The notes beneath the pieces are model-generated. The model had not been told where the DNA came from and made no database searches. It saw nothing but the letters and a program-made list of their open reading frames with translations. A stretch of 40,238 nucleotides of DNA from Candidatus Bathyarchaeota archaeon (GTDB lineage: Archaea; Thermoproteota; Bathyarchaeia; TCS64): the NCBI GenBank assembly GCA_043826455.1, contig JBDRQD010000025.1, forward strand, positions 1 to 40,238, in the 5' to 3' direction. Position numbers and translations under genes: made by a program. Shown piece after piece: positions 1 to 40,238 of the stretch. How positions within the stretch are numbered: the first letter of the stretch is position 1; each line of letters starts with the position of its first letter.

Positions 1-234
1 GCCTGCTCTTGCCTTTCATGAGGCTGTGGCCTCCCGGGGATGGCTGAGCATCGTTTGAGTGTTTCCGGCCTTCCCCGGTAACGATAGAGAACTCAAACAG
101 ATTAAATCTTTATACTAAAAAATCACTTGCGAATCTACTGAACCTATCTAAAATACTAGTCGCGCAACAACACAGGACGAACACAAATTTTTTATCTACA
201 ATTTTAAAAAAATGGTTATTAGTGGAATGCAGTC

Positions 235-552
235 TTGAGTGATAAAGAAACGCATGAGGATGCAGAATTCAAGATAACTTGTCTGAATGTGGGAGAACCT
301 GAATTAGAAGATGGATATAATATTTATAAATTTGAGGTTAAGATCCCTGAAGATACTTTTATTGATAAAAAAGGTGGAACACGTATTAGATTCCAATTAG
401 ACGTTGAAGGTTTTTTAGAAAATATTTTGCCTGTATTGATAACAAAAGCTATTGATGAAAAAAATGAGCACCTTTTTAAATTGTTACTTAAGAAATACTC
501 AATTTTTTGGCTTTGTGACCAAATCGGGTTGGAGTCTATTCCAGATTTCTAA
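235..552 (+). CDS. Hypothetical protein
   Basis: 105-aa AT-rich ORF with TTG start and an upstream TTTAAA box; no recognisable motif. Confidence 0.5.
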   Translation: MSDKETHEDAEFKITCLNVGEPELEDGYNIYKFEVKIPEDTFIDKKGGTRIRFQLDVEGFLENILPVLITKAIDEKNEHLFKLLLKKYSIFWLCDQIGLESIPDF

Positions 553-915
553 ATCATGTCTTACTTTTACGCCGTTAGGGTGTTACGCCGTCTGGCGTGT
601 GCTTAATATATTTATGCGTAGGTGTGTGCGGTTTTCCTCGACGTTTTTCACCGAAACCCCCGTGATTAACTAACCCCACCAATAGTTAATCCTATTTTAC
701 AGCAGTGATACGAGGGCGTAAATGGTCCAAACAGCACGTGTTACAGATCGTCAACAGCTAAGCCGAGTACTACGTGGGGCAGGGATACCGCGTTTCTAAT
801 GAGAAACCCCGTGATAGTGGTGGTCATGGTGGTTCTGAAAATGAAGTTCTCGCGGCTGTCATCAAAGCCCTACACGGAGCCATCCCTGAGATGTGAATTC
901 AATAATGGCGCATAA

Positions 916-1395
916 GGAATTAGGGAGATAGAGGTCTTTGTCGTAGGTAACGGTGGCTCCTCCGCTACAGCCTCCCACTTTACATCCGACCTGAGAAACG
1001 TGGGCATAGTCGCACACTGCCTGACCGATAATACAGCTAGGCTCACAGCCGTCATAAACGACTACGGCTGGAACGATTGCTATTCCAAGATATTCACCGA
1101 AATCTGCCTCATGAACTACCCCATCGGCATCATATTCAGCGTCCACGGTGGCTCAGGGCGAATCGTAGATGGTCAACAGTGGAGCACCAACCTCGTGAAC
1201 TTCGCCAAGGCTATCAAAGAACGTAACGGCACAGTCATATCTATCGTAGGAGGCGATGGTGGGCAACTCAAACACATATCCGACCTTTGTATCATCGTTC
1301 CCCACGACCACTACACGGTTGTGGAAGGTGTACACAGCGTCATAGCCCACGTGCTAACCGAACTTGTCTCCACACGGGTCGAGAAACGTGCTTGA
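916..1395 (+). pseudogene. gmhA: SIS-domain phosphoheptose isomerase (GmhA-like), 5'-damaged
   Basis: The frame of ORF 1000..1395 extends upstream as GIREIEVFVVGNGGSSATASHFTSDL (GmhA GNGGS motif) to an in-frame TAA at 913-915, with no standard start before the motif. SVHGGS, GGDGG and VEGVHSVIAH motifs lie downstream. Confidence 0.7.
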
Positions 1396-2122
1396 CACCG
1401 TATCTCTCGGCGACTGCCTAGACCTCATCTACAAACTCCCACACAAGTCTGTTGACCTCATCTTCACCGACCCGCCCTACAACATCTGCACCGACAGAAC
1501 CAAGATGACAGCCGTTCATGGCATTCCCACCTCCAATCAGGACGCTTGGGGCGATGACTTCACCGACAGCTATACTGATGAGGAATACTCAGATTTCATG
1601 TCATCACTCTGCGATGCCTATGACTATGTTCTGAAGGATGACGGCTCCATCATCACCTTTTTCGACAAAAACAAACCGCAGTTCCTATCCCCTTTCTATG
1701 ACCGTTTCACAATAAGGAACACCTTCGCCTTCATCAAGACCAACCCACCCAACCACTTCAGGATGAACAACTACCGTTCGGGCTTCGAGCAGTGTGCATG
1801 GTTCAGCCGAGAAAAGTACAGGATCAACTTCATCTCCCAAAGCGGTATGATCAACGTGTTCTACGGTCAGACGAATTACAGAGTCGCTGGTCACCCCACC
1901 GAGAAGCTCCCGTGGATGGTGGAGCCTCTCATCCTACGCCACACCAACGAGGGCGACACCGTGCTAGACCCCATGTGCGGCTCAGGCACGATGCTCGTCT
2001 ACGCCAAGAAGCACAGGAGGCAGTACATAGGCTTCGACATCGAACCCAAGTACGTTGACATGAGCCTCCAACGCCTAGCCGATACCCATGTGACCCGCGA
2101 CATCCGAGGGGCGTTCAGGTAA
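1388..2122 (+). CDS. Site-specific DNA methyltransferase (N4-C/N6-A, beta class)
   Basis: GDCL, TDPPY (motif IV), HPTEK and VLDPMCGSGT (motif I) in beta order. GTG at 1388 overlaps the gmhA-like stop. Confidence 0.9.
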   Translation: MLDTVSLGDCLDLIYKLPHKSVDLIFTDPPYNICTDRTKMTAVHGIPTSNQDAWGDDFTDSYTDEEYSDFMSSLCDAYDYVLKDDGSIITFFDKNKPQFLSPFYDRFTIRNTFAFIKTNPPNHFRMNNYRSGFEQCAWFSREKYRINFISQSGMINVFYGQTNYRVAGHPTEKLPWMVEPLILRHTNEGDTVLDPMCGSGTMLVYAKKHRRQYIGFDIEPKYVDMSLQRLADTHVTRDIRGAFR

Positions 2123-2315
2123 GTTTCCACTACTTTTAATACTACATCTAGCCACACAACAGTAAATTAAAACTAACCGTGCCATAAAATTGCCTACATT
2201 GGGAAACTAGGCGTTGTTCTTTCCCATTTTGAATGTGTGCCTTTGGTGGCTAGCTAGATGCATCGCCTAAAAACACTTACTAATCACTGATTATGGTGGT
2301 GTTAACAAATGGAGT

Positions 2316-2450
2316 TCACTGCTTTTTCCGTCTTTTCTGTATCGCCCTATCCATAGCGTCTCTTCCCACCTCAACCGAACCCGTGTAACTCCTAGCCGTC
2401 TCCATGCTCTCCCAACTGAACCAGTCGGCAACCGTGTTCAAGTCGAACCC
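2316..2450 (-). pseudogene. C-terminal remnant of a tyrosine recombinase
   Basis: Manual translation GFDLNTVADWFSWESMETARSYTGSVEVGRDAMDRAIQKRRKKQ* resembles box II (W..W......Y) of archaeal integrases. It is preceded by an in-frame TAG. Confidence 0.55.
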
Positions 2451-2596
2451 CTACCAAGGATCCACAGATGACCCTATCGAAGAGGGCAGCCTGAATTCAT
2501 GAAAACAAAGCCACTAGGAGACCAGCAGACAACACGGCACCAGGTCCAGTTCAAATATATTAAATAGGCTCATCAAAGGGAATATCTTGAAGGAAT

Positions 2597-2848
2597 ATGA
2601 GTGGCTTACAATTTGAGATGTCCCCCGTGGATGAAAAACCCGGCAGGAGGTACCGTAAGAGGAGCAAGTATGACCCCATCGTTGACAGGTTCCTCGAGGG
2701 AGGCAGCGGCATCGTCTTGGTTGAGGTCGAGGGCAAGGAAGCCAACTACGTTAGAACCCAGCTGAAGAAGCGGATAGACGCCCGCATGCTCACAGACGAG
2801 ATCCATGTCTCGGTAGCCAGCGGTAAGGTGTACCTGGAGAAGCTGTAA
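2597..2848 (+). CDS. Small basic putative DNA-binding protein
   Basis: 83 aa with RRYRKRSKYDPIVDRFL. Upstream ATATATTAAA TATA-like box and GAAGGA SD-like site. Confidence 0.7.
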   Translation: MSGLQFEMSPVDEKPGRRYRKRSKYDPIVDRFLEGGSGIVLVEVEGKEANYVRTQLKKRIDARMLTDEIHVSVASGKVYLEKL

Positions 2849-2884
2849 AGCTGGTTTGAGTAGAGCAGGCGCCTCCAACTCCTG

Positions 2885-3165
2885 TGCCATTCAATTTGAG
2901 GGGGCAGTTGAATGTGTTTTCCGAGGGTACCTTGGGTTTGGGTTCCAAACGGGTAGCCGATGGAAAACGAGCCCTGCGTGAGGCGTCGCCAAATGCCTTG
3001 TGTTTAATTTCCTTGAGGGTTCCTGATCTGAAACCCTCAAGCATCCTTACAACATTCCAACACATGGCAGTATCAGATCACTGGATGAGTCTAGGGTCTA
3101 GGCTCTTTAACGCTGGGACCACGTCTCCTCGAGGTGAGGCGTAGGTCTAACCCGTGGACTAGACC
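2885..3165. ncRNA. Candidate structured non-coding element (several hairpins plus a possible pseudoknot)
   Basis: Stems 2888-2896/2906-2914, 2916-2968 (nested), 3012-3021/3032-3041 (perfect 10 bp), 3121-3142 and 3144-3165. Loop TGATCTGA is complementary to TCAGATCA at 3073-3080. Confidence 0.35.
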
Positions 3166-3369
3166 ATGTAGCTGTCGAGAACAGGGAGCAACCTATGGCG
3201 TTTCAGGTGCATAATCTTGGCTGCTTTAGCTAACACAACACGCCATGAATTGATTATCATTAAAACGCAAAGCATATGTTCAATTGTAAATATTCCTGCA
3301 TGAAAACCTCACTTGCTAAAGACATTCTAATATGTTACACAGAATTATACGAGAAAACAGAGTGAGCTT

Positions 3370-4011
3370 TTAGCGATCCTTTTTCATAGCCACAACAAGT
3401 AATGCTACAGCAATAAGAATAGATACAATTGGATATCCAGAAATATTATTCGAAGAAGCGGTATTCTCCAACTGTGCATTTAATTCATTGTAACTTTGAG
3501 ATAACTCGTTGTAATCTTTTAAAAGACTATCATAATCCCCTTGAAGAGAATCATATTTAACAAGCAGATCATTATACTTTTGTTCATAATCAATCATAAC
3601 AACTGGTTCATCCACTTGAAAAACGAGGGAGGTACTAAATGACCGTGCTTCTTTATGCAACCTAGGTTGCTCAACAAATATATTATATGAAATCTCAATA
3701 TAGACGGTATGTTCCCCAGGTGTTCTGTACTTTGATTGTGTGGGGATTTTAAAATTATAGTCAAAACCAGCACCAGGTTCATCCCCTTTAGGTATGTTTT
3801 GTTTAAACCCTTGCTCTAGCACATAGTCATCCCAGTAAACGTATAATGACGCATCTGTCATGATTCCACGTATTTTAAGGAAAATATTGGCGTCTTCTTC
3901 TCCGTTATGGGGAATAAGAACCGCTTCTATTTCTGATCCGTGTACATTAACAATATAGAATTGTGTACAGATTATTATCGAGAGCAAGCATGCGAGATTT
4001 CTTTTTCTCAT
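3370..4011 (-). CDS. Secreted/surface protein with coiled coil and C-terminal sorting-like signal
   Basis: Signal peptide MRKRNLACLLSIII, heptad YxxL repeats, and a C-terminal ISGYP + hydrophobic helix + KKDR (PGF/Loki-CTERM-like). Confidence 0.8.
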   Translation of the reverse strand: MRKRNLACLLSIIICTQFYIVNVHGSEIEAVLIPHNGEEDANIFLKIRGIMTDASLYVYWDDYVLEQGFKQNIPKGDEPGAGFDYNFKIPTQSKYRTPGEHTVYIEISYNIFVEQPRLHKEARSFSTSLVFQVDEPVVMIDYEQKYNDLLVKYDSLQGDYDSLLKDYNELSQSYNELNAQLENTASSNNISGYPIVSILIAVALLVVAMKKDR

Positions 4012-4235
4012 TGTTAGAAATAGTATATCGTTCCATTAATAACTATTTTCAAAAAAAAGTTAAAAGGTATGTGTTTAGCTCGGATTAACAAATGAGAAAT
4101 TTGCACTATTTTCATTTAATTTCAGCTTTCTTTTTCATGGAAATGTCAAAATAAGCATCGTTCAAAAGCTTATTTTATATCCGAAAATTCTTGAGCAAAA
4201 CACGTACGTTAAAAGAGATTGAAGTGCTTGTCTTT

Positions 4236-4436
4236 TTAGGAAAATGCTTCACGCATTTCTTGATATCGTTCTTTTCTTTTGCTTCTTTCAGTCCAGGCGA
4301 TTAGGATCACAGCTATTATGAATAAGATAATTGCTGACGTTGAATCATTTGATCCAAGAGCTAAAAAAGAAGCGCCGATTAACATCATCGCAACTATGGT
4401 GGTACCCATTCTAAAGAAAGTTCTAAGTATCCACAC
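4236..4436 (-). CDS. Small two-TM membrane protein
   Basis: Two hydrophobic helices followed by a basic tail. Confidence 0.55.
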   Translation of the reverse strand: MWILRTFFRMGTTIVAMMLIGASFLALGSNDSTSAIILFIIAVILIAWTERSKRKERYQEMREAFS

Positions 4437-4878
4437 GCATTAACTTTCTTCAATTGTTATTTAAAATTTATTCAAACTGCATGCTGAAATTCAGTTTTAA
4501 CTTTATCAATACGTATTGGATTAGAAATTTGTGGTGGACGGGGGAAAAATCGTTAATGTCTGCTCCTGTACAGTGAGTCTATAGTTTCGTAACACAGGGT
4601 CACCCGCTTAACGTTGTACAGGTGGCCCTTTTAACCAGCGGCCCTATCGCTGCATTACTCGACCCTAATAAATGTTAGATAAGTAACCTTTTAGAAGTAA
4701 AACAGGCCACTAAATACCCCATTTTCCACGCCGTTATATCACAAAAAAAGGAAAAAGTGTGATAAATATATTAAGCGGTCTCAGGGCTGGGATGTCTCAT
4801 ATTTTTGTGTGTATGGGGAGTGGGTGCCACTGAGAGGGTATAGACCTTAGCTGTACAACATATATCAGAGGCTTAACC

Positions 4879-5850
4879 CTAGCTCCCTCTACGCTTCTCC
4901 CTTTTACGCCAGATCCTGCACCTAGATTCCAAGCACTCGTCTTTTTTCATGATCGTTGCACACTTGAAAGGGCGGCGCCCTTCAAGCGCCATCAGCTCCA
5001 ACATGTACCATGCCTCACGTTCATCAAGGTCCTTGACGCCACGTAACATCGCCATTATGCCGTCGGGGTCATGGCCTTTTGCTGTTAACTCGGCCACCGC
5101 AGCCCGCATCATAAAGAGAGACACGCCCTGGGGGTTTTCACCCTTAAGCACAGCATTGATGCAAGGTCTTACCCTCGAAAACATGAGGTGCTTCCCATGC
5201 GAAGCAAGCTCAGGGTTCTCCAATCGCCGGGATGCGGCGTCAACAACGTTTAAACCTAGCCCCGAGGCTCGCTGAGCCCCAGAGAACCCATGTTCAAGTT
5301 CTAGGGGCTCACGTTCAAGGGTCACGGGGGTAACCATCTTGAGGGTTATAGGATGTACAGTGTAAGGTACCATGGTCATTGCGCGGATGTTGCCCAGTGA
5401 TGATCTGTTTAGGGTAGGGTAGTGTGCGCCTTTGATTAGCATAAGCTGAAGCTCATTGTAGAGGGACACCAGATCTTTCTCGGATCCTGCCACTGGTTCT
5501 TTTAGCCAGACGTATACGGTGTAGCCGTTATAGCTGTTGAAGACGGTTATGGCGCCTGCGCCATAGTGTTTTCGCAGAGACTCGTTGAATGCCTGTGTGT
5601 CGCTCCATGCTTGAGGTATCTCGCCCTTGTACCCGAAGTGGAAAAATAGACGGTCAATGGCGCAGACCTCGTTGTTCGTTCCGATGGGGTTCACGCTCAT
5701 AAAGAGCGGAGAGGCTCCTTCTGATATGAGTTGATTTAAATCACCGGGAACGTTGACAAGTCTTTCATATGTTGTTTTTACGCTGCGCATTGGCCCGGGT
5801 GACGCCCATTCAGCGAGGAAAGCTTCAAAATCTGTCACCTGATCTTCCAC
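4879..5850 (-). CDS. Archaeo-eukaryotic primase (AEP)-like protein fused to a PriL-type Cys4 domain, catalytic motifs degenerate
   Basis: IDRLFFHFG / NSYNGYTVYVWL / GNIRAMTMVPYTVHP align by eye to AEP motifs I-III. C-terminal RPCI...FKCATI....CLESRC resembles a PriL Fe-S domain. Overlaps the helicase 3' end. Confidence 0.65.
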   Translation of the reverse strand: MEDQVTDFEAFLAEWASPGPMRSVKTTYERLVNVPGDLNQLISEGASPLFMSVNPIGTNNEVCAIDRLFFHFGYKGEIPQAWSDTQAFNESLRKHYGAGAITVFNSYNGYTVYVWLKEPVAGSEKDLVSLYNELQLMLIKGAHYPTLNRSSLGNIRAMTMVPYTVHPITLKMVTPVTLEREPLELEHGFSGAQRASGLGLNVVDAASRRLENPELASHGKHLMFSRVRPCINAVLKGENPQGVSLFMMRAAVAELTAKGHDPDGIMAMLRGVKDLDEREAWYMLELMALEGRRPFKCATIMKKDECLESRCRIWRKREKRRGS

Positions 5851-8009
5851 CTACCATCGCGAGTGTCCTTGTAGATCAACCCATCTCTCGCCGCTGCTTT
5901 GATTGCGTTCTCCAAAGTTCTCGGGTGCACTTCTCTGAAGGTTTGGGCAAGCTCCTCGTCAGTGGAACCACCCTGAGTTTTCCTGATCCAGTCTACTATC
6001 CGCTCCACAAGCTGGGCACTTGTGGGAGTCTCTGCGTCAGTGTGGGTAGAGACTTCAGATACATTATTAAGGAAATCATCGAAAGCGGTAATTGTTTTTT
6101 CAGCTGCGGAATTTTCACCATCACTAACGCTACTAACGCTATTAACGCTATTTTCAGAGTTTTGTCTAATGCGTGTAATTGTTACTACTCGATTTGTTCC
6201 CGTGTGATTACTTTCGACTTTTATTCCAGCAGCTAGAAGACTGGGCAGATCCTCAGTGAGTCGTCGCATCATCCACTCGGGGCTCTTTGGCCACTTTTTC
6301 TGTTTAATAGAAATACCTAAACTCTGTGCGTGGTCGCATAAAGCGCTATAGAGCAGTGATGGCGGTCCACTCCATTCACTGGTAAAGGAGTTCATGAAAG
6401 ATACAAGAACTCTACTTATGGGTGACGAATCCAGTATCTCCTCGTTCTGATTCTTCACATTCTCCTCATATGCATCTAGGAACCGTTGGTGATCCATCCC
6501 CAAGGCTTCAGTTATCGCGCAGCCCCATCTAGTAAAGTCCGATAATCTGTAAAGCTCGGTTAGTTGGATGGTTAGGTATATATTTCGAGCCTTTACTAAT
6601 GTGTCCAGCATTCCGCCCAATATGAGACCTGCGTCTGCTGAGAACTGCTCAGTTAGTTCTTTCTCCTCTTTTCTCAGGTTGTTCGGTAACAATTCGCAGT
6701 TCAGGATTATTGTCCGGTCAAGCAAATCGCTGCGCTGTGGCACTATGTTGATGCCGTTCAGCCCAACACAGCGCCTGAACCTGTAGATTACGTCGTCGTC
6801 GTCTGTGTACAGCTTTCTTTTTGTGATCCCAGCTCCTGTAACTGCGCGGCATAAAACGTCGCTCGCCCAATTAGACAGAACCGAAACATTGTCGTAGAAA
6901 CAGCAGTAGTGGTGGTTGAGTTGCTGCGCCATTTCCATGTCGTTGCGGGGCATTGCGAGGAGATCCACAGTTGAAGGGTCTACGATTTCTCGGGCAAATT
7001 TAAGGGCGAGACTTTTCCCGCTTCCAGGTGGTCCCCAGATCACCATGTTCGGGTGTTGAATTTCTGGGACGAGAAAACTGATAATGGACACAAGGTACAA
7101 AAGCTGCTGATTTTCATTTTTCAAGTTTACAAAACCCAGAATTGTCCAAGGGTTTCCGCCCTCGATTGGTACGGGAAGTTCTTTTTGGTGACTATACCTA
7201 TAGAATATGGGGTCCTCACGTTTTTCTATTTTCCAGCCTTCTGATGTTACATGTAAGTGCTCCCAGTTATCGTTTGCTAAGTCTATCAAGGTACCGCCTT
7301 GACCATCAGGTGCAACTCTGTTGTACAGAGTATGTGTGGGTCCTTCACGGGCTTTGGCTCTGAGTATGCTTAGCGCTGCGTTGATGGCTTCACTGCTTGG
7401 GATTTTATTTGTTTCAGTGTAGAATTGCATAGCGATCCTATCTTTGACTATGGGCGATTGGAGAGGATAGGTCTTGTATACTTTTGTAGAATCATTGTTA
7501 TTAACTTGAGAAATGCTGTTAATCGCGTTATTACCGTTAGTGGAGATCAAATCAGGATAACAAATATGGGGTACACCATACTGATCTTTAGACAGTTTGC
7601 ACCCCGTATCTTGTACAAGCGCCACTATTTGAGCAGCTTGGGATGTTCGTTCCTCATTTGGTGACGTATCGGGTGTAGCTGGCTGCGTTTTCTCAAGGTA
7701 GTTTGCTAACTCTGCCAATTGCCTCTCCACGAGATGATATTCTAGGTTCAAATTTTCTGCTATACGTTTCGCTGTTATGTTGCCAAAACTTGTGACTGTG
7801 AAGAGTGGTTGTTCAGTACTTGTTTCTGCTTCATCCCCGTCTGTTTCTTCCTTTTTGATGATTTTATATACGATGCCGCCATTTTTTGTAGGGTGTATCC
7901 TATATCCGTCTAAGAGCTGTGGGATTGTTGGAGGGGGGGACCACCCACACTTGGGACACCTGCCGTCTTCCAAAGCTGCGCCACAAGCGGGGCACACGAT
8001 GTCAACCAT
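5835..8009 (-). CDS. Mobile-element P-loop ATPase / replicative helicase-like protein with N-terminal Zn ribbon
   Basis: CPACG..CPKC, Walker A GPPGSGKS, CFYDN (Walker B-like), LCRAVTG, RKLYTD, LNGI and DLLDR. Confidence 0.8.
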   Translation of the reverse strand: MVDIVCPACGAALEDGRCPKCGWSPPPTIPQLLDGYRIHPTKNGGIVYKIIKKEETDGDEAETSTEQPLFTVTSFGNITAKRIAENLNLEYHLVERQLAELANYLEKTQPATPDTSPNEERTSQAAQIVALVQDTGCKLSKDQYGVPHICYPDLISTNGNNAINSISQVNNNDSTKVYKTYPLQSPIVKDRIAMQFYTETNKIPSSEAINAALSILRAKAREGPTHTLYNRVAPDGQGGTLIDLANDNWEHLHVTSEGWKIEKREDPIFYRYSHQKELPVPIEGGNPWTILGFVNLKNENQQLLYLVSIISFLVPEIQHPNMVIWGPPGSGKSLALKFAREIVDPSTVDLLAMPRNDMEMAQQLNHHYCCFYDNVSVLSNWASDVLCRAVTGAGITKRKLYTDDDDVIYRFRRCVGLNGINIVPQRSDLLDRTIILNCELLPNNLRKEEKELTEQFSADAGLILGGMLDTLVKARNIYLTIQLTELYRLSDFTRWGCAITEALGMDHQRFLDAYEENVKNQNEEILDSSPISRVLVSFMNSFTSEWSGPPSLLYSALCDHAQSLGISIKQKKWPKSPEWMMRRLTEDLPSLLAAGIKVESNHTGTNRVVTITRIRQNSENSVNSVSSVSDGENSAAEKTITAFDDFLNNVSEVSTHTDAETPTSAQLVERIVDWIRKTQGGSTDEELAQTFREVHPRTLENAIKAAARDGLIYKDTRDGRWKIR
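6122..6148 (+). repeat. 9-bp-period tandem array (CACTAACGC TACTAACGC TATTAACGC)
   Basis: Seen directly; inverted partner at 7516-7542. Confidence 0.75.
7516..7542 (-). repeat. 9-bp-period tandem array (CACTAACGG TAATAACGC GATTAACAG on the minus strand)
   Basis: Seen directly; imperfect inverted copy of 6122-6148. Confidence 0.65.
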
Positions 8010-8115
8010 GTTTTAAAGCTTCCTCCAGTTTGGTTAGGTGTTTCAGGGCCTCATCCACGACGTTCTCTAGGGGGGCCAGGGTGGTGCTTAGGGCTGCGTA
8101 TTCGTCGCTGGTCAT
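8002..8115 (-). CDS. Small 37-aa amphipathic protein (below ORF-track cutoff)
   Basis: MTSDEYAALSTTLAPLENVVDEALKHLTKLEEALKHG. ATGA overlap with the upstream ORF and overlap with the helicase start. Confidence 0.5.
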   Translation of the reverse strand: MTSDEYAALSTTLAPLENVVDEALKHLTKLEEALKHG

Positions 8116-8441
8116 CGTCGGTTCTCCTCTGTTGTCAGCTGCCGCCTTGGGTTCGGGCTGTTTATTGCTAAAAAGTACGCCCGTGCTATCTCTCGCAGGA
8201 TCAGCCCGTAGGTGTCTGTTCTAGGTAGGGTTAAGCGGATCGTACCATCAGCCCAGATCGTTAGACGGTAACCCCACGATCTCACGGTTGACTCACATAC
8301 TCCGAGAGCTAAGTCTTGGGGGTTGATGGGCTTAAGTGGGTACGTGGTTAATACTCGTTTGTCAGAGTTTAATCCCTGTTCTACGTGCCCAGAGATTTCA
8401 CGTTTGCCGTTGACGCTTATCCACAGCTCGCGCCTAGGCAT
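8112..8441 (-). CDS. Hypothetical protein of the element
   Basis: 109 aa, GGAGGAGG SD upstream, part of a coupled operon. Confidence 0.6.
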   Translation of the reverse strand: MPRRELWISVNGKREISGHVEQGLNSDKRVLTTYPLKPINPQDLALGVCESTVRSWGYRLTIWADGTIRLTLPRTDTYGLILREIARAYFLAINSPNPRRQLTTEENRR

Positions 8442-8590
8442 GCGGTGGCCTCCTCCAGTTTTTTGTTTAACTCTGTCAGGCTGCTGCAGCCCTCGGCGAG
8501 CTTAAGCAAATCCTTAAGGCTGAATGTAACCTCGGTTATCTCAGGTGTCTCCGCCCCAGTGGGCTTTGCGGGCTGCTGAGGGCTAGACAC
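8417..8590 (-). CDS. Small 57-aa hypothetical protein (below ORF-track cutoff)
   Basis: GTG immediately after the RHH stop, preceded by GGAGG. Overlaps the next ORF. Confidence 0.45.
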   Translation of the reverse strand: MSSPQQPAKPTGAETPEITEVTFSLKDLLKLAEGCSSLTELNKKLEEATACLGASCG

Positions 8591-8743
8591 CTAAGATACC
8601 TCCTTCTCAAATAATTGTCTTAAAGCAACTCGGAAAAGCTCGCTCTGGGTCGCATAGTCGCCACGATTCACTGCAGCGTCAATTCGGTTTTTCAGGAGTT
8701 TAGGCACTTTAACGCCAATAAACACCAGTTCTTTTTTTTGCAT
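8591..8743 (-). CDS. Ribbon-helix-helix (CopG/Arc/MetJ) regulator
   Basis: VFIGVKVPKLLKNRIDAAVNRGDYATQSELFRVALRQLF; start set at MQKK. Confidence 0.85.
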   Translation of the reverse strand: MQKKELVFIGVKVPKLLKNRIDAAVNRGDYATQSELFRVALRQLFEKEVS

Positions 8744-8802
8744 GGTTGTATCTAATAAATACAGATTAAATATCATATGTGCTAACTATTAGCAGAGGCA
8801 GT
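8744..8802. promoter_or_regulatory. Divergent promoter/operator region
   Basis: About 60 bp AT-rich gap between divergent regulators, with inverted repeats TGCTAA-cta-TTAGCA and TGTAT-N7-ATACA. Confidence 0.5.
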
Positions 8803-9927
8803 ATGTCAAAAACGAGCCCCGCAGAAGCAAAGAGAAGGGCAACGGTCAAAGTTTTACAACTTTTTAAGAACAACCCCAATCTTAAATGGTCAGAGCTTTG
8901 GGACAAGGCAAAAACCCAAAGAATAACCTATTCGACGTGTAAACGTGTTGTCAAAAGGTCTCTAAAAGCGGGACTCCTGAAACCCAACATTCTTGAGGAT
9001 ATCAACGACCCGGTCTTAACTTTGGTAATCCCGCTTCCTCAGCTCCTCTACCTCAGCGACATAATTGGTTTCTTGACGGGCTGTTTCGAGGATTGGAACA
9101 AGCATCCAGATATTCCAAATGAGAGTTTTATAGGCTCAACGCTGTTCTCAGATGTATCTTGGAATAAGCTGAAGAAATATGTAACCCGTGAAGATGAGAT
9201 GAGGCTCAAGGATGCCCAGATGGCACTTTTCGACATCCGTCAAAGGATGGCGTTGGACACTTTTACCGAATCAGAGAAGAAGTTAATCCTCTCATTTGAG
9301 GAAAAGATAAAGGAACTCGTCAACCAAAAAAATCAATCACGAGAACGAGATAAGACGAATAATTTTATCGCTATGATAGCAGAGCTGCAAGGCTTAGACC
9401 CTGATGAAGAGATCAAGAAGGAGGAGGGATTAATGAAAGAAATGGATACCGCCCTATTGTCGCTGTATCTGTCTGGAGACTCGGATGACTTTTTCTCGTT
9501 CCTCTTTAAAGGCGGCGAAATACCAGATGAGGCTCGGAGGCTGATGGAGTGGCTAGAGGAAAATAGAGGAATTTATCGGGAGTATTCTAGGAAACAGCGG
9601 GAACAGCCAAAAATCCTTTTCTCGGTTGGGGTGGGATTCGAGGGCTATGAAGAGGAGAGTGGGCAGCTGGGGCTGCAGCTTCCCCCTGCTTGGTTTGCTA
9701 GCGAGAAGATGAAGACCATAATCGATGATGTGGAGGCGGATTTAGATAGGTTTGGAAACAGGTCAACTCTCTATCGGTGCGAACTCTGCAAAGCGTGGTT
9801 CGATAATAAGAAAAAGGCTGAGGATCATGTCAGGTTCGACCATGAAAATGAAGAGGTTGGCTCCCATGTGAGTGAGCGTCATAAGTCATTTTACAGTGAA
9901 TTATTGAAGAATCTTATGGCGGTATAA
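8803..9927 (+). CDS. Putative regulator: N-terminal wHTH-like region, C-terminal C2H2 zinc finger
   Basis: LKWSELWDKAKTQRITYSTCKRVVK (HTH-like) and YRCELCKAWFDNKKKAEDHVRFDH (C2H2). Confidence 0.7.
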   Translation: MSKTSPAEAKRRATVKVLQLFKNNPNLKWSELWDKAKTQRITYSTCKRVVKRSLKAGLLKPNILEDINDPVLTLVIPLPQLLYLSDIIGFLTGCFEDWNKHPDIPNESFIGSTLFSDVSWNKLKKYVTREDEMRLKDAQMALFDIRQRMALDTFTESEKKLILSFEEKIKELVNQKNQSRERDKTNNFIAMIAELQGLDPDEEIKKEEGLMKEMDTALLSLYLSGDSDDFFSFLFKGGEIPDEARRLMEWLEENRGIYREYSRKQREQPKILFSVGVGFEGYEEESGQLGLQLPPAWFASEKMKTIIDDVEADLDRFGNRSTLYRCELCKAWFDNKKKAEDHVRFDHENEEVGSHVSERHKSFYSELLKNLMAV

Positions 9928-10034
9928 TATGTGTGCGTGTTTTATTTTTAACGAGCTTCAATATAAAGGGGTTTTGTTTACCCGATTTATTTTAGTTCCT
10001 TATTTTTTTAGCTAAAAATGGGTGTGGAGATGTG

Positions 10035-11219
10035 TTAGTTTTTCTCGGCTAGTCGGGATAATAGTTTTTTGAATTCCTCGAATTGGCTGGTCTGCTCGAT
10101 TTTCATTTGCTCCAGTTGAGCCTTGGTTATAGCGTTTTCCTTTGATAGCTCTGATACTTGTTGGGCTAAGTCATTAAACGCTTGCTCCGTCACGTTGGGG
10201 TTAATGCTCTTGGATCTCTGGTCTTTGCTGGTGGTCTCAATGCTTAACAGGTGCTCATAGTTGGCGTATATCTCCCTGAGCTCATCCAGGGGCTGGTTAA
10301 TGTATGTGCTCTTCGCCTGCCCTATCTCGTGGCTCATGAGGCACTCGATAAGGTCGCCATCCATTTTCCCGGTTAAGCGGCTCCGGAACCCTGATCTTAG
10401 GCTGTGGCTCCGGGCTGGATTATACCCGTTCTCTAGCTCTGTGGGCGCTATGAAGTCCAGCTTAGAAGCGTACGCCCTGAGCCTCGTCTGTATGCTAACC
10501 GGGGTGGCCCTCTCCGCGTCGTTGCCCAGGAGCGTGAACAGGGGGTCTGTGGGCTGTATGTTTTTACGGCTAGCTAAGTATAGGCGTAGGTAATTCACGG
10601 TGTCCGCGCCTACGAAGGTCCTGATCCTTACACTGGTTTTCCTGCGGTACCCCTCAATGGCTAGCGGCAGGGTGCCGGCCTCGTACTCGCGTTGAATGTC
10701 TCCATAGTTTAAGTCAAGTATGTCGCCTATGCTGAGTCCAGATTGAAAGGCGAATAAGATATAGCATTTATCGCGCAGGTACTCGGCTGCCTCCACGTAC
10801 TGCCTGATCTGGTCCAGGGTCCACTCATGTTTCTTGTTCTCCCGCATGGGGCGGTCTGGCGGTGTCTCTATGAAGGCCAGGCTTACCGTGAGCCCGTAGA
10901 ACTTTAGCGCGTTCGTGACTGCGGCCAGGGCTTGAATGGTGGCCTTATTGCTGTAACCGTTTTCGCTATGCCATTTAATGAAGCCGCGGATAAGGTCCTC
11001 GCCGGGTCTCTGCCTCTCATATACGGGGCGGTCCCTGTTGGCCTCCACGTCTTTTTCAATCTGTTTAATTAAACCCACTACACCGTCAGGGTAGTATAAT
11101 CTAAACCGCTTCAAGTTGCTGCGGTAGGACTTTGCGGTGCTCTCTCCCTTGCTTTCAAGGTATTTCTCCTCTGCCTCATCCAGGGTTACTCTGCTGATGT
11201 CTATTAGTTGGGCCGGCAT
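10035..11219 (-). CDS. Tyrosine recombinase/integrase
   Basis: N-terminal core-binding-like region (TAKSYRSNLKRF), SGLSIGD box I, HSLR, LMSH, Tyr in STYI, C-terminal coiled coil. Confidence 0.9.
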   Translation of the reverse strand: MPAQLIDISRVTLDEAEEKYLESKGESTAKSYRSNLKRFRLYYPDGVVGLIKQIEKDVEANRDRPVYERQRPGEDLIRGFIKWHSENGYSNKATIQALAAVTNALKFYGLTVSLAFIETPPDRPMRENKKHEWTLDQIRQYVEAAEYLRDKCYILFAFQSGLSIGDILDLNYGDIQREYEAGTLPLAIEGYRRKTSVRIRTFVGADTVNYLRLYLASRKNIQPTDPLFTLLGNDAERATPVSIQTRLRAYASKLDFIAPTELENGYNPARSHSLRSGFRSRLTGKMDGDLIECLMSHEIGQAKSTYINQPLDELREIYANYEHLLSIETTSKDQRSKSINPNVTEQAFNDLAQQVSELSKENAITKAQLEQMKIEQTSQFEEFKKLLSRLAEKN

Positions 11220-11391
11220 GTTGATCTGTTATACGGGTAAACAACCAGGTATTTTAATGTAACTCTAAACTAGGTAAAGCCCATTCAACACGTAGGTCTC
11301 AAGGACCAGCTAAATTTAGGGCCAGCCAACCACCACCCAACATATACTGGGCGGGAACCTATTTCATCTCTTCAACACGCTGGCGCGCGCG

Positions 11392-11598
11392 AGGCAGGGT
11401 GACAAGTGGCTGAGGAGGAACCTGGCGGAGTGCGCCAGGTGGTCGGTGAGGAAGGACCCCCACCTGAAGGGGTTCATCCTGAGGGTCAGGCACAGGAAGG
11501 GCGGGAAGAAGGCCCTGGTGGCTGTGGCGAGGAAGCTGGTATCCTACGCCTACTGGATGCTCAAGAGGGATGTAACCTACGAGGAGCTGTGTCCCTAG
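11392..11598 (+). pseudogene. IS110-family transposase, C-terminal fragment 1
   Basis: Manual translation RQGDKWLRRNLAECARWSVRKDPHLKGF...KKALVAVARKLVSYAYWMLKRDVTYEELCP*. Confidence 0.85.
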
Positions 11599-11779
11599 AA
11601 AACTGATTGGGGCTCATCCCCGTAGTCTGAGTAGGGGTGCGCCTCGTAGGGGCGAATTATGGAAGATGAGGTAGGTCCCCGGATGGTTGTATGCCAGCCT
11701 CTTGAGGAGGAGAGGTTAACGGATAGAGGATGGAGGCGGGTGTGGTAACGAGATTGAGATATAAGGCTCATCATGGTTA

Positions 11780-12076
11780 TCCGTCTTGATACGCGCCTCG
11801 GCTATGGCCCTTGTCTTTAGCGGGTTTGCCAGCTTGACCGGTATCCAATTGCTCTCAAGCACCTCGTATGTCTTTTGCCACAGGTTTCCTGTGAATTCCA
11901 GCACCGCGGTGCATTCGCCGTGCTCAGATAGGATCTCTGCCAGCTCCGTTATTCCCGTGCAGGTGTTCCTATAGGCGAGTTCTCTCTGAACCTGTCCTTC
12001 CTTGTCGGTCACGCAGGCTGCGCAACTTTTTTTTTCCTAATTCGATCCCTACGTAATTCACCCTCTTAACCTCCAT
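11780..12076 (-). pseudogene. IS110-family transposase, N-terminal DEDD fragment, frameshifted and truncated
   Basis: YVGIELGKK / frameshift in A9 run / SCAACVTDKEG...VLEFTG...LANPLKTRAIAEARIKTD. Confidence 0.85.
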
Positions 12077-12215
12077 GTATGTGGGCTGGCTTGTGTGCGG
12101 CACAATCCTATCAGGGCTCATGGGCCCACTTTGGTTGCCGCTATGGGTCACGCCCAATTACATCATAGGCCTCATCGGGGCCAACGAAGGGTAGGGCTCA
12201 GCCAGCCACACCATG
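12077..12215 (-). ncRNA. Non-coding end of IS110 fragment, candidate bridge-RNA region
   Basis: Lies 5' of the DEDD fragment. Closing inverted repeat TGTGGGCTGGCT/AGCCAGCCACA, with nested stems TTGG..CCG..CTATG / CATAG..CGG..CCAA. Confidence 0.4.
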
Positions 12216-12263
12216 CTATAGGTGTGAAGAGGGCTTTAATCATACCAATACATCATCGCGCGC

Positions 12264-12683
12264 ATGACGGGGGTGGACTACTTCGCCGCGATGTTGATTC
12301 TGGCGGAGATGGTCACGGATGACCGGTTCACCGGCGATAAGGGTTTCTCGTCCTGGATGGGGCTGGCTCCGAGGGTCCGCCAGTCCGGGGAGAAGACCTG
12401 GGTCGGCGGGGTTGGGGGGCCGGGGAACAGGAGGATGCGGTGGCTGATGATCCAGTGCGCCCATTCTGCCTGTCGGTTTGACCCTCGGCTCCGCCGACTC
12501 TACGAGAGGTTATCCAAGAGAAAGGGAGAGAAGAGCGCCGTGGCGACGGTGGCTCACGAGATGGCGAGGATCATGTACTTCATGTTGAGGAGGAACGAGC
12601 CCTACAGGGGTTTGAGAAGGGGGTTGTGGGAGAGAAAGCTTAAGAGTATGGAGAAGAGAGCGTTAAACGGTTTGCGGAACTGA
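12264..12683 (+). pseudogene. IS110-family transposase, C-terminal fragment 2
   Basis: GVDYFAAMLILAE, WMGLAPRVRQSG (catalytic Ser motif), GNRRMRW and ATVAHEMARIMYFML. N-terminal half absent. Confidence 0.85.
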
Positions 12684-12821
12684 TGTGGATACCACCCTTG
12701 CATCGGAGTTCCTCAAGCGTTTCTCATAGGAGCGCGCGCAAAATTCGTATATCCCTACACCAGCAACAACTCGAGTCGAAGATTTGATCCGAAATACACC
12801 TTATTTTACTAGTAAATTTGT

Positions 12822-12843
12822 GTTCGAGTCCCTCCTCCCGCAC
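12822..12843 (+). other. tRNA-Leu-like 3'-end duplicate (putative attR)
   Basis: GTTCGAGTCCCTCCTCCCGCAC = T-loop, T-stem 3' strand, acceptor 3' strand CTCCCGC and discriminator A. No 5' half upstream; T-rich tract follows. Confidence 0.75.
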
Positions 12844-13009
12844 TTTCTCTTTGTGCGTTAGGAGGTGTAGTCGCTGCCGTCATGATTATCCGTTTTTAGG
12901 TTGTTTTAGTGTTGAGTCTTTTTCAGGATTCTTTGGCAGTGGCGGAGGGTGGCGGTGTCCGCCGTGCTCTTTGTGAGGTGGGTGGTGGGGGCTGGTGCGT
13001 TGGGCTGTT

Positions 13010-13462
13010 TCACTGTTGATCCAGTATCTGGAGAATCCTCTCGGGGTTCCTGGTGCTGAAGAACACGGGCATGCCTCTCCTGCGGGTGACCCTGACGCCC
13101 CTGCGGTAGTCCACGATGTAGCCCACGCTGCCGTCCCACCCCCACCTTATCCCGAACCCGCCGTAGCGCCAGAAGGGGGGCCTGATGGCCTCCACGTAGA
13201 CGATGTCGCTGAGCCGGACCCTGCTCTTGGTGAAGCCGTAGCCTACTGTGAGGCGGCCGTCGGCTATGCTGATCTCCAGGGTGCGGAAGTTGATGAACAC
13301 GGCCACCATGATGACGAGGACCAGCATGAGGATGGGTGTGGGGGCCCTGCTGCCCAGGGGCGGGTTGAGGCTGAAGTAGGCGGTGACCAGGATGACGACG
13401 GCGATGAGAGTCTGGAACGCTGGATGGGTGTCCAGGTGCTCGCTATAATCTTCGATGGACAT
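13010..13462 (-). CDS. Membrane protein with PH-like soluble domain
   Basis: Two TM helices, then YGGFGIRWG and FFSTRNPE motifs. Confidence 0.75.
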   Translation of the reverse strand: MSIEDYSEHLDTHPAFQTLIAVVILVTAYFSLNPPLGSRAPTPILMLVLVIMVAVFINFRTLEISIADGRLTVGYGFTKSRVRLSDIVYVEAIRPPFWRYGGFGIRWGWDGSVGYIVDYRRGVRVTRRRGMPVFFSTRNPERILQILDQQ

Positions 13463-13584
13463 TCAAGGAGAATACGTGCATGCTTTTTTAACGGTTACTG
13501 GGTGGGGCGAACCTTTAACCCACCCAAACAACTACACATGAGAAGGATTAGCGTGATGCGAGGATAAAATTATTGGATAGTGGT

Positions 13585-13944
13585 TTATTCATGTACTTGT
13601 GGTTTTGGTGTTCCATCCCAGAAGAATAGTATTATACTCTCTTTGGTGAAGTCTGTTGCACCGTGTTTTCCACCCTTCGCCGCCGTCACTACCATATTAG
13701 GCTCTATCTTCATTGGTTTATTATCTGGGGGCATGAGTAACCCGCCTGACAACCCGATTGTCATCTGAGTGGCTTCTGGGTGAGAGTGTATCTTGTCTGC
13801 TACTCCTTTGGGGAACTTGACTAGTGCTAGTGTTGCTCCTGTTTCTGGGTCCTCCCATAGTACTTTCTGCTTTACATCTGTCAAATAGTATCCTCTAGGG
13901 GCGTCCTCCCACTCAATATCTGTGAAGTTCAAGAATTGAAACAT
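13585..13944 (-). CDS. Cupin-domain protein
   Basis: HSHP motif 1 and KHG motif 2. Confidence 0.8.
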   Translation of the reverse strand: MFQFLNFTDIEWEDAPRGYYLTDVKQKVLWEDPETGATLALVKFPKGVADKIHSHPEATQMTIGLSGGLLMPPDNKPMKIEPNMVVTAAKGGKHGATDFTKESIILFFWDGTPKPQVHE

Positions 13945-13995
13945 GTGTATCCGACTAGTTTATTCTCAGGAAAGGGATAAAATTATGGATTGGGT

Positions 13996-14982
13996 TTATT
14001 CAGGTATTTTTCCTTGGAATATCTTCACAAGTTTTTCGAGGTCTATGCTAGCACCCGAAACAACACAAACTACCTTTCCTGATCCTGCTTCACCCGCAAG
14101 AGCAGCAGCTACACTAAGAGCTCCAGCCCCCTCAGCAATGACTCTATTCCGCTCAGCTAACAACCTAATAGCTGAAACAGTATCCCCGATACTCGCATTT
14201 ACAGACCCATCAAGAACTATCTTTGCTAAACCCCACATCTCAGGAAACAAAAAGGGTGAACCAGCACTTTCCACGAAACTTGGAGTAAAATCAACATCAA
14301 CCTGTTTACCCGCCTTAAACGAAGCAGTCAAAGGAGCCCCCGTATCAGGCTGACACCCATAAACCTTCACCTCTGGTTTTATTGCCTTGATAGCTGATGC
14401 GACTCCACAGCACAAACCGCCTCCACCATAAGGAATGACTACTGTATCAACATCAGGCATGTCCTCAAGTATTTCTAATCCGATGGTGCCTTGACCAGCC
14501 ATAACTTGGAGGTCGCTGAATGGGTGAATGAAGAATCCTCTCATATCTTTATAGGTATTGGGATCAAAGAACTTTTTCCATGCAGATTTTATATCATCGG
14601 TTCCTGAAAATGAAGCATATTTTATCTTAGCACCCATTCGTTCCATGGCTATTATCTTTGTCTTTGCTACAGTGTCAGGGACAAACACGGTGCAGTCTAA
14701 TCCGTGTTGTTTGGCTACATATGCTACTCCTTGACCGTGGTTGCCTCCACTTATAGTCCAGACGCCGTCTTTCAAATCCGTTGGTTTCGCTGATCTTATG
14801 GCATTGCATGCGCCTCTTATCTTGAATGAGCCGACTGGTTGAAGGGTCTCCAGTTTAAGGTAAATCTCAGCTGGCGCATCGTCAACGTTCAGCTTAACCA
14901 GAGGTGTACGAATAATGGTATCCGCGATTCTTTTCTGGGCTGCTTTGATATCATCGAGAGGGATGGGGGCATATTTCTTCAT
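13996..14982 (-). CDS. PLP-dependent threonine/serine dehydratase (or serine racemase) family, no regulatory domain
   Basis: LQPVGSFKIRG, SGGNHGQG, PYGGGGL, AEGAGA and VSGAS. Confidence 0.9.
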   Translation of the reverse strand: MKKYAPIPLDDIKAAQKRIADTIIRTPLVKLNVDDAPAEIYLKLETLQPVGSFKIRGACNAIRSAKPTDLKDGVWTISGGNHGQGVAYVAKQHGLDCTVFVPDTVAKTKIIAMERMGAKIKYASFSGTDDIKSAWKKFFDPNTYKDMRGFFIHPFSDLQVMAGQGTIGLEILEDMPDVDTVVIPYGGGGLCCGVASAIKAIKPEVKVYGCQPDTGAPLTASFKAGKQVDVDFTPSFVESAGSPFLFPEMWGLAKIVLDGSVNASIGDTVSAIRLLAERNRVIAEGAGALSVAAALAGEAGSGKVVCVVSGASIDLEKLVKIFQGKIPE

Positions 14983-15154
14983 ATTCCATAGACTCCTTGA
15001 ATGTTGTTATTTAGTTATACTACTTTTAGTGTGTACTTAACAGTATTCTTAGCTAGAAACATCCAGACAATGTGTGATACGGAGAAAAAGGGTTAATCAT
15101 TCTACTACATCCGGTTTGGGCGAACCTTTAACCCCCAGAAGCAGATAATAAACC

Positions 15155-15961
15155 ATGGAGTCTGTTTGGCCAGGCAGCGCCAGGTGTGCCGCCTGCTTCA
15201 CCTTCGACCTGGACGCCGAGTACGTCTTCCTGGGAACCAACCCCGACGTAGCCAAGATGCCCCGGGTCCTCAGCCAGGGCGACTACGTGTGGAGGGCGGG
15301 CATAATCCCCCGGATACTGGACCTCCTGGACGAGCACAGGATCAAGTCCACCTGGTTCGTGGTGGCCATGAACGCGGTGAACCACCCCGACGAGGTGGCG
15401 GAGATCGTTAGACGGGGCCACGACGTTGCCACCCACGGATGGATTCATGAGAAGATAGAGCACCTGGGCAGAGAGGAGGAGACGGAGAGACTGCTGAAAT
15501 GCGTTCAGGCCATAGAGGACGCCACAGGCTACAGGCCGGTGGGGAACAGGACGGCGGGCGGCGAGCTCAGCCCCAGCACCCTGGACATATTGGCGGAGAA
15601 CGGGTTCACCTACGACAGCAGCCTCAGGGGCAGCGACATGCCCTACACGCTGCCCAACGGCCTGGTGGAGGTGCCCAGCTACTACGAGATGGACGACTTC
15701 CACCTCTTCGCCGACTACCCCTTCAGCACCTACAAGGCCAGGATGATGAGCCCCGAGACCGGCTACCAGATATGGACCAACGCGTTCGACGGCTACTACC
15801 GGTACGGGCTCTGCTGGACCAGCATGTTCCACCCCCAGATCATAGGTAAACCCGGTAACATGATGCTGCTGGAGCGTACGATAAACTACATGAAGCGGTT
15901 TCCAGGAGTCTGGTTCGCCAACGCTCGGCAGATAGCCGACCACTGGAAGAAGCGCGGCTAG
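15155..15961 (+). CDS. Polysaccharide deacetylase family (CE4, PgdA/PuuE-like)
   Basis: TFDLD, THGWIHE, YDSS and MFHPQIIG. Confidence 0.9.
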   Translation: MESVWPGSARCAACFTFDLDAEYVFLGTNPDVAKMPRVLSQGDYVWRAGIIPRILDLLDEHRIKSTWFVVAMNAVNHPDEVAEIVRRGHDVATHGWIHEKIEHLGREEETERLLKCVQAIEDATGYRPVGNRTAGGELSPSTLDILAENGFTYDSSLRGSDMPYTLPNGLVEVPSYYEMDDFHLFADYPFSTYKARMMSPETGYQIWTNAFDGYYRYGLCWTSMFHPQIIGKPGNMMLLERTINYMKRFPGVWFANARQIADHWKKRG

Positions 15962-15977
15962 AGCCCGGGCACGGCGT

Positions 15978-16130
15978 CTAGTCTGTCTTGGGTCTCAGAC
16001 ACGCGGGTAGGTTGCCGTGGGTCTTGTGGTTGGCCACGCAGGCGCAGCAGACGCCCCTCCTCTCGCAGTCAGCGCTGGTGCACGCACAGTTCCCCAGGTT
16101 TGCGGTTCGAGAAACGCATTCTACGGTCAT
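15978..16130 (-). CDS. Small Cys-rich protein (DUF6485-like)
   Basis: CACTSADCERRGVCCACVANH...LPAC. Confidence 0.75.
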   Translation of the reverse strand: MTVECVSRTANLGNCACTSADCERRGVCCACVANHKTHGNLPACLRPKTD

Positions 16131-16170
16131 TTCCAGACGTGATGGACGTGACGGTATAAAAATGTGAGTC

Positions 16171-16989
16171 TCAGTGGCTCTGGGACAGTATCTTCTCCCT
16201 GTTGAACAGGCTGACGCCCACACCGAAAAGGGCGGCGTCCACCACCAAGACCAGGATGGTGAGCACGATCAGCGTCGCCGGCCCCATTATCAGGAACCCT
16301 GAGGCCTGCCCGAAGAGCAGCGCCAGCACGGGCACCACCAGGAGGGCACTCAGTTGCTGGGCCTCCCTGAACCCCTTAACCCGGGACGATATGATCACCG
16401 TGGCCCCTATCCCCAGGAGGGACGCCGCGGGGGCCAGGCACAGGATCATCACCAACCAGGTGAGGTTGGGGAGCAGCAGGAACCCGAAACGCCCCAGCGT
16501 CAAGGCGTCCACCATCACCGTGTACAGGGTGAAGCTGATGAGGGTGGCCCCCATGGCGGGAGCGAAGCTCGCCAGTATCTTCCCCATGAGGAGCTCGCTG
16601 TCCGTGAGGGGCGCAGCCAGCAGGGCCTCGATGGTCTTCCTCTCCTTCTCCCCGGCGAAGCTGTCGGAGGCTATGACGCCGGAGACCATGAGGGGTATTA
16701 TGAGGAAGAAGGGTGCGAAGAAGTATACCAGCATGATGTAGATCATCTGCTGGGCCTCCGGGAAGCCCGATAGGATCTGCTTGACGGCCTCCGGGAGGTT
16801 GGGAATCATAGTATCCATGAGGTTAGCGTTGTTGGACCCGTTCATGGAGTCAGGCACCAGGATGATCATAGCGGGGATGAGGACTGTTAAGATGACGGGC
16901 AGTATGATCATGGGCGCCATCACCTCCCAGTTCCTCGCCACCTCGCTCAGGTCCTTCCTGAACACCAGAAACGCCTTGCTCCACCGCAC
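16171..16989 (-). CDS. ABC-2 type transporter permease
   Basis: SFAGEKERKTIEALLAAP...GK motif, multiple TM helices. Confidence 0.9.
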   Translation of the reverse strand: MRWSKAFLVFRKDLSEVARNWEVMAPMIILPVILTVLIPAMIILVPDSMNGSNNANLMDTMIPNLPEAVKQILSGFPEAQQMIYIMLVYFFAPFFLIIPLMVSGVIASDSFAGEKERKTIEALLAAPLTDSELLMGKILASFAPAMGATLISFTLYTVMVDALTLGRFGFLLLPNLTWLVMILCLAPAASLLGIGATVIISSRVKGFREAQQLSALLVVPVLALLFGQASGFLIMGPATLIVLTILVLVVDAALFGVGVSLFNREKILSQSH

Positions 16990-16990
16990 C

Positions 16991-17920
16991 TCACTCGCCT
17001 CCTATGACCTTCAGGTAGGCATCCTCCAGCGAGACCTCCAATGGCACCACGTACATGACGCTGCCCCCTGCGTCCACTATGCTGCGGACCAGCCCAGGCG
17101 TGTAGCCCTCATCGGCCAGAGTGACGAATAGAGCCCCGTCCCTAACGTCTAGGGCCTTCACACCCTCCGCGGCCTCCACGGCCTCAGACAGGGGGCCCGT
17201 CACCTCCCGGAGCCCCACCCGGACCACGTGGGCGCCTGTGGCTCTCTGCCGGAGCTCCCTGGGGGACGCCACGCTCACCGCCCCGCCGCGGTTGATGATC
17301 ATAACCCTGTCACAGAGCCTCTCAGCGTCCTCCAGCCTGTGAGTAGAGAGGAGTATGGTCTGGCCCTCCCTCTGGCTCAGCCTCTCCATGAGGTCCCTGA
17401 TGTCCTTGGCCGACTTAGGGTCCAGGCCGCTGGTGGGCTCATCCAGGTATAGGGTTCTGGGCTCGTGAACCAGGGCCCTGGCTAAGGCCAGCTTCTGCTT
17501 CATGCCCTTGCTGAAGGTGCCGGCCCTGTCGCCGCGTCTATCCCAGAGGTCGAAGAACTCCAGCAGCTCCCTGATCCTAGCGTCACGTGTCTGGGGCTCA
17601 CCCACGCCGTAGGCCTTGGCGAAGAACTCCAGGTTCTCCCGGGCGGATAGACGCTCGTAGAGGCTAGGGTTCTCCGTGAGTATCCCTATGATCTCCCGCA
17701 CCCTCAGGGCGTCGTCCCTGACGCTGAACCCGCCCACGTAGGCGTCCCCCTCCGTGGGCTGGATGAGGGATGCCAGCATCCTTATGGTGGTGGTCTTACC
17801 TGCGCCGTTTGGCCCTAGGAGCCCGAATATCTCGCCCTGCTCCACGGTGAAGCTTAGGCTGTCCACGGCCGTGAATCCGTTGAACCTCTTGGTCAGGCCC
17901 TCAGCTACAATGCTCTCCAC
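16991..17920 (-). CDS. ABC transporter ATP-binding protein
   Basis: GPNGAGKTT, FSKGMKQK, LDEPTSGLDP and STH; start set at GTG 17920. Confidence 0.93.
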   Translation of the reverse strand: MESIVAEGLTKRFNGFTAVDSLSFTVEQGEIFGLLGPNGAGKTTTIRMLASLIQPTEGDAYVGGFSVRDDALRVREIIGILTENPSLYERLSARENLEFFAKAYGVGEPQTRDARIRELLEFFDLWDRRGDRAGTFSKGMKQKLALARALVHEPRTLYLDEPTSGLDPKSAKDIRDLMERLSQREGQTILLSTHRLEDAERLCDRVMIINRGGAVSVASPRELRQRATGAHVVRVGLREVTGPLSEAVEAAEGVKALDVRDGALFVTLADEGYTPGLVRSIVDAGGSVMYVVPLEVSLEDAYLKVIGGE

Positions 17921-18049
17921 ATCTGCTCCGCTCCGACGTTTTTTATTAGGGTTGAAGCGATGGCTTGGATTAATCAACTTTTTGGAGTCTGCTAAAATTT
18001 TAGGACGGCTCAGAAATAGATAAGAAAAATTGGGGGGTGGCCGAGGATT

Positions 18050-18526
18050 CTACTCCTTGACCACTATCGTGCCGCTCAGGTAGTTGAAGAGCCTCTGCTG
18101 CCTGTCACCGTACATGAGCCAGCCGATGATGACGTCTAGGGGCAGCAGGAACGCCTTCCCGATGGCCTGGTACAGGCTCTTGCTCATGTCGATGGCTTCG
18201 CCGCGTAGGTCCACCACCTTGATGCGCATCACCTTCTTGCCAAGGCTCTGCCCCTGAGTCCCCTCCAGGAACGCCCAGTAGAGGAACAGCAGCACGTTGC
18301 TGACGCCCAGGTCGATGAAGGGCATGCTGTGGGGCATCCAGTACACCGGCCTTATGATCCCGGCCACCATCCCCACCAGGATGGCGTCGATGATGAAGGC
18401 CAGGAACCTCTCACCCCACGTCGCCAGCACAAGCTCGCTCACGTTCTGCTTGGCGCCGCAGCCCGGGCAGAACTCGGCGTCGTCGCCTATCTCTTTTCCG
18501 CAACTTTTACAGTACACCATGCTCAT
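18050..18526 (-). CDS. Zinc-ribbon + RDD family protein
   Basis: CKSCG..CPGCG, RFLAFIID, GQSLGK and QRL. Confidence 0.88.
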   Translation of the reverse strand: MSMVYCKSCGKEIGDDAEFCPGCGAKQNVSELVLATWGERFLAFIIDAILVGMVAGIIRPVYWMPHSMPFIDLGVSNVLLFLYWAFLEGTQGQSLGKKVMRIKVVDLRGEAIDMSKSLYQAIGKAFLLPLDVIIGWLMYGDRQQRLFNYLSGTIVVKE

Positions 18527-18531
18527 TCACC

Positions 18532-19353
18532 TTAGTCCCTTCTGACTGCGCCGACGTATACGATGACGCCCCCTATGGCGAGGCATATGATGCCTCCCAC
18601 GAGGATGCCTTGGCCTATGAAGCTCAGGAAGGGCATCCTGACGCCAACGCCGGACTCTACGTCCACGCCGGGCGTCAGGTCCGCGTTCATCATGACCACC
18701 CAGTAGTCGCCTCCCTCGGGCTCCCACTCAAGAGAGACGTCCTCCCCCGTCGCGTATGCGTCCCAAGTGCTCATGTCCTGGGGCGCCACAGTTATCTCGT
18801 CGCCGTTGTGCAGCTGGTAGGTTATGTAGGGGTGCCCGTCGAAGGGGCTTTCCATCTTGAAGTCTGTAACGGTCTCGTACTCGGCTGCTCCCAGGTAGCT
18901 GAGGGCGTGGGCCTCGTCCAGTATCCCTATGAACACCTCTTTACCGTTGTTGCTCTCAAGGTTGAACTTCAACTTCAGGAAGTCGCCGACCCTTGGGGAC
19001 CAGTACCTCACCGCGGGGCTCTCGATCCTGTCGATGACGATGTCCTCCACGTGCATATCCTTGAACACCAGGGCTTGGGTGCCAGTCTCGAAGTCGAAGC
19101 CCCAAACCCCTATGTAGCCGGACCCGTCGTCCATGGCTGACGTCACGCCCATGAGGGCCGTGCCCGCGAAGGCCAGGGGCAGACCAACGAGGATCATGAA
19201 GCCTCCTAAGATGACGGCTATGACCCTCCCGGCGTCCCATCCCTTTGAACCCTGCTTCCTATAGGTCAGGTTACCCTTGACCAGGCTCGCTCCGCAGCCG
19301 GGGCAGAACTCCGCCCCCTCCTCAAGCTCTTTTCCGCATTTCTTGCAGTACAC
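18532..19353 (-). CDS. Zinc-ribbon membrane protein with extracellular beta domain
   Basis: CKKCG..CPGCG, with two TM segments flanking a soluble domain (GDYWVVMMNAD). Confidence 0.8.
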   Translation of the reverse strand: MYCKKCGKELEEGAEFCPGCGASLVKGNLTYRKQGSKGWDAGRVIAVILGGFMILVGLPLAFAGTALMGVTSAMDDGSGYIGVWGFDFETGTQALVFKDMHVEDIVIDRIESPAVRYWSPRVGDFLKLKFNLESNNGKEVFIGILDEAHALSYLGAAEYETVTDFKMESPFDGHPYITYQLHNGDEITVAPQDMSTWDAYATGEDVSLEWEPEGGDYWVVMMNADLTPGVDVESGVGVRMPFLSFIGQGILVGGIICLAIGGVIVYVGAVRRD

Positions 19354-19463
19354 TTTGATTCACAGGGGGACAGCCCGCAAATGAGCTTTTAAAGGGATTT
19401 CAGATTTACTTCAGAATTAGACCACAAACCGTTACAAATTTCTACATAAACCCTTGGGGGATT

Positions 19464-20657
19464 TCAGCGTCTCTCGGTGAGCTCCGGCTCACTCAGCGCC
19501 ACCGGCTCCCCGCCCAAGGTGTACACCTTCGGGGTGAGGGGGCTCATCCACACGGCCAGCTGGTAGGGCTCTACGCCGGCCAGGTCGCAGAGGGCGTGAG
19601 CGCTGTTGGGGCCCACCCTGCTTATGGCTTCAACCACGTCCCCCACCTCAGCTTCGACGCCCGTAAGGTCCACCAGGTAATGGTTTATGCTGACGCCCCC
19701 GATTATGGGGCATATCTTGCCGCCTACCTTCACGAGGCCCTTCCTGGAGAGTTGGCGGAGGTACCCGTCACTGTAACCCATGTGCATGGTGCCCACCCTC
19801 ATCCTCCTGGGAGCCACGTAGCTGCCCCCGTAGGTGAGAGGCGTCCCCGCCTCAACGGTCTTCACGTGCTCCAGCCGCCCCTTCAGAGCGAGAGCTTGGT
19901 GCAGCACCACGCCTGTGTCCTTGGCCTCCGGGACGGGGTAGAAGCCGAAGAGCATGACGCCGGGCCTGACAGCGTTGAAGTGGCTGCCGGGTCTGAAGAA
20001 GACGCCGTGGCTGCTGGCCAGGCTCCAGGTTCCCACGTGGACGCCTCTCCTCTCCAGCTCCTCCCTCAGCTCCCTGAACCGGGTTATCTGCTGTGCGTCC
20101 TCGTCGTCCTCCAGCAGCGTGGAGAAGACGCCCTCGACCCTGACGCCCTTCAGCTTGGAAACGTGCTCTATGAGGTCCGCGGCCTCCGTGTAGACGACGC
20201 CGGCCCTTCCTAGCCCTGTGTCCACCTTCACCCATACGGAGGCGTTCCTATCCTGTTGGACGGCTGCGGCGCTCAGCATCCGGGCCGAGTCCCTGTGGTA
20301 GACCACCTGGGTGATTCCCAGCTCCACTGCCTCGCTTAACTGGTCCTCGGTGAAGAGGGGGTCCATGTTTACCACGCCGCAGTCCAGGCCGGACCTCCTG
20401 ATGTACCTGGCCTCCCAGAGCTTGGCCACCAGGAACCTTTCCACGCCCCGGGTCATGAGGTAGGCCACCACGGCGGGGAGGCCGTGGGCGTAGGCGTTCT
20501 TCTTGACGCAGGGGACGACCTCGGCGCCTGTGAGCCGTCTGACGGTGTCCAGGTTCCTGCCAATGGCGTCCAGGTCCACCTCCATCCACACCTGGTACCC
20601 CGATACGCGTCTCCGTATCTCCTCGCCTGTCGGCTGCCTCTCGAAGTAGGAAGACAT
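19464..20657 (-). CDS. alr: Alanine racemase family (fold type III PLP)
   Basis: VKKNAYAHG (PLP Lys), KVDTGLGRAG, VRPG, LTYGG (catalytic Tyr) and GYSDG. Confidence 0.88.
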   Translation of the reverse strand: MSSYFERQPTGEEIRRRVSGYQVWMEVDLDAIGRNLDTVRRLTGAEVVPCVKKNAYAHGLPAVVAYLMTRGVERFLVAKLWEARYIRRSGLDCGVVNMDPLFTEDQLSEAVELGITQVVYHRDSARMLSAAAVQQDRNASVWVKVDTGLGRAGVVYTEAADLIEHVSKLKGVRVEGVFSTLLEDDEDAQQITRFRELREELERRGVHVGTWSLASSHGVFFRPGSHFNAVRPGVMLFGFYPVPEAKDTGVVLHQALALKGRLEHVKTVEAGTPLTYGGSYVAPRRMRVGTMHMGYSDGYLRQLSRKGLVKVGGKICPIIGGVSINHYLVDLTGVEAEVGDVVEAISRVGPNSAHALCDLAGVEPYQLAVWMSPLTPKVYTLGGEPVALSEPELTERR

Positions 20658-20785
20658 TTTGAGCCCCAACTATTCGGGTGGTGCTCAGGGTAAAAGGTTT
20701 GACTTGGCTTGCATGACGGCGCAGCTCTGCCTGAGCACGGGTTTTCCTAGCATGCTTTTTACCCTGTAATGGTTTGGATGAATGT

Positions 20786-21532
20786 ATGAGCTTCACAGTC
20801 ACCCCGCTGAGGGGTATCCCCATGGTGGCCGAGGGGGACGACCTGGCCGCCCTCATCCATGACGCGGCACGGAGGCAGGGCCTCACACTAGCGGATAAGG
20901 ACGTGGTGGTGGTCACCCAGAAGATCGTCTCAAAGGCCGAGGGCAGGGTGGTCCGGCTGGAGGACGTGCAGCCCAGCTTGTTCGCCCACCATATAGCCGC
21001 GTCCATGGAGAAGGACCCCAGGGTGGCCGAGGTAGTCCTCAGGGAGACCAGCCGAATAATCCGGATGAAGGGACGGGCCCTCATCGTGGAGACCCGCCAC
21101 GGCCACGTCTGCGCCAACGCCGGCGTGGACCTGAGCAATGTGGAGGACGGTTACGTCACCCTGCTCCCCTCGGACCCCGACGCCTCCGCCGCCAGGATCA
21201 GGGCCGGGCTGGAGAGGCTCACAGGCAGGAGGCACGCGGTTATAATAACCGACACGTGGGGCCGCGCCTGGAGGATGGGGCAGGTGGACTTCGCCATAGG
21301 CGTCTCCGGCATGAGCCCCTTCAGGGACTACAGGGGGGAGACGGACATGACGGGCCACACCCTGGTGGTCACCAACATCGCGGTGGCAGACGAGCTGGCA
21401 GCAGCCGCGGAGCTGGTTAAGGGCAAGTCTGAGGGAGTCCCCGTGGTCATCATAAGGGGCTACGAGTACCCTGAGGGGGAGGGCAGAGGCTCCGACATGG
21501 TGCGGCCCCTTGAGGAGGACCTGTTCAGGTAG
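20786..21532 (+). CDS. cofE: Coenzyme F420-0:L-glutamate ligase
   Basis: VTQKIVSKAEGR, ANAGVDLSN, DTWGRAWRMG, ADELAAAA and DLFR. Confidence 0.95.
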   Translation: MSFTVTPLRGIPMVAEGDDLAALIHDAARRQGLTLADKDVVVVTQKIVSKAEGRVVRLEDVQPSLFAHHIAASMEKDPRVAEVVLRETSRIIRMKGRALIVETRHGHVCANAGVDLSNVEDGYVTLLPSDPDASAARIRAGLERLTGRRHAVIITDTWGRAWRMGQVDFAIGVSGMSPFRDYRGETDMTGHTLVVTNIAVADELAAAAELVKGKSEGVPVVIIRGYEYPEGEGRGSDMVRPLEEDLFR

Positions 21533-21565
21533 CCCCTTTTTAGCCGCCGACGCGGAATACACCAT

Positions 21566-22054
21566 GTGAAGACTCAGCCGAGCCCCTTGGCGAGGGGGCT
21601 GCTACTCCTGGGGCTGCTGCTCATCTACGCGTCCCTCGTTGCCTACAGGCCCTTGACTTGGCGCGGCTCCTTCTCCTTCGACGTCTACGACCTGGTTCAC
21701 TGGGTCGGCGTTGCCGGCGCCCTCCTGTTCCCGGCGTCAGGTGTCCTCAGCAACGAAGACGTTAAGGCTCGGCTCGGCGGAGTCTGGGCCCGGGCTCACT
21801 GCCCCGTCAGCGTTCTGGCGTTCGTATTGGCAGCGGTGCATTCCAGGACCAAGGCCGGTGTAATACTGCCGGTCCACTACTCCAGCCTCTACATACTGGC
21901 CCTGATGGGGTTCCTGGTGCTCAGCGGCGCGGGGCTCCGGTTCATCAAGGACCCGAGGTACTACAGGTGGTGGAAGCTGGTCCACAGCCCCACCACCAAG
22001 GCGCTGGGCCTAGCCCTCATCCACCACATCCTCGTGAAGACGGCGGTGATATAG
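21566..22054 (+). CDS. Membrane protein with His pairs, putative heme-b partner (MsrQ/ferric-reductase-like)
   Basis: About five TM helices with His in WARAH, AVH, WKLVH and IHH; abuts the Mo enzyme gene. Confidence 0.6.
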   Translation: MKTQPSPLARGLLLLGLLLIYASLVAYRPLTWRGSFSFDVYDLVHWVGVAGALLFPASGVLSNEDVKARLGGVWARAHCPVSVLAFVLAAVHSRTKAGVILPVHYSSLYILALMGFLVLSGAGLRFIKDPRYYRWWKLVHSPTTKALGLALIHHILVKTAVI

Positions 22055-22735
22055 TTGAGAACAACCCTGATGCTAGCCCTGATCCTCCTGGTTTTAGGCG
22101 CCCACCAAGTGGAGCCCGCCGCGGCCCAGGAGTTTGAGCCGGTTCTCCGCATATACGGGCTAGTAGAGAGGCCCCTCAACATCACTTACAGCGAGTTCCT
22201 TGGGCTACCCATGGTCTCCGTGGAGGCGTCCTGCATCTGCGTGGGGGCTCCCCCCGAGAACCCCGGGGTAAACAGCTTCGTGGTCTACACATACAACTGG
22301 ACTGGGGTGAGGCTCAGCCACCTCCTGGGGCTGGCCGGGGTGAGGGATGGGGCTGTGGACGTGGTGTTCCAGGACGACACCCAGTACAGCAGCAGCCTGC
22401 CCCTCACGGAGGCGGGGAACCCGGACTTCATCATAGCTGTTTACGCTGACGGGGAGACCCTCAACAGGGACCAGGGGTACCCGTTCAGGCTGGTGGCGCC
22501 GTGCTGGTGGGGGTACAAGTGGGTGAAGTACGTGGAGCGGGTGGAGGTGGTGGACTACGATCACCTGGGCTTCTGGGAGAGCCACGGCTACCCTGACGAC
22601 GCCAGGATACCTGACTGCACCTACACGACCTCCAGCCCGGAGGTGTTCACCTCAACCTCAATGAGCTTGCAGGTCTTGGGAGTCCTATGCATTTCGGTCG
22701 CCCTGGTCCTGACCTACGCGGAGGGGAGAAGGTGA
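22055..22735 (+). CDS. Sulfite-oxidase-family molybdopterin oxidoreductase (MsrP/YuiH-like)
   Basis: CICVG (Mo Cys), WTGVRL, GYPFRLVAP..WGYKWVKY and GFWE. Confidence 0.88.
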   Translation: MRTTLMLALILLVLGAHQVEPAAAQEFEPVLRIYGLVERPLNITYSEFLGLPMVSVEASCICVGAPPENPGVNSFVVYTYNWTGVRLSHLLGLAGVRDGAVDVVFQDDTQYSSSLPLTEAGNPDFIIAVYADGETLNRDQGYPFRLVAPCWWGYKWVKYVERVEVVDYDHLGFWESHGYPDDARIPDCTYTTSSPEVFTSTSMSLQVLGVLCISVALVLTYAEGRR

Positions 22736-22792
22736 CCCGACGCCCACTGAACAGCGTTATAACTGGATTTGCCTCACATTGTCTGGGTGCCT

Positions 22793-23362
22793 ATGGCTGA
22801 GCACGTGAGCCTAGAGTTCAGGGAAAGGGCCGGGTGGAGAAAGTGGCTGGAGCAGCACCACGCCGCGGAGAAGGAGGCCTGGGTCACCATACAGAAGGCC
22901 GGCTCACCCGCACCCGGGGTGACCTACGAAGAGGCCGTGGAGGAGGCCATGTGCTACGGCTGGATTGACAGCAGAATGAGGAGCATAGACGAGCACAGCT
23001 TCACCCAGAGGTTCTCCCCCCGACGAAAGAACAGCCCCTGGGCCCTCACCAACAGGGAGAGGGCTGAGAGACTCATCTCAGAGGGCAGGATGACCCCAGC
23101 CGGGCTCCTGGCTGTAGAGGAGGCCAAACGGAGCGGCAGATGGGACTCCGCCTACACCTCCAGGGAGGCCCCTGAGACCCCGGGGGACCTGGAGGAGGCC
23201 CTCAGGAAGGATGAGGCCGCGTGGGCCAACTTCACCGGGTTCCCCAACTCGGTGAAGCTCATGTACGTGTTCTGGGTGGAGGACGCTAAACGGGCTGAGA
23301 CCAGGGTGAGGAGAATCAAGGAAGTGGTGGACAGGGCTTCTAAAAACATCAGGCCGGGCTGA
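22793..23362 (+). CDS. YdeI/OmpD-associated family protein
   Basis: EAMCYGWIDS, FSPRR..SPW, GRMTPAG and AKRAETRVRRI. Confidence 0.9.
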   Translation: MAEHVSLEFRERAGWRKWLEQHHAAEKEAWVTIQKAGSPAPGVTYEEAVEEAMCYGWIDSRMRSIDEHSFTQRFSPRRKNSPWALTNRERAERLISEGRMTPAGLLAVEEAKRSGRWDSAYTSREAPETPGDLEEALRKDEAAWANFTGFPNSVKLMYVFWVEDAKRAETRVRRIKEVVDRASKNIRPG

Positions 23363-23367
23363 GAACG

Positions 23368-23444
23368 TGGTGGGCCGGGCCGGATTTGAACCGGCGATTA
23401 CCGCGGTGTGAACGCGGCGTCCTGCCAGGCTAGACCACCGGCCC
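23368..23444 (-). tRNA. tRNA-Val (anticodon CAC), intronless, CCA encoded
   Basis: Cloverleaf: acceptor GGGCCGG/CCGGCCC, anticodon arm CCGCG-TTCACAC-CGCGG, T arm GCCGG-TTCAAAT-CCGGC, then ACCA. Confidence 0.97.
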
Positions 23445-23655
23445 AACCAGCAAAGATACTCATTGGCTTCACATAAATTCTTTCCCCTCCGGGGGTGCCA
23501 GGTCTCCCTTAAGGGACGCGACACACCAACCAAGAACCTTCAGGGGGAAATTAACATATAGTCAGGTTGCATGCCTGACAATGTGCGGTTTCTGGACATT
23601 TGAAAAAAATTTATACACGTACCTGAACAATGTATCAGAGTCAAGGTGATCCGGC

Positions 23656-24102
23656 TTGTTAGACGACGTAGATAAACAGATACTCAACGAGTACGTAGAG
23701 GACAGCCGCCAGTCCTACCGCGAGATAGCCCGTAAACTGGGCCTATCCCCCGGCACAGTGGCCTCCAGGGTGGCGAAGCTTGAGGAGCGGGGCATCATAA
23801 AGAAGTACACTATCCAGGTGGACCACGAGAAGCTGGGCTACGACCTCACCGTCCTGGTCAGCATCAGCGTGGGGGACGCCCCCGGGTTCTACGACGGCAA
23901 GGACCACGAGCTGGTGGAGCTTGAGGAGCCCTACGCCGTGTACAACACCACGGGGGACAACGACATAGTGGTGATAGCCAAGTTCAGGACCAGGGAGGAG
24001 CTGAGTAACTTCACCAAGAAGCTCCTCCACAAGGACTACATCAGAGGCACAAAGACGCAACTGGTCTTGATGACCCTGAAGGAGGACTTTAACCGGCTGT
24101 AG
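23656..24102 (+). CDS. Lrp/AsnC family transcriptional regulator
   Basis: LDDVDKQIL..DSRQSYREIARKLGLSPGTV and TGDND; upstream AAAAAAATTTATA BRE/TATA. Confidence 0.95.
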   Translation: MLDDVDKQILNEYVEDSRQSYREIARKLGLSPGTVASRVAKLEERGIIKKYTIQVDHEKLGYDLTVLVSISVGDAPGFYDGKDHELVELEEPYAVYNTTGDNDIVVIAKFRTREELSNFTKKLLHKDYIRGTKTQLVLMTLKEDFNRL

Positions 24103-24104
24103 GG

Positions 24105-25034
24105 TTAGACGGGGGTTAGCCAGTCCTTGTACTTGGCCACCTTGCCCGCCAAGATGTCGCTGTAGTAGGCCGCTATCTTTCTTGTGGTGGGCCCCGGGTA
24201 CTCTTCCCCGAGCTTGATGTCGTCCACGCCGGTTATGGGGGTGCACTCGCCGCCTGTGCCGCATAGGAAGGCCTCGTCGCTGGCGTAGAGCTCGACCCTA
24301 GTGATGTCCCTCACTTCCACGGGGACACCTAGGTCGGGGATGAACTCTATGAAGCAGTTCCGGGTCACCGACTCCAGGATGCTGGCCGAGACGGGCGGCG
24401 TTATGACCTTGCCGTCCCTGACCGTCATTAGGCACGCGCCTGTGCCCTCGGAGACGAAGCCTCTGCTTTCCAAGAATATGGCGCTGTCATAGCCGCAACG
24501 CTTGGCCTCCATGATGGCAAGTCTGCTGTTGGCGTAGTTGGCCCAGCTCTTGGCCTGGGGCGGCAGGGCGTCGCTGCTGATCCTTCTCCAGCTGCTCACC
24601 ATGAATCGGCGCTCCTCTCCAAACCTGGGGTTATTCTTTCCCAGCAGCGTCTCGAAGCCCCATGTGGGTACGACCACGTGGCTCTCCTCGGGGTTGTCCA
24701 CTTTGGGCCAGACCCTGGGCTGGATGTACACGTTCTTCTTGAAGCCGTTGGCCTTGATGGTTTCCCTCACGGCCATGAGGAGTTCGTCCTTCGTGTAGCC
24801 GATGCTGAGGCTGTCCACCGCGGCGCTCCTCCACAGTCTGTCGATGTGCTGCTTCCAACCGAAGACGTTGAGCTTGCCCTCAGCCAGGACGTCCTTCTCC
24901 ACGTAGGCCTTGATGCCCTCGAAGATGCCCATATGGATGCTCTCCATGGCTGAGACCAGGGCGTCCTTGGTCTCGATGAGCTCGCCGTTCATCCAGCAGT
25001 ACTTTGATCCTCTGAAACCTGCTCCAGTGGACAT
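24105..25034 (-). CDS. Class IV aminotransferase (branched-chain / D-amino-acid family)
   Basis: IFEGIKAY, AKSWANY, SEGTGA, ILESVTR and EAFLCGT. Confidence 0.9.
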   Translation of the reverse strand: MSTGAGFRGSKYCWMNGELIETKDALVSAMESIHMGIFEGIKAYVEKDVLAEGKLNVFGWKQHIDRLWRSAAVDSLSIGYTKDELLMAVRETIKANGFKKNVYIQPRVWPKVDNPEESHVVVPTWGFETLLGKNNPRFGEERRFMVSSWRRISSDALPPQAKSWANYANSRLAIMEAKRCGYDSAIFLESRGFVSEGTGACLMTVRDGKVITPPVSASILESVTRNCFIEFIPDLGVPVEVRDITRVELYASDEAFLCGTGGECTPITGVDDIKLGEEYPGPTTRKIAAYYSDILAGKVAKYKDWLTPV

Positions 25035-25312
25035 AGAATCACGTGTGATCAGGGGTTGGTTGAGGCTATATGCGTTTATATTCGGTGAGGGCAAAATGAT
25101 GGCCCTTTCTTACTGCCTGCCCATGAGCATCATAGGGTAATTGGTCCCATCGATGGAAGGATGCATAATTGAGCTCCGGGAGGAGAGATCCGAGTATATG
25201 TTCCCTGTCTCTTGAAGGCTGTGCGTGCGCTGTTGAGAATGCATGTTACTCTCCCAATAACAAATCAGAGGACTACTTATAAAACCTTAACCGCTTATTC
25301 GGACCCAGAGCA

Positions 25313-26878
25313 ATGAGAACCATCCCCATATTATTTCTGATACTTGTTCTGATCCCCACAAGCATAGTCCAAGGAGAAACAAACCAAATACTGCTCTTCG
25401 GGGGAAACGGCGAAGAAGGGTCCCACTCAACAGGAGCGACACAGGACAGCAAAGGCGACGTATTCCTCTACGGTGTGACGGACTCCACAAACTTGCCTGT
25501 GAGCCCCAACGCATTCGACCAGTCCCATAATGGCGCCTTTGACCTATTCGTAGCGAAGTACAGCCACGATCTCTCAACCCTACTGGCTTGCACCTATTTT
25601 GGCGGTAATGGTGATGAGATAAGTGGAGCCCTCGTGATCGGCCCCGATGACCACGTCTATATCGCCGGGGTAACCGCCTCAAGCAATCTGCCGGTAACAG
25701 AGAACGCCTTTGACGGCAGCCTAGGAGGAGCCCCCGACATGTTCGTCGCCAGGCTAAGCAACGACTTGAGCCAGCTTGAGGCCCTCACCTACATTGGCGG
25801 CAGGAGCAGAGAAACCGCGGCGAGAGCCTTCCTCTCGATAGACGACCAAGGATACCTGTATCTCACAGGCTACACGGAGTCCAGCGACTTCCCGACCACG
25901 GAAAACGCATACGATACAAGCTACAATGGCCGCGGCGACAGCTTTCTCGTAAAACTTGACGCTGACCTTAACGTTGTCGCGTCTACCTATGTCGGTGGCT
26001 CGGCCAACGACTGGGCATACGTAGTGGCAAACAAGGATGGCTTGGTTTACATCACCGGTCATACGGAGTCCGCTGATCATCCGGTAACCGACGGGTGTTA
26101 TGATGATACATATAATTCGGGCGTGGACGTGTTTGTGACCTGTCTCAGCCACGACCTCTCAACCTTGGAGTCGTCCACCTACATTGGCGGTAGTCTCTTC
26201 GATAACACGAGTACCATGGCAATAGATGAAGAGGGCAGAGTCTGGATAGCCGGGCACACGGAGTCGAGAAACTACCCTACATCCTCTGAGGCATACTCCG
26301 ACACATACGGTGGAGGGGGACGGGACGTCTTCATCTCATGCCTCGACCCCCATCTTAGCACACTTATCTCATCAACCTATATAGGGGGGAATCAGAACGA
26401 CTACCAGCCATTCCTAGCATATGGAGATGGCAGCGTATGGGTCTCAGGGTCAACCCTATCAAACGACTTCCCAGTTACCAGCGACGCCGCTCAGACACGG
26501 TACTCGGGTAGCGTCGATTACTGGCTATCCGAGCTTACATCAGACTTAGCCACTCTCCGATACTCCACCTACCTTGGTGGTAGTGGCGAGGACTGGTTCG
26601 GCATAATCTGGTGGACCCAGGATGGGTTACTGGTAACCGGGAACACTGATTCAAAAGACTTCATGGGTATGGATGCACCTGTTGATGACTTTGATGTCTT
26701 CTTGTTCAGATTTGACAAAGGAGCAGAGTGGCAAATCATCGATGAAGAGACTCCAGTAATAGAAGAAGAGGAAAGCATCGAAAACGGTATCCCGGGTTTC
26801 CCATTCGCAGCGTTACTGCTCGGGGTAGCAATACTCACCTACTTGCGTCTCTCAACTAGATGCGTAAAACCCAATTAG
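25313..26878 (+). CDS. Secreted SBBP-repeat beta-propeller protein with PGF-CTERM-like anchor
   Basis: Repeats STYIGG..D / YITGxTxSxDFP, signal peptide, and IPGFP + TM + basic tail. Confidence 0.9.
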   Translation: MRTIPILFLILVLIPTSIVQGETNQILLFGGNGEEGSHSTGATQDSKGDVFLYGVTDSTNLPVSPNAFDQSHNGAFDLFVAKYSHDLSTLLACTYFGGNGDEISGALVIGPDDHVYIAGVTASSNLPVTENAFDGSLGGAPDMFVARLSNDLSQLEALTYIGGRSRETAARAFLSIDDQGYLYLTGYTESSDFPTTENAYDTSYNGRGDSFLVKLDADLNVVASTYVGGSANDWAYVVANKDGLVYITGHTESADHPVTDGCYDDTYNSGVDVFVTCLSHDLSTLESSTYIGGSLFDNTSTMAIDEEGRVWIAGHTESRNYPTSSEAYSDTYGGGGRDVFISCLDPHLSTLISSTYIGGNQNDYQPFLAYGDGSVWVSGSTLSNDFPVTSDAAQTRYSGSVDYWLSELTSDLATLRYSTYLGGSGEDWFGIIWWTQDGLLVTGNTDSKDFMGMDAPVDDFDVFLFRFDKGAEWQIIDEETPVIEEEESIENGIPGFPFAALLLGVAILTYLRLSTRCVKPN

Positions 26879-27078
26879 TTAGTTTAAGTACAATAATTCC
26901 TCTGATGCATAGGATACTAACTTTCCTGCATCGGACTTGAGGATTCCTTATAATAGTCTCCTTAGTCTGCTGTCAACGAATGAAGTGATGGGATAATGGC
27001 AACTGTCTTTAAAATTAAAACTCTGTGTGGATGCCGTCATCACGGCTCGTCGCAGAGAACATTGAGGTAGAAGTAGAG

Positions 27079-28914
27079 ATGTCAAATGTTCATAGACAAT
27101 CCTTCCGGGTACTGGTCGTCTTCTTGCTACTAATAATCACGGGGTCAGTCTACGTCAACGGTCAGCGCCCTCACTACATCAGTTCGACGACGGGAGTCCT
27201 CGAGTTTCCATACGCGTCACCCGAGAGTCAGGGTCTGTCCAGCGAAACTTTAGCTAAACTGGCTGAGACTGTCCGTGACTATCTAGACGAGGAGACGATA
27301 GTCGGAGCGGAGCTGCTGGTAATCAAGAATCGTAACATCGTCCTCCACGAGGTGGTTGGATGGAAGGATCGAGAGAATGAGATCCCCATGGAAAAGAACT
27401 CGCTGTTCAACATCCGGTCGATGACGAAACCAGTCACAGGCGCCGCCGTCCAGATCCTTATAGATGAGGGACGCCTCCGCCTGGACACCGAGGCTGCCGA
27501 GTACATACAGGGGTTCGACAACGAGAACTCCCGGAGCATCACCGTTGAGCAGCTACTGTCCCACATGAGCGGGCTACCCCTCTCATTATTAACCTCCGCC
27601 GATGAGTACGAGACACTCTTCTCACTGGCCAACGCGACAGGTAATCTTGGGCCGGAGTTCGAACCCGGAAGCAAGTTCTGGTACAGCGACGCGGGCACCG
27701 AGGTACTCGGAGCAATCGTCGAAGCTGAGACAGGGTACTCCCTGGACGCCTTCGTGACAGAGAGAATACTTGATCCCCTGAAAATGAACGACGCCTTCTA
27801 CTATCACCCGGCGACCCTCAACGACTCACGCCGGGACCGGATACCCGTTCTCTACGTGGGCGGAGTAGGCGAGTGGGTGAGAGTATGGTCACCCGATGAG
27901 CCACTGTACCCATTCGCCTTCGGCTCCCAGGGTCTATACTGCACGCCTGTCAACTACGCACGCTTCCTGGCGATGTGGATGGATGACGGCCAGATCGGGT
28001 GGAAGCAGCTGCTCTCCCCGACAGCTGTAAGACGCACCCTCACCCCGGTGACCAAGATGTCCTCCCTCGGATCAGACATGCCTTACCCCACGGGGTTCTA
28101 CGACCTGGAGGCCTACTACGGTCAGATGGCGATCCTGTTCTCCAACAGCACCACGGGAGAGCCTGAAGTCATCGGTCACAGCGGCTCAGACGGCACATAC
28201 GCCTGGGCGTGGCCTGAGCAAGACATCATGATCCTCTACTTCACCCAGTCCCGAGGAAGCACGTCGGGGATAAAGCTGGAGTCCAGGATAGATGAGCTGC
28301 TCATCCACCCTGAGCTGGCGGAGATTAACGCCAATGTGAGGGAGCAGTACGCCGACTACCTTGGAAGCTACACCGCCAACTTCGGACCCTTCCGGAACAC
28401 GGAGTTCAAGGTCACCGTGCAGAACGGGCGCCTGGCGGTCGATATCCCCAACCAGCTCGTGTTTGAGCTGGAAGAACCTGACGCGGAGGGGCTGCAGCGC
28501 TTCAAGATCATGGGCCAGATCGCCGTCTCATTCAACCTCGATGACAGCGGGGCCGTCACATCCATGACGCTTCATGAACCCGGAGGGGTCAACATACTGA
28601 CGAGGGGCCCACCCGCCCAAGAGGAGGCCTACCCAGAGAACATGGAGAGGTACGTGGGAGAGTACCAGACCGAGGACCCCAACATCACCATGAAGGTGGT
28701 CATCCTCAACGGCAGGCTCGCCCTCGACATCCCGGGGCAACCCATCCCCCTCGAACTCTACCCCCCGGACAACAACGGAATATGGTACATACGGGTTAAC
28801 CCCACCATCGCCGTGAGCTTCAACGTAGGCGAAGACGAAAAAATCCATTCCTTCAACCTCCACCTTCCCGATGGTACGGTGATCACAAGACAACGGATAG
28901 ACGATGACAACTAA
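27079..28914 (+). CDS. Secreted serine hydrolase (beta-lactamase class C / D-peptidase fold) with two C-terminal repeat domains
   Basis: SMTK (SxxK), YSD (YxN-like) and HSG; duplicated YxGxY...NGRLAxDIP domains. Confidence 0.9.
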   Translation: MSNVHRQSFRVLVVFLLLIITGSVYVNGQRPHYISSTTGVLEFPYASPESQGLSSETLAKLAETVRDYLDEETIVGAELLVIKNRNIVLHEVVGWKDRENEIPMEKNSLFNIRSMTKPVTGAAVQILIDEGRLRLDTEAAEYIQGFDNENSRSITVEQLLSHMSGLPLSLLTSADEYETLFSLANATGNLGPEFEPGSKFWYSDAGTEVLGAIVEAETGYSLDAFVTERILDPLKMNDAFYYHPATLNDSRRDRIPVLYVGGVGEWVRVWSPDEPLYPFAFGSQGLYCTPVNYARFLAMWMDDGQIGWKQLLSPTAVRRTLTPVTKMSSLGSDMPYPTGFYDLEAYYGQMAILFSNSTTGEPEVIGHSGSDGTYAWAWPEQDIMILYFTQSRGSTSGIKLESRIDELLIHPELAEINANVREQYADYLGSYTANFGPFRNTEFKVTVQNGRLAVDIPNQLVFELEEPDAEGLQRFKIMGQIAVSFNLDDSGAVTSMTLHEPGGVNILTRGPPAQEEAYPENMERYVGEYQTEDPNITMKVVILNGRLALDIPGQPIPLELYPPDNNGIWYIRVNPTIAVSFNVGEDEKIHSFNLHLPDGTVITRQRIDDDN

Positions 28915-29067
28915 CACCCCTATCTACTGTAAGGTACAAGATGGAGCCACATGGTTTTTACTATCCTGCTCCATCTCCAGCCACCTTTAGCAGCCTCATC
29001 TGAACCGCAACTTATCAAATCAGCTCAGCGAAGCAAGGAAGTAATGGGATAAAATGATGGGCGATGC

Positions 29068-30081
29068 TCAGCCGATGACCTGCTTGAAGACCCTCAGGTG
29101 GTTGCCGCCCAGAATCTTCAGAATATCCTCGTCGCTGTAGCCTCGGCCCACCAGCTCCCGGGTAATATTGGGCATCTTGGAGACATCCTCCAGGCCAGCA
29201 GGCGTGCTCCCGATGCCGTCGTAGTCGCTGCCCAGGCCCACGTAGTCGGGGCCCACCAGCTTCACTATGTGGTCAATGTGATCAACGAGCCTAGAGACGT
29301 CCGCGCCCTTGCCCTCCTCGGTGACGAAGGCCGGGGCGAAGTTCATGCCCATGACGCCGCCGTGGTCAACCAATGCCCTGATCATGTCATCCGTCAGGTT
29401 CCTGGGGTGGTCGCACACGGCCCTCGCGTTGCTGTGGCTGGCTATGAAGGGCTTCTTCATGACGTCGGACACGTCCCAGAACACAGAGTCGGCTAGGTGG
29501 CTCACGTCGAAGAGGATGCCCAGCCTGTCCATCTCTTCCAGGGCTTGGACCCCCAGCTCGGGAAGCTTGCTCTCAGAGCGTTTAGCCCCCAGGCCGTCCG
29601 CGAAGGGCGTCCGGTAGTTCCAGGCGAAGCTGAGCATCCTGAGGCCCAGCCTGTGGTAGACCCTGAGGACCGCGATGTCCCCCATCAGCGGCTCGGCGCC
29701 CTCCATGGCCAGGAGGCCGCACACCTTTCCCTCCTTCTTGGCCTTCAGTATCTCGTCGTGGGCGGTGACGGCCACTATCCCAGGGTTGGCCTCGATCTCC
29801 GAGTAGAACTTGTCAACCATCTGCATGGCGACCAGGGGGGCCTCGGGCACGAAGGCCCTGCGCCCCGTGTATATGGCGAAGGTCTGGCACGTGACGCCCC
29901 CCTCCACCATCCGGGGTAGGTCTATGTGGCCTTTGTCGCTCCGCTCCCCCAGCTTCCGCGCCGGCTGGCCCCAGCCCTGGGGCAGGAACTGCATGAGGGT
30001 GTCGCAGTGGGTGTCCACCACCACGGCCTTCCTGTGAAGCCTCATGGCCCTCTCTTCCTGGGCCTTGGATAACTCTATCAT
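29068..30081 (-). CDS. Membrane dipeptidase (peptidase M19)
   Basis: DTHCD, MEGAE, DVSH, ASHSN, HPRN and GLGSDYDG. Confidence 0.93.
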   Translation of the reverse strand: MIELSKAQEERAMRLHRKAVVVDTHCDTLMQFLPQGWGQPARKLGERSDKGHIDLPRMVEGGVTCQTFAIYTGRRAFVPEAPLVAMQMVDKFYSEIEANPGIVAVTAHDEILKAKKEGKVCGLLAMEGAEPLMGDIAVLRVYHRLGLRMLSFAWNYRTPFADGLGAKRSESKLPELGVQALEEMDRLGILFDVSHLADSVFWDVSDVMKKPFIASHSNARAVCDHPRNLTDDMIRALVDHGGVMGMNFAPAFVTEEGKGADVSRLVDHIDHIVKLVGPDYVGLGSDYDGIGSTPAGLEDVSKMPNITRELVGRGYSDEDILKILGGNHLRVFKQVIG

Positions 30082-30247
30082 GGCACTCCAATATTGGTGT
30101 CGCGGCGGGTGTAAAAGGTTTGAGAGCCACCAAGGCTACCATTAAACAGTCTGAAGCCAATGTCCACTTTCACCCGACTCTAACGGTGCATAGAGATAGG
30201 GTTTAAAAACACCGAGCGGATACACAACTGGAAACCGAGGCGCGCAG

Positions 30248-32308
30248 ATGCTCATCCGAGAAGTCATCCTTGAGAACTTCATGTCCTACAGCTACGCTAG
30301 GGTCCCTCTAAGGAACGGAGTCAACGTGGTCTGCGGGCCCAACGGCGCAGGTAAGTCCAGCCTGCTCCTGGGCATCTGCGTCGCCCTGGGGGACACCTAC
30401 ACAGAGCGGAGCAAGAGGCTGAGCGACCTCATCAGGTGGGACTCCGACGTGGCCAGGGTGACCCTGATGCTGGATAACAGCCCCGGGGAGACTGGGCTCC
30501 GGCCGGTGCCCCAGTTCAACATGGACGAGATAACCCTCAGCAGGACCCTCCGCAAGGACGGCAAGTACGGGTTCCAGCTCAACCAGAGGCACGTGTCCAA
30601 GGCCGACGTCGTTGACCTGCTGAAGGGCTTCGGCTTCGACCCCGACAACATGCTCATCATCATGCACCAGAACATGCCCGGCAGGTTCGCCAACCTGAGC
30701 TCCCAGGAGCGCCTCAAGATGCTGGAGGAGGCCGTGGGCTACGAGAGCTTCCGCCACGACGTGGTGGAGGCCAAGGTGAAGCTGGGAGGTATCCTCAGCG
30801 AGGAGCATAGCCTCAACCAGCTCCTGAACCAGGCCCGGGAGACCCTGGCCTACTGGAGGGAGCAGAACGAGAGGCTGCAAGAGAAGAGGCAGCTCCAGAA
30901 GCGGCAGACCTTCCTACAGCAGGAGATGGCCTGGAGCCGCGTCATGAGTCTGGAGGAGGCAGAGAGGCAGCTCCAGGGCGAGCTGGACGAGACGGAGAGG
31001 GAGCTGGCCCAGGCCGAGGAGGAGATGGAGCTCAACACCAAGAGGGTGGTGGACGCCGAGGAGAGCCTCCGAGCCATGAGGCTCCAGTGGAGCGATCTTA
31101 TAGAGAAGCGGATAGAGTCGGAGAGGACCGTAGGCGTCAGCGAGCACACCATCGCGTCATCCAAGGAGCAGCTGACCCAAGTCGAAAGAATAATCCAGAG
31201 CAGTAGCGAGCAGAGGAGGCGCTTCGAGTCCAGCATAAAAGCCCTTCTCAGCAAGGCCAGAGCCGGGCCCCAGAGGCTGGACGACTACTTCAACCTGTTC
31301 ACGGAGATAGAGGAGACCCAGACCCAGACCTACGAGAGCCTCAGCAACCAGTTCCTGGAGCAGAGGAGCAGCCTCCAGTCCGAGCTCACCCACTACACGG
31401 AGAGGCTGGGGGAGGCCGAGAGGGAGGCGGGGAGGCTGGTGGACGAGATGGAGGCCCTGCGGAAGCGGCTGGACGACACCAACGACCAGTACATCGACAG
31501 CCGCATCCAGCTGGCCCTCCTGAAGGACCGGCGAGGGCGGCTCAAGAGGCGCCTGGAGCAGGCCAGGGCCGAGATGGACCGGGCTCTCCGTGACCTCCGG
31601 GACGCGGAGGCCGAGGCCCTCATCAGGGGCCAACGGATAGAGACGGGTCGCAGCAGCGACGAGATACTCAACGAGATAAGGCGCACAGCGGGCATCCTCA
31701 TGGGCATGGCTGACGTACCCGAGGAGGCCGAGGAGATGTACGACAACTACAACACCACCTTCAGGGAGATAGAGCGGCGCATCCAGGAGGTCCGGGAGAA
31801 CCGGAGGCAGGTGCTTGAGGAGATCGAGGAGCGCAACAAGAAGTGGCTGGAGGTCACCGAGAACCTGCTGGACGAGGTGAACGCCAGGTACCAGAGCCTA
31901 CTCACCAGGCTCCAGGCCACAGGCGAGTGCAGACTGGTCAACAGCCACGACATAGAGGAGGCGGGCCTGGAGATACACGTGGGCTTCAAGGGCGCCGCCC
32001 CCCAGAAGCTCGACCTCTACACCCACAGCGGCGGCGAGCGGAGCACCAGCATCATGGCCTTCCTCTTGGCGCTGCAGCAGAACGTCCTCAGCCCCTTCAG
32101 AGCGGTGGACGAGTTCGACCTCCACATGGACCCCGGGAACAAGGAGTCCGTCAGCGAGTTCATAGTCCAGACCATGGAGGGCTCCACGGGCCAGTACATG
32201 GCCATAACGCCCAGCCAGGTGACGTTCCGCGGCCAGGACGTCCACATAATCATGATTCACAAGACGGAGGACGTTTCCACGCCCAGGATAGTGGAGGACA
32301 AGAAGTGA
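30248..32308 (+). CDS. Short SMC-family ATPase (SMC5/6-like heads)
   Basis: [17 protein letters not shown]-loop MHQN, long coiled coils, signature HSGGERS, and Walker B/D-loop [14 protein letters not shown]. Confidence 0.9.
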
Positions 32309-33078
32309 GCGAGCTGGAGAGCGTCATAAGCCTCTGCCGAATGGTGCAGGCCGGCAAGATAGAGCCCTTCGACATAGACTTCGACTACATCATGGGCGTC
32401 ATCAGGAAGCACTACCCCAACATCAAGGACGTCCGCGAGTTCTGCGTGGACGCGGAGGCCCTCAAGGAGCTCAGCGGGGTCCTGGAGCGCCAGAACAAGT
32501 GGATAGAGCACCAGAGCAGCACCCTCTACAAGGACCCCTTCATGCTCAGCCAGCAGCTCATGCGCATGGACATAGGAGCCATAGCGGAGGCCTTCCTCAA
32601 GTCCTGGCACCCCGTCGTCGAGATCGAACAGGTGTCGGCCCGAACCCTGGCCGAGAGCCTGGGGTACTGGGGCGACCTGATACCCCTGGACGAGAGGTGG
32701 AGGAACCCCGACGTGACCGTCGTCGAGACGGGGACAGCCACCAGAGGCGAGGCCCACGAGCTGGGCCTCATCCCAGAGGAGGGGTTCATGGACCTCATAG
32801 AGGGCTTCTGGAGGGAGCTGGGGGAAAAGACAGGCATCGGTGGCCATTTAGATTACTGGGACTGGGTGGGCGCCGAGACCTACCACGAGACCGTGTACAG
32901 GGCCTACATGACGGTATTCATGGTGGGGTACGGGTACGCCAACGTGGAGTGGGATAGGCTCCTGGAGGAGACGGTCATCATCCACAACCCTGAGCCCCGC
33001 CCAGACCCGGGCCGGGCCAAGGTGAGCCTACCCGTAATGGTGGACTACGAGGAGTGGAGACAATGGCGAAGAGAGTGA
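32305..33078 (+). CDS. Kleisin-like (ScpA-like) protein
   Basis: GTGA overlap with the SMC stop. [12 protein letters not shown] resembles ScpA IDPWDIDI; C-terminal wHTH-like region. Confidence 0.65.
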
Positions 33079-33647
33079 GCAAGGCGGAGCAGGCGTACGC
33101 GCGGAAGGTCAAGGACGCCGTGCACCTGCTGTTCTTCAAGCACCACAAGCTACCCGGCGTCAGGGGCTGGGAGCTGAGGCAGGAGCTGGGCTCAGAGTGG
33201 CAGAGCGTGGTGGAGGTCCTGGACAAGCAGCTGCAGCCCCTGGACCTCCAGGTGACCAGCGTCACGGACGACCCCAGCATAGTGGAGCCCACGGGCAGCC
33301 AGCTAGCCGACGCCAGGTTCTACGTCACCCTCCGCGGCACCGTTGACCAGAAGACCGCCAAGACCATCGGGTGGAGGATAGACGACATCGCGGGTCTGGC
33401 CGTCAGCGTGGCCTACATAATCAGCAAGCAGGGTAAGGCTCCGCGGACGGACGTGGAGCGGGTCCTCCAGGACAAGCTGCCCGGGTGGAGGGTTAAGCTC
33501 AACCTGGACAAGTACATCCAGCAGGGGTACCTGGGCGTGGACGAGCAGGGCGTCATGTATCTGGACTGGAGGAGCCGCGCCGAGGTGGACACCAAGAAGC
33601 TGGTGGACCTGGTGGTGGGCTTCGGGAAGAGGGAGTCCCAGGCCTAG
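33063..33647 (+). CDS. KITE-like (ScpB-like) tandem winged-helix protein
   Basis: Overlaps the kleisin-like stop. [21 protein letters not shown] resembles ScpB LAIIAYxQPITRAEIE; 194 aa. Confidence 0.6.
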
Positions 33648-33988
33648 TCTTCTTCGCCTCCATCGACGGTGATTGGGGGCAGGAGCGTCTGCATCTCCAC
33701 CACCTTCTCCACGACCCTCAGCTCGTTCCCGTCAAGGAAGTAGGCCTCCAGGGCCTCCCTGGGCAGGGACGCCTTCTCGTACCCGTGGAGCCTGAGCACT
33801 ATCTGGGCCCTCTCCAGCTGCCTCTGCAGCACGTCCTCCACCACGGCCACCCATGGTGAAACCCGCCAAGCCGTGTCGGCCCCGAAGAGGTCCAGCCCCC
33901 GCGGGAAGCTGTTCAGGTTGAGAAGGACGTCCTTCCCAGTCGTGAAAATGTATAGGTTTCCTCCATCCACCGCGAAGTGTTTACCCAA
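33644..33988 (-). CDS. Hypothetical protein
   Basis: 114 aa, coupled to the GT2 3' end, GC-rich codon usage like its neighbours. Confidence 0.65.
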   Translation of the reverse strand: MGKHFAVDGGNLYIFTTGKDVLLNLNSFPRGLDLFGADTAWRVSPWVAVVEDVLQRQLERAQIVLRLHGYEKASLPREALEAYFLDGNELRVVEKVVEMQTLLPPITVDGGEED

Positions 33989-35513
33989 CCACCATCCCCC
34001 TTAACGCTGATTCGATAAGGCCCGGGGCCAGGAACCCGGATATGAGTCCAACCAAGTGGGCGACCCTGTCCAGGAACGGCAACGCTATGAGGAAGATGCA
34101 AGCCGCGGACAGGAGCCTCCTGGTGGGCACCCACGGCGGCGGGTTGCCCGTCCTCACCGTCTCGCCGCCGCCCTTAGATAACCCTACATCCTTCAGCCAC
34201 CTGAACAGGCTCCTGAACTTGAGCCCTATGAAGCTCTCCGTTATGTACCCCGTCTTCAGGGTCCTTATCCAGGTCCCCTCATCCCCCAGCAGCCCCTTCA
34301 GCGCCGCGTAGGCCTGGTAGGGGGCCATGATGATGCTCAGGGCTATGAAGCTGAAGACCCCCGAGTAGTCCTCCAGTAGGTCGCCCTCCAGGAAGACTCC
34401 GGCCAGCCCCATCACGGGTATGGCCAGGAAGTTGCTTATCACCAGACCCCAGCCCAGGGTGGGCGTCCAGAAGGGGGGCCGCCTCCTGTAGACCTCCGAG
34501 ACTATCCAGCAGGCTGTGCCCAGGATGAAGAAGAGGGACTGGAGGTAGTAGGGGGCGAAGTAGATGAACTCCAGCTTCTCAGCCGTTGACAGCTTCGTTG
34601 ACAGCATCACCTTCCAGAAGTACCGGCGCACCGCGTGGGTGTGGCCCTCGGCCCACCTCATCCTCTGCCGCACCAGGCGGCTCACCGTGTTAGGTATCTC
34701 GGCGGGGGCCTGGATGAGGGGTGTGTAGGCAACCCTGTACCCCTCCAGGTACATGCGTAGGGTGAGCTCCCAGTCCTCGGTGATGCTGGTGGTCCACCCC
34801 AGGCCCCTGAGGACGTCGGCCCTGAGCATGAAGACGCTGCCGCTCACCATCTTCATGGCCCCCAGGGCTTCCTCGGCCACCCGCTCCACCATGTAGCTGC
34901 CGCTGTACTCGGCCCTCACCCCCTTGGTGAGCCAGTTCTCGTTCTTGTTCAGGTAGTGGAGCTGGTAGCCCTGAACGGCGGCCACGGGCTTGCCCCCAGC
35001 CTTCGCCCCCTCGTACACCCCCAGGAACTTGCCTATTATGTCGGGGGGCGGCACGAAGTCGGCGTCGAAGACCACCACGAACTCTGCTGCGGGGTGCATG
35101 TACCTGAGTGCCTGCTGGAGGGCGCCGCCCTTGAAGCCGCCCCGGTCCTTCCTGTGGACGAACTTGACGATGGGCCTGGTGATGCGCCACTCGGAGTCCC
35201 TGAGGACTTCTAGCGTCCGGTCCCGGCTGTCGTCCGCCACCAGAACCTCGTAGTTGGGGTAGTCCAGGTCCACACAGGCGTTGAGTACGCGTCTGGCCAC
35301 GTTCACCTCATTGTAGAAGGGGATGTGTACGGAGACGAAGGGAGCGCCGTCCCCGTTGGGCGGCTCTTCCTCCGGCGGCATGAAGTGGGCGGACACAGGG
35401 TTCGCCGGGTCCAGCAGGTTCAGGGCGATGAGGGTGGAGAAGTAGTACTTCAAGGCGTAGATGAAGTAGAGGCCGCCCAGAGCCAGGGCTAGGTATGATG
35501 CTGCCAGCCCCAC
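33981..35513 (-). CDS. Processive GT2 glycosyltransferase (cellulose-synthase-like)
   Basis: DDS, FKGGAL, DAD, TED, QRMRW and C-terminal TM helices. Confidence 0.92.
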   Translation of the reverse strand: MGLAASYLALALGGLYFIYALKYYFSTLIALNLLDPANPVSAHFMPPEEEPPNGDGAPFVSVHIPFYNEVNVARRVLNACVDLDYPNYEVLVADDSRDRTLEVLRDSEWRITRPIVKFVHRKDRGGFKGGALQQALRYMHPAAEFVVVFDADFVPPPDIIGKFLGVYEGAKAGGKPVAAVQGYQLHYLNKNENWLTKGVRAEYSGSYMVERVAEEALGAMKMVSGSVFMLRADVLRGLGWTTSITEDWELTLRMYLEGYRVAYTPLIQAPAEIPNTVSRLVRQRMRWAEGHTHAVRRYFWKVMLSTKLSTAEKLEFIYFAPYYLQSLFFILGTACWIVSEVYRRRPPFWTPTLGWGLVISNFLAIPVMGLAGVFLEGDLLEDYSGVFSFIALSIIMAPYQAYAALKGLLGDEGTWIRTLKTGYITESFIGLKFRSLFRWLKDVGLSKGGGETVRTGNPPPWVPTRRLLSAACIFLIALPFLDRVAHLVGLISGFLAPGLIESALRGMVVG

Positions 35514-35749
35514 GTGAACCTCTACCCCCCTTCACCTCTCAGACTCTGGGCTACCGGTCCGAGATGACATCCTTCAATCAGTGTTGAAGGATGACTAAAC
35601 ATTGATTTTTTTAGATATAAATTTATCTAACATTACAGCTCGGTGCCGTAATGACCCTGAAAAATATGACGGTGGACAACGAAGCCCTTTTAGCTGGGCT
35701 CATATTCCAGTAGACGATAAGCTACACCCACCAGTGGTGCACCTGCTAC

Positions 35750-36646
35750 ATGTCCGCCGAAGAAAGGAAACTAGACGAGCTGGAGGCCCAGGCAGCCGAG
35801 CTGCGGAAGACGCGCAACCAGCTATTTGAGCAGATCAAGAAGGCAAGGGAGGAGAGGGACCGCCTCAACGAGTCGTCCCGGAAGATGAGGGAAGAGGCCC
35901 TGAAGCACCGTGAGGAGAGGGACAGGATCAACACCAAGGTCCAGGAGGTAAAGAAGAGCCTGGGGCCCCTCTTCGAGGAGCTGGACGAGAAGAAGGAGCT
36001 TCTAACGGAGACTGAGAAGACCCTCCGGGAGGAGTACAGGGGCAGGCCCGACAAGTCCAAGGTGGAGAGGGACCTGAACCGCACTGAGTGGGAGATCATG
36101 ACCACCCCCACCAGGGAGATGCTGGACAGGGAGGACGAGATCATTGAGCGCGCCTCCAGGCTCAGGAGGAGCCTCGAAGAGTTCAAGGCCGTGGAGAAGC
36201 ATGAGGGTCGGCGCATGGAATACCGGGCCGAGAAGAAGGCCACGGAGGTGGAGATCAGGGCGCTCAGGGACGAGATCAGGCGGCTGAGCGATCAGAGCCA
36301 AGAGCACCACGAGAAGATGATCATGTTCCACGAGAAGGCGGACGCCGAGAAGAAGAGGGCCGACGAGACCCATGCGCGGTACGTGCAGAAGATTGAGGAG
36401 GTCAACGGCGTCAAGGAGGAGCTTAACGTCATCATGCCCCAGGTAGCCGCCCTCAGAGACGGCCTCAAGGTGGCGGACCTGCGGGGGGCAGAGCACAGGC
36501 GCATGTCGAGCCAGCAGAGGGCCGAGGCCATGAGGCAGGAGGCGCTGAGGAAGATGGAGAACGGGGAGAAGCTCACCTTCGAGGACCTTCGCCTCATATA
36601 CGGGGACGACGAGGACGACGACACCGAGGTCCTTGACCGCTCCTAG
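35750..36646 (+). CDS. Archaeal coiled-coil protein (COG1340-like)
   Basis: All-helical R/E-rich heptads, EWEIMTTP and C-terminal GEKLTFEDL. Confidence 0.8.
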   Translation: MSAEERKLDELEAQAAELRKTRNQLFEQIKKAREERDRLNESSRKMREEALKHREERDRINTKVQEVKKSLGPLFEELDEKKELLTETEKTLREEYRGRPDKSKVERDLNRTEWEIMTTPTREMLDREDEIIERASRLRRSLEEFKAVEKHEGRRMEYRAEKKATEVEIRALRDEIRRLSDQSQEHHEKMIMFHEKADAEKKRADETHARYVQKIEEVNGVKEELNVIMPQVAALRDGLKVADLRGAEHRRMSSQQRAEAMRQEALRKMENGEKLTFEDLRLIYGDDEDDDTEVLDRS

Positions 36647-36679
36647 GTTTTATCAACCCCTGGGCACCATTGAGAACCG

Positions 36680-38374
36680 GTGCCCCCCTTGACCGATGTT
36701 AATTGCTGGGATATCGTAGTTGACGCCTTGGAGGCTGAGGGCGTCCGGTACGTCTTCGGGCTTCCAGGCAACCCCTGGGCCCTGTATGACTCACTGTATG
36801 ACAGCAGCGTGGAGCCAGTCCTAGTACGCCACGAGGCCTCAGGAGCTTACATGGCCTTCGCCTACAGTAAGCTGAGCCGCAGGCCGGGCGTCTGCTTCGG
36901 CAGCCCAGGGCCCGGGGTGGCCAACCTAGTGAGCGGTGTCCTGGAGGCGTGGAGCGGATGCCAGCCCATGGTGGCCCTGGGAGGCTCCGCGGGCACCGGT
37001 GAGGAGGGTATGGGGGCCTTCCAGGAGGCGCCCCAGCTGGAGATGATGAGGCCCATAACCAAGTGGAGCTACAGGGTTCCCTCGGCTGAGAGGGCCTCCT
37101 GGGCCATGAGCAGGGCCTTCAGCCTTGCTGTGAACGGTAAGCCGGGGCCTGTGTACGTGGAGGTGCCCTTCAATGTGGGGATGAGTACCGCAGCTAAAAC
37201 CATGTATCATCCATCCGTCGGCCCCATCAGGACGAGGCCCAGCATGGAAGCCGTGAGAGAGGCAGCCGACCTCCTGTTAAAGGCTGAGAGGCCCGTTGTA
37301 GTGGCCGGCGGGGGTGCCTTCATCAGCGGCGCCGGCCCCAGGCTCGTGGAGTTCGCCGAGCTCCTGGGTGCTCCGGTGCTCACCACGCCCAGCGGGAGGG
37401 GCTGCATCCCCGAGGGCCACCCCCTGGCCGTGGGCCTGGTGGGCCTGTACCGGACCAGGGTGGGTAAACGGGTGTATCAGGAGGCGGATGTGGTTCTGAG
37501 CCTGGGGTCTAGGAACGAGGAGTTTCAGACCGCGTCCTGGAGCCAGTACCCTCCTGGGGCCAAGCTCATCCAAGTGGATATAGATGCTGATGAGCTGGGC
37601 CGCAACTGGAGGCCGGATGTGCCGGTGGTGGGGGACGCGCGGCTGTTCCTGGAGGACCTGATCGGCGCGATTAAGGGTAAGGCTAGGAAGGCCCCGCTGA
37701 AGGACATGCCCAGGGTCAGGAGCATCGTTGATGCTAAGGAGGCTTACATGGCTGAGGTGGAGGCCGAGGTGATGGCCGAGCCCAAGGTGAAGTCCAAGAG
37801 GGTGGTATACGAGGCGTGCAAGGTCTTCGGCGCCGGCACAGTGCTGGTGAACGAGAACGGCAGCCAGGACCTGTGGAGCTATTACTTCCCCTACTACAGG
37901 GTCCTAGACTACGATGGGTGTGTGGCGCCTGCCGAGCAGACCTGCATGGGCCTGGGGGTCGCCGGGGCCATAGGCGCCAAGCTGGCTGTCCCCCATAAGA
38001 AGGTGCTGTGCACTACTGGGGACGGCGCCTTCCAGATGTTCGCCAAGGAGCTGCCTACGGCGGTCCAGTACGGCGCCCCCGTGACCTGGATCGTGTTAAA
38101 CAACTTTAGCTTAGGCTGGATCAAGCTCCACCAGTGGGCCAACAGGGAACGGTACATAGCCGTAGACTTTGAGGCCCAGCCCGACTTCGTGAAGCTGGCT
38201 GAAGCGTGCGGCTGCTACGGGGAGCAGGTGACGGAGGTTGCAGATATCCGTGGTGCCCTTGAGCGTGGGCTGAGTAGGAACCTTGAAGGGGTTCCGACGG
38301 TCCTGGACTTCGTTGTTGAGCCCATGGACTTCCCGGAGGGCTTCAAGGAGTTCCACCCAGCCATATTCGGCTAG
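36680..38374 (+). CDS. Thiamine-pyrophosphate enzyme (acetolactate synthase large subunit family)
   Basis: VFGLPG, VRHE, GPGVAN, AFQE, KPGPV and GDGAF...NN. Confidence 0.93.
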   Translation: MPPLTDVNCWDIVVDALEAEGVRYVFGLPGNPWALYDSLYDSSVEPVLVRHEASGAYMAFAYSKLSRRPGVCFGSPGPGVANLVSGVLEAWSGCQPMVALGGSAGTGEEGMGAFQEAPQLEMMRPITKWSYRVPSAERASWAMSRAFSLAVNGKPGPVYVEVPFNVGMSTAAKTMYHPSVGPIRTRPSMEAVREAADLLLKAERPVVVAGGGAFISGAGPRLVEFAELLGAPVLTTPSGRGCIPEGHPLAVGLVGLYRTRVGKRVYQEADVVLSLGSRNEEFQTASWSQYPPGAKLIQVDIDADELGRNWRPDVPVVGDARLFLEDLIGAIKGKARKAPLKDMPRVRSIVDAKEAYMAEVEAEVMAEPKVKSKRVVYEACKVFGAGTVLVNENGSQDLWSYYFPYYRVLDYDGCVAPAEQTCMGLGVAGAIGAKLAVPHKKVLCTTGDGAFQMFAKELPTAVQYGAPVTWIVLNNFSLGWIKLHQWANRERYIAVDFEAQPDFVKLAEACGCYGEQVTEVADIRGALERGLSRNLEGVPTVLDFVVEPMDFPEGFKEFHPAIFG

Positions 38375-38876
38375 ACCCTGAGTATAGACCTATGGTAAGA
38401 ATGTTAATAACAAAGGGAAACCAAGATTCTAGTGTCTTGGAGAAGGAAAATAGGGCTGGCTGGACTAGGTAGACGCCCGGATTATGAGGCTGGCCCCATC
38501 CACACACGGCAAAGTCCTTCGCATGTTTGAAGTGATTAGTAATTCCTGTTTAAGTTTTACTGAGAAGCCGTTAAATAATATTATGCCTTTTACTGGTTGT
38601 TTTAACATTTTAGCAATTATAAAAATGCCCTAATTCATGAAAGAATGATGAATAATTTAATACTACTATAATGAAAACAGCAAAGAATACGAGGAAAATA
38701 ACTTGTTTTTTTGTTGTTTCATCTAAAGGTTTCAATGGTGCTAAAATAAATTGTTAGTATAAAATATTTAAAATATATGTGCGTAATCTCGTACAGTAGC
38801 TATTGGCGCGCGCACAGAAGCAGGAGTAATGAACGCGAAGTCATCTTCATCCAAAGTGTAAAAAAGGAGGAAGAAT

Positions 38877-39167
38877 TTATAGTTTTAAGGCCTGGAGCAC
38901 TTTCTTTCCTAGAGAAGTGATTTTATAATGGGAATTAGGGTAAACACCGAAATCCTTCTTTTCAATCGTATTATTTATCAATCCTGTCGAAAGTAAAAGA
39001 TTTAGATGATATTTCAATTCGCGATTGGCTAATTCTGACTCTTTTTGAACCTTTTTTATTGTCTTAAACTTGTTACCATCTCTGAAATACATAAGAAGTT
39101 GAAGGCGTGTTTCAGATTTCAGAACAGGATAGACCCTTGCCCAATCTTCCTTTAGTATCCTCATCAT
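38877..39167 (-). CDS. ArsR-like winged-helix regulator (paralog 1)
   Basis: VLKSETRLQLL, LKYHLNLLLSTGLI and YKITSLGK. Confidence 0.85.
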   Translation of the reverse strand: MMRILKEDWARVYPVLKSETRLQLLMYFRDGNKFKTIKKVQKESELANRELKYHLNLLLSTGLINNTIEKKDFGVYPNSHYKITSLGKKVLQALKL

Positions 39168-39246
39168 CTTTCACTTTCCTTTTTAAGCTGGGGACTCATT
39201 ACAACACAATCCAAATATTTAAGTTTTATCTAAGCTTTTAAAGTTA

Positions 39247-39264
39247 ACTCTAAAATTTTAGAGT
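39247..39264. promoter_or_regulatory. Perfect 18-bp palindrome ACTCTAAAATTTTAGAGT
   Basis: Seen directly, between the two wHTH genes. Confidence 0.45.
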
Positions 39265-39304
39265 AAATGGGATATAAGTAACGGACAGAAGCGGTAGAAG
39301 AGAT

Positions 39305-39622
39305 TTATTCTAATAATTGTAGCACTTCTTTACCTTTTTCAGTAATAGAATAATAAGAATAGGGGCGTCTACCAAATTCAGTTTTTTGGGTAGTGTTTTC
39401 AATTAAACCTGCTGAAAGAAGAAGGTTAAGATGATAACTAAGATTACCATCCGAGGAATCAGTTTCTTCCTTTATAGTCGAATAATTCTTTTTCTCATCA
39501 ATGGTATTAAAATATTCAAGTAGTTGAAATCTTTTCTCAGATTTCAGAACAGGTAATATCGCCAACCATTCATCGCGCGTAATTGACACACTCGGCCCTC
39601 CTGAGTTTGAAACAATCATCAA
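39305..39622 (-). CDS. ArsR-like winged-helix regulator (paralog 2)
   Basis: VLKSEKRFQLL, LSYHLNLLLSAGLI and YSITEKGK. Confidence 0.88.
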   Translation of the reverse strand: MMIVSNSGGPSVSITRDEWLAILPVLKSEKRFQLLEYFNTIDEKKNYSTIKEETDSSDGNLSYHLNLLLSAGLIENTTQKTEFGRRPYSYYSITEKGKEVLQLLE

Positions 39623-39687
39623 ATATTAAATCTTGTGTGCATATTTAAGCTTTAGACATTTAAAGTAGATTTCATTAATATAGAGCA

Positions 39688-39711
39688 ATTAATTTTTATA
39701 TAAAAATTAAT
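39688..39711. promoter_or_regulatory. Perfect 24-bp palindrome ATTAATTTTTATATAAAAATTAAT containing a TATA box
   Basis: Seen directly in the divergent intergenic region. Confidence 0.55.
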
Positions 39712-39723
39712 AAGTAAAGATGC

Positions 39724-40238
39724 GTGTTACCGAACGTTTCAGGTTTCAATGAAAAAATAAAAAAAATTGAAGAATTGGCATTAGGGCCATATGAAAAACG
39801 AGTTGCAGTTCTTGGTGCTTTTGACACATGGGTTTTAATGCATAATGTTGCAGCAATTTTGGCAACTGCAGGATACACAGCGGTTACTAGTAGATATAAC
39901 TATGTTGAAAATGAATTTAATAACAGTTATTCTAGATATGAAAATAAACCAGATACACCCAATCAATCTATGACGAATTTTCTCCAAGAAAATGTAATTA
40001 ATTGTTGTTCAAGAGCTATTATTTTATTTTCAGTTCCAGCTGCACATTATAATGAAGTAGAATGGTGCAGTAAGTTAGGAAAAAAGACTCTTGGCATAGC
40101 ACTTGTTAGAGAAATATATAAAGAAGATATGTGCCCAGAATGTGTCGTAAATTACCAATATAGTTATGCTTATTGTATTGGAAAAGATAATGCTTGGGCC
40201 TGCATATCAAAACCAGATTGTCCATTTAAAAAACAAGA
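39724..40238 (+). CDS. Partial ORF (runs off window): NDT/TIR-like alpha/beta domain plus Cys-rich region
   Basis: Open for 171 codons: KRVAVLGAF...CSRAIILFSVPAAHYNEVEW...CPEC..C..C..CPF. Absent from the ORF track because it has no stop in the window. Confidence 0.65.
   Translation, partial: MLPNVSGFNEKIKKIEELALGPYEKRVAVLGAFDTWVLMHNVAAILATAGYTAVTSRYNYVENEFNNSYSRYENKPDTPNQSMTNFLQENVINCCSRAIILFSVPAAHYNEVEWCSKLGKKTLGIALVREIYKEDMCPECVVNYQYSYAYCIGKDNAWACISKPDCPFKKQ

What the first reader, a model, noticed from the sequence alone, without database searches (positions are those of the whole stretch)
30248..33647. Minimal SMC5/6-like complex operon: short hingeless SMC + kleisin-like + KITE-like
The three genes are translationally coupled. 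The head motifs ([52 protein letters not shown]) resemble eukaryotic Smc5/Smc6 more than canonical Smc or Rad50. The protein is only 686 aa, and the coiled coil is broken by just a short segment ([13 protein letters not shown]), with no room for a globular hinge and no CxxC hook. The partners look like divergent ScpA and ScpB. No JetD nuclease or Mre11 is adjacent. Short archaeal SMC-like proteins (ClsN, Sph) are known, but how a hingeless SMC-kleisin-KITE ring would dimerise and act is not established to my knowledge. This is the best candidate for an under-described system here.
Basis: partly seen in the sequence, partly recalled or inferred. Interest (0 to 1): 0.85.

Follow-up and report, generated by a model that had tools for sequence, protein, structure and literature searches.

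The report
Hingeless archaeal Smc5/6-like mini complex
Three overlapping genes in a Bathyarchaeia archaeon encode an already catalogued archaeal cousin of the eukaryotic Smc5/6 DNA-maintenance machine, but its motor protein has no hinge and is predicted to pair up through a conserved sticky patch on its short arms, which would make it a natural minimal version of such machines.

Summary
Observation confirmed. The operon encodes a 686-aa SMC with Smc5/6-type heads, an Nse4-like kleisin and an Nse1/Nse3-like KITE. Such archaeal 'SMC5/6-related' operons are published (Yoshinaga & Inagaki 2021; van Hooff et al. 2025 preprint), and this scan has noted them, hinge loss included, in over 20 other genomes. 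Hinge loss is real: the model shows a bare hairpin, and 126 of 132 complete Thermoproteota and metagenome homologues are 556-684 aa with no CxxC. I found no paper stating this. New here is a candidate hinge substitute. A distal-arm patch (residues 285-304 and 412-427) is predicted to homodimerise (0.56 vs best control 0.00). It sits at a fixed distance from the head in 83-85 of 86 members, while the tip beyond it varies from 14 to 135 residues. In one Bathyarchaeia family an orphan paralog has a Rad50-like zinc-hook arm inserted at the apex, and there two key patch positions lose their hydrophobic residue (0 of 18 rows vs 74-78 of 86). Most likely a small closed ring that clamps DNA for genome maintenance; dimer, clamp and function are untested. 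Asgard members were not examined. New variant of a known kind.

The parts
30202..30209 (+). TATA-like box (TTTAAAAA) about 40 nt before the SMC start; probable promoter
   Evidence: Sequence; archaeal TATA consensus recalled. RNA-library contigs of relatives from two studies begin at 30244/30245, a weak hint only.
30248..32308 (+). Short hingeless Smc5/6-related SMC ATPase, 686 aa
   Evidence: SMC_N E 1.6e-31; best PDB hits Smc5; model and Foldseek top hits in Smc5/6 structures; head trees
30335..30358 (+). Walker A (residues 30-37)
   Evidence: Sequence; motif in 126 of 126 short family members
30746..31261 (+). Outgoing arm helix, residues 167-338
   Evidence: AlphaFold2
31100..31159 (+). 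Predicted arm-arm dimer patch, outgoing strand (residues 285-304)
   Evidence: complex prediction; position 289 hydrophobic in 96% of filled rows, but this segment is missing in many members of 600 aa or less
31262..31282 (+). Seven-residue apex turn (339-345) where a hinge would be
   Evidence: AlphaFold2; least conserved and most gapped region of the family
31481..31528 (+). Predicted arm-arm dimer patch, returning strand (residues 412-427); candidate hinge substitute
   Evidence: Best predicted contacts 416/419/420/423/424/427; filled in 86 of 86 members; 144 residues from 416 to G559 in 83 of 86; 416 and 420 not large-hydrophobic in any hook-bearing paralog row
32024..32038 (+). ABC signature motif (593-597)
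   Evidence: Sequence; SGGE[RK] in 126 of 126
32102..32131 (+). Walker B with catalytic glutamate and D-loop (619-628); the H-loop downstream reads ITP as in Smc5
   Evidence: Sequence; alignment to Smc5; ITP in 123 of 126
32305..33078 (+). Nse4-like kleisin, 257 aa: N-terminal helices and C-terminal winged helix (about 160-233)
   Evidence: Profile hits yeast Nse4 E 2.9e-5 and human EID3 5e-4; Nse4_C in 37 of 50 members at E<=0.1; Foldseek top three are chains of Smc5/6 structures that names Nse4 for ranks 1-2; VIA Z 9.2 to Nse4 (rmsd 21.8, 159 aligned) and Z 8.3 to ScpA winged helix (rmsd 2.8, 69 aligned)
33063..33647 (+). Nse1/Nse3(MAGE)-like KITE, 194 aa
   Evidence: Profile hits a MAGE-domain chain E 0.0032, NSE3 0.12-0.34, NSE1 1.0; SMC_Nse1 in 10 of 71 members, best 4.7e-6; Atlas features 0.92 to a MAGE cluster. 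Not folded.

Best explanation
The operon encodes a short, hingeless Smc5/6-type ATPase, an Nse4-like kleisin and an Nse1/Nse3-like KITE, which likely assemble into a small closed ring: two ATPases are predicted to pair side by side through a conserved patch on their arms instead of a hinge, the kleisin would bridge the heads, and ATP binding would clamp DNA there, likely for genome maintenance rather than defence. Shown: gene content, intact ATPase motifs, absence of hinge and hook, family-wide conservation. Predicted: the parallel arm-arm dimer at 285-304/412-427, extending to the tip. Inferred from yeast Smc5/6: kleisin N-helices on one neck, its winged helix on the other cap, a KITE homodimer on the kleisin middle, DNA held between engaged heads and kleisin. 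Inferred from context: a housekeeping role at replication or recombination intermediates, usually beside a canonical Smc-ScpAB and Rad50. Effective arm about 117 residues, roughly 17 nm at 0.148 nm per residue (recalled value), against about 47 nm for bacterial Smc (PMC5344682 summary).
For: Subunit identity; heads group with an Smc5 apart from canonical Smc and Rad50 (SH-aLRT 92 and 91, unstarred). No hinge; 126 of 132 unique complete homologues 556-684 aa, none with CxxC; only 112-233 residues between conserved W229 and G461. Dimer patch: score 0.56, best of 3 controls 0.00; this mark was reached by 20 of 30 proteins solved as pairs of one chain and 1 of 23 solved as single chains (rough here, own alignment); runs agree in at least 91% of contacts, pLDDT at least 81. 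Positions 416, 420, 424 hydrophobic in 98%, 93%, 98% of 86 members under 75% identity. G164-280 is 117 residues in 85 of 86 and 416-G559 is 144 in 83 of 86, while the tip spans 14-135. In paralogs with an inserted zinc-hook arm, 416 is Q in 18 of 18 rows and 420 is A/E/S/G, against large hydrophobics in 78 and 74 of 86; positions 415, 425, 436, 439, 443, 450 stay hydrophobic in 14-18 of 18. The yeast DNA clamp is built from heads, necks and Nse1-3-4 (PMC9191643 passages). Housekeeping pattern: KITE match in 160 of 201 class genomes and 153 of 301 phylum genomes, nearly always one copy; Lhr helicase near 35 and topoisomerase IB near 14 of 139 loci.
Against: The dimer is a model, not a measurement; coiled coils are readily laid side by side and SMC arm rods are solved, so the pass may be from memory. 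I could not inspect coordinates to confirm which patch residues face outward. The 18 hook rows are one clade with near-duplicates, a single event; these paralogs have no kleisin or kite beside them, so decay could have another cause; position 423 gains hydrophobicity, and 289 and 424 stay hydrophobic there. The outgoing half of the patch is gapped in most of the 24 members of 600 aa or less. Mean top-residue conservation of the patch (0.37) is only slightly above other non-tip arm positions (0.32). Arm-length counts depend on gap placement. The window's own neighbours (dipeptidase, glycosyltransferase) say nothing on function. Kleisin-head and kleisin-KITE binding were not modelled. The tree has one long-branched eukaryotic sequence and only quick-search support.
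Confidence: 0.6

Rival explanations
1. Open clamp: the two SMCs meet only at ATP-engaged heads and through the kleisin, the arms stay free, and the conserved patch binds another partner or only zips a transient rod.
For: No hinge or hook; the tip is freely deleted or replaced; the yeast clamp was resolved from heads, necks and Nse1-3-4 alone; a conserved ~230-aa gene of no known family lies upstream on the opposite strand in 52 of 139 loci and could be a partner.
Against: Self-association of the arm passed the controls with symmetric self-contacts; the patch decays where an alternative dimerisation device was gained.
Confidence: 0.2
2. The ring is a mini-condensin: its main job is chromosome folding by loop extrusion, and it replaces Smc-ScpAB where that is lost.
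For: G207 (one contig, 97% complete), G250 (2 contigs, 92%) and G270 (99%) carry the short operon but show no full-length Smc and no ScpB (3 of 5 genomes tested).
Against: Most Bathyarchaeia keep a hinged Smc (174 of 201), so the roles usually differ; arm lengths lie far below those that supported growth in engineered B. subtilis Smc (functional classes named in the passages were 330 aa and longer; shorter classes not seen); many Thermoproteota families have no KITE match.
Confidence: 0.13
3. A Wadjet- or Lamassu-like defence sensor against plasmids or viruses.
For: Eukaryotic Smc5/6 restricts extrachromosomal DNA, and LmuB is also about 650 aa (PMC10586767 passages).
Against: No JetD in the genome, no effector gene in the operon, catalytic glutamate intact, PADLOC hits are generic ATPase matches and none for ORF2/ORF3, near-core single-copy distribution.
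Confidence: 0.06
4. The short SMC is an assembly or annotation artefact of a normal hinged SMC.
For: A few fetched copies are split into two ORFs (L005, L068, L088).
Against: 126 complete short homologues; one contig spans the locus without gaps.
Confidence: 0.01

Closest known systems
Archaeal SMC5/6-related complex ('SMC5/6-related aSMC', Yoshinaga & Inagaki 2021, PMC8665677; SMC + Nse4-related kleisin + Nse1/3-like kite operons, van Hooff et al., 10.1101/2024.01.07.573240)
   Same: Same three genes in one operon, same host group, heads nearest Smc5/6, usually beside a canonical Smc-ScpAB.
   Different: Nothing in gene content. The passages read treat all SMCs as hinge dimers and do not mention short arms, hinge loss or an arm patch. 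I could not match my proteins to their accessions.
Eukaryotic Smc5/6-Nse1-Nse3-Nse4 (PDB 7QCD, 7TVE, 8I4V)
   Same: Head motifs including the ITP H-loop, Nse4-type kleisin, KITE subunit.
   Different: One SMC gene and one KITE gene (homodimers inferred), 686 vs about 1,090 aa, no hinge, KITE too short for a RING domain, no Nse2/5/6 in the operon.
Prokaryotic Smc-ScpAB
   Same: One SMC, one kleisin, one kite per operon; the kleisin winged helix matches ScpA (Z 8.3, rmsd 2.8, 69 aligned).
   Different: TIGR02169 score 206 vs cut-off 729; separate clade; no hinge; relatives carry a separate 1,180-aa hinged Smc.
Rad50, ASRPs (ClsN, Sph) and Lamassu LmuB
   Same: Hingeless coiled-coil ABC ATPases of similar length.
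   Different: These mostly use a CxxC zinc hook and have no kleisin or KITE; ORF1 has no CxxC; ASRP score 59 vs cut-off 300; Rad50 is a separate gene here.
RecN (recalled, not tested)
   Same: Short arms, no hinge or hook, dimerises through the coiled-coil tip.
   Different: As recalled, RecN tips pair antiparallel and it has no kleisin or KITE; the interface predicted here is parallel and below the tip.
Engineered B. subtilis Smc(Zh) and Mini-Smc (Burmann et al. 2017, PMC5344682)
   Same: Shows that a kleisin-KITE SMC can function with its hinge replaced and that arm length is constrained.
   Different: Engineered, with a zinc hook; here the replacement is natural and predicted to be a plain arm patch.

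Membership tests
Archaeal SMC5/6-related complex | SMC heads group with eukaryotic Smc5/6 rather than canonical Smc or Rad50 | tested here: met
   (an Smc5 head scores 128 bits on the family profile, 87 on canonical, 35 on Rad50); tree support 91-92, one eukaryotic row, quick search
Archaeal SMC5/6-related complex | Nse4-related kleisin | tested here: met
Archaeal SMC5/6-related complex | Nse1/3-like kite | tested here: met
   each signal modest, structure not predicted
Archaeal SMC5/6-related complex | Three genes in one operon in TACK archaea | tested here: met
   Window; 111 of 121 loci with room (loci L001-L130 were found by kleisin or kite matches, which inflates this)
Archaeal SMC5/6-related complex | Identity with the published accessions | not testable with these tools
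   Accession look-up unavailable; list seen
SMC-kleisin complexes in general | Hinge dimerisation domain | tested here: not met
   Pfam alone is weak: PF06470 missed full-length Smc in G223 and G286
SMC-kleisin complexes in general | Intact ABC ATPase motifs | tested here: met
SMC-kleisin complexes in general | DNA entrapment or loop extrusion | not testable with these tools
   Needs biochemistry
Canonical Smc-ScpAB | TIGR02169 cut-off, about 1,180 aa, ScpA/ScpB partners | tested here: not met
Rad50 / ASRP (ClsN, Sph) | Central CxxC zinc hook; Mre11 partner for Rad50 | tested here: not met
   0 of 126 short members with CxxC; mre11-rad50 elsewhere; NF045487 59 vs 300 bits
Wadjet (JetABCD) | JetD nuclease | tested here: not met
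   No PF09983 match in G000, 97.66% complete

The most novel reading that the evidence does not exclude
Thermoproteota Smc5/6-like complexes form a third way of closing an SMC ring: neither hinge nor zinc hook, but a parallel four-helix arm patch at a fixed distance from the head. The result is a working kleisin-KITE motor with arms about a third of normal length, and in some lineages it is the cell's only SMC-kleisin complex. The grafting of a Rad50 hook arm in one family, with decay of the patch, records a natural swap between dimerisation modes.
Probability: 0.45. Interest if true: 0.8.

Novelty: new variant of a known kind. Interest (0 to 1): 0.62.

Why it matters
A review legend states the usual split: SMC proteins with hinge, kleisin and KITE/HAWK, versus Rad50 with hook and Mre11 (PMC10586767). 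This family has kleisin and KITE but neither hinge nor hook. As three small proteins it is an easy reconstitution target for asking whether the hinge is needed for DNA entrapment, translocation or loop extrusion, and what the archaeal relative of Smc5/6 does; van Hooff et al. name its characterisation as of particular interest. The predicted patch gives specific residues to mutate.

Tried and rejected
Sole-SMC idea for this genome: no hinge match and no canonical smc in G000, but 15 of 17 congeners have one, and the gene upstream of smc in G144 runs off the end of G000 contig C57, so this is most likely an assembly gap. Long homologues as hinged Asgard forms: the 990-1,060-aa hits proved to be Bathyarchaeia paralogs with CxxC, not hinges. 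Long paralog as Rad50 replacement: rejected; no mre11 seen beside it, and those genomes keep separate Rad50-like, canonical Smc and short copies. Single-sequence Pfam/NCBIfam/PADLOC scans of ORF2 gave nothing. The sigma-70 scan found no promoter and is not suited to archaea. The ~230-aa neighbour had no Pfam or PDB sequence match. RNA-library contigs of relatives cover 30244-33768, but contigs cannot show strand, level or a single transcript. Careful trees did not finish; quick trees are reported; 6 of 78 rows were dropped by the motif filter. Asgard, Hadarchaeota and euryarchaeal members were not reached. Taxonomy of the distant KITE hits could not be looked up. Literature searches for hinge loss in this family found no statement; the journal version of van Hooff et al. 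did not appear and the preprint's supplements are closed, so a remark there cannot be excluded.
Full report
Observation. The three ORFs are as described: 686 aa (30248-32308), 257 aa (32305-33078, GTG overlapping the stop) and 194 aa (33063-33647, 16-nt overlap). Named homologues and record titles place the host in Bathyarchaeia. Flanks are a dipeptidase gene and, past a small ORF, a glycosyltransferase gene. The mre11-rad50 cluster is on another contig (read by eye) and no JetD was found.

Identity of the subunits. ORF1 matches SMC_N but is far below the cut-offs for canonical Smc, Rad50 and ASRP. Its best PDB matches by sequence are Smc5 and by fold chains of Smc5/6 structures. All ATPase motifs are kept across 126 short relatives (Walker A and signature 126 of 126, Walker B/D-loop pattern 114 of 126, ITP 123 of 126). 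In quick head-domain trees it groups with its family and one eukaryotic Smc5, apart from canonical Smc and Rad50 (support 92 and 91, unstarred, long branch). ORF2 has no single-sequence hit, but its family profile finds yeast Nse4 (E 2.9e-5) and EID3, 37 of 50 members hit Nse4_C at E<=0.1, and its model's best matches are Nse4 and the ScpA winged helix (model pLDDT 69.5). ORF3's profile finds a MAGE-domain chain (E 0.0032) below a designed-repeat hit, with weaker NSE3 and NSE1 hits; 10 of 71 members hit SMC_Nse1; the Atlas links it to MAGE clusters. It was not folded.

Distribution. ORF3 matches 160 of 201 class genomes and, by profile, 153 of 301 phylum genomes. I fetched 76 operon regions chosen across families, 16 genome loci and 75 metagenome loci. 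Kleisin and kite follow the SMC in 111 of 121 loci with room; many loci were found through those genes, and 9 of the 10 exceptions come from the SMC-found set. A hinged Smc is present in 174 of 201 class genomes; its absence from G000 falls at a contig end. Three of five further genomes tested (G207, G250, G270) have the short operon but no full-length Smc or ScpB; the other two have an Smc that PF06470 missed. Family f33 has a hinge match in 43 of 43 genomes and a KITE match in 0 of 43.

The missing hinge. AlphaFold2 gives two long helices joined by a 7-residue turn. Of 132 unique complete homologues, 126 span 556-684 aa with no CxxC. The tip is the least conserved part (top-residue share 0.07-0.15, occupancy 19-55% at 301-380).

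What may replace it. Two copies of residues 235-460 were predicted to bind: 0.56 against a best control of 0.00, a mark reached by 20 of 30 proteins solved as pairs of one chain and 1 of 23 solved as single chains (rough here, own alignment), with at least 91% contact agreement and pLDDT at least 81. The interface is symmetric, which I read as parallel, best at 416-427 and 285-301, and extends to the tip. It may reflect memory of solved SMC rods. Three further observations fit. First, 412-427 is filled in all 86 members under 75% identity, and 415, 416, 420 and 424 are 93-98% hydrophobic, more than one heptad stripe needs; against this, overall patch conservation is only slightly above other arm positions and the outgoing half is gapped in most of the shortest members. 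Second, the head-to-patch distance is nearly fixed (117 residues in 85 of 86; 144 in 83 of 86) while the tip ranges from 14 to 135 residues (alignment-dependent). Third, a search for longer relatives found proteins of about 990-1,060 aa with the same heads and an invariant CxxC. L142 aligns to the short L158 over 1-313 and 727-1044, so about 410 residues are inserted at the apex; the insert of P0364 is 35% identical without gaps over 391 aa to the arm of a Rad50-like protein of G071. These forms nest among short members (99 and 97 support), match in 6 of 10 genomes of family f23 (the 6 other-family loci fetched were Rad50-like, 5 were not fetched), have no kleisin or kite beside them in the loci read, and coexist with the short copy in G109, G117 and G043. 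In them 416 is always Q and 420 is never a large hydrophobic residue (0 of 18 rows vs 78 and 74 of 86), while most core positions persist. This is one event with near-duplicate rows.

Mechanism. Most likely a 2:1:2 ring closed by the arm patch, with DNA clamped between engaged heads, kleisin and KITE as in yeast Smc5/6 (PMC9191643). The KITE keeps many conserved basic positions. Near-core distribution and recurring neighbours, Lhr helicase in 35, topoisomerase IB in 14 and an unknown ~230-aa gene in 52 of 139 loci (kin not independent), favour genome maintenance over defence. All of this is inference.

Literature, and what I saw. Yoshinaga & Inagaki 2021: passages, supplement search and parts 3-4; it defines SMC5/6-related aSMC, lists 32 Bathyarchaeota accessions, accepted 500-1,500-aa sequences, removed coiled-coil positions from its preliminary alignment, and has no 'hinge' in the supplement text. 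van Hooff et al. preprint: passages and part 3 of 7; it describes the operons; 'hinge' occurs 3 times, in generic statements; supplements closed. Passages only: PMC9389158, PMC11344861, PMC11946384, PMC10586767, PMC9191643, PMC13087482, PMC5344682, 10.1101/2025.03.14.643221 (138). RecN and the per-residue rise are recalled. Ten searches found no statement of hinge loss in this family.

Earlier scan notes. Look-alike stretches occur in 23 genomes and many notes report the hingeless operon; one is marked 'part of it fell', without saying which part. None shown mentions the arm patch or the hook-grafted paralog (one search returned only DPANN canonical Smc with hooks).

Verdict. Known complex, unreported hingeless build, with a testable hinge substitute. 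New variant of a known kind; interest 0.62.

Noticed in passing
L142 (G117:C109), L144 (G113:C47), L153, L155-L157; P0363-P0372: Orphan paralog in one Bathyarchaeia family: Smc5/6-like heads with a ~410-aa Rad50-like arm and CxxC hook inserted at the apex; no kleisin, kite or mre11 seen beside it.
   Followed up: yes
L164:5194-5901 and 51 other loci; G000 C21:22142-22849 and C48:115249-115941: Conserved ~230-aa gene of no Pfam or PDB sequence match, always upstream on the opposite strand, directly adjacent in 24 of 52; G000 has two homologues elsewhere.
   Followed up: partly
L089, L071, L096 and others: Snf7/ESCRT-III-like gene near the operon in 13 of 139 loci and a Vps4-like ATPase in 7.
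   Followed up: no
G207, G250, G270: Short operon present but no full-length Smc or ScpB found; candidate hosts where it is the only SMC-kleisin complex. Bathyarchaeia family f12 also has KITE 7 of 7 and hinge 0 of 7.
   Followed up: partly
Family f33 (43 genomes): Canonical hinge in 43 of 43, no match to the KITE profile in any.
   Followed up: no
L147-L152; G071 C3 and C1:85674: A Rad50-like family with the same hook motif as the graft; G071 carries two Rad50-like genes.
   Followed up: partly
window 1000-11219: Cluster that looks like an integrated mobile element: DNA methyltransferase-like (1364-2122), primase-like (4879-5850), helicase/primase-like (5835-8009) and tyrosine-integrase-like (10035-11219) ORFs; read by eye only.
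   Followed up: no
window 35750-36646: 298-aa all-coiled-coil protein, DUF7121 (E 2.8e-11), 2.1 kb past the operon; not among the top recurring neighbour clusters listed.
   Followed up: partly
L005, L068, L088, L061, L108: Copies with the SMC split into two ORFs, or with extra DNA between operon genes.
   Followed up: no
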